Below are positions 1 through 64,000 of a stretch of DNA of 64,000 nucleotides, in pieces. The first letter of the stretch is position 1; every line of letters starts with the position of its first letter. A program made the translations under genes and the position numbers. Below the pieces are notes generated by a model, which was given only the letters and a program-made list of their open reading frames with translations, did no database searches and was not told the DNA's origin. This DNA is from an uncultured Gemmatimonadales bacterium (GTDB lineage: Bacteria; Gemmatimonadota; Gemmatimonadetes; Gemmatimonadales; GWC2-71-9): assembly GCA_963842945.1 (NCBI GenBank), contig CAWJIM010000024.1, forward strand, positions 320,001 to 384,000, in the 5' to 3' direction.

Positions 1-120
1 AGCAACAAAAATACGAGTCGCACTGACAACCTCGACTTGCAGCTGAATCTGGTAGGGTTCCCCACCCTGCCTGCCGGCTCGTACACCGGCGTGCTCAACC
101 TTCGGGTGATTACCCAGTGA
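1..120 (+). CDS. C-terminus of a probable chaperone-usher-type pilin subunit (5' truncated)
   Basis: Frame 1 reads SNKNTSRTDNLDLQLNLVGFPTLPAGSYTGVLNLRVITQ*. The terminal G-x-Y-x-G plus alternating-hydrophobic strand resembles Csu/CS1 pilins; the stop overlaps the next start (GTGA). Confidence 0.55.
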   Translation, partial: SNKNTSRTDNLDLQLNLVGFPTLPAGSYTGVLNLRVITQ

Positions 121-874
121 AGCCCGACAGCCGAACAGCCTGGCTGAGTCTGGTGGTCCTCTGCGGGGCCTTCCTGCCGCTCCGGCCGATCGTGGCGCAG
201 TCGGTGAGTCCGCCCATCGCTGAGTATCAGGAACGAGCCCGCTCCAGCTTCCAACTCAAGAATGCGTCGATTTTCCCCCTCAGCGTCGTGCTCGAAGTGC
301 GCGGCTTCCGCATCTCCGAAGCGGGCGACGTGATCGACGTTCCGCTCGATACCAGCCATATCCACGTGAAGCTTTCGGAGATGAGCTTTCGGCTCCCTCC
401 GAAGGGAAGCCGGACGGTTTTTTACGAGGCCACAGCGACAGTCTTCCCGCCTGGTTCACGATCCTGAGTGCAATGACGGGAGCGCGAACGGATAACGGGC
501 TGAACGTCCGCATTCTTCTGCCTCACGTGGTCTATCTGAATCAGAAGCAACCGCTCCGAAAGGAAGAGGTTGTGATTCGCCGGTTCGAGCAGGATCCCGG
601 CACGAACAAGGTCCGGGTCCAGCTGGAGAATCTGGGGCCTCACCTGGGCCGGGTTCATCAACTGACCGTGAGTACTCACGACAAGGTCGGACAACCGGGT
701 GGCGGGTTCCCCCTCATGCCTCACAGCCGTCGTTGGGCCGAGCTCGAGTGGGATAGTCCGGCTCAGCCGATGCGCTTGAGCATCCGCTTCGCCCGTTTCA
801 CCGTCGATACAGTCCTGACGCCCGTAGCGGCGTCGCTCGCCGCCGATTCGAGCGCGAGCGCTCTCCGGCCGTGA
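117..874 (+). CDS. Periplasmic pilus chaperone-like (PapD-like Ig) protein, frameshifted near 440-470
   Basis: Signal peptide (..PIVA-Q) then SVSPP, LKN..PL, SFRLPPKGSRTVFY; the second ORF 473..874 has VQLENLGPHLGRV, similar to chaperone domain 2. Confidence 0.55.
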
Positions 875-2515
875 CCCGCTCGGTCCGCCAATCCCGATTG
901 GCGGGGAAGGCCATCCTTGCCGCGGTTCTGCTGTTCTTTCCCGCCATCATCGCTCAGGCTCAGACGGTAGTTGAGATGCAGGGTGGCGGCTCCTCGCTCT
1001 CGGGCGGCTACGGAGCAACCGCCAACTTCTGGCGATCCGGGGTGGACGGCTGGGTGGGGTTGGGATATCTGGACGGCTTTCGCGCGGGCGCTTTCCTGAG
1101 AAAGGCCGCCGGCCATGGCGACACCCTCGGGTGTCGGTAACAGCGCGCTGGTCGTGCGGCTTCCCACCGACATCTTCACTCCAGGATACAATCTGCTGGT
1201 CCAGGGACTCAGCTACGCAGGCGGAAATCGAGCGGACCTCCTACCTGGTCTTCGGCGGTGCCAGCTCGGCGGGAGTCGGAGCACCGGCCTTCCAGCCGAC
1301 CAACATCGAGCAGCCAATGGGCGCCGTGTTTCTACGGCACTCCGTCAAGCCCAACCTCTATCTCACCACCAGCGCCATCTTTGCTCGTCAGCAGACGGTC
1401 CTCCCGGGTGATCGAATGGCAGCCCTCTCCCGATCTCACGACCGGCTTCGTGATCGGGATGGGTTCCGATCGCCCCTACGCCGCGTCCAGTGTGTCCGTC
1501 CGCGAGGGCCGGGTCGGGCTGATGGGCTCCTATGTTTGGAATCCGGATCGGTTCAGGAGAGCGCCGGTTCCGACCCCGAATCAGACCGAGGTAGACCGGG
1601 AAAACCTGACCTTTACCTACGATCTCAGTCCCGAGTTCTCCGTCGGATTCGCCCGGCAAAACTTCGTGCAGGATTCGGCGGATGCCCAGCCCCCGATACG
1701 CGCCGTGGGAAACACCGTGTTCGCTGGAGGTCGCTGGCGTGAGCTGCGGCTGACGGCAGGCGTGTATCACTCAGAGTCTCAGGATATCTCCAATCTCAGC
1801 TCGTACCTTGCGGTGGGACGCGAGCTGACTCGCTGGCTCGACGCCGAGATGTTTCTCCTGCAAAGTCGCCCGGAAGGACAGCCTACGGTTACTACTCCGC
1901 TGGCAAACCTCAGGTGGCGTCTGTCCCCCCATTTCGGGTTAAGCCAGCAGATCGTCTTTCACCATGGAGAGCCGACGGTGCTGTGCGGCGCCAGCCTCAG
2001 GACCAGCTTCGGAGAGTTTGGGCTGGACTATCAGATCGTGCATCAGCCGCTCCAGCCGTTGAGCCCCTTCCGCAGCGCCTTGAATCTGACCGCGCGGCTG
2101 CAGCTGGGAAGCTACTCGACCAATCTCGGCACCTACGTCCGGCCCGGATGGAACAGTGGATTACTCCGCCTCGGGGAGCACGTTCCTGTACATGGGAAGC
2201 TTTGGCGGAATCCAGCCGCAGCAGATTGGTGGGGCCATGGCTCGGTACGTGGTTCAGGGCACCGTTCGCGATGAGTCAGGCAATCCGGTCGAAGGCGCTG
2301 CGGTGAAGCTGAATGATGGGGTGGTGTATACCAACTCAGCTGGGAGAGTTCTTTCTCCGGGTTAAGCACCCGGAGCACTACACACTGGCAGTGGCGACCG
2401 AGGATTTCCTGCTGCCCGGGACGCTGGGAAGTGGTAAGCGCTCCAACTACGGTGGTGGCAAGGCAATGAGAAGCAAGTCAGCCCAGTCGTGATCGTGCTC
2501 CGCCGCACGCCCTGA
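871..2515 (+). CDS. Usher-like outer membrane beta-barrel with C-terminal carboxypeptidase-regulatory-like domain, multiply frameshifted
   Basis: Signal peptide (AQA-Q); amphipathic beta-strands across ORFs 871-2274; C-terminal VQGTVRDESGNPVEGAAVKLN..TNSAG module; follows pilin and chaperone. Confidence 0.5.
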
Positions 2516-2521
2516 CCTGCG

Positions 2522-2987
2522 TCACTTCACGTCCAACAGCTCGACGTCGAACACCAGCGTTGCGCCGGGTGGGATGTCTGGTGGAGCACCGGCGGTTCCA
2601 TACCCGAGATCCGGCGGAATGACGAGCTTGCGACGCCCGCCGACCTTCATGCCGGCTACGCCTTCATCCCACCCGGCAATAACCTGCCCGGCGCCGAGGG
2701 CAAATCCGAAGGGCTGGTTGCGGTCTCGGCTGCTGTCGAACTTCTCTCCATTGGGCAGCCAGCCGGTGTAGTGCACCGATACGGTTTTCCCCGCCGTTGC
2801 GGTTGTACCGCTCCCGACCGCCACATCCTGGTACCGTAATCCGGAGGGCGTCCTGGTCATGGCGGTGGTATCTACGCCGAGAGCAGCACTGAAGCCGCCG
2901 GCGGCAGGCGGCGCGCTCACGATCCGCCTTGCCGGTGCAAGCGGCCAGGGCGAGTAGTACCAACACGGGCACTTTGTTCGGTTTCAT
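2522..2987 (-). CDS. FKBP-type peptidyl-prolyl isomerase (lipoprotein), frameshift near 2920
   Basis: [41 protein letters not shown]-terminal [17 protein letters not shown] lipobox in the adjacent frame. Confidence 0.93.
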
Positions 2988-3042
2988 TTGGGATCCTGGG
3001 CCTGAATGCGCGAATGGCCGCCAGCTTGAGCGGCCCTTCCAA

Positions 3043-3116
3043 TCGGGACGGCGGGATTTGAACCCGCGACCCCTGCAACCCCATTGCAGTGCGCTACCGG
3101 ACTGCGCCACGTCCCG
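3043..3116 (-). tRNA. tRNA-Pro(GGG)
   Basis: Reverse complement CGGGACG acceptor stem, CTGCA-ATGGGGT-TGCAG anticodon arm, GGTTCAAATCC T-loop; no encoded CCA. Confidence 0.96.
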
Positions 3117-3375
3117 AGACTGATCGAAGAGGCGGAATTGTAGCCCCAGCACTTCGGCCACGCTACCCCTCCTGTGACCCGAACATGCCCTCAGCCGAAC
3201 GGTACTTCGGCGGTCGCTTTCTTCAGCTCCCACTCCATAGTTAGCCACCGACAGCCCCACGGCGGCCCGCGACTTGCGATTACGGCCCGATACGGCAAAA
3301 AACCGGGCTCCCCAGCCCGGCATTTCGTGGTATGGTGCCGCATGGTGCGGCGCCAAGCGGCAGCGGAGGAGCCCA

Positions 3376-3549
3376 ATGAGCCATCAGGACGAGCGGCCGT
3401 GGGAAACTGGTGGAGACCTTCCCTGGGAGAGCTCGGAGGACGAGGATCAGACCGACCACACCTGGCGGGGAGATCTTCACTTCGACGATTGGCCGGAGAA
3501 TCTGGCTGGACCCGAGTACTGGCTCTACAAGAAACAGCGCGATGAGTAG
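3376..3549 (+). CDS. Small acidic Trp-rich hypothetical protein (57 aa)
   Basis: GGAGGAG RBS before ATG 3376; MSHQDERPWETGGDLPWE..WRGDLHFDDWPENLAGPEYWLYKKQRDE; followed by a terminator. Confidence 0.7.
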   Translation: MSHQDERPWETGGDLPWESSEDEDQTDHTWRGDLHFDDWPENLAGPEYWLYKKQRDE

Positions 3550-3565
3550 CGCGAGAGCGTACCGG

Positions 3566-3604
3566 TGAGAGGGGCCGAACGGTGTTCGGCCCCTCTCAGT
3601 TTTC
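3566..3604 (+). terminator. Intrinsic terminator
   Basis: Perfect 15-bp stem TGAGAGGGGCCGAAC/GTTCGGCCCCTCTCA followed by GTTTTC. Confidence 0.8.
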
Positions 3605-3695
3605 AGACCTCAATAGACGCTAATCCCTCGCCGATAGTCCCCGCATGCGATAATACCCTTCGGTAAATCTTTGGTATTACGCGACTTAGACCCTG

Positions 3696-3723
3696 TTGAC
3701 CTGAGCTAAGTCATTGCTATTTT
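3696..3723 (+). promoter_or_regulatory. Probable sigma70 promoter
   Basis: TTGACC-16 nt-TATTTT with TG extended -10, in an AT-rich intergenic stretch. Confidence 0.5.
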
Positions 3724-3841
3724 TCAGCTTACCTGGTGGAACCAGTACGGGCCCGAGATGGTTTAAACCCTCGTGTCGGTGCCAGGAATGAGACTCGGAG
3801 GGCTGGCCGAGCCGGCCCATTTCAATGAATCGGAGATCGGA

Positions 3842-4883
3842 ATGTCAGACACGATGGAGCAGGCTGAGGCTACCGCCCAGCCGAAAGCGTGGGACCCGTT
3901 TCAGCTGATGGACCGAATGGATGAGGAGGCGCTCCGCCGGGAACTGGAGGGGGTGGCCAGCACCGACCTGGTCTATGTGGTGCGGGAGGGAGGACAGGAA
4001 GTCGTTGGGCTCTCCAAGACCGGAGTCGACGAATGTTGCATGGCGCTGGTCTCCCAGGGTCAGGTCATTCGGGAGGAAGATCTCCAGTACGAGTTGATCG
4101 GCGAGGGCGAGGCACGGGAGGCGCTCTTCAAGGTCAAGGCCGCGCGGTTTGCGGTTTCACCCTCGGGCCAGGACGTCCGTCTCGATCAGGTGATCGGGGT
4201 CAAGCGTCAGGCCCTCTACTATGAGGCCGTTCCGCTGGACCTGGATGCCAAGGTTCCCAGCAGGAAATATCGGGGCAAGACCTATCGCGACCTCCTCGAG
4301 CAGCGAGGAAGGCCGGGACTATTTGGGCTGGATGGCGGAGAACTTCAACGAGCCGGAGATCCGGGAATTCGTTCGGAAAATTCTCGCCGGTGAGGACGTG
4401 GTTGCTCGCCGAGGGCCCCAGCTCAATCCACACTGGTATGAGCACGGCGCCATGAAGGCGGCGCGAAATGCGCGGTTTCGTCTGATTCCAGGCAACGTGC
4501 GCGCTCAGGTAATGGCAACGGCGCGCCAATCGGGACAAACCCGGGTCGTCGAGGCGCAGCCGGGTACCATCCCCAGTGCTGCCCGGGCATTTCCGCTTCC
4601 GGCGAGCGTGGCTGCTCGCAGTGAGGTGCTTGCCCCTACCGGTCGGATAAGCGACCGGACTGAGGCGGTAGGGCGGCCGGGTCCCTATGCGCCCACCGAA
4701 AAACAGGTGGCGTTCTACCAGCGGCTGGCCGCTTCGCCGGTGTTCAGTGAGGAAGAGCGTGAGCGTGCGCTCGATTGGCTCGCGACCAAGGCCACTCGGC
4801 AGACGATCAAGGACCAGATCGACTGGCTCAAGCGCCAGGTGGAAACCCGCAAGCCCAGGACGGCCGGCGAGTCGGCAGCGTAG
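3842..4883 (+). CDS. Hypothetical protein, possibly ssDNA-annealing (Rad52/RecT-like), frameshift near 4300
   Basis: GGAGA RBS; joined ORFs 3773..4393 and 4221..4883. Motifs GLSKTGV, KAARNARFRLIP, an inserted KYRGKTY..DYLGW module and a C-terminal PTEKQ helical module. Confidence 0.45.
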
Positions 4884-4900
4884 GGCTCGGCAGTGAAAGA

Positions 4901-4941
4901 GAAGGGTGAAAGAGCGAGGAATCTTTCACCCTTCATTTTTT
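4901..4941 (+). terminator. Intrinsic terminator between convergent genes
   Basis: GAAGGGTGAAAGA/TCTTTCACCCTTC stem followed by ATTTTTT. Confidence 0.8.
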
Positions 4942-5850
4942 ATGCTTATGTCCTCGCGGACTGCCAGCGCCACGCCCGAAATGATCGCGCTTCCACCCAG
5001 CGCGGTGTGCCACCCAATCGACTCTCCCCCGAAGGCGACTCCCACCAGCACTGCAATCAGCGGAGTGACCAGGGGAATCATGAGCACGCCGGTAACCGCT
5101 GGTATGGCGGATAAGCCAGTAGTACATCAAAAAAGCGATCACCGAGCCCAGAATGGTGAGATACGCCAGCGCTCCAAGCGCCATTGGCGTCCAGCGGAAG
5201 GCCAGCGGGCTTCCCTCGAGCAGCATGCCACCTATCAGGAGGGGCAAGCATCCGCCCAACATCTGGGTTCCCGCCAGCACCGCCGGCTCGATGTGGGTCC
5301 CCCGGGCTTTGACCAGCACACTGGCGTGAGCGGTGGCCAATGCCGCCACGATGATGCCGGCACTGGCGGCAAACGCCTGCGGACCTCCTGTGCCAAGCTC
5401 GCCGGAGAACACCACCGCCACGCCGAGCAAACCCAGCAGGACACCGACGATCTTTCGTCGGGTAAGCGGCTCCGCACGCAGATACCGGTGGGCCAGAGGA
5501 AGCCCGAAGAGCGGCACCGTAGCACTCAGCAGCGCAGCCAGAGCCGGACGAGATGTACTGCTCGCCCCAAAAGACCAGCGCATAGTTCACCGTGATGCTG
5601 AGGAATCCGGTATAGGCCAGCAGGCCCCATTCTCCAGCTGAGCGGGCAGCCGAATCCGCTGGATCACGCACGATCCCGCCCAGCAACACCGCCGCAAGGG
5701 CGAATCGAATTCCCGCAAAGGTGAGCGGCGGCAGGTCTCGGAGTCCGAGCTTGATGGCCAGCCAGGTGGAGCCCCAGATCCCAGCCAGGGCAAGCCAGAG
5801 AATGAGAGCTATTCGCCGACGAGGTCGGATCCTTCCGACGATCGCCGGAT
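4925..5850 (-). CDS. EamA/DMT family transporter, frameshifted; ends approximate
   Basis: IWGSTWLAIKLGLRDLPPLTFAGIRF, YALVFWGEQYISSG, LGSVIAFLMYYWLI across several frames. Confidence 0.85.
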
Positions 5851-5940
5851 CGACTCTCGGGCGGACCCAGGTTTGGCAGGCCGCTCCTTCGAGGTTTGCG
5901 GATGTCGGAAGCAGGCACGGCCCTCCTAACCGGGGTGATG

Positions 5941-5989
5941 TGACACAATATCAATGTTGACACAATTCGTGTCAAATAACAGATTGTCA
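5941..5989. promoter_or_regulatory. Probable MocR-family operator
   Basis: TGACACAAT direct repeat (5941, 5958) plus inverted copies GTGTCA (5969) and ATTGTCA (5983), lying between the divergent EamA and MocR genes. Confidence 0.6.
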
Positions 5990-5991
5990 CT

Positions 5992-7381
5992 ATGACAAGT
6001 TGGACTCCAGAGCTCGATCCGGCAGCTGAGCCCAAGTACCTCGCCCTGGTTGAGGCCCTGCACCGTGACGTGGAGGGCGGGCGGCTGCCTCCAGGAACCC
6101 GTCTTCCCACCCAACGGCAATTGGCCAATCGCCTGCGCATTGCCATCGGAACCGTGAGCCGGGCTTACACCGTCGCCGAGCAGCGTGGGATCGTGAGAGG
6201 AGAGGTGGGACGGGGAACATTCGTTCGGAGGGAGGATCCCAGCTATCGGGAAGGGGCGGATGAAAGCGAAGATGCCGGGCTGATCGACCTGAGCCGGGGA
6301 AGGCTGGTGCGACCGTCCGACGATCCGACGCTCGCCCAAACCTTGAAGCTGTTGTCGCAGAGAAGGGACCTGCACCAGCTAGTGGACATCTATCAGCCGC
6401 CCCACGGGATGGCGCGGCACCGTGCCGCGGCGGCCGCCTGGCTAAAGCGATGGGGACTCGAAGCTGAGCCCGAGAGAGTCGTGATCACCAGCGGCGCACA
6501 GCATGGGGCCGCGGTGCTGCTGGCTTCCATGGCGCGGCCCGGCGATCTGATCCTCGACTGAGGAGGTGACCTATTCCGGCATAACTGCGCTGGCACGCTT
6601 GCTTCAGCTTCGGGTGCAGGGGCTTCGGATGGACCAGGATGGCCTGCTGCCCGCCGAGTTGGAGGCCGCATGCCAGTCCAGTTCTCCCCGCGCGCTCTTC
6701 TGCATGCCTACCCTGCAGAATCCAACCGGACGGACGATGCCGCTGCAGCGGAGACGGGAGATCGCGGACATCATCCAGCGCCACCGCCTGACGGTCCTGG
6801 AGGACGACGTCAACGGATTCTTGCCGGCGGAGCCATTGCCGCCGATCGCCGCATTAGCCCCGGACCACACGTTCTACATCACCGGCACGTCGAAGAGCCT
6901 CGCCCCAGGGCTCAGGATTGGATACGTCGTGTCGCCGGCCGCCGAGATGCAGCGGGTAAGCGCGACCATGCAGGCCACCACCTGGTTCACCGCGCCGCTC
7001 ATGGCCGAGATCGTCACCCAGTGGATCGAGACTGGCCGGGCCGACGAAATGGCGGAGTGGAAGCGGGTGGAAACAGCCGCGCGGCATCGGCTGGCGCGGC
7101 AGATCCTGGGGCCGTGGCTGCCGGCGTCAGGCCCGGTCAGCTTTCATCTCTGGATGCAGCTGCCGGAGCCCTGGCGCGCCGAGAATTTTGTGTCGCAGGC
7201 CCGCGCGCGGGGGGTCGTGGTCAATTCGCCCGACGAGTTCCTGGTCGGCCGGGAAACCGCTCCCCATGCTGTGCGAGTTTGCCTGGGCGGCGGCATGAGC
7301 CGGGCAAGACTGGAAGACGGACTCAAACGACTGGCCGAGCTGCTGCGGACGCCGCCAGGGCTGAGTGCGATTGTTTACTAG
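5992..7381 (+). CDS. MocR/GntR-family PLP-dependent transcriptional regulator, frameshift near 6560
   Basis: GntR wHTH (RLPTQRQLA..GTVSRAY..GRGTFV) plus aminotransferase domain (TSGAQ, LQNPTG, EDD, SKSLAPGLRIGY). Confidence 0.93.
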
Positions 7382-8629
7382 TCGCCTGGAACAAGCTCTC
7401 GCAGCCGCCGAAGCTCGGGCACCTTCAGCTGCCGTCGTCGCCACTACCAGCAACGTAGCCAACCCCCCGAACACCACAGACGGCACCGTGCCGATCAGGC
7501 GAGCCGCGGTGCCGGATTCAAAGGCGCCGAGCTCGTTCGAGCTGCCGATGAAAATGGCATTCACCGATGCCACTCGGCCCAGCAGATGGTCGGGGGTCAT
7601 TACCTGCAGCAGGGTGGACCGAACCACCACGCTGACGGTGTCGGCCATGCCACTCAGGGCCAGGAGGGCCGTGGAAAGATAGAAGTCGCGGGACAGCCCG
7701 AACCCGATCATGGCCAGTCCGAACAGAGCCACGCTGACGAACAGGGTGCGTCCGGCGCGTTGAAGCGGGGGCCGGTGAGCCAGGACCAGGGACATCAGGA
7801 CCGCGCCGACGGCAGGTGCCGCTCGCAGGATTCCAAGCCCCTCAGGGCCGACATGGAGAATCTCCGCGGCAAAAACAGGAAGCAGGGCGACGGCACCGCC
7901 AAACAACACCGAGAATAAGTCGAGGGTGAGTGCGCCGAGCACCACCGGCTGGCCCCGGACGAACCGGATCCCGGTTGCCAAACTCTGAAGAAACGACTCG
8001 TCCGCTGGTGCGCTGCGAGTCGGGGCGTGCCGCAGCCGTGCCAGAGCCAGCAGAGCCACTCCCATCAGTGCGGCGTCAACACCGTAGGCAGCCCGTGCAC
8101 TGCCAAATCCGTAGACCAAACCGCCCACCGCCGGACCGACCACCTCGGCCAGCTGCCAGGTGGAGCTGCGCCAGGTGACCGCGTTGGGGTAGAGGTCCCG
8201 TGGTACCAGCTCCGCTCCCAGGGCTGTACGGGCCGGCTGCAGAAAGCTCCGGGCGATTCCGCTACAGAAGATGACGAAATAGATCGGCCAGACCCTGCCT
8301 GACCTGATAAGGTCGGGCCGGAGGGTGAAGCCGAACAGGCTCAGCGAACAAACCAGTAGGACCGCCAGGGCGATCAGAGAGACGCGCAGCCGTGGGATTC
8401 GGTCGGCCACGTGGCCCGCGAACAGGGCGAATCCGATAAACGGCACGGCCTCTGCCAAACCGATCAGACCCAGTGAGAGTGGATCGCGCGTCAGCTCGTA
8501 GATCTGCCAGGACACCACGACCGCCTGAATCTGGGTGGCGACGGTCATCGCCAGCATGCTGTAGATGAACCAACGGAAGTTGAGGATGCGAAGCGCGGCG
8601 TAGGGATCGTGGCGGGTGGGTTGGCCCAT
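7378..8629 (-). CDS. MFS transporter (EntS/DHA3-like); C-terminus affected by an indel
   Basis: About 12 TM segments, AGHVADRIPR motif A, LTLDLFSVLFGG, GSSNELGAFESG. Confidence 0.88.
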
Positions 8630-8818
8630 GCGCGGCGGAAGCTAGCTGCGTTTTGCCGAGGCACAAAGACTTTTGCCGGACCGCGCATGCCCTCGCTGAG
8701 CTGGGGGGATTCCTAAGTCATTACCTGCAAAGCCTTGTGGCATTCAAAGTTGCCCGGCCCGTTTTGTGCAGCTAGCCCCGCTCGGCAGTACAACTCCCGC
8801 ACTCAATCCCTGGCAGGC

Positions 8819-10324
8819 ATGAAGCGGCTGATTCTCTGGACCAATCTTCTGGCCCTTGCCGCGTGCGCGCGTGCAATTCCGCCGGCTCCTCACGGCATCG
8901 CTCCAGTCTCCGCCATTCCCGGAGTTCGCGCTCCATACCTGGAGCGTGCCGCCCCGCGCGAGATCGCTGCGGATTCGAGCGTCAACGATCTCGCTGACGC
9001 ACAGCCGGATGCCGCGGGTGTTCCCGAGTTCCTCCCTGACGATGTCCGGTGGGACATCGACGTCAGGAGCTTCGCCAATCATCCCCGGGTCCAGTACTAC
9101 CTCAACTACTTCCAGGGCATCTCCCGCACCGGCCTGAGCGTCTTTCTGGCCCGCGGTGCCCGTTATGAGTCCATGATTCGCCGGCGGTTCGAGGAGGAAG
9201 GTCTTCCCGGCGACCTGGGATATCTCGCATTGATCGAGAGCGGCTACTCCAACGAGGCAGTGAGCCGCTCACACGCGGTGGGGATGTGGCAGTTCATGAA
9301 GGGAACCGCTCGGGGCTACGGCATGCGGGTAGATACCTGGGTGGACGAGCGCCGGGACCCGGTAAAAGCCACCGAGGCCGCAGCCCGGTATCTGCATCAT
9401 CTGCGGGATCGCTTCGGCTCCTTGTACCTGGCCGCAGCGGCTTATAACGCCGGCGCGGGCAAACTGTCCCGGAGCCTGGGCAAGCTTCAGTGGGAAGCCT
9501 CAGCTGACAGCAGCGACGCCGAGGGCGAGGCCCTGGAGGAAGACGACTCCGATGCGGAGGCCGCCGCGGATGAAATTGAGAGCACGCTCGACAGCACCGA
9601 CGTCACGAGCGATGCGGCCTTCTTCCGGTTGGCCAGCACCGACCTCCTGGCCACTGAGACTCAGGATTACGTCCCCAAACTGATCGCCGCCGCCGTGGTG
9701 GCCAAGCAGCCGGAGCGCTACGGCATTGCTCCGTCTGAAGTGGCGCCCTTTGCCTACGACTCGGTGGTCGTGAATGGGGTGACTGGGCTGGACGTGATTG
9801 CCCGTCTCGCCGAAGTAAGCCCGGAAGAGATCCGGGACCTCAATCCGCAGTATCTCCGGTTCGCCACGCCTCCCCACACCCACTCCGTGGTTCGGCTGCC
9901 GCCTGGCGCTGGTGAGAACGTGGCGGAAGCCTACGAGAAACTGCCCGCTTCCAAGCGGGTCCACTTTCTGACCCACGTGGTGCGCCGGGGCGAGCGACTG
10001 AGCAGCATCGCCGCGCGCTATCACCTTCCGGTGGCCGAGGTTCGCGGCGCAAACCCGAGAGCGCGAACGGCGCGGCTGAAGAGTGGTACCCGGCTGGTGA
10101 TCCCCACGGTTGCCGTACCGTCGGCGCTGGCCATACGCGCGGCGAACGGCCCCGCCTTCAGCCGGCATCAAGCTCGCATCGCCACCCATCGGGTCCGCTC
10201 AGGCGAGACCCTGATCGGGATTGCCCGGCGATATCGGGTTTCACTTCGCGCGCTCCGCCGGATCAACGCTCTGCCCGTCGAGTACACGCTGCAGGCCGGG
10301 AAGCGGCTGCGGATTCCCAGTTAA
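8819..10324 (+). CDS. mltD: Membrane-bound lytic transglycosylase D-like lipoprotein with LysM domains
   Basis: Lipobox LAAC; LALIESGY, AVGMWQFM, DERRDP, AYNAG, ETQDYVPK; two C-terminal LysM domains (HVVRRGE, HRVRSGETL). Confidence 0.9.
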   Translation: MKRLILWTNLLALAACARAIPPAPHGIAPVSAIPGVRAPYLERAAPREIAADSSVNDLADAQPDAAGVPEFLPDDVRWDIDVRSFANHPRVQYYLNYFQGISRTGLSVFLARGARYESMIRRRFEEEGLPGDLGYLALIESGYSNEAVSRSHAVGMWQFMKGTARGYGMRVDTWVDERRDPVKATEAAARYLHHLRDRFGSLYLAAAAYNAGAGKLSRSLGKLQWEASADSSDAEGEALEEDDSDAEAAADEIESTLDSTDVTSDAAFFRLASTDLLATETQDYVPKLIAAAVVAKQPERYGIAPSEVAPFAYDSVVVNGVTGLDVIARLAEVSPEEIRDLNPQYLRFATPPHTHSVVRLPPGAGENVAEAYEKLPASKRVHFLTHVVRRGERLSSIAARYHLPVAEVRGANPRARTARLKSGTRLVIPTVAVPSALAIRAANGPAFSRHQARIATHRVRSGETLIGIARRYRVSLRALRRINALPVEYTLQAGKRLRIPS

Positions 10325-10351
10325 CTCAACCCCCACCTCAGACTCCGGGAA

Positions 10352-10561
10352 GTGACCGTGTCTGCCGAAACCTCGACCCCCAGCGCCTCCATACCGGCTG
10401 CGAATCCGAACGGGTTCGCTCGGACGGCGATGGCGATTTTTGCCACCATGGTTCTGCTCATCGTTGCCCTTACCGGGATTCTGGTGGAGACAACGTGGCG
10501 TGAGCCTTCCAGCTCCATCGAGGTGGCCCCACCCGATCCGGGGAGCGTCGCCCGCCGTTGA
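10352..10561 (+). CDS. Small single-TM hypothetical protein
   Basis: 69-aa ORF with one hydrophobic helix; stop overlaps the next start. Confidence 0.45.
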   Translation: MTVSAETSTPSASIPAANPNGFARTAMAIFATMVLLIVALTGILVETTWREPSSSIEVAPPDPGSVARR

Positions 10562-11590
10562 GCGGAGCCGTTCGAGCCACCTGGCTGCTGGCGCTTGGAC
10601 TCGGGTCCTCTCTGGCGCCGGCGCTGGTCGCGGGACAGGTCCGCAGCCGAGGCGCAGCCTATGCGCTAACTTCTGCGGCCGATACTACAAGGGAAAAATC
10701 GAACGGCAGTTCCGCACCCTCAGCCGGAGCGGCGAGGCGCGGTGATCCGGGGCTATCTCTCCTCCTGGGGCCTCCCACCCCTTCCCGGCAATTTCACGCT
10801 CACAGACAGTGGTCTTGTGTTCCGCTCGACCAGCGGCAGCCTCTCGGCCAGAGCCGCGTACGCTCTCGTTGGCTTACGTGGATGATGAGAATGGCCGGAC
10901 TCATTACGTCTTCCGGTTAGACAGTGGTGTTTTTGAGACCGAGGCTCCGGGAGCTCTGCTTGAAGTGGCCACGAATCCACGTTGGCTCCAGAGTCAGCAA
11001 TTGGTTGATGGGACTACCGACCGGAGATCGCCGACGGCGGAACCGGGTGTTTCGCTGCAGGCAGCCCACGAAATCGGGAGCACCGCGTACGCCGATTCAC
11101 TTGTATCAGCTGTTTGGCCGGCCTCGCGCGCCCATGGGACTGATCGGCCGGCGAGGGAGCGGCCGCCGGGCGGCTGGGCGAATACATCGCGTCCCGCGAT
11201 TCCGTGGCGCTCGACCCGGGGCACATGACCGGCGTGGCGCAACTTCGTCATGCGCTGGTGCATGAGCTCGGTCACCGTTGGCAGGTCAAAGCCAGGGCTC
11301 AGCTCACTGCACTCTGGTCGGGAGTTCCAGCGATTCGCGATCCGAAGCGGTATGGCTATGATGACCGTTCGGAGCACCAGGCAGAGGCTGTTGCCTTTGC
11401 CGTCAATTTTCTGCAGACCACGGCCACGACTCGCCCGGCCATCGCAGCGAGCTCACTCGCCCTGCTCGATCATTACGAGCTGCTCGTGCCGGGAACCACC
11501 ACGATACCCGATACCTTCTGCTGCAGCCGATCTATCGCCGCCATCCACTGCGGCCGTTTCTCGCCAGCGGCAGACTCACCTACGCTCTAG
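10558..11590 (+). CDS. Secreted zinc-metallopeptidase-like protein, multiply frameshifted
   Basis: Signal peptide; HALVHELGH (HEXXH) and downstream EHQAEAVA in ORF 11204..11590. Confidence 0.5.
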
Positions 11591-13497
11591 AGAAGTAGCT
11601 CCCGCCGCCTCCAGAACCCGCTGTCGTTGTCCCGGCGTGAGCATCTCCCGGGCGATCACCTTTTTCACCAGTCGAGCCACGAAGGTGTAGCCCCGCGGGT
11701 CGTAGACCATCCACCGGTGCCACTCCAGCTCATCGAGCGCCTCCGCCACCTTGCTTTCCGGCAGGTCCAACACTCGAGCCAGCAGATCGAGAGAGACCCG
11801 GTCGCCCAGGACCGACGCGGCCGCCAAGGCCCGTTGGGCGCCGGGACTGAGACGGCGAAACCCCACGCGAATAGCCGCGAGCACGGTGTCGGGGAGATCC
11901 CCGGGCATGGTCTGGTCCAGCGTCTTGTACGGCTCCGGCCAGGCTCCCGCGGTGCCCCGAAGATCCAGGCCCAGGGCCACGGCCCGGAGCAACTCGACCG
12001 CCAGGAGCGGGAGCCCGGCAGAGTCGGTGGCGACCCGGCGGACTACCCGCTCGATCTCGACATCGCTGAACCCCGGCAGCATTCGCCGAGCCAGGGTGCG
12101 CAGGTCGGCGGAGCCGAGTGAGCCCAGCCGAACGGCGACGCCTCTGGACGGTATTCCCCAGCCGGCTACGGAGCGCGTCCAGCTCGGCCCGGGGCGGATG
12201 GGAGTCGGTGGCAAACAGCAGGATGACCGGTGCGGATTCGAGGTCGCGCAGAATGGCCCGGAGTGCCTGCATGGACGCAGGATCCAGCCACTGGGCATCG
12301 TCGACCGCCAGGGCGATCGGCTGCTCCTCGCTGGCCGCACGAAGGATTTCGCTCAAGGCGCGCCCCCAGGAAAGCGGAGCGCCATCGCTGGGCAGGTGGG
12401 GAAATCGGTCGGCCCATTCCGGGAGCGCGTCGGCAAATATGGCCAGAGCCCGGGCGGGTGCCGCAGCCAATCCCCTGGCCTCGAGCAGACCGCTCCGGGC
12501 GAGCCCGCGAATGCCGCTCCACTCCTCTTCGTGATCGCCTTCGACCGCACGCACCGCGGCCACGGCAACACCATCGAGTCGCAGCCTGCCGAGCAGCTCC
12601 TCCATCAGCCGGGTCTTCCCCACCCCGCTCTCGCCCTTCGAGGATCAGGGCGCACGCGTGTCGCTCGGCGCGCGCGGCCGCGGCCGCATCGGCGAGGCGT
12701 GACAGCTCGGGTTCGCGTCCCACCAACGGCAGCCGAGGCTCTCCCTCCGCTGGCTCTCCGGAGCGACCCGGCGCAGGCGGCCGGACCGTGCGCTCGTGTC
12801 GCACCCGCTCGGCCAGCGCCTGCGTCTCCGGATCGGGCTGTGCCCCAATCTCCTGCTGCAATCTCTGGGTGAACTCGTCGTAGCGTTCCAGCGCGCCGGC
12901 GCGGTCTCCTGCGAGAACCAGGCTTCGCATGATGATCCGGAGAGCGGCCTCGGAGCCGGGATCCAGGGAGAGGGCACGGGCCGCCACGGTGGACGCTTCC
13001 TGTGCCTGGCCGGCCCGGAGCAGGTCCTCGGCGTGACGGGCGAGGACCTCGATGCAGCGAAGCCGGATGGCCGATCGCTCGCTGGCCAGCCAGTTCTCGA
13101 AGTCGGATGCCCCGGCGATCGAGAAGCCTTCGAGAAACTCACCGGTGATGAGACGCGATGCCGCCTCCCATTCGCCCGCGGCTGCGTATTCCTCCAGCCG
13201 ATCGATATCGAGCTTGACCGATGCTGCTGCCAGCCGGACCTGCCCCCCGCTGGTGTCCACGTTCCCATCGCCCAGGTAACGCCGGAGCACACGGATGGCC
13301 TCATTCAGCGAATGACGAGCCGCTGCTTCGGGCTTTTCTCCCCAGAGCAGTCCGATCAGGTGCTCCCGGGCACGTCCTCGGGGAGAGCGGGCAAGGTATA
13401 CCAGCAAGCCGAGGTGCTTGCGCCAGAGCAGCTCGGATGGCGCCGGAGCACCATCCACACTCAGCCCAACAGGGCCCAGGGTCTGACAGGAGATCAT
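11576..13497 (-). CDS. BTAD (SARP-type) regulator fused to AAA_16/STAND ATPase, frameshifted
   Basis: TLGP..LLVYLA..REHLIGLLW..ARHSLNEAI (wHTH-BTAD); LVGREPEL, Walker A G..GKT, Walker B AVDDAQW, GLPLLAVEL. Confidence 0.88.
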
Positions 13498-13625
13498 GCT
13501 AGGAAATTGCGCTTCGAAGCCCGACTTGAGAAGTGTGAGCGCTACGGAAGGGGCAATGTGCTGCCGAACACGGCAGCGAATCCACACCGGTGTAATCCTA
13601 AGGCGGCCTGCACCAGGAGAATTGG

Positions 13626-13766
13626 GTGACCGTAATGCTGCGTTGTCTCAACTGCGGATTCAGCTTCACCGTAACCTTTCCGTCGGTGGAACCGCCGCTG
13701 GATAAGAGCCGCCCGGTGGTCTGTGGCCACTGCAGGTCAACCCACTGGTCGTCCCAGACCTTCTAG
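13626..13766 (+). CDS. 46-aa zinc-ribbon small protein (not in ORF track)
   Basis: AGGAG RBS 6 nt before GTG; MTVMLRCLNCGFSFTVTFPSVEPPLDKSRPVVCGHCRSTHWSSQTF* with two CxxC motifs. Confidence 0.65.
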   Translation: MTVMLRCLNCGFSFTVTFPSVEPPLDKSRPVVCGHCRSTHWSSQTF

Positions 13767-14224
13767 CATCCGCCCACCTCGCGGCTCCATCCGAGCTGCG
13801 TTTCCTACTTCGGCTGCTCATCGCGGCGGTTCTGGCTGGGGTTTTAGGCTGGGAACGAGAGTCCGCCCATAAGCCGGCCGGCTTACGAACTCACATGGTG
13901 GTGGGCATAGCTTCTGCCCTGTTTACCGTGCTGGGGGAGTTGGCCCTTCAGGACCAAGCCACCGCGGTCGGGGCCGGCGCGCGAGGTGACCCGGTCCGCG
14001 TCATCCAGGCTGTCGCGGTGGGAATTGGGTTTCTGGGCTCAGGCGTCATTTTCGTCGCCAAGGAAGGCGACCGGGTCCGTGGGCTCACGACAGCCGCCTC
14101 GATCTGGGCAACCGCCGGTGTCGGAATTGCGGCCGGCTCCGGCCGATTTCTGCTGGCGGTGGGAAGTACTCTCCTCCTGATGCTGGTCTTACGGGTCATG
14201 GCGCGATTCGATCAGGATGCCTGA
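13745..14224 (+). CDS. MgtC/SapB family membrane protein (start uncertain)
   Basis: RLLIAAVLAGVLGWERE..KPAGLRTHM, GIGFLGSG, GLTTAASIW. Confidence 0.88.
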   Translation: MVVPDLLASAHLAAPSELRFLLRLLIAAVLAGVLGWERESAHKPAGLRTHMVVGIASALFTVLGELALQDQATAVGAGARGDPVRVIQAVAVGIGFLGSGVIFVAKEGDRVRGLTTAASIWATAGVGIAAGSGRFLLAVGSTLLLMLVLRVMARFDQDA

Positions 14225-14293
14225 CATCCGCACTTGATTCCGGCTTGACTCCCTCCTGAGACCATTCTGCAGAGGCAGTACCGCGGAGGAGTC

Positions 14294-14740
14294 ATGTATC
14301 CAACCCCGCTCAGCTTCCTGGGTCCCCTTGGAGGCAAGCGGATTCTGATATGCGGGATCGGAGTCGAGGCAGTGGCCTTTGCGCTGGCCGGCGCCGACGT
14401 TTACGGCTTCGACCGTTCGGTCACCCAAGTAGAAGCCGTCAAGGACCTTGCTCGGAGTCTCGCTCTCCGAGGCCGGATCTCATCTCCAAACCGCGAGCAA
14501 TGGATCAGCTGGCCTATCCGGACCGATTCTTCGACTTGGCGTTCGGAAAGACGGTTCCCGAGAATGGTGATCTCGAAGCCGGGGTCAGAGAGCTGGTGCG
14601 GGTGCTGAAGGTCGGCGCGCGGGCCGCGTTCGTGCTCCGGACCGAGGACGGCCTGCTGCAGGAAACGGTACGCCGCGTCTTTGGTTCGGCGGTGCTGGGG
14701 GAATGCTGGATTGGAGTGGAGAAAAGCTGGAGCGAAGACC
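14294..14740 (+). pseudogene. Class I SAM methyltransferase-like fragment, frameshifted
   Basis: LGGKRILICGIG..AGADVYGFD, then LAYPDRFFDL..RELVRVLKVG in another frame; runs into tRNA-Thr. Confidence 0.5.
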
Positions 14741-14745
14741 GCGAG

Positions 14746-14817
14746 AGCCACTGGTCGGATTCGAACCGACGACCGCTCGATTACGAATCGAGAGCTCTAC
14801 CCCTGAGCTACAGTGGC
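14746..14817 (-). tRNA. tRNA-Thr(CGT)
   Basis: Reverse complement GCCACTGTAGCTCAGGGGTAGAGC..CTCGA-TTCGTAA-TCGAG..GGTTCGAATCC. Confidence 0.95.
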
Positions 14818-14829
14818 GGATACGTCGGA

Positions 14830-14911
14830 TGCCCTGGCGCGGATTCGAACCGCGACGCCTTTCGGCACTACCCCCTCAAGATAGCGTGTCTACCAGTTTC
14901 ACCACCAGGGC
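14830..14911 (-). tRNA. tRNA-Leu(GAG)
   Basis: Reverse complement GCCCTGG acceptor stem, CTATC-TTGAGGG-GGTAG anticodon arm, long variable arm GCCGAAAGGC, GGTTCGAATCC. Confidence 0.95.
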
Positions 14912-15008
14912 GGAACGGCGCAGCAAGATAGCCGCCGAGCGAAAGTGGGTCAACCCTGACGGTGCGAGCTAAGTGATTAGCTGGCCACGACTAAGGAGAC
15001 CCGCTTCC

Positions 15009-16664
15009 TTATCGATCGAAGGGACTTCCCGCAATAGGAGCCCCGTTTAACTGGATGTCCAGTCGGACGCCCCTCGTGGTCACCAGGACAAATGCGTCGG
15101 TGTAGGTACCATCCTGGTTGTCATTACAGCGAGGAGGATTCTGCGCCCGACCATTTACGACACAGACGCGAGGTTGACTTCCAGTCGCACTGATTTGTAC
15201 CTGGTCTCCGCCCCGCCCGACCAAGTTGCCTTGGCCATCCCGGACAGTAACAACCAGATCGATAGCAGCAAAAAAGCTGATCTGCCTGCGCCTGACCTCT
15301 GCCGTGCTAGTCGATGGGTCGGCTGGTCCCGGCGCCACTGTGGTGGCAGCTCTTACGTCCGGCAGTGGCTCCCCTTTGAAAACGACGGTGATGTCATCTT
15401 TTCCGGTGTGCACCGGGACGTAAGAGGCGGTGTACGACCCGCCGCTAGTCTCCGTAACCGGTATGTCGCTGGGATTTGCCCCACTGATCCGGATCGACAG
15501 GTCGGCTGACGCCCCGGGAATGTCGTTGTTGAAATCGTCCTTGAGCCGCAGCGACATGGTCGTCTTCTGCCCCGCTTCACCGTCGGAAACCGAGAGCGAG
15601 CTTCGCTGGCCCGACGGTTTGCCGGGACGAACTGCAATTTCAGGGGAGGTGACGGGAGTAAATCCCGGCGCTGAGAAGATCAGCGTTCGGGTTCCGGTCC
15701 CTGCCCGGAACTCGAGGTCGGTGAAGGTGACTCTGCCATTTTCATCACTGGTTCTGCTGGTGTTGCCTCCGAGTGACCCACCCGCGCCCACATCTACAGT
15801 GACCTTGACGTCCCCGCGGGGAAGTGGCGCGCCAGTCGGGTCCTGGAGCTGGATCTCAGGCTGCTGCTCCAGCGTTTCTCCGGCGACCGCAATGGTAGAG
15901 GGCGGCGTCACGAGGGCCAGCACCGGTTTCGGGGCAGGCACCGCGGTAGCGATGAACGCTATAGGCGGACCCTCCAGCGCCTGGGCTTCGGCAACTGCTC
16001 CGTACGATCCGGGACTGTTCCCAAGAGTGTGGGCGACTGCGGCACGCCCATCGGCTCCGGTTGTGTCGGTTTGGGGACTCACCTCACCGCCGCCGGTCGA
16101 CTGCCATATCACCTCGACTCCAGGCACTCCATTGCCGAATCGATCCACCGCCCTCACTGCCAGGGATTCCGGCAGCATGGTGCTCACCTGGGCGGTTTGA
16201 CCATTGCCCCCAGCCATCGCCAGAGACTCGGGACTTTCCGGCTGCGCGGCCACGTGGAAGCTGGTGAGACCATTGGTGTCCGGTACTATTGCAGAGGCGC
16301 GCGCCTCCACCACCTGATCTCCCGCCGTGGTGCTCAGGACATAGTGAACAGCCGCCTGGCCCGAGGCATTGGTGGTGACCGGTTCGGTGGGCTGGATCGA
16401 GGCCCCGTCTGGCGGCACAAAGGTCACCTCGACACCCGGCACCGGCCGACCGGCCGGATCGGTTACTTCGGCGACCAGCGAGTCGGCCAGGGGCTGGCCC
16501 ACAGTGGCGGTCAGATTTTCTGCGTTGACGGCCGCGATCCTGGCGGGCTCCCCGTCGCGAGGCAGCAGGAGCTCGTCTCCACCGCAGGCGGCGAGGAGAA
16601 GCAGGGTGAACAGAGAGACGGCTGGAAGGAGCGGAACGCCCCGGGCAGGATCAGTCCCCGCCAT
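15009..16664 (-). CDS. Ig-like (Big_1/invasin, filamin-like C-terminus) lipoprotein 4
   Basis: LLAACGGDELLLP lipobox; repeated V-x-D-x-x-G-N/R-P-V-P-G-V-x-V modules. Confidence 0.85.
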   Translation of the reverse strand: MAGTDPARGVPLLPAVSLFTLLLLAACGGDELLLPRDGEPARIAAVNAENLTATVGQPLADSLVAEVTDPAGRPVPGVEVTFVPPDGASIQPTEPVTTNASGQAAVHYVLSTTAGDQVVEARASAIVPDTNGLTSFHVAAQPESPESLAMAGGNGQTAQVSTMLPESLAVRAVDRFGNGVPGVEVIWQSTGGGEVSPQTDTTGADGRAAVAHTLGNSPGSYGAVAEAQALEGPPIAFIATAVPAPKPVLALVTPPSTIAVAGETLEQQPEIQLQDPTGAPLPRGDVKVTVDVGAGGSLGGNTSRTSDENGRVTFTDLEFRAGTGTRTLIFSAPGFTPVTSPEIAVRPGKPSGQRSSLSVSDGEAGQKTTMSLRLKDDFNNDIPGASADLSIRISGANPSDIPVTETSGGSYTASYVPVHTGKDDITVVFKGEPLPDVRAATTVAPGPADPSTSTAEVRRRQISFFAAIDLVVTVRDGQGNLVGRGGDQVQISATGSQPRVCVVNGRAQNPPRCNDNQDGTYTDAFVLVTTRGVRLDIQLNGAPIAGSPFDR

Positions 16665-18025
16665 GCCCATCGCGTTCATGGATCTCGAAGACCTCGCTGT
16701 CGACGCTCGGTAAGCCGTCTGAGCTGGCACGCAGTCGATACTGGCCTTCCTTGTCGACGTTGAGATCATCGAAGATGGCGATGCCCGAGCGGGTCTTCTC
16801 CCGCTCATGGCCTTTGAGCTCTCCATCATCGTTGTCGCCGAGTAACTCAAGTCTAATCTCGAACTCGCCCTGAGTCACCACTTGGCCGTTCTGATCCAGC
16901 ACGGCCACCTGGACCGCCGGCTCCAGCTTCTTGTCTTTCTCCGCGGGGGATGGCTGAACCCGGAACTCGAGCCGGGTGGGGCTCGCGCTGCCTCCCCCAC
17001 CGCCACCACCGCCGTCCACCGCTCGCCACTGCCCTGAAGGTGACGAACCCGACCCCCGAGACCACAGCGTTCAGCGTGTTGACCCCGGAATTGGGGCCGA
17101 GGGTCCAGCGCACCTGCGCTTCACCATTGTCGTCGGTGGTGCTGGTGGCGCTCACACTGCCCCCACCGGTGCCAATCACCCAACTCACGGCGCGGTTGGC
17201 GACGCCGTTGCCATCTTCATCTTCCAGCCGGACAACGAGTGGCTGGCTGAGCTCCTGGTTCGGTGGGCCGGACTGATCGTTCCCGGAAACCCGAATCAGG
17301 CGGCGGGGGCCTCCCGGAGCAGCCGTGGCAGTAAAGGAGACTGGAGAGCCCTCCAGACCGTCGCTGGACGCGGTGGCGGTCTGAGTGCCCACAGTTGAGG
17401 CGAGGCTCCAGACGGTGGCGGCCTTGCCGTCGGGACCGGTGGTTGTGGTGGCCGGATCTACGCTGCCGTCTTCCGCGGCCCAGTCCACCCGAGCACCCTC
17501 GACCGGATTGCCGAACTGGTCGGTGATAAGCACCTCGAGCGGATCAGCGAGCTCAGCTCCTACCCTGTCCTCCTGACTGTTGCCGCCTGCCTCCTCTATG
17601 CGATGCGCCTCCGCCGGGTGGACAGCCGCCTGAAAGGTGACGAAGAGCTCATCGTTTCCGTCGACGCTGGCGGTAAGGGACTGGCCCCCGGCGGCTGGCC
17701 CCAGCACCCACTCCGCTTGAGCCAGCCCATCCGAGTTCGTCGTTGCTGCTTCCGGACGGACCAGAGCACCCTGAGCGTCCTCCCCGGGCGTGAAGACGAC
17801 GCGCTGGCCGGCCACGGGAGCGCCCCGCTGATCCACTACCCGGACAACGATCGGATCCTCGAGGGGGGCTCCAGCCGCTCCGTCTTGCTCGTCGCCTTGG
17901 AGCTTGGTGATGGTGGCGGGACGGGACTCGCTCGGCAGGAAGAGGTCCGATCCGCCGCACTGCGCGAGGAGGGCGAGAACGCCGATGACGGCGCCGGTTC
18001 TTCCGAGACGGACGAGTGGGTGCAT
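16651..18025 (-). CDS. Ig-like (Big_1) lipoprotein 3, frameshift near the Gly linker at ~17020
   Basis: LLAQCGGSDLFLP; three Big_1-like repeats, poly-Gly linker and a fourth Ig module. Confidence 0.85.
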
Positions 18026-18047
18026 GAGAGCCTGGGCAGAAGCTAAA

Positions 18048-18077
18048 ACCGCGCGATAAACTAGGTTATCGCGCGGT
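18048..18077 (-). terminator. Hairpin/terminator within the Ig-lipoprotein array
   Basis: ACCGCGCGATAA/TTATCGCGCGGT 12-bp stem with a short T-run on the minus strand. Confidence 0.55.
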
Positions 18078-18120
18078 GGGCCAGGCTGATATGAGGTGGA
18101 TCACACGAGGGAATTCGTGA

Positions 18121-19991
18121 TTACAGCACCAGAACGTTCTGACTAGTGGTGTTGGTAGCGCCCTGATCGTCTTCGACCGTCAAAGTGACCAAATACGGGA
18201 AAATACTCGCAGTGAAAGCATGGCTGGGATTCTGCTCTGTCGAGACGGGAGTTCCGTCACCAAAATTCCAGGTCCACTTGACGATCGTCGTATTGCCCTG
18301 GGGATCCGTGCTGGTGTCGGTGAACTGACACGGCGTGGCTCCAACGCAATCTGCGTGCGTAAAGGCTGCCGCAGGCGCATCGTTCGTCGGCGGCGGCTGG
18401 TTGACGTGATGCGGAGTCGTCGCCGGAGCTCGACGCAAAGATGTCGCTGCCCTTGTAGGTCGCCGTGATGTCACCCGATGCTGTGGGTGAGACCTGACAA
18501 CTACCCTGCGGAGCGGCAACCGTGCACGAAGGCGAGCCACTCACTGAGATCTCAACTTCCCCACTGGGCGTTCCGCCGGACGAGGAGACGGTGATGCTCA
18601 CCGTCACCGGCTGACCCGGGCTGGACGGATCGGGATCGTCAGCGATGATCGTGGTCGTCGTCGCGATCTTCTGCACCTCGATCTTGCTCGAGGTCGCCGA
18701 GCGGAATCCGTCGGCCGCAAAGATCAGCTTGTGCGTACCGCTGCCCGCGCTGATGCTCAGATCGCCGAACTGAGCCCGGCCGTTTGCATCGGTCGCAATG
18801 GTTTTCGTTCCGTTAAGCTGCCCATTGCCTTGGGAGAGGCTGACTGTGATCTCCACTCCCGGCACCGCCAGATCGTGTCCCTGAGCGTCCCTCACCTGGA
18901 CCACCGGAGCAGGATTCAGGGTGGCACCCACTGGTACTGACGAGGGCGGCTGAGTGGTGACAGCAAGGTTGCTGGGAGCACCGGTTCCTGTGCCGGTCGC
19001 ACTAAAGGTGACCGTACCCACGCCGGAGACCACAGCGTTCAGGGTGTTGCTGCCGGGGTTGGGACCCAGCGTCCAGGTCGTGCTGGCCTGACCATCGGGT
19101 CCGGTGTTGCTGGTCGCCGGATTGGCGCTCCCACCGCCCGCCCCAACCACCCAGCTGACCGGCCGGTCGACGATCGGGTTGCCGCCAGCATCCAGAACTC
19201 GCACCACCAGCGGCTGCGGCAGCGGAGAGCTGGTCGGCCCTTCCTGATCGTCTCCCGAGACAATGGTGATCGAGCTGGCGTTGCCCGCCGTGGCGTTGTG
19301 GGTGAAGGTCACCGCGGACCCGACGGCGGAGGCCCCGGTCTGCTGCAAACCCGCCGTCGGTCCCAGGGTGCGGGTGACGGACGTCTGTCCATCTGCTCCT
19401 GTGACGGTGGATTCCTCGCTCACCGCCCCCCCACCCTGCGCCGTCCAGGTCACGGTGACGCCGGAGATAGGATTGCCGAAACCATCGGTCACCGCCACCA
19501 CCAGAGGCTGAGGCAGCGTCGGTTCCGACCGGGGCGAATTGGTTGTCCCCGGACACCACGGTGAGCAGATTCGCGTCGGCCGCCAAAGCGGTCGCCGAGA
19601 AGCCCACGGCGATCGGGGTACTCCCCTCACTCTGATGGACCCGAGCTTCGCCCGTCAGCGGACCGACCTGGGAACCCAGGGTGATCCTGGTGCCCGCGAG
19701 GCCTTGAGCGTCGGTGACGCCGCTTTCCGGGGAGAGCGAGCCGCCGCCATTGTCTACCAGCAGCACGAAGTCAACGGTCACTCCAGCCACCGGCCGTCCC
19801 TGGCTATCGCTCACCTTCACGATGAGCGAATCCAGTGGCGAGCTCACCCGGGCTTGCTGTTCGTTTCCGCTCACGATTTCGATGCGAGCCGGCGCACCCT
19901 CACTGGGCAAGGTGAGGTTGTCGTCACTGCACGCGAAGACCAGCGGAAGTCCGGCGACCACGAGGGCCGAGAGCTTAAAGACGTTCACCAC
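18121..19991 (-). CDS. Ig-like (Big_1/Big_3) lipoprotein 2 with C-terminal PKD domain, frameshifted
   Basis: VFACSDDNLTLP; Big_1 repeats; PKD motif FTDTSTD..WTWNFGDG..EQNPSH..VTLTV. Confidence 0.85.
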
Positions 19992-20258
19992 CCATCCTTG
20001 CGCGGGTTCGAGTACCAGGCGCACGATGACGCCATACAAGTGCGAGGGGGCAGTCTATTCCCACCGACCCGGAGAATAAAGGGCCTGGCTCACACCTGAC
20101 TTCTAAGTTCTGTAATGAGCGGGACCTGCGGAGGGGGAAGCAGCTTACATGCCCGGCCCGGGTGAGAGGCCGGCTTCTAAGTCTCTACCTGAGGCGGGCT
20201 TGAAACGGGTGAGCCGGAGATTGTAGCGGCAGCGCCACGCCAACCTGACCCGGCCGCC

Positions 20259-20987
20259 TCAGAAGAGGACGTTAGCCTTGAAGGTTATCTCTGATGCCAC
20301 CCCCTCGACCGCAGCGGTGAGCTTGTGGATGCCGATCCGGTCGCCCAGGGTCCATGTGGTGGTGGCCTTACCCTCCGAATCGGTTTCGGAGGTTGCCGGG
20401 CTGGCGTTGCCCTCTCCCGCAACTACCTGCCAGGTAACGGGCTTACCCGGCACCGGGTTGCCGTAGCGGTCTGTCACCTGGACAACCGGGGGAGTCATAA
20501 CCATCTGTTCACGCCGGCCCGGCTGGTCCAAGGGGGTCTGCGCCGTCAGAGCCGCCGGGGGGCCCGCTCCTGCCACAGCATGGAACTCCGCAACCTTGTC
20601 CTCACCCTCGACCCCGGTCAGTCGGGCCACCACGATGTACGAGCCGGGAACAGTCCCCAGGGTCCAGTTCGAGACAGCCTCACCGGCGGAGTTAGTGGTA
20701 GCCGACAACGGATCAACCGCGCCTCCTGCGGGGTCGGCGAGCTCGAAGGTGACCGTCAGGCCACTGACCCCCTGTTGATCCTGGTTGAGGACCCGAACAA
20801 TGAGTGGCGCGCCAAGCCTCTCGCCCACCGGGCCGTGCTGTTCGTCGCCGTTCACCTTGGTGAGCGCAACGCTCTCGGCCGCACTGCCCGGAGACTCGGG
20901 AAGGACCAGATCACTGCCGCATCCAAAGAGGCCAAGCGAGAGGACGACAAGACCCGGCCGCACGATTATTGAGGTCGTGTGGGACAT
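20259..20987 (-). CDS. Ig-like (Big_1) lipoprotein 1
   Basis: LFGCGSDLVLP; two Big_1-like repeats each ending WTLG...F-x-A. Confidence 0.85.
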   Translation of the reverse strand: MSHTTSIIVRPGLVVLSLGLFGCGSDLVLPESPGSAAESVALTKVNGDEQHGPVGERLGAPLIVRVLNQDQQGVSGLTVTFELADPAGGAVDPLSATTNSAGEAVSNWTLGTVPGSYIVVARLTGVEGEDKVAEFHAVAGAGPPAALTAQTPLDQPGRREQMVMTPPVVQVTDRYGNPVPGKPVTWQVVAGEGNASPATSETDSEGKATTTWTLGDRIGIHKLTAAVEGVASEITFKANVLF

Positions 20988-21181
20988 TGATTCACGCTAT
21001 CTGGAAGTACGCCGACCCGGTAGGGTCGGATCAGGTGGGGGTGCAGCAGAATAGTCCCCTGAGCACCAAATCGGTAGTGTCTCACTCGCCCCTGGTTTGC
21101 TGCCATCACCCACCTTTCGACCGCCATTAGGTTTGGAAACCCCGCAACTGCTCTCCCTCTCGCAAGGGCCGGACCACTTTC

Positions 21182-21892
21182 ATGGCGCTGCGCTCCCGCT
21201 CTGTCCTGGTAGCTGGATTCCTCCTCGTGGCAGCGGTATGCGCCCGACTTGGAATCTGGCAGGTTCACCGGCTGCGAGAGAGACGTGCGGCCAACGCGCT
21301 GGCCCAGTCGGCCAGAGCTGCGCCGACAGTGCAGGTGGATAGCTTCGGCCTGGATAGCAGCCTGATCGGTCGCCGGGTCGTGGTGCGTGGCCGGTACGAC
21401 AATGGCCACGACATTGTTCTTCGCGGGCGGGGATACGCCGGGGTTCCCGGGGTGGAGATCGTGTCTCCCCTGCTGCAGCAGTCAGGCGCGGCGGTATTGG
21501 TCAACCGGGGGTTCGTGCCCGCTCCGGATGCGGTCACCGTTGAGCTGGGCGCACTCACGGAGCCCGGCCCTGTGACCGTCCAGGGCATTGTCCTGCCATT
21601 CGATTCGGCCGCCGGTGCCCCATTGCAGCGGGGCAATCAGACAACCTGGGCGCGGCTCAACCGCACAGCCATCACAGAGCAGTTTCCCTACCCGATCGAG
21701 CCGCTCTACGTCCGGCAGACTCCCGACAGCAGCTTACCCCGGTTTCCCCGGCGGCTCGACCCGCCGCCGCTGGATGACGGCCCCCACCTGAGCTACGCCA
21801 TTCAGTGGTTCGCGTTTTCCGTAATCGCCCTGGTCTTTGGGGTGATCATGGCCATCAGGCCTTGGGGCGAACACCGTCCAGCTCCTCGATAG
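21182..21892 (+). CDS. SURF1 family protein
   Basis: LGIWQVHR, VLVNRGFVP, HLSYAIQWFAF. Confidence 0.92.
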   Translation: MALRSRSVLVAGFLLVAAVCARLGIWQVHRLRERRAANALAQSARAAPTVQVDSFGLDSSLIGRRVVVRGRYDNGHDIVLRGRGYAGVPGVEIVSPLLQQSGAAVLVNRGFVPAPDAVTVELGALTEPGPVTVQGIVLPFDSAAGAPLQRGNQTTWARLNRTAITEQFPYPIEPLYVRQTPDSSLPRFPRRLDPPPLDDGPHLSYAIQWFAFSVIALVFGVIMAIRPWGEHRPAPR

Positions 21893-23179
21893 TCTTGGTG
21901 GACGGCTGCCGGCTCTTCTGCAGGCGCGCGGCGGTCGCTTCTGCCCCCCGGAAGGCGCGAAGCAGGTTTCTTCCCGCGAGCTTTTTGAGATCGCCGTCGC
22001 TCCACCCCCGCCGAATCAGCTCGGCAAAGAGCTGCGGGAACTTGGACGCGTCTTCCAGCCCTTCAGGCACGGTGTCGATCCCGTCAAAGTCACTTCCGAT
22101 CCCCACATGGTCCACTCCCGCGACCTTCCGCACATGCTCGATGTGGTCGGCCACCTGCTTGAGGGTGGCCGTCGGCTGCGGATGGGCATTCTTCCACTCG
22201 TCGGCCTGTCTACGCCTCTCGCTGGTATCGCTCACTGTCGCCTTGAGCCGGTCCCATTCCCGCTGGTACTCCGCGTCCCAGGCTGCGGCTTCCGGGGAGA
22301 CGAACGCAGGCACGAACGTGACCATCACGACCCCACCGTTCTTGGGCAGCCGAGCCAGAATCGAGTCCGGCACGTTACGGGGATGCTCGGTGAGCGCCCG
22401 GGCGGCCGAGTGGGAGAAGATGACCGGGGCCTCACTCACGTCCAGTGCATCGCTCATGACCGAAGGAGCGACATGGGACAGATCTACCAGCATGCCCAGG
22501 CGGTTCATTTCCCGCACCACTTCCTTGCCGAACTCGGTGAGCCCATCGTGCCGGGCACTATCGAGCGCCGCATCGGCCCAGTCCAGGGTGACATTGTGGG
22601 TGAGGGTCATGTACCGTGCCCCCAGCTCGTAGTACGATCTCAACGCACCCAGGGAGTTCTCGATGGCATGACCGCCTTCCATGCCCAGCAAGGAGGCGAG
22701 GCGGCCCTTTTTGAAGTCGCGCTCGATATCGTCGGCCGTGAGGGCCAGCGCCAGCCGATCGGGATAACGGGCGATCATCCGGCGGGCGATGTCGAACTGC
22801 TCCAGCTGCACTCGCGCGTAGCCGCTGTCCTTGATTTCCCCGGGGATGTAGATCGACCAGAACTGCGCGGCGACCTTTCCCTCCTTGAGGCGCGGCAGGT
22901 CGGTTTGCTTGGGCGACGGGCGCCGAATGTCGTAGGCAGCCACATCGCGGGGAGCGTCTTTCGCCTCCCGGATTTCCCAGGGCAGGTCGTTGTGGCCATC
23001 GATCAACGGGGTCGAAGCCAGGAGCTTCCGGGCATGCTCGAGGGCAGGATCTGAAGACTGGGCGGCCACAGAGGAAGCCATGGTTAGGAGGAAAAGCGTG
23101 AGCGGGAGCTGCAGACAGCGGAGGGGAAAAGCGTGAGCGGGAACTGCCGACAGCGTGAGCGGTGAGCGGGAGTGCGCAT
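21855..23179 (-). CDS. Membrane dipeptidase (peptidase M19), secreted; signal region has a 35-bp duplication and a frameshift
   Basis: IDGHNDLP, AQFWSIY, GMEGGH, TLTHN, DLSHV, SHS, GSDFDG; probable start ATG 23179 (MRTPAHRSR..). Confidence 0.9.
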
Positions 23180-23277
23180 TGAAGATCTGGGTGAGAGTTG
23201 GAATATCAAATCTAGTCAACAAGCTAATGCCGAGTACTGTCCCCTCCGAAGCAGCCCCGCTCACCTCACCGCTCACG
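23090..23277. repeat. GTGAGCG(G) repeat cluster with 35-bp tandem duplication and inverted copy
   Basis: GGAAAAGCGTGAGCGGGA(G/A)CTGC(A/C)GACAGCG twice at a 35-nt period; GTGAGCGGTGAGCGGG at ~23155 versus CCCGCTCACCTCACCGCTCAC at ~23256. Confidence 0.65.
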
Positions 23278-23630
23278 TTCTCTGTCCCCGTTTTTAGACT
23301 CACCAGCTCCGTCCGGATGAGGAACTCGGGACAGATCGTTCGATCGTACTCGTAGGGCCCGCCGGTCTCCGCATCGATCCAGGGGAATCCGCGACACACC
23401 GCGGGGTAGTACGGCTGGGCGTGGATGGTGCACACGTTGTCCTTGAGAAAGACACAACGGCCCCGCCGCACCCGGGTCCGCCACTCACCCCAGCGCGTAC
23501 GATAGATCAGGTCGGGACTGTGGAGCTCCGCAATGGCCGCGGCCTCCTCCTCGCTCAGAGTGACGCCGTAGGCACAACAGGAAGACTGGTGAGGACAGGG
23601 AAAGCACGGTAAGGCCGGCAGGTCATGCAT
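23200..23630 (-). CDS. YkgJ-family cysteine cluster (CxxCxxCC) protein; 3' end uncertain
   Basis: CFPCPHQSSCC..GRCVFL..CTIH..PAVCRGFP..C. Confidence 0.8.
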
Positions 23631-23638
23631 GTGCAAAA

Positions 23639-26301
23639 TTAGTCCGGTTGGGCCAGCGTTACCACGATGGTGACGATCTCGTGCGGCGCAGCGTGAAATG
23701 GGACACTGCGGCTGCCTTCTCCCAACCTGATCTCATGCAGCGGGTGCTCGTCGGCCCGGGAACGCTGCGCGGCGGAGAGCGGGGCAGACATATGCCAGAC
23801 ACCGGCAGCCGGCTGAGACCTGGCGTTGAAACAGCGGAGTACCAATCCACCTCCCTGCTCCGCGGGCTTGATGGCGGAAAAAACGAGTCCCTCGCCCTCC
23901 AGCCGGATTTCGATTGACGGCGGGCTGAGCGGAGAGGCCTGACGAAGCCATTGGGCGCGGACCGGGAGAAAGGCGTCTTCCCAAAGCTGCGGCAACGTGG
24001 TTCCCTGCTCCACCTCCGCCTGGGTTACCGGCGCGAGCGCGAGCTGCACGCGGTCTCGGCCCAGGCACTGCGCTTCTGGCGTCGGCGTGGGCCAGCCGGC
24101 GTGGCCGGGCCGGGTCGGAAGGTCCCCCCGAGAGAGCTGGCCCACCGAGCGCAGGAGCGTCATCAGCAGATCGCCCCCGGGTCGCAGCTCGTACTCGAAA
24201 AAACCGGGAGTCAGCAGCGCCAACCCCCGGTCCCTTTCGGAGCAAGCGACATATCGATGTGCCGGGGCCGTGGCCACCGGTGTCTCCCGCCGGTAGCGGC
24301 TGGGCCGAGAGCCAACCGGGGGCCGGGCAATCGCCCCGAATTGCGAACCCGCCGTGGCGCTCGCTCCAGGAAGACCGGTCCGCACTCGCGCGCGCAGCCG
24401 ATGGTCCCGCGCTCGATTGTCCAGCTCCAGCGTACACCGAAGCAGAGGGCTTCCTGCGTAGAGCGAAAGCGTCACCCGCGCTCCAACTTCCTCGCGCGTT
24501 CCTCCCCGGCCCGGTCGGAGGGTGAGTGCCCAGCGGAGCTCAAACGCCGACACCAGGGGTCCCTGAGCCAGCGGTCGGACCGCAACTTTGCTCCGGGTCC
24601 GAACGGTTCGGTCGCGAAGGGGAGGGGCATAGGTGTATGTGTCCCCCACGTCGCCGCTGGCTTCCAGGCTCAACACATCATGGTACAGCTGGCCCGTACG
24701 ACGATCTCTCAGGGTAATGGTTCCCGCCACCGCCGATTCGGATCTCCAGTAGCTCATTCCCCATCGAACGCCCACGAAGCCACGCGCCGCCTTGCACCGG
24801 TTTCGCCCCGGCGCCCAAACCGTAGACCTCAAAGCCCATTCCCTTGACGGCCTGAGTCTCAAACGCCACCCGGGTGCAGTCGACCTCATCCTGGTCGGGA
24901 TAGTGCCGCGCCGCATCGAGTCGCTCGTAGTCGCGTCTTCGCCCCAGCCATTGGACCCCGAGCGGAGCGTCACTGCCCACGAAGTGGAAGGGACGCGCTC
25001 CCGTGCCAGTTCGAGGAACATTGTCTCCAGGGGGTCCCACCAGAACATCCCGCTCAAACCAGGTGACATCGGCAATGACAACGCCGGATCGGGGTCGTGG
25101 CACCGGATTCCAGAGCACCAGCTGGGGTTCGCCCAGCTCGGGCTGGTCTCGCACCCGGTCGGGGTTGTTGCCGACCAGCTCGTCGAGGCTGGTACGGGCT
25201 ATTTCGGCCGCGAGGTTCCTGGCATCCTGCAGCCGAAGGCTCACCCGCCTTGCCACCTGATCGCTGGTGCAGCCACCGATCGAGTCATGGAACTCGCTCT
25301 GAAGCAGCAGTCGCCAGGCATGATTCAACAGAGGCCGGCGGTCACAGCCGCGATAGGTCCCGGCCAAGGCTGCCAGCGGATCGGCGCTTCCACTCAAAGT
25401 GAGCTCGGCCAGAGCGTGCAGTCGCTTGAGCGGCGCCCTGGTGCCGTGGACACCCTGAAGAGTCCAGGTATAGCCGTAGGACCAACGCAGCTCGCCCGCA
25501 ATCACCGGCACGGCGGCCGACTCCGCCGCAGCGGCAACAAAGAATTCATGGAGCCGGGAGACTGCGGAACTGGCTCCCCGGCTCGAGCTCGCCGAGCAAG
25601 CGCTGCAGCTTCAGGATCTCGGGGTGGGCGGCATGATGGTCGGCGCCGACGAAGACGGCGACCTGGTGGGTCGCCGCGCGCTCGACCAGCGCGGAGCGGA
25701 TGCGAGACCATACCCGGGGCAGCCGCTCTGCGTCTGCGGGTAGCGCCGCACCGATCTCGTAGCCATCCGGTGGCAGATGATAAAGCAGCACCTCGCGTCC
25801 GTCCGGACCGCGCCAGCGATATAGATCGTGCTCCTGGCCGGCCTCGCCGCCCAACCCGCGCCAGAGCACTCCGAACCGGATGCCGAACTCGCCGGCCAGC
25901 TGGGGCCAAACTGCCGGGTGCCCGAAGGCGTCCGGCGAATAGAGCACGTCACTGCGACCACCGAATCGGGCCGCGTGGGCCTGTCCGGCGAGCAGATTTC
26001 GAATCAGCGATTCTCCGGAGGGGATCAGCTCGTCAGCCAGAACGTACCAGGGACCTACCTGAAGCCGTCCGGAGCGCACCAGCTCCACGACGGTTGCTTC
26101 GCGCTCGGGCCGGACTGCCAGATAATCCTCGAGGAGCACGGTCTGTCCGTCGAGCAGGAAAGTGGATCCGGACTCCGAGGCGAGCCGGTCGAGGAGATCA
26201 TCTAGAGCGGGAACGAGGCGGGCAAGAAATACGGATTGCGGGAGGTACCACTCCCGGTCCCAGTGGGTATGCGGGATGAGATGGAAGGTGTACCCGGCCA
26301 T
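23639..26301 (-). CDS. Glycoside hydrolase family 38 (alpha-mannosidase-like), frameshifted into three ORFs
   Basis: IPHTHWDREWY, LDGQT, GPWYVLADE, PDAFGH, GADH, FHDSIGGCT, GDVGDTY, TLLRSVG. Confidence 0.92.
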
Positions 26302-26322
26302 TGCCGGGAAAGCTAACCAGCC

Positions 26323-26620
26323 TCAGTCGTAGCCGGTGAAGGGCTCGGTCTCGAAGCGAGTGCCTTTGGTACGAGTCTTCAAAGAGGTGAGTGATTCGGA
26401 GGGTGGACGGGAGCCGCTCGACCCTGCTCTCGATCAGCTTCAGATTCGGATTATTGCCCAGGCCAAGAGCATTAAGCCGTTCCGCCTCGGCTCGGGCTAC
26501 ATCGCCTGGTGTGGGGCGGCTGGCTGGATAGGCATCCTCGTGATGACGGATCAAGGCCTGCCAATGCTGGTCACCCGCGCGTTCGATTGACTCTCGAATC
26601 TGTTCCCGGGTGAATGCCAT
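26323..26620 (-). CDS. Small hypothetical protein, frameshifted near 26370
   Basis: MAFTREQIRESIERAGD.., ending TRFETEPFTGYD* in a shifted frame. Confidence 0.5.
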
Positions 26621-26798
26621 TGTTTTCAGCCTGCTCCGGGGCAAGCTCGATGAGGAAGACGGCCGACAAGATCAGAAATCCGCCCGCCAGAGGCCCAAAG
26701 CGGATGTTTCCGAAGTAGTAGCCCAGTAGAACGAACACGGCCACCATGCCGAGACAACACCATCCCGCCACCCGGCGGACCATTTCGCTGATGCCCAT
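26571..26798 (-). CDS. Small two-TM membrane protein
   Basis: GGAGA RBS; two hydrophobic segments. Confidence 0.5.
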   Translation of the reverse strand: MGISEMVRRVAGWCCLGMVAVFVLLGYYFGNIRFGPLAGGFLILSAVFLIELAPEQAENNGIHPGTDSRVNRTRG

Positions 26799-26863
26799 AC
26801 CCGTCTCCGAAGAGGGGACGGTCTAACATGTCATCCAGCCGGAACCTTCGGCTGTATGTCACG

Positions 26864-28056
26864 TCACCGGGCCTCAGTGACCGCCAGCAACCGAGCGGCA
26901 GCGGCAAAGCGTTCCTGGTTCAGCAGAAAGCCGGCCGAGCTGGTTGGCACCCGCATCCGGCCCTGGGAATCCATCGTGAGCGGAATGACATCGGCGTCGG
27001 GGCCGAACCACCGCGTGCTGGGCTCCACATCCGAGGGGTAGACAAAGCCCGGCAAGGCCGCAGCCGCAATAGCAGCCTGAGATCCTATGCCGGACTCGGG
27101 CATGGTACCGGCCCACAGTTTGGCGCCGTAGGAGCGAGCGAGGGGGTAAATCCGGCAGACCTCCGTCAGACCACCCACCCGATGCACCTTGATGTTCCAG
27201 ACCCGTGGCCCTTCCAGCTCGACGATCTGTCGCGCGGCCCGCGCATCGTGCAGCGTCTCGTCCACGCACACAGGGGTCCGAAGCTCACTGGCAAAGGCGC
27301 GCGTGCCCCACAAGCTCGTCAGGAGGTAGAGGCTGCTCGATGTAAAGCAGATCACCCCGGTCGAGATCCTGTAGAGCAGCTCTCTGCTCCGGCCACTGGT
27401 AGGCTCCGTTCGCATCAACCGTCAGGGGCAAACCGGAACCGGCCATCGCTTCCTCTGCCGCCTTGATCGGGGCAGCATCCCAGCCGGGCGCGATCTTGAT
27501 CTTGACCCGACGGTATCCCCGGGGGATTGCCTGCTCGATCCAGCGGCGGAGGGTCTGGAGCGAGCGGTCGGCCGGGATGCCGAGCGCCACACCGCAATCG
27601 ATGACCGGAGAGGACTCGACGCCGAGCCGGTCAGCGAGAACCTGAGCCAGTCCGGTATTCTGCCGCGCCGCTTCGAGGTCCCAGAGCGCCGTGTCTATTG
27701 CCGCGCGGGCAAAGCGGTTTCCTCGAATGCCATCGTGCAAGACAGCGATCGGCCGCCTGGGATGAGCCGGGTTGGGCCTGCAACAGGCGGGGAATCAACA
27801 CCTGCTCCAGGAGATGGCGGGCACCCGCCAGGGTTTCGTCGGAGTAAAAAGGCAGCTCGAAGGGCGGCGACTCGCCCAACCCGCGGTTGCCCCGCTCGTC
27901 GTGCAGAATCACGACCAGAGACCGGCGGTGGGTCATGGTGCCACCGGAGATGATGAATGGCTCTACCAGCGGCAAAGTCAGCTCATACAGCTCGACCCGC
28001 TCGAGTCGGAAGCTGGTGGAGCTGGGAGAGGCGGAGCTGGCGCTCAGCGAGGTCAT
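26864..28056 (-). CDS. o-succinylbenzoate synthase / N-acylamino acid racemase-type enolase superfamily enzyme, frameshifted
   Basis: LPLVEPF, GNRFARAAIDTALWDL, KIKIAPG, DAN, EQP, DE, NIKVHRVGG, GTMPESG. Confidence 0.88.
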
Positions 28057-29234
28057 ACCCGGCTGAGATTCTGCAGATCGAGGAACTTGAGCTCCCCGTC
28101 TCGCCGCTCGAGTTGGCCTTCTGCCTCGAGGTCAAGCATTCCGGCTATGAGTCCGTCCTTAGGATCAAAGACCAGCGCATGCAGGGCACGCTGGGGACGA
28201 GACCCGGCTGTGGCAGGCGTACTCCGAAAGCGGAAGCTGAAAACCGGTATGCAGCTGGACACTTTCACAGCCGGCGCGGGCATAGTCCAGGAGAATCCGC
28301 CCGCTACCTACGTTGCCGCTGGCCACCAGGGGCGGCAGAGAGAAGTCGTTCCGCGAAGCCAGCTCGAGTACCCGCAGATTGCGCTCGCTCAGATCGTAGC
28401 CGCCATACGCCACGCCCAGCGCCGGGTCCCACAGCCGATTGAATACCACCAGCGTGTCGGCCGAACTGGAGGCGCGCAGCATTTCCAGCTGGAAGGCGTC
28501 GTCGAAACGGGCGTTCATCAGCTTCAGCGCCAGGCGGACGGGCCGGTCAGTGCCTCGACGAATCTGATCGGGAACCTCTCGCAGCCACCGCAATATCTGG
28601 TTTCGCTCATCGGCCAGCGCGTCTCCCGCCAGCGTGGGAGAGAAATCCTTCTCCAGCGACAGGGTCTCGTTGACCCCACGCTGCGGCGATGCGCTCGGTG
28701 GTATGGCGATACTCGGCGGACCGAAATGGCTCGTCCAGCCGGGGGAGGTGGTATTTGACTGAGGGCACCGCGACGATCTCTCCCGAGCGGGTGAGATCGC
28801 CGGCCGAGCGAACCAGGGACGAGATAGTCTTCGAAGGAGCGGTCCCAGCCTCGGCCCTTCCAGGTGACCGTCCACCCCTCGCGTCCAGTCTGGGACCGGC
28901 GCCGCTCGACTCTCATCCGCGTCTCGTGGATGGCCCATGCTGCCATCGCCCGCTCTCCAGCCGGATCCTCTGCGATCACCGTCTTCAGAACGACGAACGC
29001 GAGACCCGCTGCCCGATCGGTTTCCAGCTGCTCGAGATTGAGCGAGAGTTGCCCCGATCCCTTGCCGATCGGGTGCGGAAGAGGGTGACCCAGGTACCGG
29101 GCGCTGAGATCTATCCGGTAGGCGTCCCGGACGTGGTCCGGGAAGTCGCGCGGAAGCTCGCGCCTGAAGCGCTCGAAGTCACGCTCGAGTCGCTCGCGCA
29201 TCGCGGACCATGCGCTCGACTGCCGCGCGTTCAA
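28053..29234 (-). CDS. Dihydroorotate/dihydropyrimidine dehydrogenase-like FMN TIM-barrel protein, frameshifted
   Basis: HPIGKGSGQLS, FVVLKT, LKL, ASGNV, CESVQLHT resemble class 1 DHODH FMN motifs. Confidence 0.6.
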
Positions 29235-30072
29235 TGGCTGGAAGTGGAGGTCCCCACGGGTCGTCGCAGGCCTCTGGAGGAAGGGCGCCCTCCGCTGCGG
29301 CCGCCCACAGCATGCGGCGGATGTAACCCTCCATGGGCTCGATGAAGGTGGTCTGGCTGAATCGGTCGCACTGCTCGGACAAGGCGATGAAGCGAGGCCA
29401 ATCTTCCGCCATCCGGGCGCGAAGCAGATCGGCCTGGAGATCCGGAAGAGCGGAGCCCATTCCGATCAGCGCCGCGCGGGCGCCCAGGAGAAGAGAGTAA
29501 CCCAGAAAACGATCTTCGCCGGTGATGAGCAGCTTGTCAGGATGCTCCCGGAGCACGGCGGCAATTCGCTGGAAGGTGATCACCGAATCGAGCGTAGCCA
29601 CCTTGATGCCGACCACGTTGGGCAGGTCGAGAATGCCATGCAAGGTGCGGTCGTCGTAGTCCACTCCGCCGGCGGCCTGATACAGATAGAACGCGATGAC
29701 CGGTAGCTCCCGGCCGAGCCGCTGATGATATCCAACGGGATCGCTGGATTGAGGAAAGGCGAGGAGAGCATCGGCCTTTCCCCGGCGGGCTTCGATGGCC
29801 ATGGTGATGTCGCGGGCACCGGCAACCAGTACGCGATCCGGCAGCGCCTCACGCCAGGTATCGAGCACCAGTCTGCGTTGCTCCGAGCTGAGGTGGGGAC
29901 CTCGTCCGGTATGGGCCCAGACCGCGACTCCGGCTACTGGCTGGCCGGCCATCCAGCCGGCATAGGAGCGTTGCGCGGCCGGATCGAGATCCCCACCGCG
30001 AAACGGCACCGGCACAGCCGGGATGAGTCCGCCATCGAGACGCTCGATCAACGAGCTGACATCCGCCGTCAC
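29179..30072 (-). CDS. Dihydrodipicolinate synthase family (class I aldolase) protein
   Basis: GLIPAVPVPF, VWAHTGRG (variant of GTTGE), FYLY, VGIKVAT Schiff-base Lys, TGED. Confidence 0.85.
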   Translation of the reverse strand: MTADVSSLIERLDGGLIPAVPVPFRGGDLDPAAQRSYAGWMAGQPVAGVAVWAHTGRGPHLSSEQRRLVLDTWREALPDRVLVAGARDITMAIEARRGKADALLAFPQSSDPVGYHQRLGRELPVIAFYLYQAAGGVDYDDRTLHGILDLPNVVGIKVATLDSVITFQRIAAVLREHPDKLLITGEDRFLGYSLLLGARAALIGMGSALPDLQADLLRARMAEDWPRFIALSEQCDRFSQTTFIEPMEGYIRRMLWAAAAEGALPPEACDDPWGPPLPAIERAAVERMVRDARATRA

Positions 30073-30153
30073 GCCTTCACCCGGCGAAGCTTGCTCTTGG
30101 CCGGGCTCCCGCTGAGCGCCGAAGCATTCTCCGCTTCTATGGCTGAGCGGTGC

Positions 30154-30878
30154 TCAGAGCTCAGGCTCGAGGAGGTCCAGCTTGGCCACGCTGTTCTCCG
30201 GCAGCCGAAGCGGCTGCCCGGTTCCGAAGACAAAGCGCTCGACTCCAACGGTGCGCAGCAGGGTCTCCAGGTGATCCTCCGGCGGTCCCCAGATCCAGCA
30301 GATGTCCCACCAGATCCGGGCGGACTCTTCCGGAGTGGACCCGAAGTGCACTTCCTCTACGAAGCTCCGGTCGGCGTGGGTGATGAGCAACCGCACTGCC
30401 GGATCGGCGCGCAGGAGTGTCCGAACTGCGGCTGCCGGCAGCTCGGGAGACCGATCGTTGGGGTGGCGCTGCCGGGCGTCCTCGAGGCGTACCGCCATGA
30501 TCAACGCCATGTTCTCAGCGGCACAGGCCTGAACCAGCAACCGCATCTCGGGCCCGGTCGGGATCCAATGCGTAGTAAGTCGGATCAGATCTCACCGCTG
30601 GTGCGCCGCGGGACCGAGCCTCCCGGAGGCTTTGCTCCCACCCCTTGAGTCCCGGATGAACCGCCGGAATCGGGCGCAGTCGCTCATTGTCGTCAGTGAT
30701 CTGGTATAGCCAGGAATTTCCTTCAGCCGGGGTCCCGCCAGAACACGCTGGGTAGGTGGGTGATCCAGGCCTGGTCTACGGAGACGCGGTCCATGGATTG
30801 GAGCAGCGCCTCCACCGAGGTCCCGGGAACTCTCCGAAACGGATAGGCGCCCACGAAGCTATTGACGTCGAGGCGCAT
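30154..30878 (-). CDS. Amidohydrolase_2-like protein with degenerate metal site, frameshifted
   Basis: DVNSFVGAYPFR, RLED.RQRHP, ITH, RFVFGT. Confidence 0.75.
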
Positions 30879-31678
30879 CAATCGGTCGGGAACGCGTTGG
30901 GGGGAAAAATCCGGGCGGCATTGCGCCACCGGATCAGCTCGAGCTCGGACGGCGAAAGCAGATGTTCCAGGTAGCGCAGCTTAGCCCAACCAGTATCAAT
31001 GGTGAGATCACAACCCCAGAGCAGGCGCTCCACGCCCACGGCCTCGACGCAGGCCTCCAGCATCCCGCCGTCCACGCCGCTACCGGAGAGGTCTACGTAC
31101 ACGTTGGGGAGAGACCGAATGGCCGCCAGTGAGTGGATCCAATCGCCCCCACCGCCGATATGTGCCAGCAGAAAGTTGACTCCAGGGTGCCGGGCAGCCA
31201 GCGCTCCCAGCTCGATCGCGTCGCTCGCTTCCTGTCCCGGGTAATCCCGCCGCCGGTGTTGCCAGATGTGGTGGAGTACGGGAACACCGCGCTCACCGGC
31301 CACCCGGCAGATCGGGTCCAGAAGAGGATCGTCGGCCCTGCGGCTTGCCGCCAGCTTGATCCCGACCATGCCGGCATCCAGGCAGCGAGCCAGCTCGCTC
31401 AGCGCGTGGCGCTGAAAGTTTGGATTGACGACGGCATAGCCGCGGATGCCCCCGGCGTGCTCCCGTTGCAGGGCCAGGAGGAAGCTGTTGCCGTACTCGA
31501 TGTCGCTGGGAGAGGGAAAGTAGATGGGAGAGGTGGCACCCCAGCTGCCGAGAATCGAGGCAACGTGGACCGTAATACCAACGCGCTCCCCGGCTCGCAA
31601 CCGGCTGGCATTACGTTCTCGCCAGTCGGGGCGGGGGGAGCGGTCGTGCAGGAAATGGGCGTGAACGTCGATGAGCAC
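30878..31678 (-). CDS. Amidohydrolase_2 family protein
   Basis: IDVHAH, GIKL, VLHH, LAHIGGG, VYVDLSGS, LLWGCD. Confidence 0.9.
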   Translation of the reverse strand: MLIDVHAHFLHDRSPRPDWRERNASRLRAGERVGITVHVASILGSWGATSPIYFPSPSDIEYGNSFLLALQREHAGGIRGYAVVNPNFQRHALSELARCLDAGMVGIKLAASRRADDPLLDPICRVAGERGVPVLHHIWQHRRRDYPGQEASDAIELGALAARHPGVNFLLAHIGGGGDWIHSLAAIRSLPNVYVDLSGSGVDGGMLEACVEAVGVERLLWGCDLTIDTGWAKLRYLEHLLSPSELELIRWRNAARIFPPNAFPTD

Positions 31679-31689
31679 CCGTGCTTCCT

Positions 31690-31857
31690 CTACTCCTCCT
31701 CTTGGGGCAGGTTCTGAGGCAGCCCTCCCAGACCCGCTTCACTCTCATCGGTAACTGTCAACTTCAGATCAGCGTTGGTTGCGACCTCTTCTTCCAGGGT
31801 GCCGTCGTCATCGTCCACATCGTCGAAATCATCGAGGGTAGGTTTGCGCGATGACAT
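31690..31857 (-). CDS. Small very acidic protein (55 aa)
   Basis: Strong AGGAGGAG RBS; MSSRKPTLDDFDDVDDDDGTLEEEV..QNLPQEEE. Confidence 0.6.
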   Translation of the reverse strand: MSSRKPTLDDFDDVDDDDGTLEEEVATNADLKLTVTDESEAGLGGLPQNLPQEEE

Positions 31858-31897
31858 GTCTCCTCCTGTGCGGTAAAGAACAGACCCACCCCACAAT

Positions 31898-33064
31898 TTA
31901 GGCAGGTTTGGCCACGGTCGAGAGGGCCTCGGCAAGCAGGGCGAGCGAGCGATCGACCGTGGGTGCGTCGTGAGCCAGAGAAACGAAGTTGTAGGCCGAG
32001 CGCTTGAACAGTAGACCAGCGTGGGCGCAGGCCGCCGTCACCGAGCGGGACACGGTGTCGTCGGCGTAGTGGAGAAAGCACATCTCCGGGAGACCGCCAA
32101 CGCCCGTCACGAGATCGGGATGTTCGCGGTGCAGCTGGTGCAGGCCCTCCAGCAGACGGCCGCCCACGCGCTGAAGGTGAGTCGGCACACCTTTGGTCAC
32201 CATCACCTGAAGCGTGGCCAGGGCTGCGGCCAGGGAGACGAACTCCGTCGCGAGCGTAGAGGAGATCCAGGTGCGCAATGCCCCAGCCATCACCTCCCGA
32301 CTGCCTCCCACCGCCGCCAGCGGGAACCCGTTGGCCAGAGCCTTGCCCATAACCGTGAGATCGGCCCGGATACCATAGCGCTCGCTCGCGCCTCCAACGG
32401 CGAGGCGGCAGACCGTCTTGATCTCATCCACGATGAGCAGAGCCCCGGCGCGCCCGGTCTCTTCCCGGAGGACCTCGAGCCATGCCGCGTGGGGCTCGGC
32501 CACAATCACTGGCTCGAACACCACGGCAGCGAGCCGGTCTCCCGCCGAGCGAATCAGCTCCCGTGCACGATTGGCATCGTTGAAGGGAAGCTCCGAGTAC
32601 AAGGCGCGGGTGGCCGAGGGAACGCCGGCAGCACCCTGGGACCAGTCGAGCCAGCCGTGATAGCCGCAGCCGAGCACGTGATCCCGGCCGGTGAAAACTC
32701 GAGCCAGGCGAACCGCCGCAGCCATCGCCTCGGCACCGGTCTTGAGAAACCGAACCTGCTCGATCCACGGCATCAGGCGGCAGATCTCCGCGGCAACTTC
32801 CTCCTCCAGCGCGGGAGCAAGCGGACCGACCACACCGTTCCCGGCGGCAACGGTGACCGCGCGAGTCACCTCGGGATGGGCATAGCCCAGGGCAACGGAG
32901 CCCAGTCCCATGATGTAGTCGACGTATTCCCTGCCCTGGTCATCCCAGACGCGACAGCCGGACGACCGAGTCATCCGGCTGGGCAGATCGGGATCGCGGG
33001 ACCCAAAGACTGTCTCGGGACGCTTGCTTCCGGTGGAGGTGAATCCCGGGATGTGTTCGGTCAC
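31898..33064 (-). CDS. Class III PLP aminotransferase (GSA-aminomutase-like)
   Basis: VWDDQGREYVDYIMGLG, KTGAEA, YHGW, DEIKT, MGKALANG, SST. Confidence 0.88.
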   Translation of the reverse strand: MTEHIPGFTSTGSKRPETVFGSRDPDLPSRMTRSSGCRVWDDQGREYVDYIMGLGSVALGYAHPEVTRAVTVAAGNGVVGPLAPALEEEVAAEICRLMPWIEQVRFLKTGAEAMAAAVRLARVFTGRDHVLGCGYHGWLDWSQGAAGVPSATRALYSELPFNDANRARELIRSAGDRLAAVVFEPVIVAEPHAAWLEVLREETGRAGALLIVDEIKTVCRLAVGGASERYGIRADLTVMGKALANGFPLAAVGGSREVMAGALRTWISSTLATEFVSLAAALATLQVMVTKGVPTHLQRVGGRLLEGLHQLHREHPDLVTGVGGLPEMCFLHYADDTVSRSVTAACAHAGLLFKRSAYNFVSLAHDAPTVDRSLALLAEALSTVAKPA

Positions 33065-33084
33065 GGTCGCCTCGCGCGCTGAAG

Positions 33085-35815
33085 TCAGCCGAGCTCGAGC
33101 GTTCCAAACCGCGCAGGATCCTGCCGATCGCCCCGGAGCCAAACCCACCCTCCGCCACCACTCCAGACCAGCTGGCCGGCTCGTCGAAGGCGGTCGGGGA
33201 GCATCTGATTGATCAGCAGGTCGAACCCGATCTCCTCACCCGGCCGGAACTCACCCCAGTCAGGCGGAGTGATGGTTACAGTGAGAAGGTACCCGGTATC
33301 TGTGCCGGACCAGCCGCCGGCAACCTGGTCGGGCGCGCCCGCAGTTCCCTCCACTCCACGAACGATAAGCTCTCCGGTTTTGGAAGGAACGATCAGGACC
33401 CCGAAGCCAACCTCCTCCTGCGGCAGCCTGACATACAGCTGAATCCCGTCGGCGTGAATCTCGTCCGGCTCGTTGTCCAGCCGGAGCGGCGCTGCCGCGG
33501 GATCGCGGAGGACCAGCTCCGGTTTGGTCACTTCTACCGCCACATGCAAACCCGCATCACTCCAGTTGACGTACGCGCGGGCAGAAAATTCTTCAGGTCC
33601 GGGATAGGGCTCCTCACTGCGACGGTACTGGTCCTCGTGGTCGAGCTCGAGCGGCTCGCTGGGATCGAACCCATCCAGGCTTCCGTCCAGTGCCGGTGGC
33701 TCGGCGATCTGAGGGGCGACCGCCCGGGCAACCAGCGGACGATTCTGCATCAGCGGCTGGAAGGGAGCCGCCGCCTTGCGGGCGCCCCGGAGCCGGACCG
33801 TCTCCTGGCCGGTTCGGACCTCCCAGCCTTCTACGGTCGAGATATGCCGTTCTACCGTCGCGCCGGTTTGCACCTCGACTCCGCTCTCCGTAACCCGCAG
33901 GTCCGTCACGGCAGGCGCCGGCCCCGGCTCGAGCACCGTGACGATCCGAACCTTCTGGCCAGCGGAGCGCAGCAGATAGAACGGAATGGCTTCGCCCGAG
34001 CCGGGTATGCCCGGTCCCACGGCTCGAATCAGATCACCGGGAACGTCGACCAGTGCGCTTAACGTGGCGCCGGCTTTGCCGGAGGAGCCGAGTCGGAGAG
34101 GGCCGGGCGAATCGGGGACGAACTGTTGGGCGTCGCGGGCGAATTCATCGTTCAGTTCGGCTGAGATCCAGCGGCCCGGTGACGTCACCTCGGTGCGCCC
34201 GCTCAGGTGCAGAGGGAGCTCGACCAGCTGATCGGAGGCCGAGGAGAGATCCACGAGGTCCAGCACGTAGCTCGGGCCGGAAACCACAGTGCGGGTCAAA
34301 TCTCCGAATCTGCCCCGGGCCCAGGCCCACTGTCCCTGCTCATCGAAGTTGTCGCAGACCGCATCGCCCAACCGCTGCGACTCACCGTCCAGACGGGGAG
34401 CGTTGTGTGCCAGCGTCGAACGATACCAGAACAGGTCGCGTGCGACGTACGAGCCGGTGCCAAGGTCCGGCAGCCAGTACTCGCCACCGGCGTGGAGCAA
34501 GAGGTTCAGGCGATCGGGGTGTCCGTGTCCTCCACCATGGGCTCCGCATTCCAGGCTGGTGTACCGGTCGCCCTGGCGAAGGATGGCAAGCCCCTGCCCG
34601 TCGATGAACACGCTTTCGGGTGACCAGGCTTCTTCCCCCGCAGGAAGACTGGGCAACATCTCCAGCAGAGCCCACCAGGAGAGATCGGCCCGGCCTCGGT
34701 GGGTGGGCGGAGCCTCCCCGGCCTCGTGGAGGTAGGAATCGAATGTCTGAGCCGGGGGCGCAGATGTCTGGTACAACAGCCGGAGCCAGTCCCACAGATC
34801 ACCCTGCGGAACGCCGGCCCCTTCGAGGCGCGCCAGACCAACCTCCCACAGCTCGAGGTACATCGGCTGAGCCAGAGATACTCCGAACCGTGAGTCCTTG
34901 CGGGCGGGGAAGGTCCCGTCGGGGAGGGCGGTCAACGCCGGGGCGCGGAGTGCCGCACTGAGTCGTTGGGCGAGCTGGGAATCAGCCAGCAGATCCACAC
35001 CGGCCTGGCGGGCCCAACCCATGGCTACCAGCTGGCCGCGGAGCGCAAACAGGTGGTAGTTGTCGCCCTCGAACCACATGCCGTCGGGCCCAAACCCCTG
35101 GAGCAGATGGGTAAGGATGCCGCTGCGTCCCTCGAGCATGCCGGGTGGCCAGTTCCTCGTCCTCGAACCACACGGCCACCGCGGCGAGCGCAGCGTTGTG
35201 CCAGGTCTGCCGGTTGGAGAGGCCCTCATCGAACTCGCCGATCAGGTTGGCGGCCTCGTCGGCCACGGCCGTCACGATCTCCCCGGTTTCCGCCTCGAGC
35301 AGCCCTCCATCCCGAAGCAGCGTTGCCGCCGCCAGATAGTTGGTCAGCCAGATGGACTCGAGATAGGTGGAGAAGAAGAGCCGGCTGGGCCCCAGCACGT
35401 TGTCCCGATTGGGATACGCCGGGTAGTTCCGGTATGCCTGCAGCACGGCATTGGCCCGAGCGGCGGCATCTTCACGATTGGCCATGGTGGCCAGCGCCGC
35501 CAGATGGGCGGCTCGCTCGGACACCCAGAGGTGCTGATAGTGCGCCCAGGCCCGGTCGTGCCGCTCGCCGGTGAAGCGCCGCCCGCAGCGAGGACAGCGG
35601 TGCTCCGTGGGACTCCAGGGATCGAACTCGAGCCGGACACCGTGCTCGGGACAGACTCCGCCATCTGCCGTCAACAGGGCCTTTGCTGCAGGGACCAGAG
35701 GCATGCGCTCCAGTACTGGACCCGCGCGCTGGGCCATCCGCTCCAGCAATGCAGCGAGCTCCGGCGACGCAGCGATCTCCTGCTGGCGCGTTTCCAGCTC
35801 CTCTGCCGTTAACAC
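33085..35815 (-). CDS. Heparinase II/III-like (oligosaccharide lyase) protein with C-terminal CBM9/DOMON-like domain, frameshift near 35145
   Basis: NRQTWHN, WFEGDNYH, HGGGHGHPDRL, YRSTLAHN; C-terminal PPALDGSL..DGIQLY..GFDLLIN; no signal peptide. Confidence 0.8.
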
Positions 35816-36807
35816 AGGTAGACACCTCGCATGGCCCAGGCGATCGGAAGGAGCCGGGCACCCAGGTTTCGGGCGGCCGCCATCATGGCCGAGGGATCAT
35901 CCGGCGCGAGAAAGAACATGCAGCCTCCAGCGCCCGATCCCGCCGCCTTTCCACCGAGCGAGCCCGCGCTTGCCATGGCCCGCTCGAGATCGGCCATTTC
36001 AGGGGTGGACATCCGGGCGTCCAATGCCAGCTGGTGGCGCCAATTCTGGCTGAGGAGCTGTCCAACCCGGGAGAAGTCCGCGGCGAGGAGAGCGTTGGCC
36101 ATGGCGTCCGCGACATCCCGAAGTCCGTTGAGTGCGCCATGCACGCTGGAATCTCCTTGCTCGTACGCGCGCATCACCCGCTCGATGGTGGTGCCGGAGA
36201 AGCGGGAGGCTCCGGTATAGCACAGTACGAGCCGCCGGGCCAGCTCCGCCATGAATCCCGGATCCAGCTTCAGCCGCTGAACTTCAGCCTGAGGATCACG
36301 GAAGGTCAATCGAAGAAAGCCACCATAGGACGAGGCGAACTGGTCCTGCCGCCCGCCCGCCATTCCTGCCTCTACCGCTTCCAGGTGACAGGCGGTCTCG
36401 GCGATCTCGAATGGGTCGCGAGTCTCGCCTCGAGCGGAGCTCAAGGCGGCGACCAGAGCCACGTCGAGCGCTCCGGAGCTGCCCAGTCCCGAGCCGGGCG
36501 GCGCGTCGGTCCGAGTCAGCAGAGTGCACCCGCCCACCGGCAGCATTCGAAGCCCCGCCTTTTGCAGATCCAGTCTTCCATCTCGAACCAGACCGGAAGA
36601 ATCGCTCACTTCCAACTGATCGTGGAGGTCTTCGGCAATGAGACGGAAGCCAGTGCCTCCCAGCCGCACCTCGGCCCGGGCGAAGAGCCGAATGGCGGCG
36701 GTCACCACAACCCCACCCTCTCGAGCTGAGAAGGGCGGAACGTCGGTCCACCCTCCCGCGAGATCCAGACGGACGGGTGCCGTGGCCGCGAAGGCGGGCT
36801 CGCTCAC
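35809..36807 (-). CDS. GHMP-family sugar kinase (HddA/fucokinase-like)
   Basis: APVRLDLAGGWTD, PPGSGLGSSG, GGRQDQ, GKAAGSGAGG; GTG start overlaps the upstream stop. Confidence 0.9.
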   Translation of the reverse strand: MSEPAFAATAPVRLDLAGGWTDVPPFSAREGGVVVTAAIRLFARAEVRLGGTGFRLIAEDLHDQLEVSDSSGLVRDGRLDLQKAGLRMLPVGGCTLLTRTDAPPGSGLGSSGALDVALVAALSSARGETRDPFEIAETACHLEAVEAGMAGGRQDQFASSYGGFLRLTFRDPQAEVQRLKLDPGFMAELARRLVLCYTGASRFSGTTIERVMRAYEQGDSSVHGALNGLRDVADAMANALLAADFSRVGQLLSQNWRHQLALDARMSTPEMADLERAMASAGSLGGKAAGSGAGGCMFFLAPDDPSAMMAAARNLGARLLPIAWAMRGVYLC

Positions 36808-38234
36808 CTCCGGACCCACCACCGCTGCACCGTGGGCAGCTCTCCCCGGAGATCCATGGTCACCCCATGGACGCGGCGGTTCATACCCTGCAGACCTCGG
36901 GGATGATAGAGAAAGGCCGCAGGCACCGAATCGGCAATCACCTGCTGGGCCGCCCGGGGATCCGATGGAACCGGTACGCCGGCCAGTGCCGCGAGCGGAC
37001 CGAGATAGCCCAGAGCAAGATCTCCCGGTACGCCAAGCACGGCAGCCTGAAAATCGTGCGACCGGCCGTAGACTCGGGCCAGAAAGGCTGATAGCTCGAG
37101 CTGGCGCAGCGTAACGTCGAAGCCGGCGCTCTTCAGCCGAGCCTGGAGCATCTGCTCCAACGCAGCTTCTCCACTTCCCACCGTCAGGAGCTCGAACGCT
37201 ATACGAGAGCCGGTTGAAATGGGGACCGGGGACATGGCCGGCGGACGAACAGGAACATAGCCCGGAGCCGTTGGCGGGACGGGACCCACCGCGGGAGTCC
37301 CGAAGCCGTAGATGTAACCATCCACCAGCTCCTGACGATCGATTGCCGAGCTGACCGCCCACCGCACGCCGAGCTGGTCGAAGGGTGCGCGGCGAGTATT
37401 GAACAGCATTGCGTCGGTCCACAGGAGCGGATAGGTGAGAACCGCGAGCTCCGGGTTCTGCCGGACAAACTCGGCGTGGGCCGGCTGAATCCCGGCAAAG
37501 TCGAGCTCGCCCGAGGTCAGAGCCGCCAGCTTGGTGGTGGGCTCATTCACCACCACCACGATGAAGCGGTCGAGCCGGGGCGGCCCACCCAGGGCGGGAG
37601 GAAATGAGCGGTTGGCGCTGAAGACCCACCGCCGGTTCGCCTCATGGGAAACGAACCTGAATGGACCGTTGCCAACAGGGGAGCTGTTCCAGCCTGCCTG
37701 CCGAAGGTCCGCCGCCTTCACTCCCCGGAAGAGATGGGCCGGGAGAATGGCGAGATCCGTCAGCAGATCGGGGAAACTGCGCTGCGCCTCCCGAAAACGC
37801 ACGACAACGCTCGAGTCGTCCGGGGCCGAAACGGCCTCGAAGGCTGCCATCTCATTCTGCCGGGGATAGCCCGTGGCAGGATCGCGCGCGGTGTTGAGCG
37901 TCCAGACCACATCCCGCGCCGTGGTTGGGAGACCATCATGCCAGCGGACACCGGTCTGAAGGTCGAGAGTGAGTGTGCGACGATCCTGGGACCAGCGCCA
38001 GGACCGAGCCAGATAGGGCTGCGGCGTCATGCTACTGTCGTATCGCGCCAACGTGGTGAGCAGCACGTAACGCTGGACCTGTCGGGCAAGCGGATGGACC
38101 GTGAGCAGTGGATTGATGCTTTGCAGATCGGCGCCCGAAGCAAACAGCACGGTGGCGCCCCGGCGCTCCGCGCTCGAGCCGCATGCGACGATACCAATAG
38201 CCAGGAGAGGAACGGAGAAGTGGCGCCCGAGCAC
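36804..38234 (-). CDS. ABC transporter family 5 (peptide/oligosaccharide) substrate-binding lipoprotein
   Basis: IVACG lipobox; PYLARSW, WHDG.PTTARDV, PVGNGPF, VRWAVSSAIDR. Confidence 0.9.
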   Translation of the reverse strand: MLGRHFSVPLLAIGIVACGSSAERRGATVLFASGADLQSINPLLTVHPLARQVQRYVLLTTLARYDSSMTPQPYLARSWRWSQDRRTLTLDLQTGVRWHDGLPTTARDVVWTLNTARDPATGYPRQNEMAAFEAVSAPDDSSVVVRFREAQRSFPDLLTDLAILPAHLFRGVKAADLRQAGWNSSPVGNGPFRFVSHEANRRWVFSANRSFPPALGGPPRLDRFIVVVVNEPTTKLAALTSGELDFAGIQPAHAEFVRQNPELAVLTYPLLWTDAMLFNTRRAPFDQLGVRWAVSSAIDRQELVDGYIYGFGTPAVGPVPPTAPGYVPVRPPAMSPVPISTGSRIAFELLTVGSGEAALEQMLQARLKSAGFDVTLRQLELSAFLARVYGRSHDFQAAVLGVPGDLALGYLGPLAALAGVPVPSDPRAAQQVIADSVPAAFLYHPRGLQGMNRRVHGVTMDLRGELPTVQRWWVRR

Positions 38235-38270
38235 GGCGTATTTTAGCGGCAACCCTGTCTACATTGAACC

Positions 38271-39248
38271 ATGGTGAGAGCACTGCTGCGCCGAGCCTTC
38301 ACCGGCCTTGCCGTGGTTCTGGGCGTGGTCACCCTCATGTTTTTTCTCATTCGACTCGCCCCCGGCGACCCCGCTCTCCTCCTCGTCGGACCCACAGCAT
38401 CAGAAGAGCAACTGGCCGCTCAGCGGAGAAGCCTCGGGCTGGACCAGCCTCTGCCGCAGCAGTACGCCAGCTGGCTCGCTCGATTTACCCGGGGAGACTG
38501 GGGCACCAGCATTGCCACCGGGCGACCGGTGCGCTCGATGATCGCCGAAGCGTGGCCTGCCACCGTTCGTCTGGTAGGGCTCTCGCTGCTGCTCAGCTAT
38601 CTCCTCGGGATCGTTGTTGGTGCGGTCCAGGCGGCGAGCGGGGGCCGGCTGGACACCTCGTTGTCTGTCGTCACCGTAACCCTCTTTGCCCTGCCCGGCT
38701 ATTGGCTGGGTCTCATGCTGGTGATGGTATTCACCTACTGGGCCCGGGCCCTGCCGGCGTTCGGCGCGGCCGGCTTCGATGCCGACTTTCTCACTGGCTG
38801 GAGCCGGACGGCCGATCGGCTCCGTCACCTGGCCCTACCCTTGATCACACTGACGCTCATCGGTGTGGGCGGCGTGGCCCGGTACGTGAGAGGGGCCATG
38901 CTCGACGTCAGCGGGGCGCCGCACGTCGCGGTGGCACGGTCTAAGGGACTTTCACCAGCGGCGGTGACTCTTCGGCACGTGCTGCGCAACGCCCTCATTC
39001 CGGTGGTAACCCTGCTGGGGCTTTCGCTGCCCGCCCTGTTCTCGGGCGCGGTGTTCATCGAGTCGATCTTTGCCTGGCCGGGTGTGGGTCGAATCATGGT
39101 GGAGGCGGTAGGAGCGCGAGACTACCCGGTCATCATGGCGGCCACGGCTGTCAGCGCAGCCTTAGTGGTAGCCGGCAATCTCCTGGCCGAGCTGCTGACC
39201 GCGTGGGTTGATCCGAGGGTGCGTACCGCCTCCGGGAGTGCCCAGTGA
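38271..39248 (+). CDS. ABC transporter permease (OppB/DppB-like)
   Basis: APGDP, LGLDQPL..QY, GDWGTS, ARSKGL, HVLRNALIP, ESIFAWPGVG. Confidence 0.93.
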   Translation: MVRALLRRAFTGLAVVLGVVTLMFFLIRLAPGDPALLLVGPTASEEQLAAQRRSLGLDQPLPQQYASWLARFTRGDWGTSIATGRPVRSMIAEAWPATVRLVGLSLLLSYLLGIVVGAVQAASGGRLDTSLSVVTVTLFALPGYWLGLMLVMVFTYWARALPAFGAAGFDADFLTGWSRTADRLRHLALPLITLTLIGVGGVARYVRGAMLDVSGAPHVAVARSKGLSPAAVTLRHVLRNALIPVVTLLGLSLPALFSGAVFIESIFAWPGVGRIMVEAVGARDYPVIMAATAVSAALVVAGNLLAELLTAWVDPRVRTASGSAQ

Positions 39249-40106
39249 CGTTGCCCTCACACTCGTTGCTGCGGGACCGGCGGGCGCAGTTCGGGTTGAT
39301 GGTGATCCTGTTAGCCATTGTGATCGCGCTGGCGGCTCCGCTCCTGGCTGGAGATCCAGTGGTGCAGCGGGACATTGTCGCCACCCGCTTTCTGCCACCA
39401 CTCAGTACCGACCTGCACGGCGCTTTTCACGCCTTGGGCACCGACCGTTTCGGGCGGGACGTATGGGCCCGTCTGGCCTATGGCGCGCGGATCTCTCTGG
39501 GGGTCGGGGTGCTCGCCGTGCTGCTCTCGGTGACGATCGGGATTCTGATCGGCGCTGCTTCAGGTTTCTGGCCCGGCGCTGTCGGCACCGTGCTGCTGGG
39601 GTTGACCGATTTCGCTCTGGCGCTTCCCCGTGTGGTGCTTCTGCTGCTGCTGGCCTCGCTCTGGCAACCCAGTGCCGCTCTGGTGGTGGCCGTCCTGGGT
39701 CTGACCGGTTGGATGACCGTGGCGCGCCTGGTGCACGGAGAGGTGCGGGCGCTTTCCGCCCGCCCGTTCGTGGAGAGTGCCGTTGCCCTGGGAGTCAGAG
39801 GCCCGCGAGTACTGGTGCGACATATCCTGCCGAACGCCATGACTCCGGTGATCGTCAGCGCGGCTCTCGGGTGTCGGCAACGCCATCATGCTGGAGGCGG
39901 GGCTCTCATTTCTGGGACTGGGAGTACAGCCGCCGACGCCATCCTGGGGAAACCTGATCGCCTCGGGGCGCGATACCCTGGTCAATGCTCCGTGGGTAGC
40001 CACGGCACCCGGTGTGGCTCTGGTGCTGGTGGTGGTTGCGGCAACGCTACTGGGAGATGCTCTGCGGGATCGGATGGATCCGGCTCAGCGCCGGGAAGTG
40101 ACCTGA
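39245..40106 (+). CDS. ABC transporter permease (OppC/DppC-like), frameshift near 39870
   Basis: LGTDRFGRDV, GARISL, ARLVHGEV, HILPN, EAGLSFLGLG..PSWG. Confidence 0.92.
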
Positions 40107-40107
40107 T

Positions 40108-40611
40108 TCAGCGACCGGTCCACTGCGCCGAGCCGAGCACCTCGTCGATTCGTCGCTCGAGGACCACCAGGGCTCCTGGAGCTGCGCCGCAGCCGTAATC
40201 GTGCTCCACCCGTTTGGTTCGGCCGCCGAACGTCAGGGAGGTGATGGCAGAAGGAGAGTCGGTAGAATACCGGCCGCAGACCGGCTCGGCGGCGGCGTAG
40301 CGGCTGGCGAACGAGAAGTAGCCCGCCCGGTCCAGCTCGGAGAGAAGCGCCTGAACTCGCTCGGGCGGTATTCGAGTGGAAGCCGTGCCCAATTGGCGTA
40401 CATGGGCTTTTCCCTCGTAGGTCACGGTGCCGTCCGAGGAAACTGCCAGTCGATAGACCGGACAGCCGCCGAAGCAGGCCGTACGCTCCAGGGTAATCAC
40501 GGGAGCGTCTACCGAATCGACCGCCATGCCTTCAGTTGAACCAGAGTTAGAATTGCGGGAGGCGCAGGCGCTGGACCACAGCACGATAGCCAGGGCGGCC
40601 CACCGCCTCAC
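40108..40611 (-). CDS. Lipoprotein, DUF6438-like
   Basis: WSSAC lipobox; ITLERTACFGGCPVY..DGTVTYEG, TDSP. Confidence 0.75.
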   Translation of the reverse strand: MRRWAALAIVLWSSACASRNSNSGSTEGMAVDSVDAPVITLERTACFGGCPVYRLAVSSDGTVTYEGKAHVRQLGTASTRIPPERVQALLSELDRAGYFSFASRYAAAEPVCGRYSTDSPSAITSLTFGGRTKRVEHDYGCGAAPGALVVLERRIDEVLGSAQWTGR

Positions 40612-42837
40612 TGGCCGACTCGCATCCGCCGCAACTGGCTGCGCACGCCCGACGACAGCAGCAGGTCAACCTGAGCCTTCCGAGTGGCCAGCTCCACCTC
40701 GCCACCGCGGGCAAAGGAGAGGACCTCTCCGCTGTCGGGGTCGCGGACCATGACCATTGGATGCGCCTTGCTATCCCACTGGAGAGACACCCGGTCGGCC
40801 GCGATGCGCCGCACGACGATCCTCCCAGGTACCGCTCCCGGGCCCTGGGCAATGATTCCAGCCGAGTCCGCGAGCACTGCCTGCGCGCCCCTGGCCGGTC
40901 ACCCGGATCCGGGCGAGCCGGGCTGCACCGATGGTCGAAAGAGGAATCGCAAAGACGAAGTTCTGCTGCGCCGTGGGAGCGTCAACCACCGCGTTGGGAC
41001 TGAATGACATCGAGAAAACCGGTTTGCCATCGGTGTCCTGTCCGTCCAGCAGGTAGGGACCCCGACGGCTGGGAAGGCTGGGCCGCGTATTGACCTCGAA
41101 GGCCGGCTCGAGAACGATCTCACCGTTTACGATGTGGCCCCATACCAGGAGGCACGGCTGGATGTCCGCGCCGGTCACCGAGGAAAGGATGGGCGGGCTG
41201 GGCGACCGAAGGTAGTTCATCACACCGCGGTAAGTGTAATCGCTGATCCATTTGGGATCACAATAGCCCATGATATCGGCCAGGGTGGACGCCTCGAGCG
41301 TCTTGGCGGCCACGTCCATGCCGTAAGCACCGGTGCTGCCGTCTGGCCTGGGGTATTGAGGATCAATGCCCGCGGGACCGCCGCACGGCGCATGGTTTCG
41401 GCCCCAGTTGTGTCCCAGCTCGTGGGCCGCGACGATGCTCCCCGAGGGCAGATAGTCCCAGCCGAGAGCGGCGCGCTGTCCACTTCCCGGCGTGGTGCCG
41501 GGGATACTCACGTAGGCGACGCCGGCAACTCCACTCGAGTAGGTGACCCGGGCGACGCCGTAGTAATAACGGGGGCTGTGTTCCGTGACCCGAAGCGCGT
41601 CGATCTCGCCCAGGATCGTTCCCCAGGCTCCGTTACTGTTGTTGGCCTGGAGGGTGAGGGTGGTCTTGGTCGAGTAGGCGGCGTGGAGCAGGGTGCTGAA
41701 GGTATCGATCGGGTGCATTCGCTGGGTGCTGACCAGGAAGCTGTCCTTGTTGGTGGCCGAAACGCGGCCAAGCAGATGATTGCCGGACTGCAACACCGGC
41801 ACCAGCGTCACGTCGAGTGTGGGCACGGCCTGCACGTTCAGCAGCGCCGGCCCTGTAGCGGGGTAGACGTTATCGGTCGTGCTAATCTCCGGAATCTGGG
41901 TCACTCCCGCCGGATTGACCTCCGCCTCGATAGCCAGCCCTGGCTGGAGAATCGTGCCTGACAGCGTGGTGTCCCAGGAATAAGCCAGGGAGCTTTCATC
42001 CACCGCCGTCGGTACGGAGAGGCCTGAGGGCGGAATGTTGAGGGTCGAGAACAGCCCTCCGCCGTTGGAGAGACGGACCTGCACCGTAGGCGCCGCGGTG
42101 TTGGCCCGGTCGGCCACCACGAAAATCCGCAAGTAACCATCGCGTCCCTGCACCAGGGGCACCGATCCGCCGGCATCCTGCACGCTCTGCGTCACGTACA
42201 TCCCCGCGATGCAGAGGTTCACGCTCCCATCGTTGGGCGGAACAGTGTAGTCCACCGTTGCGGTAGCGGTACTCCTGGCCACGACGCTGACATCCTGACT
42301 GTCGGGACTCACAGTGTGAGTGGCGCAGCCGATCGATGCCGAGGCGGCGGCCTTCACGGTGTAGACGCCCGGATCGAGCCCCGCGAGCGTCGTGGTACCA
42401 TCGACCGGCTGGTTGTATCCGCCGGGACCGGTCACCGTGATCGCCGCGCTTCGACTGGTACCGAGACCATTCACTGCTACGGTGAGGTTACCGGTGGCCT
42501 GGGAATAGAACACCGAGGCGGTGGACTGAGTGTTGGTAGCGGCCACTGTCACCGTCTGCGACGGCGGGCTCGGATCATAGGTGGAGTTACCGATCACCAC
42601 CGCGGTAGCACTGACGGTGTAGGCCCCTGGGGTCACCTGGGTGAAGGTCTGAGTGGCCGAAACGGACTGATTGAAGTTGTCGGGGCCGGTAACCGTGACT
42701 GCCGATGCGGTCCCGTTCGGAAGGCCGAGAATGGTGACTCGAAGGCTCCCGGCACTCGGACCGCTGGGGCCGCCATCACAACCCAACAACAGGAGAAGCA
42801 GGAGCCAGGCGGGCCGTTTAAAGGCTGCGAAATTCAT
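40608..42837 (-). CDS. Lipoprotein metallopeptidase (M66/StcE-like) with N-terminal beta-sandwich repeats; C-terminal frameshift
   Basis: LLGC lipobox; AHELGHNWGRNHAPCG (HExxHxxGxxH), DIMGYC Met-turn, WISDY. Confidence 0.85.
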
Positions 42838-43199
42838 CGTGGCTCCTCGACCATGCTCAATCCTCAGGGCGAATGAACTGCGGGAAGAACCATTGCGTTC
42901 TGCACCCGACCTGCGCTGCGAACCCTCGCACTGTCCTTGACTCAAGGCGCGGTGTAATGGCTTGGACCATGCGGTCTAACCTAAGTTCCAGCTTCGAGTT
43001 AGCTCGTAGGAGTCGAGCGAATGTTCGGCTGAGATCCGCCGGTATGAATGGCCTGTACCCTCAAACCGGTGACAACCGTGAGCCAGCGCGTTTCAACGAC
43101 GGAAGGATCGGCAATACCCGCGCCAATGGCGGGGCCGGAGAGTGAAGGACTAGAGAAAGTTGGGGAGAAGAGGAATGAAGAAAAACAGCCGGGCGGCGC

Positions 43200-43637
43200 T
43201 TAGGCGGCGCTGGAACCTCCGCCGCGGCTCCGCATACAGCGCTGAACCTCAGCCAGCAGTCGCTCGGCAGGGAACGGCTTGGGGACAATGCTGCATGGCG
43301 TAGCTATGCCAAGCTCCGAGAGCGCGGCGGTGGCGTAGCCGGACATGAGCACTACAGGAATATCGGCGTGGGATTCGGCCACCGCCTGCATCAGCTCGAC
43401 CCCGTTCATGCGGGGCATCACGATATCCGAGACGATCAGATCGATCGTCCCCTGTCCTGCCCGGACCCTTTCCAGTGCTTCGAGGCCGTCAGCGGCTTCG
43501 AGCACCTCGTAACCCTCACGCTGCAGGACTCGCACAGCGAACCGGCGCACAGCGGTCTCGTCGTCCACCACCAGCACGCTTACACCAGCACCGACGCGGG
43601 TCGGCGTGGAGTGGGAGAACTCGTCGAGGGTCTGCAT
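43200..43637 (-). CDS. Single-domain response regulator receiver
   Basis: VLVVDDE, SDIVMP, MSGY, KPF. Confidence 0.92.
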   Translation of the reverse strand: MQTLDEFSHSTPTRVGAGVSVLVVDDETAVRRFAVRVLQREGYEVLEAADGLEALERVRAGQGTIDLIVSDIVMPRMNGVELMQAVAESHADIPVVLMSGYATAALSELGIATPCSIVPKPFPAERLLAEVQRCMRSRGGGSSAA

Positions 43638-43725
43638 ACCTGGTCTTGTTGAGGGACGGAGCAATGTAATGCCGGGTGAGATTCGTTACCACCCCGAGAG
43701 CCGGTATGGCAGACGGGTTTCCGGT

Positions 43726-44478
43726 CTATGCGGGGCGCCGCCCGGCGCGCAGGGTCAGGGGCCAGCGGACCAGCCAGGAGCTCCGGTTGTCGCCCCAGAG
43801 GGGCTGCAGCTCCCGGGCAAGCTCGGGTATCGGGTCCGATCCTTTTGCCTCTCGGTACAGCTGGGTTGCGGACCAGGTCCCGATATAGCCCAGCAGCTCG
43901 TCCAGCGTCCAGTGCCGCTGCATCTGAAAGTCCGGATGATCGAGCTCGGGATAGGGAAAGCTGATGGTGCTGTACCCGGCTTCCACGTGACACCGTTCAG
44001 GAGGCCAGTAAGGGCCCACCACTTCATGGTAGAACCGGGTCAGGACGGCGTTCACCGCCAGGTCCTCGAGCACCTGATTGCCATAGGTCCAAATCGCCAG
44101 TATCCCGGCTGGTTTGAGCACCCGGCTCACCTCAGCGTAGAACCGTTCCGGCTCGAACCAGTGCAAGGCCTGGGCGACGGTGACCAGGTCGGCGCTCCCT
44201 GGCTCCAGCTCACTGTCGTAGGCGCTGCCCTGGCGGTATTCCACGGAGGCGTGGACCGGCGCCTGTGCCAGCATGGCGCTGCTGATGTCGGTCGCGATCA
44301 CCCGCCGGAAATACCGGCTGAGCGGGATGCTGGCCTGCCCGCTTCCCGCGGCGCAGTCCCACGCCAAATCATGCCCGCTGGCTGCTCCGGCCAGAAAGGC
44401 GAACAACTCGTCCGGGTAAGCCGGCCGCCTGAGCGCATAGGCATCCGCAACTACCGAAAAGTGGTCAGAGGCCTTCAC
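43726..44478 (-). CDS. Class I SAM-dependent methyltransferase
   Basis: AWDCAAGSGQ, ATDIS, VAQALHWF, RVLKPAG. Confidence 0.92.
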   Translation of the reverse strand: MKASDHFSVVADAYALRRPAYPDELFAFLAGAASGHDLAWDCAAGSGQASIPLSRYFRRVIATDISSAMLAQAPVHASVEYRQGSAYDSELEPGSADLVTVAQALHWFEPERFYAEVSRVLKPAGILAIWTYGNQVLEDLAVNAVLTRFYHEVVGPYWPPERCHVEAGYSTISFPYPELDHPDFQMQRHWTLDELLGYIGTWSATQLYREAKGSDPIPELARELQPLWGDNRSSWLVRWPLTLRAGRRPA

Positions 44479-45635
44479 GGCGACCGCGAAGCCTCCGATA
44501 GGACACCGCGGGCTCGGAGCAGCCGGATGACCTCGGCCACCGGGAGGGCCTCGACGGTTCCTCGGTTGGACGACGCGGTGGTCGCCATGAACAGAGAGTT
44601 GTAAATCGCCTCTTCGGTGGCCTCGGCGACTGCCTGAAACAATCCCGACATTGCGTCGTTGGCCAGCTCGGGCGTATTGCGCCGGAGCTCACCCGATCGG
44701 CGCCGGACCTCTGGGCTGGTGGAGAAGGCGATCACGTAATCGCCCGACCCGTTGTCCATCCAGGAGCCGGTTCGGCCTACTCCGATCAGCGCCCGGGCCC
44801 CGAGCCGGCGAAGATTTCGGTCCGAAAGAGGGGCGTCGGTCGCCACGACGATCATGATGGAACCTTTCCCTCCTTGCGCCTCGCCTCCGAGCCTGACTCC
44901 GCGGCGGTTCAACGCGCGCCCGACGGGAACACCGAGAATGTGGAGGTCGCCTCCAAAGTTGGACTGTACCAGCACCCCCACCGTCCAGCGACTGCCCGAA
45001 TCGGCAACGACTCGGGAAGAGGTGCCGATCCCGCCCTTCCAGCCAAAGGCCACAGTCCCGGCGCCGGCTCCGACACTCCCCTCCTCTACCACGCTCGAGG
45101 TGCTGGTAAGAGCCTGGCGCACATCGCCCCGGACGATGGGACGGCTCCTGATGGCGTTGAGCACATATCCGTCGTTGGTCTCACCCACGACCGGGTTGAT
45201 GGATCGCACATCGGTCATGCCGGGGCGCTCCAAGAGGAATTCCACCATGGCGTCTGCGGCTTTCCAGACGCACAGGGTACAGGTGAGAAGGATGGGCGTC
45301 TCCAGCTCACCCAGCTCGTTCACCTGGGTACTGCCGAGCAATTTGCCGAACCCATTTCCCACCACGATCGCTGCCGGAACTCGATCGAGAAACAGATTGC
45401 CCTGGTGGGGCAGGATGGCAGTGATGCCGGTGTGCACCGAATCTCCCCGGACCACAGTGGTTTGACCGACCCGCACGTCTGCTACGTCGGTAATGGAATT
45501 GGCGGCTCCGGGCTCGAGAGTTCCTGGAGCCACGCCGAGAGCGCGGGCGCGAGCGTGGGCCGGAGGTGAGGCCTGGGCCATTCCCTTGAGCGGCAACAGC
45601 AGAGCGAGAGTGGTGAGGACAAGGATGGAGATCAT
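44475..45635 (-). CDS. dmpA: DmpA-like aminopeptidase (family P1/S58), secreted
   Basis: NSITDV, NGFGK, ETPILLT, GETND, EGSVGAGAG, GS cleavage site in KGSIMIVVATDAPL, SGD. Confidence 0.88.
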   Translation of the reverse strand: MISILVLTTLALLLPLKGMAQASPPAHARARALGVAPGTLEPGAANSITDVADVRVGQTTVVRGDSVHTGITAILPHQGNLFLDRVPAAIVVGNGFGKLLGSTQVNELGELETPILLTCTLCVWKAADAMVEFLLERPGMTDVRSINPVVGETNDGYVLNAIRSRPIVRGDVRQALTSTSSVVEEGSVGAGAGTVAFGWKGGIGTSSRVVADSGSRWTVGVLVQSNFGGDLHILGVPVGRALNRRGVRLGGEAQGGKGSIMIVVATDAPLSDRNLRRLGARALIGVGRTGSWMDNGSGDYVIAFSTSPEVRRRSGELRRNTPELANDAMSGLFQAVAEATEEAIYNSLFMATTASSNRGTVEALPVAEVIRLLRARGVLSEASRSP

Positions 45636-46120
45636 GGATTGAAGGGGGGCTGCCGCAGCCCCAGCTCGACCTCGAGGCGGTCGATAAACTCCGCCTGGGC
45701 GGGGTTGATCTTTTCCCGGGCCCGCGCCGGGCTAAACCAGGCACAGCGATCTACCTCGGGAAAGGTGAGCCATCGGCCGGAGCCGCGGGGCCACTCGGTT
45801 TTCATGGTGTTGCTCGTTATCTGAGTCGGATCGGCCTCACCTTCCCAGGCCCAGGCATGCACAATTTTGCCGGCCTTCTGTCGTACCGCACCCAGTGAGA
45901 CGAAAGGTCCCTCGGGCCGAATCCCGGTTTCTTCTTGGAACTCTCGCTGCGCCGTGGTGAGAAGGTCTTCTCCGGCTTCAGCCACGCCTTTGGGTAAGGT
46001 CCAGGCGCCCGCATCTCTGGCCTTCCAGAAGGGGCCGCCCGGGTGCGCCAGGAAAATCTCCAAGCCGGCTGGCGTTCTTCGGAAGAGCAGGAGTCCCGCG
46101 CTGGGTGAGGAGCTCTTCAG
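45632..46120 (-). CDS. NUDIX hydrolase (start uncertain)
   Basis: SAGLLLFR, HPGGPFW, Nudix box PKG..E..AQREFQEETG. Confidence 0.9.
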   Translation of the reverse strand: MKSSSPSAGLLLFRRTPAGLEIFLAHPGGPFWKARDAGAWTLPKGVAEAGEDLLTTAQREFQEETGIRPEGPFVSLGAVRQKAGKIVHAWAWEGEADPTQITSNTMKTEWPRGSGRWLTFPEVDRCAWFSPARAREKINPAQAEFIDRLEVELGLRQPPFNP

Positions 46121-46803
46121 GGCTGCACTCTCGAGGCGCAGAAGTAACCGGCCGGATCAGGCAGGATGTGTTTGCTCCCCTCATCGAGGGTCACCTCCCA
46201 CCCGGGCTCCGCCTTCCACCAGCCCCAGAATCCTTCTTTCCCGACGGCCGTAATCATGAGATGTTCGGCGTGGGAATCGGGCCCGCCCCCTTCACCGAGC
46301 CTAAGATGATTGCCGGCCAGCACGGCGCCCGGGTGCGCCGGGTCTTTGGAACCGGCGTTTGGGCGCCAGGTGGTATCGCCTTGTTCGGTCACGAGCCAAC
46401 CAACCAGATCCCGCACGGCGCCGCCAACAGCATGGGCCCGCGCCGTGGAATCCAGCGGAACCAGGTGCAGACGGCCCACGCTGGTTTCCCCGGCCCTGGG
46501 CTGCGTCTGTACCTGGATCAGCTCGTAGTCACCGGCCAGGCCGAAGGCGCGGGCCGTGATCGGGTGCTCGGCCGAAGCGGGGACGGCGGGTCCACACCGC
46601 TCGGGCGCGGTAGCGGGAGCACCGGCTGAGTGGCAGCCCACGAGGCAGCTACTCAGCGCAACCAGTTGTAGGAGGCGCGACTCTGCTTCCACGGTCACCT
46701 GGGCTGAGGTCGGAGCCACGGTTTTGGGAGCCTGCTGACGAGATTCCGTCCCGGCCAGGATGGAACCGACTCGAACGTACGCGGATTGAGGGCTGTTGGC
46801 CAT
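46117..46803 (-). CDS. Hypothetical (probable lipoprotein; true start may be internal)
   Basis: CLVGC lipobox-like segment; C-terminal GYFCA. Confidence 0.5.
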   Translation of the reverse strand: MANSPQSAYVRVGSILAGTESRQQAPKTVAPTSAQVTVEAESRLLQLVALSSCLVGCHSAGAPATAPERCGPAVPASAEHPITARAFGLAGDYELIQVQTQPRAGETSVGRLHLVPLDSTARAHAVGGAVRDLVGWLVTEQGDTTWRPNAGSKDPAHPGAVLAGNHLRLGEGGGPDSHAEHLMITAVGKEGFWGWWKAEPGWEVTLDEGSKHILPDPAGYFCASRVQP

Positions 46804-46873
46804 AGCGCGAGCAATGGCCCACAGCCCAAAAGAGTGGTAGGCTTAGAGGAGATTCCTCTGACCTGAAGCAATT

Positions 46874-48550
46874 ATGAACACGCGACGTCTGTTGGGCCGC
46901 CGGCCCTCGACACCTGTCCGGACCACCGCATCACGCCCGGGGCAGAGTCTCCCCTCCGAAATGTTCGGACAGACCTGCCGCCGGGTAGGCATCGTCAGCA
47001 TTGTCTTCGCGTCACTCTGGGCCATCACCCTCTTCCTGAACAATATCGTGGCCGGCTGGCTGGGCGAGATGGCGTTCATGCAGTACCTCTGGCCCTTTCC
47101 CGGCAATCTGGTTGCCACGATCGGCGTCGCGAGCTCACTCGGGATGACGTGGCTGGCTCATCGTCTGAGTGGCAAACCGATGCTCCTGGAAGTGGGCGCC
47201 GGCTTTTTGGTCCTCCAATGCCTGCTGATTGCGATCCTGAGCCAGTGGGCGCCAGTTCCCATCTCCCCCCGGATCTCCTGGGTCTGCATCCCGATTCTGT
47301 TCTATCCCGCGATCGTCCCGAACACGCCGAGGAGGACGTTGATAACATCCTTACTCGCTGCTTCGATGGAGCCGGTTGCGCTGGTGCTGAGCCACCTTCG
47401 AGGAGCCCAAGTTCAGCTCAACGCATTCTACATCCTGTGGGACTTCCTCCCCACCTACATCTGCGCCTTTCTCGTGGTCATTCCCGTCAAGATCATTCAC
47501 GGCCTGGGCCAGCAGGTCCGGCGGGCTCGGGAACTGGGGAGCTATCGGCTGGAGGAGCCCCTGGGCAAGGGCGGAATGGGGGAGGTCTTCAAGGCAACCC
47601 ATCAGATGCTGGCCCGGCCTGCGGCGGTGAAGCTCATCCGCTCGGAGCTGCTCGGTTCGAGCTCGCCCAGCGCGGCCAGAGTCATCATCGAACGATTCCG
47701 GCGGGAAGCGGAAGCCGCTGCCTCACTCCGGTCGCCGCACACCATCAATTTGTACGACTTCGGCATCTCTCAGGATGGAACTTTCTTCCTCGTAATGGAG
47801 CTCCTCGATGGTCTCGACCTGGAGACGCTGATCGAGCGGTACGGTCCTCTACCGGCAGAGCGGGTGGTGTATCTGCTGCGGCAGGCCTGTGAGTCGCTGG
47901 CCGAAGCCCACGCGCGAGGCCTGATCCACCGAGACATAAAGCCATCCAACATTTTTACCTGCCGGATGGGGCTGGATGTGGACTTCGTGAAGGTTCTCGA
48001 CTTCGGTCTGGTCAAGGCCATGGGAGAAGGAGACCGGGAGTCCACGATGCTCACCGAACCCGACAGCACTACCGGGACGCCGGCCTATATCGCGCCTGAG
48101 GTGATTCGGGGCGATCGAGTGCCGGACCACAGGGTGGACATCTATACCCTCGGCTGTGTGGGCTACTGGCTGCTGACCGGCCGGCTGGTGTTCCAGGCAC
48201 CCAACGCAATCCGGCTCATGTATCAGCACGCGAACGCACAGCCGGTTGCCCCTTCGCAGCGGAGCGAGCTGGAGGTCCCGGCAGATCTGGACCGCATCAT
48301 TCTGGCTTGCCTGGCCAAACTGCCTGAAGACCGTCCCCAGTCGGCGCACGAACTTTCCCGGTTGCTGGCGGCGTCGGCTGCAGGGAACGGGTGGACCGAA
48401 GAGCAGGCCCACCGCTGGTGGGACCGGCACCATCCCGCTTCCGCCGGCCTCCGGTCCACGGAAGCGCGGCAGCAGGTGCTCACCAAGACCATGGACCTGG
48501 AGTGGGAACCCGTGACCACCCCGGCACCGGGGCTGGGCTCAGCCTCGTGA
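46874..48550 (+). CDS. Membrane-anchored Hanks-type Ser/Thr protein kinase
   Basis: About 6 N-terminal TM helices; GKGGMGEV, AVK, HRDIKPSN, DFG, GTPAYIAPE. Confidence 0.95.
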   Translation: MNTRRLLGRRPSTPVRTTASRPGQSLPSEMFGQTCRRVGIVSIVFASLWAITLFLNNIVAGWLGEMAFMQYLWPFPGNLVATIGVASSLGMTWLAHRLSGKPMLLEVGAGFLVLQCLLIAILSQWAPVPISPRISWVCIPILFYPAIVPNTPRRTLITSLLAASMEPVALVLSHLRGAQVQLNAFYILWDFLPTYICAFLVVIPVKIIHGLGQQVRRARELGSYRLEEPLGKGGMGEVFKATHQMLARPAAVKLIRSELLGSSSPSAARVIIERFRREAEAAASLRSPHTINLYDFGISQDGTFFLVMELLDGLDLETLIERYGPLPAERVVYLLRQACESLAEAHARGLIHRDIKPSNIFTCRMGLDVDFVKVLDFGLVKAMGEGDRESTMLTEPDSTTGTPAYIAPEVIRGDRVPDHRVDIYTLGCVGYWLLTGRLVFQAPNAIRLMYQHANAQPVAPSQRSELEVPADLDRIILACLAKLPEDRPQSAHELSRLLAASAAGNGWTEEQAHRWWDRHHPASAGLRSTEARQQVLTKTMDLEWEPVTTPAPGLGSAS

Positions 48551-48609
48551 CGCTCTTCCCTTCCCGCTGAACGATTCCATGACCGCCGGACGCCTGGCCG
48601 CCAGAGGTC

Positions 48610-50028
48610 ATGACCGGGCCGGGACCGCTGGATCGCGCGCTTCGCCTCTTCGCCGACGTTCGCGCGGGCGAAGGCGGAACCGCGTTGCTGCTCGCCCTCA
48701 ACGTCTTCCTCATCTGTCTCGCCTACTACTTCATAAAGCCGATTCGCGAGGCGCTGATCCTGTCGGGCGAGGGAGCGGAGGTGAAGTCGTACGCCGCCGC
48801 CGGGCAGGCGCTCCTGCTTCTGATCCTGGTGCCTGCCTACGGCCTGCTGGCGGATCGGTTGCCCCGCCGCGGGTTGCTGAACGCGGTCACGGCGTTCTTC
48901 GTGGTCTGCCTGATTGGGTTCTATGGTCTCACCCAGGCCGGGTCTCCGTGGGGGTGGTGTTTTTCCTCTGGGTTGGGATCTTCAATTCGATGATCGTGGC
49001 TCAGTTCTGGTCCTTCGCCAACGACATCTACACCAAGGAACAAGGCGAGCGGCTCTTTGCCATCGTGGCGTTCGGGGGATCACTGGGAGCCGTGCTGGCC
49101 AGCGTCGTGGCCGGCAAACTCATTCCGCTGATCGGCGTTCCCCAGCTCTTGCTGGCCGCCGCGGGACTCCTGATCCTGGCCAGCGGTGCTCAGCAACGTG
49201 GTCGACGCCCGGGAACGGGCCCGGCACGAAACCCATCTGCCGGTGCACCTCACCACCGCGGAGATCCCGGCAGCAACCGGTGAATACCAGATCCATATCG
49301 GTCGAGGACGTAAAGAAGCTGACCGTGTCCCTGCCCGGCACCGGACCGACTTCGCGCAAGGGGACCTTCCGGCTCGTATTTCAGGACCGATATCTCCTGC
49401 TGATTGCCTTTCTGGCCTTGGTCCTGAACTGGGTAAACTCCACGGGGGAGTACATCCTGGGCCGGACGGTGGAAGGAGCGGCGCAGGCTGCGGTGGCGGC
49501 GGGTACAGCCGGGGGACTCTCGGTCCCGGAATACATCGGCCAGTTCTACTCCGAGTTTTTCTTTGCGCGTCGAATCTGGTCGGGCTCACGGTCCAGCTCT
49601 TCCTGGTGTCACGGTTGCTGAAATACTTGGGGGTCCGGAGTGGCGATCATGGTCCTCCCCGATCATCGCACTCTTCGGCTACGCCGTCCTGGCGTTCGTC
49701 CCGATTCTGGCGCTGGTCCGAGTGGTGAAGATCGCGAGAGAACGCCACCGACTACTCGATGCAGAACACCGTACGCAACGTGCTCTTTCTTCCCACCAGC
49801 CGCGACCAGAAGTACAAAGCCAAGCAGGCCATCGATTCCTTTTTCGTTCGAGGTGGTGACGTGCTCTCCGCCGCCCTGGTCTACGCAGGCACCACGTGGC
49901 TGGCGCTCGGACCCACCGGCTTTGCCCGGGTGAACCTGGTCCTGGCGGTAGTGTGGGTGTTGCTCGCAGTGGCGATCGGACGGGAGTATGGACGCAAGTC
50001 GAGAGCGCAGCAGACCAGCGCGCGCTAG
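48610..50028 (+). CDS. NTT/TLC (ATP/ADP translocase-like) MFS transporter, multiply frameshifted
   Basis: AYYFIKPIREAL, QFWSFANDIY..QGERLF, DYSMQNTVRNVLFLP..KYKAKQAIDSFFVRGGD. Confidence 0.85.
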
Positions 50029-51200
50029 TGACACGACTCTGGTCCTGGCTCGTCGTCGGCCTGGCTACGGCCGCATGCGGCGGCCCGCCACCAGCCGCAG
50101 CCCCAGTCCCGCAGATCTCGCCGCAAGCGATTGCCACCCGGATTTACCTCATCGGAGACGCGGGAGACCCCCGGGCTGGCGGTGAGCCTGTGCTCGAGGC
50201 ATTGAGCCGAGACCTTGCGGCGCAGCGAATGGAGACCGTTGTCGTTTTCCTGGGCGACAACGTCTACCCCAAAGGTCTGCCCGCGCCCCAGGATCCGGAG
50301 CGGGCCGAAGCAGAGCGCCGCCTCCGGACCCAGCTCCAGGTTGTCGAGCGGGCCGGCGTCAAAGGCTACTTCGTGCTCGGGAATCACGATTGGGACAGGT
50401 TTGGGAAGGGTGGATGGGAGGCCGCCCTCCGGCAGGAGCGCTACATCGACTCCGCGGGTCGTGGATACGCCACGCTCAAACCGGGAGGAGGTTGTCCTGG
50501 GCCCAGCATCGTCGATATCGGGACCCGGGTGCGGCTGCTGCTGCTCGACACTCAATGGTGGCTCCATGGAGCCGCCAAACCGGTGGACCCCACCTCGAGC
50601 TGCCCGGCGGACAGCGAGCAGGAAATCGTTGACTCTCTCCGCAGCGCCATTCAGAATGCCGGTACCCGAATGACGCTGGTCGCGGCCCACCACCCGCTGG
50701 CCAGCGGCGGGCCCCATGGCGGACACTTCGGATGGGAGGACCACATCTTTCCTCTGCGGCTGGTAAAACCCTGGTTGTGGCTCCCGCTGCCCTTCATCGG
50801 ATCGCTGTATCCCTCGGCGCGACAACACGGGGTGTCCAGCCAGGATATGTCGTCTCGCGCCTATCAGCGGCTCATCGCTGCGTTCCGGCGGGCGTTCTCC
50901 GGCCAGTCTCCGGACCTGTACGCCGCGGGACATGAGCACAACCTTGAGGTCATAGCCGGCGGCCCGGTCCGGCTGGAGCTGGTGAGCGGCGGCGGGATCT
51001 ACCAGCACACCGACAAAGCGGCCAACATTCCGGGGAACCCTGTTCGCGAAAGAGGCAAGTGGGTTCGCTCGATTGGATGTGCCGTCTGCCGGACCGGCTC
51101 GACTGGCGGTGCTCACGGTAACGGCCGACGGCCAGAGTCACGAGGCCTATTCTACCTGGGTAAAGTGAAGCGATGCCCCATTGCCGAGTGCTGTTCCTGA
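50028..51200 (+). CDS. Calcineurin-like metallophosphoesterase lipoprotein
   Basis: ATAAC lipobox; GDAG, GDNVY, GNHDW, HHP, AGHEH. Confidence 0.9.
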   Translation: MTRLWSWLVVGLATAACGGPPPAAAPVPQISPQAIATRIYLIGDAGDPRAGGEPVLEALSRDLAAQRMETVVVFLGDNVYPKGLPAPQDPERAEAERRLRTQLQVVERAGVKGYFVLGNHDWDRFGKGGWEAALRQERYIDSAGRGYATLKPGGGCPGPSIVDIGTRVRLLLLDTQWWLHGAAKPVDPTSSCPADSEQEIVDSLRSAIQNAGTRMTLVAAHHPLASGGPHGGHFGWEDHIFPLRLVKPWLWLPLPFIGSLYPSARQHGVSSQDMSSRAYQRLIAAFRRAFSGQSPDLYAAGHEHNLEVIAGGPVRLELVSGGGIYQHTDKAANIPGNPVRERGKWVRSIGCAVCRTGSTGGAHGNGRRPESRGLFYLGKVKRCPIAECCS

Positions 51201-53727
51201 GTCTCACGGCGGCCCTGATCGGCTCGACGGCAGTCGCTCAGACCAGCCGCCAGAAGAGACACGCTGGTTGCAGCCGGGCCCCAGTACGGTGCGAGCGGGC
51301 TGCACGAACTCATGCTCGGCCGGGAGTACCGGTCGCTGTGGACCACCCCGATCTCGGTGGCCGTCCTCGATCTGGGCAGCTTTGCCGGAGGGCTCCGACC
51401 GGTCTCGAAAGGCGGCGGTTACCAGACCAAGTCGCTGCTGCTGGTCGGTGCGGACGGTCGCGAGTTTTTCTTCCGGTCCGTCGACAAGGATCCCTCAGCC
51501 ACCTTGCCGCTCGAGCTCCGGCCCACCGTAGCCGGGAGCGTGGTGCGGGACCAGACCAGCTCCGCCTTCCCCACCGCTCCCCTGGTTGTGGATCGGCTGC
51601 TTCGGGCAGCCAGGATTCCACACGGCGATCAACGGCTGTATGTCCTCCCCGAGACCCGCGCCTGGGCGAGTTCCAGGCCGAGTTTGCCGGTGTGATGGGG
51701 TTTCTGGAAGAACGGATCGGCGGGTCCAGCGGTACCGGCTGCGAGGTGGGGCGGCGCCAGCGAGATCATCGGCAGTGACAGTCTCTTTGCCCGAACCAGC
51801 CGGAGCGCGGATGACCGGGTGGATACCCGGGCACTGCTCAAGGCCAGGCTGTTCGATGTCCTGATAGGCGACTGGGATCGCCACTCCGACCAGTGGGTCT
51901 GGGCCCGGTACAACGACAAGGTTCCTCGAGTGTGGGTTCCGATTCCCCGAGACCGGGACCAGGCCTTCGCCAAATACGATGGGCTGCTCCTCTCGGTGGC
52001 CCGGACCAATTCGCCGATTCTCACCAATTTCGGGCCTAAATACCCCTATCTCCCGGGCGCCACCTGGAACGGCCGGGATCTCGATCGCCGTTTCCTGGTC
52101 GAGCTCGAATGGCCGGAATGGCAATCGGCAGTTGTCGCCCTGCAAGCCAGCCTGACCGACTCAGTCATTGCACGATGCCGTACAGGCCCTCCCGCCCGAA
52201 CACCTCGCCATCCAGGGTGAGACGCTCAGAGCGGCACTGCGCCGGAGGCGGAATGACCTGCCCAAGGCCGCGGAGAAGTACTATCGCCTGCTCGGCGAGC
52301 AGGTCGACGTCCATGCGACCGCGCAATCGGACCAGGCGCAATTCACTCGGGTCGGCAAAGACACGGCTGAGCTCACACTGTCCCGGTCTGATGGGAGCGG
52401 GCCCTCGGCTCCGTACTATCGGCGTCGGTTCGACTCCCACACCACCAAGGAGGTTCGGGTCTTCCTGGGAGCAGGAGACGACGGCATGACGGTGAGTGGG
52501 CCGGCCACTGAGGGACCGATGCTCAGAGCGCTGGGTGAGGACGGACGAGATCGGCTGGTGGACTCGAGCAGGTCGAATCGGGAGAAATTCTATGACGACA
52601 GCACCGGGCCGGCCCACACCCAGGGCTTTGCCACAGGAGTAGACCGCCGCCCCGATATCACACCTCACCCGAGCGAGAATGAGCTGCCGCCCCGTGACTG
52701 GGGCCAGCGCTGGATTCCCTACACCTGGGCAAGCTACGGACCGGACATCGGCCTCTTCATCGGTGGTGGCCGCATCCTGACCGTCTATGGTTTTCGAAAA
52801 TATCCCTACTCGAGCCGGCACCGGTTCCTCGCGGGGATCGCGACGGGACCCTGGACGTACCGGCTGGACTACCACGGCGATTTCCGACGGGAGGATTCGA
52901 GAACCCATTTCGAGCTGTTCGCCCGCGCGTCCGGAGTTGAGGTCATCAGCTTTCATGGCTTTGGGAATGAAATCCCAGCTCCGGGCGATAACGAGTTCTA
53001 TCGGGTGACCCAGGACGCGTACGGAATGCTCCCTTTGATGGCATTTTCCGTCGGGCCGCACTCGGAGATCCAGCTGGGTCCGCTCCTGAAGTACGCGTCG
53101 ACCGACAACCGGCCGGACCGATTCCTCGCCACGCTGGGCGATCTCTATGGCACCGGAAACTTCGGAGAGCTCGGTGGCAGGCTTACCCTCCGGCACGATA
53201 CCCGCGATCGGGAGCAAGCGGCGCAACGGGGTTTGTACCTCGAGCTGACCGGGACCTTGTACCCGGCTCTGTGGGACGTGGACAGCGTCTTCGGCGAAGT
53301 GCACGGTGAGGCCCGGACGTTTCTTACTGCCCACGCGCCGCTCGACCCCACCCTGGCGCTTCGGGTAGGCGGCAAGAAGGTCTGGGGGCAGTATCCGTTT
53401 TTCGAGGCCGCGTTCATCGGCGGCGCCTCGACCGTGCGGCTGGGCAAAGTGAATCGCTACGCCGGCGACGCGTCGGCCTACGGCTCGGCCGAGCTGCGAC
53501 TGGCCCTGGCGCGCTTCGAGTTGATTCTTCCTACCCAGCTCGGCGTTTTTGGATTGGCCGACGTGGGCCGAGTCTACCTCGCCGGCGAGAGCTCCGACAC
53601 CTGGCATTCCGCCTTCGGTGGCGGGCTTTCCCTTTCTTATCTGCAGCGGGCCTACACCTTCTCAGTCGCGATGGCGGCGGGGGACGAACGTACCGCCGTC
53701 TATGTCCAGGCCGGCTTCGGATTCTGA
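51173..53727 (+). CDS. Omp85/BamA-family outer membrane protein with N-terminal atypical kinase-like domain, frameshifted
   Basis: Signal peptide (AVA-Q); GGGYQT, FRSVDK, GDWDRHSDQW, PIPRDRDQAF; C-terminal barrel with IGGASTVRL lid-loop variant, ADVGRV and terminal F. Confidence 0.8.
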
Positions 53728-55908
53728 CGCGCGAGCCGCGTCGGCTGCCGCCCTGGCGGCAACCGTCATCATTACCCTCCAGCTCGCCGGCAAAGCGACT
53801 CGTGATGCGCTCTTCCTCTCGAGCTTCGGCGTAGCAGCACTGCCGGCGATTGTCATCGCCGCCGCGGCCCTTTCCGCAATTCTTGGCGATCCTGATTGCC
53901 GGGTTCATGGCGCGGAGCCAGCCGGCTCGTCTGGTCCCGCGACTATATGCCCTTAGCGCAGCCCTGGTGCTGGCGGAATGGGCCCTGGTCGGCTCAGCCC
54001 GAAAGGGTGCCGCTATTCTCGTCTATCTCCACTTCACCGCAATCGGTGCGATTCTGGTCTCCGGGTTCTGGGCCATTATCAACGAACGGTTCGACCCCAG
54101 AACGGCTCGCCGCACCATCGGGCGGATCACTGCCGGCGGATCGATCGGAGGACTCCTGGGCGGGCTGCTGCCCGAGCGAGTCGGGTCCATGTTGTCGCTG
54201 AACGCCATGCTCCCGGTGCTCGCCGTCCTGCACCTGCTCGCTGGCGTACTGGTGATGGGAGTGGGGCGCGTCGCAAATCCGCAGCCGTCGCCAGGTGAAG
54301 GAGCCGAAACCGAGCCGCTGGTGAGCGGTGGGCGGGTGCTGCGCGGCTCACCTACCTCCTGGGAATTGCTTTGCTGGTCACGCTCACGTCCTCGGCCGAG
54401 GGGGTTCTCGACTACGTGTTCAAGGCCCGAGCGAGTGCGGTCACCAACAGCGGAGAGCAGCTGCTTCGATTCTTTGCGGCCTTCTACACCGCCACGGCGC
54501 TCATCGGGATTTTCATTCAGGTCACCGCACTGCGGCCCTTGCTGGGAAGACTCGGCGTCGCCCGCAGTGCATCGCTCCTGCCGGCTGGCGTGAGTCTCGG
54601 CGCCGTCGGCGCTCTGCTTGCGCCCGGTGTGCTGGCCATTGCCCTGGCCCGGGGCACCGAAGTGGTCCTGCGGAGCTCGGTGTTCCGCGGGGCCTATGAG
54701 CTGCTCTTCACTCCGGTCGCGCCACTGGAGAAGCGGGCCACCAAGCTGTTGCTGGATGTGGGCGCCGCACGAGTGGGAGATATCCTGGGCGGCGGACTGA
54801 TTCTGGGCGCCCTGGCGCTGACCAGCGGTGGGGCGGGACGGCTGCTGCTGGGTCTGACCGTGCTGCTGTCCGCTCTGGCCCTCGTCGTCGCTCGCCGGCT
54901 TCACCTCGGCTACGTCGCGGCGCTCGAGGGAAGCATCCATCGGCAGGCGGGACCGCTCCCCGATCCGACCGAAGATGACGCAGCGGCCTGGCTGCAAACC
55001 GTTGGAGGGTTCGATCTGAGCGGGATCCGGTCCCGCCTGGCCATCCCGACCGACTCAAAGTATGTCGCAGAGCCATCGGTCCGACGAGCCGCTCCAGCGG
55101 TCATCGAAACGCCTCTGGATCAGGTGATTCACCACGGCAGTGCCGAAGAGGTGAACCAAGCTCTGGCCGGAACCACTCCGGCAGCCGACCAGGTCGGAAA
55201 TATCATCGAGCTTCTGGCCTGGGATGCGGTGGCTCCGGCGGCCATCGTGTCATTGCGACGGGTGGCTTCGTCTCAAACCGACCTTCTCCTCCGGCGACTG
55301 CTGGACCCGGACGAGGACTTTGCCATCAGACGAAGGCTGGTCAACGTGCTCGCCGGCGCGCCAAGCCCCGAGGGCGTTCAACGGACTTCTCCAGGCGTTG
55401 AATGACCGGCGCTTCGAGGTGCGGTACCGGGCCGGACGGGCTCTCAGCCGTATGGCCGGTGAGATCCGGAATGTTTCGGTGGACCGGGCCATACATTCTC
55501 GGCGTGATCGAGAAGGAAATAGGGGTGGAACGCGGGGTGTGGGAGAGCCGGCAGCTGATCGACTCGGCGGAAGAGGAGCGGTCTCCGATGGAAGTCGAGG
55601 TGCTGCGGGATCGGGTCAGCCGCAGTCTGGAGCACCTCTTCACGCTGTTGTCCCTCATTCTGCCGAGAGAGACACTGCGACTGGCTTTTCACGCCTTACA
55701 CACCGACGATGCCTACCTCCGCGGTACTGCGCTGGAATATCTGGAAACGGTGCTTCCCGGGTCGGTGTGGAGCAAACTGACGCCGTTGCTGGAACGGGGA
55801 GACGAAGCCGCTTCCAGAACCAGGGGCTCGGCGGCGGCGTTGGAGGATCTCCTGGCCTCGAGAGAGTCGATCAGCCTGGCCCTGGCCGCGGCGCGGCGAC
55901 GGCAGTGA
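53702..55908 (+). CDS. Second NTT/TLC-like MFS transporter with C-terminal HEAT-like repeats, frameshifted
   Basis: GKATRDALFL, GFWAIINERFDPR, LDYVFK, YELLFTPV..KRATKLLLDV..RVGD; C-terminal DRRFEVRYRAGRAL, LRGTALEYLE. Confidence 0.8.
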
Positions 55909-55965
55909 CCCGAGTTTTCGCTTGCGCCGGAAGGGTAAGACTGGGCAGACCGAGAGTCGGTGTGG

Positions 55966-57337
55966 CTAGATCCTCGGGGGTGCTGCCAGCTCGAGCGCAC
56001 GGTCGAGCACGTCCAGTGCAAAGTCGACGTCCTCCGCGGTAATGCAGAGTGGTGGCTTAATGCGGAGCACGTTGCCGTCCAGACCACCCTTGCCCAGCAG
56101 GACTCCCATCCCCCGGGCAGCCTCCAGAACCTCGAGCGTCGGGCCCGAAGCAGGAGCGCCGGTAGCAGGGTCGGCCAGCTCTACCCCAAGCATGAGTCCC
56201 AGCCCTCGAACGTGACGCACCAGACGGTGCTGCTCTCGCAGGCGGTGCAGACCTTCGAGGAACCGGCCGCCCACAACGCGCGCGTTCTCCTGCAGGTTCT
56301 CATCATCGATGACATCGAGCACCGCGAGACCCGCGGCCATGGACACGGGGTTGCCGCCGAACGTATTGAAGTGGGTTCTCCGGGTCAGGGCCTCGGCGAT
56401 CTCCCGTCGGGTGGTTACCGCGGCCAGCGGCATTCCGTTGCCGATGCTCTTGGCCATAGTCACGATGTCGGGTATCACGCCATAGTTCTGGAATCCCCAG
56501 TAGTGCTCGCCGGTCCGGCCAAATCCGGTTTGTACCTCGTCGGCAATACACAGCCCACCGTACTCGCGGGCTATCGCGTAGGCCTCGCGGAAGTAGTTGG
56601 GTGCTCCGCGGGTTACTCCGCCCAGGCCCTGTATCGGCTCGGCGATGTACGCCGCGATGGCACCCGGCGTGGAGAACCGGATCAGCTCCCGGATATCCGC
56701 CGCCGCTCTGGAGGCGATCTCCTCCGGTGTGCCGGTGAGCATCTGGCTCGAGGGATCGGGCGAGAGAGCATGATGTACCGCAGCCGGCCCGGGAACGGGA
56801 TACTTCCAGGTGTGATGTGAGGTCATTCCCAGCGAGCTGGGCGAGCCGCCATGATAGGCATTCCGGACCGCGATCACATCGAGGTTCCCGGTGTAAAGCC
56901 GCGCCATCGTCACGGCCAGGTCGTTCGCTTCACTCCCGCTGTTGACGAAGTAGGTCACATCCAGGCCCGGGCGGCATCTTCGAGGCGAGCTTCTGCGCCA
57001 GGAGCGGAAGGTTGGGGTGCAAATAGATGGTGGTGGCGTGCTGCAGGGCATTCATCTGCTCCTGCATTCGGCGTAACACCTGGGGATGACAGTGGCCGCA
57101 CGAGACGGTGACGATGCCCGCGAAGAGATCGAGATATCGCCGGCCGGTTTCGTCGAAGACGTACTGCATCTTGCCTTCGACAATCATCAGCGGATCGCGG
57201 TAGAGCGTGAATACGGCGGGGCTGACGTACTCCCGCCGGAGGGCCAGCACCTCCTCGCGAGAAGGCCCGGTGTATGGCTGGGGGGTATAGTCGAACGCCG
57301 GCATTGCCAACGGCCGGGTGATCACGTCGGTGGCCAT
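55966..57337 (-). CDS. AGXT2-like class III aminotransferase (beta-alanine/alanine-glyoxylate), frameshift near 56970
   Basis: YLDLFAGIVTV, NSGSEAND, AYHG, EPIQG, DEVQTGFGR, MAKSIGNG, NTFGGNP. Confidence 0.9.
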
Positions 57338-57354
57338 CGTATCGATCCTGAGGT

Positions 57355-58834
57355 TTAGGCGGTCCACCTGGTGGTAGTCTTCTTGGACCGGGTCCAGAAC
57401 TCGATGGAGCCGTGGCCGGTGATGTCACCGGCACCGAACTTGGATTCGTTCCAACCGCCGAAAGAAAATGGCTCCCGGGGCACCGGTACACCAACGTTGA
57501 TCCCGATCATTCCGGCGGAGGCTCGCTCTGCCACCAGACGGGCCAGCGCCGCCATGTTCGGTGAAAACCGATGCGGCATTTCCGTAGGGAGACGCGTTCT
57601 CGATAGCGAGCGCCTGGTCGAGGTCCGGGGTGCGAACGATCGCCAGCACCGGCCCGAAGATTTCTTCCTGGGCAATGGTCATGTCCGGGCGCACCCGATC
57701 CAGAATGGTCGGGCCGATCCAGAAGCCACCGTCCCTCCCCGGCACGCTGGGGTAACGTCCGTCGAGCAGCAGGGTGGCCCCGGCCGAAACTGCTTCGTCC
57801 ACGGCGCGGCGGATGCGGTCGCGGGCCTCACCGGAAATCACCGGGCCGATATCCCGGCCGGGCACCAGGGTGCGGGCCTGCTCGATCAGGCGTCCGATGA
57901 TGTGCTCCGTTCCCCCCACCGCCAGCATCACCGATCCCGCCATGCATCGCTGGCCGGAACATCCCGACATCGAGGCCAGCACGCTGCCGGCAGCCATGTC
58001 GGGATTGGCGTCGGGAAGCACGAAGAGGTGATTCTTGGCGCCCCCCAGCGCCAAAGCACGCTTCAGGCTGGCGGTGGCCCGGCGATATACCAGCTTGGCA
58101 ACCCGAGTCGAGCCCACAAAGCTCACGGCCGCTATGCCGGGGTGGTCACAGATCCCTTCCACCACTTCCTGACCGCCGTGAATGACGTTGAACACGCCCG
58201 GTGGAAGCCCAGCTTCGGTGAGCAGCTCCGCAAGGCGCTGCGCACTGAGGGGGACCTGTTCCGAAGGCTTGAGCACAAGGCAGTTGCCCAGCGCAATCGC
58301 GTTGGGGATGGTCCAGTTGGGCACCATGCTGGGGAAGTTGAACGGAGCGATCGAAGCCACGACGCCGATCGGATGCCGGTCCATCCGGCATTCCACCCCG
58401 CGGCTCACCTCCAGCACCTCGCCGGTGGCAATCTCGGGAAGGGAGCAGGCGAACTCGGTCAACTCGATCGCCTTGGCTATCTCGGCCTCCGCCTCGCTCT
58501 GAATCTTTCCGTGTTCTTCAGAGATCAGGCCGGCCAGCTCACCCAGGTTCTGTTCCAGTAAGCTGCGATAGCGAAAGAAGATCTGCACCCGCTCCTTGAT
58601 GGGGGTAGTGCTCCATGCGGGAAACGCTGCTGCCGCTGCGTCGACCGCCGCCGTCAGGTCAGACGTGGACGAGAGTGGGACATGGGAAAGGAGGCTCCCG
58701 TCACTCGGGTTCAGCACCTCGAGCTCGCTCCGTGCGGTGCTCGACGTGAACCTGCCGCCGACAAAATTGCGGACGGCCGGATATCTGGTGCGGGGCACGA
58801 GGGGAGCAGAAGCTCGGGGGGCACTCGAAGTCAT
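57355..58834 (-). CDS. mmsA: CoA-acylating (methyl)malonate-semialdehyde dehydrogenase, C-terminal frameshift
   Basis: APFNFP, LKPSE, FVGST, GGAKNH, GQRCMA, EEIFGP, GINVGVPVP, FGGW. Confidence 0.9.
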
Positions 58835-58881
58835 GGGTCTCCAAAGCAGAACGTTCCATAGTATACATCGCCGAGAGGCAC

Positions 58882-58910
58882 TTGATTTTCGGGATTTGTT
58901 CGGGTACTAT
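58882..58910 (+). promoter_or_regulatory. Sigma70 promoter of the radical SAM gene with a direct repeat in the spacer
   Basis: TTGATT-17 nt-TACTAT; TTCGGG repeated at an 11-nt period. Confidence 0.6.
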
Positions 58911-58933
58911 GTCCTCCGATGATGGAGGAGCAC

Positions 58934-60181
58934 ATGAATCTCGAACAAAAGCTGGACCTCCTGATGTCCCTGGCAGCAGACGACCGGGAAGGCCTGCCCC
59001 CGCGGCTTCAGCACGCCAAAGATGTTGGAGCGCTTCGCCCGCTCAATATCCGACATTTGCGCCCCCTGCCCGGCACCAGGATGTCGCTGCTTCGCATTCT
59101 CATGACCAACGCGTGCAGCTACAACTGTCACTATTGCCCCATGCGGCGAGACCGGCCAATGCCGCGCACACTGCTGAAGCCGGAAGAGCTGGTGCGCATT
59201 TTCCTGGCAGCGCACCAGCGCGGATGGTGCGAAGGGCTCTTCATTACCACCGGCATTCCCGGGCGGCCGGTCAAGATCATGGACGATCTCATTCAGGTGC
59301 TGGAGCTGCTGCGCGAGCGCCACCGCTTCGCCGGATATATCCACGTGAAGCTGGTAGCCGGAGGAGAAACCGACCAGATCGACCGGCTCACCTCATTGGC
59401 CAGCCGCATTTCGCTGAACTTTGAAGCGCCCTGTGGCAGCAGTCTGATGCAGATCGCGCCGGAAAAGAACTTCGCCACAACTCTGCACAACTTCGAGCGG
59501 GTCAAACAGCTGATCGTGCGAGAGCGAGAGGCACAGTCGTACGGCAAGCCGAAAGACCCGCTGCATCCGGGCGGCACGGCGGGAATGACAATTCAGTTCG
59601 TGGTTGGGGCTACCACCGATACCGATCAGACCCTGCTTAACACCATCAGCGGCCTACGCGTCGGCGGGGGCCTCCACCATCCGCACTTCAGCGCCTTTCG
59701 ACCAATCAGCGACACTCCTCTGGAAAACGCCCGGGCCGCACCGGCGCTCCGGGAGCATCGGCTCTACCAGGCCGCGTACCTGATGCGCGACTACGGGTTC
59801 GCGCCTGACGACGTGGTGTACGCCGAAAACGGCAATCTCCCACTGGCTCAGGATCCGAAAACCGCCTGGGCCCTGCAGCATCCCGAGGCATTCCCGGTCG
59901 AAGTGACCACGGCGTCGCCCGAAGCGCTGCTCCGGGTGCCCGGCATCGGTCCTACTGCGGCTCGCCGTATCGTTGCGGAAAGGACCAGGGTGTCATTCAG
60001 GGATTTGCGAGATCTTCGGAGGCTGGGCGTGGTCACCACCCGGGCGGGCGGGTTTCTCACCCTGCGGGGACGGCGGCTGCAGTCGGTTCGCTGGAGCGAG
60101 CAGCTGGGGTTCTGGGCCCCCGAAGAGGATGTCGGGAGCCCTCACATTGTGTATCAGGTCAGTCCCGGCACGTTCCGCTAA
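58934..60181 (+). CDS. Putative DNA modification/repair radical SAM protein with C-terminal HhH
   Basis: GGAGGAG RBS; LLRILMTNACSYNCHYC, GYIHVK, FSAF.P, REHRLYQA.YLMRDYGF, LLRVPGIG. Confidence 0.9.
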   Translation: MNLEQKLDLLMSLAADDREGLPPRLQHAKDVGALRPLNIRHLRPLPGTRMSLLRILMTNACSYNCHYCPMRRDRPMPRTLLKPEELVRIFLAAHQRGWCEGLFITTGIPGRPVKIMDDLIQVLELLRERHRFAGYIHVKLVAGGETDQIDRLTSLASRISLNFEAPCGSSLMQIAPEKNFATTLHNFERVKQLIVREREAQSYGKPKDPLHPGGTAGMTIQFVVGATTDTDQTLLNTISGLRVGGGLHHPHFSAFRPISDTPLENARAAPALREHRLYQAAYLMRDYGFAPDDVVYAENGNLPLAQDPKTAWALQHPEAFPVEVTTASPEALLRVPGIGPTAARRIVAERTRVSFRDLRDLRRLGVVTTRAGGFLTLRGRRLQSVRWSEQLGFWAPEEDVGSPHIVYQVSPGTFR

Positions 60182-60184
60182 GGG

Positions 60185-60472
60185 TCAGCCGGATTGACCG
60201 GCCGGGGCCTGCTGCCACCGGCGCAGCTTGGGGATCTCCCGGGTAAACCGGCGAGCCACAAGGCTGGGCAGGTGCATCTCGCGGAGCTTTCCCTCTACCC
60301 TGGCCATCATTTCGTTCACCGACATGTTGGGCTCGGTGAACTTGCCCTTCTGAAGACAGTGGCTGCAGTACTCGGTGCTCCGCGTCCCGTCGGCATTGGT
60401 GCCTCCACCTGCCGGATCCCGGTTGAGCGGCATGCCGCAGCTCTGGCAAAACGGCCCTTGAGGACCGAGCAT
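60185..60472 (-). CDS. Zinc-ribbon domain protein (Zn_ribbon_2-like)
   Basis: FCQSCGMPL..GTNADG..EYCSHC..F..LRRW. Confidence 0.85.
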   Translation of the reverse strand: MLGPQGPFCQSCGMPLNRDPAGGGTNADGTRSTEYCSHCLQKGKFTEPNMSVNEMMARVEGKLREMHLPSLVARRFTREIPKLRRWQQAPAGQSG

Positions 60473-60701
60473 ACGAACCCTCTCCCCTGCTGGTCACGCT
60501 CCCGCGGCGTTCGCGGCGGGTAGTCCAATGGAAATTATCGATTGGTCTCCGCTGCCGTTAGACCTGACTCTTTGGCCGAGGCCAGGGCCGAGGAGACCGC
60601 CATGCAAAGTTGAGTTGCAACGCTTTGGCTGAACTCTCCATCCAAGCTCGCAATCACCGGTGCCGCGGGCACCCGGAATGCCACACCTCGAGAGCCAAGC
60701 C

Positions 60702-61976
60702 ATGCAGAGAACTAACCTTGTCGCCAGTGTCGCGGCCCTTTTCCTGCTCGGGTCTACGGCGACTCCCATGCGGGCCCAGGGACATCACTCGGATTACGAT
60801 GAAGTCGACCCCTGGACCGGCTTCGAATCTCCCCGGCCGGCAGCCGATTCCCTGGCCGTAGCTCAATTTCTGAACGGTCTATCCCGCAGCGACCCCCTCA
60901 TCTGTCAGTTCGCGGTGAACTCGATCGGCAATCACTGGGGCCCCGGCGATCGGGATCAGCAAATCGGTGTGCTGGCCGGTGAATCCCGGATGGTTCGGGA
61001 ACGGGACGCGCTGGCCCGCTCCATCATCGACCCCGGCGCCTTGACACTCCTGGCCGAAGGCCTGGCCGACTCCCACGCGTGCGTGCGCCGCGCGGCAGCC
61101 CGGCTACTGGGGTCGAGCGAGAGCGCAGACGCCGTGCGCCGGCTCAAGGTGGCCCTGCAGGCCTCCAGTGCACAGGTGCGGGAGGCGGCAGCGTTGGGGC
61201 TGGCCGACGCGGAGGATCCCGCCACCCTGCACGACCTGACGAAAGCACTGAAGGATCGGGATCAATCGGTGATTCGGATGGCGGCGTATGCCCTGGGCGA
61301 GCTGGAGGATGCCCGCGCAGTCAAGCCGCTGGGTGACCTGTTGGGATCCAAGGACCCGGCAACCAGAGCCACGGCCGCCTGGGCGTTGGGTCAGATTGAG
61401 GACATCCGCTCGGCGCAACGACTCGCGTCGCTGGTCAAGGACGAGAGCCCGGAGGTGCGGCTGGCAGCCGTGGAGGCACTGGGGGAGATAGAAGACTATC
61501 GGGGGACCGGAGCTCTCATCGACGCCCTGAAAGATTCGGATGTGCGAGTACGCCGGGCCGCCGCCGAGGCCCTGGGAGATGTAGAAGACCAGAAGGCAGC
61601 GGGCGCCCTGGAGAGCGCGCTACAGGACAAGGACCCGGTCGTGCGCCGGCTCGCCGCTCAATCCCTGGGCGAGCTCGACGGCCTCAAGCGGGCGCCGAGC
61701 CGGCTGGTCGGCGCTCTGACGGACCAGGACCAGCAGCTGGCGATTATCGCGGCCCAGTCCCTCGGGGAAATTGGAGACACCACCGTCGTGCCGGCGCTCA
61801 GCGCGGCCTACCGCAGCGAGAACCCGCGCCTCCGGTTCTCGGTGGTTTCGGCCCTGGCCGACCTGGACGATGAGCGCGCCAACGCGGTGCTGGGACAGGC
61901 CCGGAAAGACCCCGACCAGATTGTTCGCCACAAGGCATCCGAGGTCCTGCGGGACCGGGAGGATGATGACGACTAA
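60702..61976 (+). CDS. Secreted HEAT-repeat protein
   Basis: Signal peptide MQRTNLVASVAALFLLG..MRA-Q; about 10 L-x-D-x-x-x-x-VR-x-AA-x-ALG repeats. Confidence 0.88.
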   Translation: MQRTNLVASVAALFLLGSTATPMRAQGHHSDYDEVDPWTGFESPRPAADSLAVAQFLNGLSRSDPLICQFAVNSIGNHWGPGDRDQQIGVLAGESRMVRERDALARSIIDPGALTLLAEGLADSHACVRRAAARLLGSSESADAVRRLKVALQASSAQVREAAALGLADAEDPATLHDLTKALKDRDQSVIRMAAYALGELEDARAVKPLGDLLGSKDPATRATAAWALGQIEDIRSAQRLASLVKDESPEVRLAAVEALGEIEDYRGTGALIDALKDSDVRVRRAAAEALGDVEDQKAAGALESALQDKDPVVRRLAAQSLGELDGLKRAPSRLVGALTDQDQQLAIIAAQSLGEIGDTTVVPALSAAYRSENPRLRFSVVSALADLDDERANAVLGQARKDPDQIVRHKASEVLRDREDDDD

Positions 61977-62073
61977 GTGAGTCCCGCGGGCCCGGGGTCA
62001 TGGATTCCAGCTCACCGTCCGATACTGGTGATGCGAAGTCCCCATCCCCCAGGCCTTAGATCCAGAGAGCGGT

Positions 62074-63570
62074 ATGCGAGTTCGCGGACTCACCACTGCC
62101 CTGCTGTTCCTGACCGCCCCGGCCACCATGGTAGCCCAGGCAGCAGGATCCTTTGAACTAACCGGTTTCGGCCGCTACACCCGCTACGACAGCACCCTTG
62201 CCATGCAGGAAGGGGCCAGCGGAGGTGGATCGCTCGGCTTCTATCCGATTCGAAATCTCGCCATCGAGGCCGAGGGAGCCTACACCAAGTCCCACAGCAC
62301 CGTCACCGGGATCGGCATCACCAATATCCCGCTTCGGGGCCGGCTTACCTATCATATCCCGCTCGGCGGCTTCTCCTCGGCCCTTCGGGTCGGGGCTGGT
62401 TACGTCCACAACCTGTACCGCGATGGGGTCAGCTTCGACGATCCAGGTTTCACCGGGGTGCTCGGTCTCCGCTGGGGACTCAGCCCGAGCTTTGGCTTCA
62501 AGGTTGACGGCACCGCCGATTACATCAGAAACCCCGATGCCGACCGGACCGGCGAGTACATCAATTGGGGTGCCCAGGTCGGGTTGACCCTGCGCGTTGG
62601 AGGCAAGTCGAGAGGTCCCAAGGATCGCGACACGGATGGAGTGGCGGATCTCAAGGACAGCTGCCCCAACACGGTGCCGGGCAAGGCGGTGGATGCGTAC
62701 GGCTGCGCCTCGAACCAGAAGGATGCGGACCGGGACGCGGTGAACGACGAGATGGATCGCTGTCCCGATACCAGCGCCGGCGAACCGGTCGACCCCAGCG
62801 GTTGTGCCGCGAGCCAGAAGGACGACGATAAGGACGGGGTGTCAGACCTGGTCGACCAGTGCGCGAATACATCAGCAGGCGAGACCGCCAATAGCAGCGG
62901 CTGCGCGCCCAGCCAGCGGGACAACGATCAGGACGGCGTCTCCGACGCGATCGACCAGTGCCCCAATACTCCTGCCGGCGACGCGGTCAACTCCCGCGGC
63001 TGCTTCATGGAGCGGGATACCGATGGGGACAACGTTCCGGACGGTAGGGATCGCTGCCCCAACACACCGTCAGGAGTAACGGCGGACGCAAACGGCTGTA
63101 CCATCGTGATTGCCGATGAGCGGGACACCGACGCCGACGGCGTGCCCAACAGCCGGGATCGCTGCCCCGACACACCCAAGGCCGACGCCGCCGACGCGAA
63201 CGGGTGCACCATCCTGTTCCACAAGGGCACCCGGAGTGTCATTCTCCGGGGAGTGACCTTCCTGCCCGGTCGGGCGACGCTCACGCCAGAGGCGCGGGAG
63301 ATCCTCCGCGACGTGGCCGGCCAACTGGTGGAGAATCCGCAGTACAAGGTTCAGGTGTCGGGTCACACGGACATTCGGGGCACTCGAGCCCGGAACCTGC
63401 GGCTGTCGCTGGCGCGGGCCCGTACGGTGGAAACATTCCTGGAGGCCAACGGCGTGCCGCCGACTCGGGTTACCGCGAAGGGCTTTGGTCCGGATGTGCC
63501 GATCGCGTCGAACAAGACGGCAGCCGGCAGAGCCAAGAACCGGCGAGTGGAGCTGAATCGGACCAACTGA
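62074..63570 (+). CDS. OmpA family protein: beta-barrel, six thrombospondin type 3 repeats, OmpA_C domain
   Basis: D-x-D-x-D-G-V..D-x-C-P-x-T six times; GHTD, N..LS..RA, NRRVE. Confidence 0.92.
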   Translation: MRVRGLTTALLFLTAPATMVAQAAGSFELTGFGRYTRYDSTLAMQEGASGGGSLGFYPIRNLAIEAEGAYTKSHSTVTGIGITNIPLRGRLTYHIPLGGFSSALRVGAGYVHNLYRDGVSFDDPGFTGVLGLRWGLSPSFGFKVDGTADYIRNPDADRTGEYINWGAQVGLTLRVGGKSRGPKDRDTDGVADLKDSCPNTVPGKAVDAYGCASNQKDADRDAVNDEMDRCPDTSAGEPVDPSGCAASQKDDDKDGVSDLVDQCANTSAGETANSSGCAPSQRDNDQDGVSDAIDQCPNTPAGDAVNSRGCFMERDTDGDNVPDGRDRCPNTPSGVTADANGCTIVIADERDTDADGVPNSRDRCPDTPKADAADANGCTILFHKGTRSVILRGVTFLPGRATLTPEAREILRDVAGQLVENPQYKVQVSGHTDIRGTRARNLRLSLARARTVETFLEANGVPPTRVTAKGFGPDVPIASNKTAAGRAKNRRVELNRTN

Positions 63571-63586
63571 TCTTCACAACTGATTC

Positions 63587-63640
63587 ACCATAGAGGCGCA
63601 GAGGACACAGGCAGACCCATCTGTGTCCTTTGTGTTTGCG
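63587..63640. repeat. REP-like intergenic hairpin
   Basis: GCAGAGGACACAG / CTGTGTCCTTTGT imperfect inverted repeat. Confidence 0.45.
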
Positions 63641-63734
63641 GCTATCCGACTCGGCAGCTGGACCGTACAATAGGTGAAGCTCCTCACCACATCCCGTTGC
63701 CGGATACCCGCCACGCCTAGCCGGAGATCCCGCC

Positions 63735-64000
63735 ATGAGACGCAAAGGCGGGAGCGCGGTCCCGTACACGCTCGCACTTGGGCGCCGTCAGCATCCTCTA
63801 CCTCGATCACCCGACCTTCCAACAAGCCGCAGCCGGTGCCGCTCCCGCCGAACCTGTCGCGGGTCCTGGCAGCGAGTGGTCCATCGTGCCCCCTCTCAGT
63901 GGGAAAACAGGTCAAGGCGGTCAACGCTTTTCGTGAGATGATGCCGGTCTTTCGCCACCCGCGCTGCATCAACTGCCATGGCGCGTTCGACATCGCGTCG
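63735..64000 (+). CDS. N-terminus of a c-type cytochrome (HPRCxNCH family), frameshifted and 3' truncated
   Basis: Hydrophobic leader, then AFREMMPVFRHPRCINCHG with a CxxCH motif. Confidence 0.65.

Follow-up and report, generated by a model that had tools for sequence, protein, structure and literature searches.

The periplasm is taken to lack ATP, and for this reason exported bacterial kinases have, to our knowledge, no known phosphoryl donor. CotH and Fam20C act outside the cytosol, and Fam20C is supplied by organellar ATP import. The canonical residues of ATP/ADP+Pi exchangers of the NTT family are K155, E245, E385 and K527 (PMC10654386, PMC3306366). In the available text of Major et al. 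2017 (PMC5381601), the characterised NTTs all import, for parasites or plastids; the NTT-HEAT fusions, often with cNMP domains, are uncharacterised, and no exported-kinase partner is proposed for them. In a soil bacterium we find an exported, catalytically complete kinase domain (K1) on an Omp85 barrel, with two NTT carriers and a transmembrane (TM) kinase conserved alongside, which suggests a module for extracytoplasmic phosphorylation with its own phosphoryl-donor supply.

Table 1. Features of the five-gene locus in the window (the whole stretch of 64,000 nucleotides that was analysed).
Feature	Position	Strand	Basis
Hanks-type membrane Ser/Thr kinase, intact	46874..48550	+	Pkinase E 4.8e-43
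NTT1, single-domain NTT-family carrier	48579..50028	+	TLC in intact orthologue
Exported metallophosphoesterase lipoprotein	50028..51168	+	Metallophos E 1.1e-07
Signal peptide + K1 + Gly/Asp beta-rich linker + 16-strand Omp85 barrel	51173..53727	+	AF2 model, VIA, Foldseek
K1 kinase domain	51258..52291	+	Structure comparison, conserved motifs
Short beta-strand repeat domain, GxGxDxL motifs	52294..52690	+	Model strands, motif count
Omp85 beta-barrel, 16 strands, C-terminal Phe	52705..53727	+	TamA and BamA matches
NTT2: NTT membrane domain + C-terminal helical/HEAT region	53702..55908	+	Profile search, tree

The five co-directional genes are real and lie between a divergent gene that ends at 46803 and a convergent aminotransferase gene at 55966, next to NTT2. 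The window's own pieces match Pkinase, TLC (weakly), Metallophos, Omp85 and HEAT in Pfam, and intact copies of the set are present in three relatives (G011, G008, G024). Two of the three abutting or overlapping junctions that had been proposed stand: the NTT1 stop (50026-50028) overlaps the GTG start of the phosphoesterase at 50028, and NTT2 begins inside the end of the Omp85 gene (stop 53725-53727), with an ATG at 53702, a start shared by L047. The third, an overlap at 51173-51200, arises artificially from an indel near 51031: the phosphoesterase really stops at 51166-51168, and the Omp85 ATG follows four bases later at 51173. Approximately 17 frame-breaking indels were counted, 8 in NTT1 (together with a frame change near its 5' end), 1 in the phosphoesterase, 4 in the Omp85 gene, 4 in NTT2 and none in the TM kinase. 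As the relatives are intact, these small indels are probably assembly errors; their greater density at the locus (11 in 9.7 kb, versus 8 in 24.5 kb elsewhere) means that this copy may also be decaying. A promoter and terminator scan of the locus gave no excess over shuffles. Our literature search, mostly of open-access papers, found no description of the module.

The Omp85 protein was analysed through an AF2 model of the intact G011 copy (pLDDT 94.8). Its N-terminal domain is, by model and motif, an exported kinase fold of the PI4K/CotH/HipA type with complete catalytic residues, in agreement with the kinase-like N-terminus originally predicted. The closest structural match was PI4KIIa (Z 14.9, rmsd 4.1, 251 aligned residues), followed by CotH (Z 14.3), CtkA (Z 13.4), HipA (Z 11.8) and Fam20C (Z 11.0); among named Atlas clusters, CotH and HipA come closest, at 0.78-0.79, and serve as a lead only. 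A sequence search of the domain against the PDB returned nothing under E 0.4. K1 carries a Gly loop, an Arg/Lys in strand 3, a DRHxxQ catalytic loop and a DRD metal motif, the latter two presumed by motif analogy to supply the catalytic-loop Asp and the metal-binding Asp. Residues D208, R211, D237 and R76 are kept in all 122 aligned rows, and D210, D235 and K80 in 121. In the model, residues 1-348 form the kinase and 350-480 short strands; no POTRA was found in a Pfam search of the protein. The GxGxDxL motif recurs in 91 of the 122 rows, and the repeat domain may be RTX-like. The barrel matches TamA (Z 26.4, rmsd 2.8, 293 aligned) and BamA (E 1.6e-10).

Both transporters proved to be NTT-like, the second with HEAT repeats, as had been predicted. 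Their profiles matched the solved NTTs 9j3n and 9j3j and no other PDB entries (NTT1, E 1.6e-23; NTT2, E 8.2e-29). Intact NTT1 has about 483 residues and 11 TM helices, and its orthologue scores above the TLC (PF03219) cut-off (E 4.7e-11), with NTT2 below it. NTT2 groups with NTT-HEAT fusions (FastTree support 0.97); its HEAT_2 match is weak (E 0.0029) and rises above cut-off in the L087 orthologue. NTT2 gave no PF00027 match for a cNMP domain. At the positions of AtNTT1 K155, E245, E385 and K527, located through the 9j3j chain with a constant offset of 84, NTT1 has Ala73, Gly134, Gly290/Glu291 and Asp426, and NTT2 has no Lys, Thr/Gly, Asp and Asp, respectively. By sequence, then, neither carrier has the canonical ATP/ADP residue set, and TIGR00769 scored 42.8 bits against a cut-off of 387.2. 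NTT1 retains invariant pore charges (R57, K383, E386, K410, K414, D418, R423). The Asp that both carriers hold at the K527/K446 position would fit an exporter, because in the K446E variant of PamNTT1 the Km for importing ADP against internal ATP drops from 1401 to 29, while the Km for importing ATP climbs from 8.6 to 552 (PMC2606016, available portion). This Asp is not specific to the NTT1 clade, since it is invariant in the sister clade too. Prediction of an NTT1-NTT2 complex scored 0.00, which speaks neither for nor against their binding.

The TM kinase has 5-6 N-terminal TM helices (5 by hydropathy in the G008 orthologue) and a cytoplasmic kinase domain with the full Hanks-type set of Gly loop (231), Lys motif (251), HRDIKPxN (352), DFG (376) and APE (407), which bears out its assignment as a membrane Ser/Thr kinase. 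The exported metallophosphoesterase lipoprotein is likewise borne out: the Metallophos match lies above cut-off, and intact orthologues hold a lipobox-like Cys and all five calcineurin-like metal-binding motifs, a set we take to be of the purple-acid-phosphatase type. Its sequence search against the PDB found no match. The phosphoesterase occurs in just 6 of 29 Gemmatimonadota NTT1 loci and is thus an accessory; as a core part of the module it was rejected.

Neighbourhood analysis established that co-localisation is conserved in Gemmatimonadota, Acidobacteriota and Myxococcota. Of 79 NTT1-clade loci, 37 have an exported atypical kinase no more than ~9 kb away (21/29, 7/31 and 9/19 in these phyla, respectively), compared to none of 35 loci of a sister NTT-like clade used as control, a comparison whose Fisher P values overstate the case because kin are not independent. 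The original prediction had extended the association to Bacteroidota; an NTT neighbour was found in 0 of 27 loci of Bacteroidota, Chlorobi, Ignavibacteria and Rhodothermia, and this link was rejected. The kinase beside NTT1 belongs to one of four distinct families: K1, fused to Omp85; K2, exported with a separate Omp85 beside it (CtkA Z 13.8, Fam20 Z 13.3); K3, with weak PI3_PI4_kinase/HipA_2 matches, either joined to a member of a second phosphoesterase family or next to one; and K4, which we take to be CotH-like by motif only. K1, K2 and K3 share no more than a distant relationship (HHalign probability 3-40%), and K4 could not be aligned to them. The NTT1-clade loci divide into 28 with kinase and NTT-HEAT, 9 with kinase only, 4 with NTT-HEAT only and 38 with neither, so that the carrier pair marks kinase loci (28 of 32 pair loci) and 42 of 79 loci have no known exported kinase. 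A TM kinase accompanies the NTT2 subclade in 20 of 23 loci. Among Myxococcota, where K2 occurs in 21 of 201 drawn genomes, it is present in 14 of the 16 NTT1-clade genomes, and the remaining two hold an adjacent K1 or K3. One Acidobacteriota NTT1 subclade sits with inositol-phosphate synthase-like genes.

K1 itself is found mostly elsewhere: of its 80 loci, 73 lack a nearby NTT and 7 have one. Polyphosphate-type genes lie in 36 of the 80, never in an NTT-linked locus, and the genes around K1 belong to the phosphate economy (ppk1, SixA, PAP2, phosphoesterase). In FastTree trees (midpoint-rooted) the K1s linked to NTT branch from within the rest, a pattern that, with the exclusive contexts, would fit the replacement of one donor supply by another. 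The K1 active sites are alike in both contexts. By the A4 profile, an NTT-like gene was missing from 0 of 7 tested genomes with K1 in the other context and from 5 of 29 with K2. In further K2 neighbourhoods (8 of 20 genes), NTT-HEAT lay in 1, a phosphoesterase in 2 and an Omp85 in at least 6.

The reading we prefer, with a probability of about one half, is that the NTT1 and NTT-HEAT pair exports ATP and retakes ADP for an envelope kinase, whose mark the lipoprotein phosphatase reverses. K1 would remain in the periplasm, by analogy with the enzyme domain of PlpD. NTT1 would act as a reversed NTT, partnered or regulated by NTT2, moving ATP out and ADP in; no phosphate would return with the ADP, since the phosphate group is left on the substrate, perhaps an envelope protein, lipid or glycan. 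The lipoprotein phosphatase would strip the mark, and the TM kinase may control the module, probably via the HEAT region of NTT2. Fam20C with its organellar ATP import is the functional analogy we propose. This reading is favoured by the K1 fold with its invariant catalytic residues, by kinase families that swap while the carrier stays constant, by the sister-clade comparison, by the joint occurrence of kinase with NTT-HEAT and of TM kinase with the NTT2 subclade, by a K2, K1 or K3 in all 16 Myxococcota NTT1-clade genomes, by the separation of NTT and polyphosphate contexts, and by the Asp in both carriers. It is weakened by the residues of NTT1 at K155, E245 and E385; by the invariance of the Asp in the sister clade; by AtNTT1 K527E, which bound no ATP (PMC3306366); by S. 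negevensis NTT4, a characterised NTT that moved no nucleotides (PMC5381601, available text); by the many K1 loci without NTT and NTT1 loci without known kinase; by the K1 active site, the same in both contexts; and by the possible decay of this copy. The proposal that transporters supply ATP to a periplasmic kinase/phosphatase pair is thus supported in part, by the kinase fold and the linkage of the carrier pair to exported kinases, and not by the carrier residues or the sparse phosphoesterase; cargo at the barrel, also proposed, found no support.

Alternatively, the locus could be a scavenging island, in which a displayed or secreted (type Vd-like) kinase and the phosphatase handle external phosphorylated compounds and the carriers import. 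Import is the usual NTT direction, the phosphate-economy neighbours of K1 fit, and the RTX-like linker might be an extracellular Ca-binding segment. We consider this unlikely, as scavenging needs no kinase, though four kinase families recur; moreover, PlpD keeps its enzyme domain in the periplasm (PMC11116518, available text), K2 is a separate exported protein next to an empty Omp85, and an acidic residue at the K527 position speaks against ATP import. Trans-envelope signalling, with K1 as sensor, NTT2 as a non-transporting transceptor or scaffold, the TM kinase as output and little or no ATP flux, would explain the missing transport residues, the TM kinases of the NTT2 subclade and the cNMP domains of NTT-HEAT fusions. 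The loci of the NTT2 subclade often hold further TM kinases along with a DegP-like protease (7/29 Gemmatimonadota loci), which would also suit it. Signalling is nonetheless rather improbable, given that every K1 catalytic residue is retained, that NTT1 keeps its pore charges and that Myxococcota NTT1 loci have an exported kinase in 9 of 19 and a TM kinase in only 1.

We give little credence to carriers of a non-ATP cargo (NAD(P), a nucleotide sugar, or a kinase substrate or product) with the donor coming from elsewhere, for example polyphosphate as in DUF4956/ppk1 loci. The missing canonical residues and the identical K1 sites are in line with it, as is the sister clade, which adjoins TAT-type exported oxidoreductases (aldo-keto reductases, 9; NAD epimerase-like proteins, 12). 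Yet the NTT and polyphosphate contexts are mutually exclusive, ppk1 of G000 (genome 87% complete) is on another contig, and a search of that incomplete genome found no DUF4956, CYTH-like, K2, K3 or K4 gene. Inherited gene order without a functional link is largely refuted by the 37/79 versus 0/35 comparison, since although the exact five-gene form is mostly of one genus, the order is shuffled (L087, L140, L142) and partners are swapped across three phyla.

The module names a candidate ATP supply route for exported bacterial kinases, offers a first testable function for the uncharacterised NTT and NTT-HEAT genes found in free-living bacteria, reveals an overlooked kinase in 'Metallo/noNterm' Omp85 proteins (2,787 relatives at 50% clustering) and allows transport direction to be predicted from a single residue. 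More tentatively, we envisage an envelope kinase system resembling that of the secretory pathway, in which free-living NTTs may export cofactors, ATP to four kinase families and, in the sister clade, NAD(P)(H) to TAT oxidoreductases, with DUF4956/polyphosphate as an older, interchangeable donor supply.

Compared to the NTT carriers and NTT-HEAT(-cNBD) fusions in the available text of PMC5381601, ours share homology to the solved NTTs, the fusion type of NTT2 and a free-living host, and differ in lacking K155, E245 and a cNBD and in having Asp at K527. The 'Metallo' and 'noNterm' Omp85 subfamilies, as far as the accessible part of Heinz and Lithgow 2014 (PMC4104836) describes them, have the same barrel type; the 'Metallo' domain is termed a metalloprotease there and the word 'kinase' is absent. 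The PF00149 phosphoesterase, fused to the barrel in the relative L117, is split off here, as in other relatives, into an adjacent gene, and NTT carriers are added. PlpD, a patatin-Omp85 protein (PMC11116518, available text), likewise bears an enzyme domain on its barrel and is a precedent for a periplasmic location; it is lipase-type, not a kinase, has a POTRA and needs no ATP. CotH, Fam20C, PI4KII, HipA and CtkA share the fold and the catalytic motif order of K1, at 10-14% identity, but K1 is anchored to a barrel.

The most likely reading of the locus, at a probability of about 0.5, is that NTT1 and NTT2, two NTT-family carriers, would export ATP and return ADP for K1, the kinase-like N-terminal domain of the Omp85 protein. 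ATP would exit through NTT1, a single-domain carrier, with NTT2, which bears a C-terminal HEAT region, aiding or regulating; K1, anchored under its own barrel, would phosphorylate an envelope substrate, and ADP would be brought back in. The lipoprotein phosphatase would take the phosphate mark off, with the membrane Ser/Thr kinase (TM kinase) as regulator. Gene layout, fold, residues and gene association are observed, and the transport direction, substrate, location, co-transcription and regulation are inferred.

The five genes, possibly co-transcribed, are co-directional as originally noted, with opposite-strand genes on both sides. Two of the three junctions noted are real; the third is an indel artefact (table). 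The surrounding genome (4.3 Mb, 24 contigs, 87% complete) has its nearest named homologues in Gemmatimonadales. Compared with the copy in G011, an intact reference relative (84% nucleotide identity), the TM kinase gene is unbroken and the other four genes carry about 17 small indels; no stop codons made by substitution were seen in the broken genes. Where near-identical short soil-run contigs span two of the breaks (~51031 and ~51255), they contain one gap, and indels are present in flanking genes too. Assembly error is the probable source of the indels in the four genes; decay of the locus is a lesser possibility, kept in view because frame switches are denser here (11 over 9.7 kb, against 8 over 24.5 kb elsewhere). 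Protein analyses were run on intact relatives and not on the broken copies.

Features of the window and of related loci (L-numbers, fetched loci; K2 to K4, other exported atypical kinase families)
Location	Strand	Observation
46874-55908	+	TM kinase, NTT1, phosphoesterase lipoprotein, K1-Omp85, NTT2
51173-51200		Gene overlap, rejected as the product of an indel
46117-46803	-	Small lipoprotein-like gene without Pfam match, divergent from the operon and kept beside it in 5 same-genus loci
55966-58834; 39245-42945		Frameshifts also in aminotransferase, aldehyde dehydrogenase, permease and peptidase-like genes
Contigs C21, C23, C5, C11 of the same genome (~65 Ser/Thr kinase loci)		Four further TM-kinase paralogues of one membrane family with the window's (28-33% identity); no NTT or K1 gene adjoins them
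L141:12558-17347; L147; L151		Extended form with two TM kinases, DegP-like protease, empty Omp85, K2, NTT1, NTT2, CotH-like K4
L195:7508-12648; L211:11917-14079; L220:11015-13766		Phosphoesterases of a second family, either joined to K3 in one protein or next to it, adjoining NTT1
L186-L198 (Acidobacteriota)		NTT1 subclade without known exported kinase; inositol-phosphate-synthase-like, prenyl-diphosphate-synthase-like and MATE-like neighbours (named by eye)
L072:6206-15678; L090; L094; L077; L102; L112		K1-Omp85 with DUF4956, CYTH-ppk1, SixA, HD-PycTM, SdiA-regulated propeller and PAP2; NTT never alongside
L154-L185; L241-L245		Clade B carriers, candidate exporters of NAD(P)(H) into the periplasm: aldo-keto reductases adjoin in 9/35 loci, NAD epimerase-like proteins in 12/35; many neighbour enzymes have twin-arginine motifs, mostly within 100 bases of the carrier gene; several NTT-like genes form divergent pairs

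The mature G011 Omp85 protein, modelled from a 122-row alignment (pLDDT 94.8), has three parts: kinase-like, short-strand (GxGxDxL motifs in 91 of the 122 rows) and barrel. In the model, residues 1-348 resemble PI4KII-alpha (Z 14.9, rmsd 4.1, 251 aligned), CotH (Z 14.3), CtkA (13.4), HipA (11.8) and Fam20C (11.0), and the barrel resembles TamA (Z 26.4). Conservation is almost complete at the Gly loop, R76/K80, D101, DRHxxQ and DRD, which argues that K1 is not a dead kinase. The structural matches bear out the proposed kinase-like N-terminus on an Omp85 barrel; in Pfam and NCBIfam the barrel alone is recognised. A periplasmic placement of K1 is suggested by analogy with the enzyme domain of PlpD, a patatin-Omp85 fusion (PMC11116518).

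In a PDB search, the NTT1 and NTT2 profiles each matched only the two solved NTTs (9j3n and 9j3j). In a FastTree phylogeny, 171 NTT-like domains fall into three groups: NTT-HEAT fusions, with NTT2 inside, a sister clade B (support 0.999) and clade C, that of NTT1 (0.82). Residues K155, E245, E385 and K527 of the nucleotide carrier AtNTT1 were located by an offset of 84 along the 9j3j chain. In NTT1 these four positions are occupied by Ala, Gly, Gly/Glu and Asp; all that NTT2 retains is an Asp in place of E385. Both are therefore members of the NTT family, though not canonical ATP/ADP+Pi exchangers. The Asp of NTT1 at K527 cuts both ways. In PamNTT1, another characterised carrier, the K446E substitution makes affinity more favourable for importing ADP against internal ATP, and Pi uptake is blocked (PMC2606016); by analogy the Asp would fit an exporter that leaves its phosphate outside. 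But AtNTT1 K527E bound no ATP (PMC3306366), and the Asp is equally invariant in clade B. Of the rival readings, scavenging is unlikely, signalling without flux ranks just after it, and movement of non-ATP cargo by the two non-canonical carriers is improbable; ATP export for K1 stays the preferred reading.

NTT1 was searched in 251 Gemmatimonadota (including unpublished G087), 201 Acidobacteriota and 201 Myxococcota genomes, and 120 regions were taken from the best-ranked matches; six loci were excluded from the count (L171, unplaced; L236-L240, HEAT paralogues) and seven fragmentary loci were assigned to clade C by identity. Among these matches, 37 of 79 clade-C loci and 0 of 35 clade-B loci have an exported atypical kinase no farther than ~9 kb away (26 of 50 for clade-C loci with both flanks of at least 5 kb), in support of conserved co-localisation in these three phyla; chance association is very improbable. 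P values are inflated by relatedness of the genomes. Four families fill the kinase slot. K1 occurs at 19 loci and K2 at 14, the latter as a separate exported protein, usually adjoining an Omp85 barrel without enzyme domain; its model (pLDDT 90.7) resembles CtkA, Fam20, PI4KII and CotH (Z 12-14). K3, seen at 3 loci, either adjoins a different phosphoesterase family or is fused with it. K4 (5 loci in a single clade, frequently 7-9 kb off) is a weak item whose likeness to CotH lies in its motif only. K2 is found in 14/16 clade-C genomes of Myxococcota vs 21/201 overall, and in 13/26 of Acidobacteriota vs 36/201 (unpublished G329 included), the clade of seven weaker-hit genomes, whose regions were not fetched, being assigned by score. 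An NTT-HEAT gene accompanies NTT1 at 32 loci, 28 of which also have a kinase, and the TM kinase tracks the NTT2 subclade (20/23 loci). The window's phosphoesterase is present in only 6 of 29 Gemmatimonadota NTT1 loci, five of them from the window's genus.

From the K1 side, the best 80 of 603 GTDB loci with K1 include an NTT-like gene in 7 and polyphosphate-type genes in 36 (ppk1 19, DUF4956 18, HD-PycTM 13, CYTH-like 11, SixA 7), with zero overlap; for the 42 of these loci of at least 15 kb the counts are 3 and 27. A link between NTT and kinase-Omp85 in Bacteroidota is not supported, NTT being absent from all 27 Bacteroidota/Chlorobi/Ignavibacteria/Rhodothermia loci among the best 80. NTT-linked K1s are nested together within the K1 tree, at a weakly supported node (0.36), and the active site is the same in NTT and non-NTT contexts. 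Seven genomes with K1 in a non-NTT context gave no NTT-like match, as did 5 of 29 K2 genomes in which clade C was not hit. Six of these 29 genomes have K2 no more than 10 kb away from another NTT-like gene. Because many K1 loci and some K1 or K2 genomes lack an NTT, these carriers are one supply option for an exported kinase and not a requirement.

We found no literature on the combination of carrier and kinase-Omp85 in a search that excluded closed journals and supplements. Every part of the module is assignable to a known superfamily; the function proposed for the module as a whole is putative. NTT-HEAT fusions are reported as uncharacterised in PMC5381601, whereas here one, NTT2, stands beside NTT1 and an exported kinase. 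Likewise, the accessible description of 'Metallo' Omp85 proteins (PMC4104836) mentions no kinase, whereas the window's Omp85 protein carries a kinase-fold N-domain.
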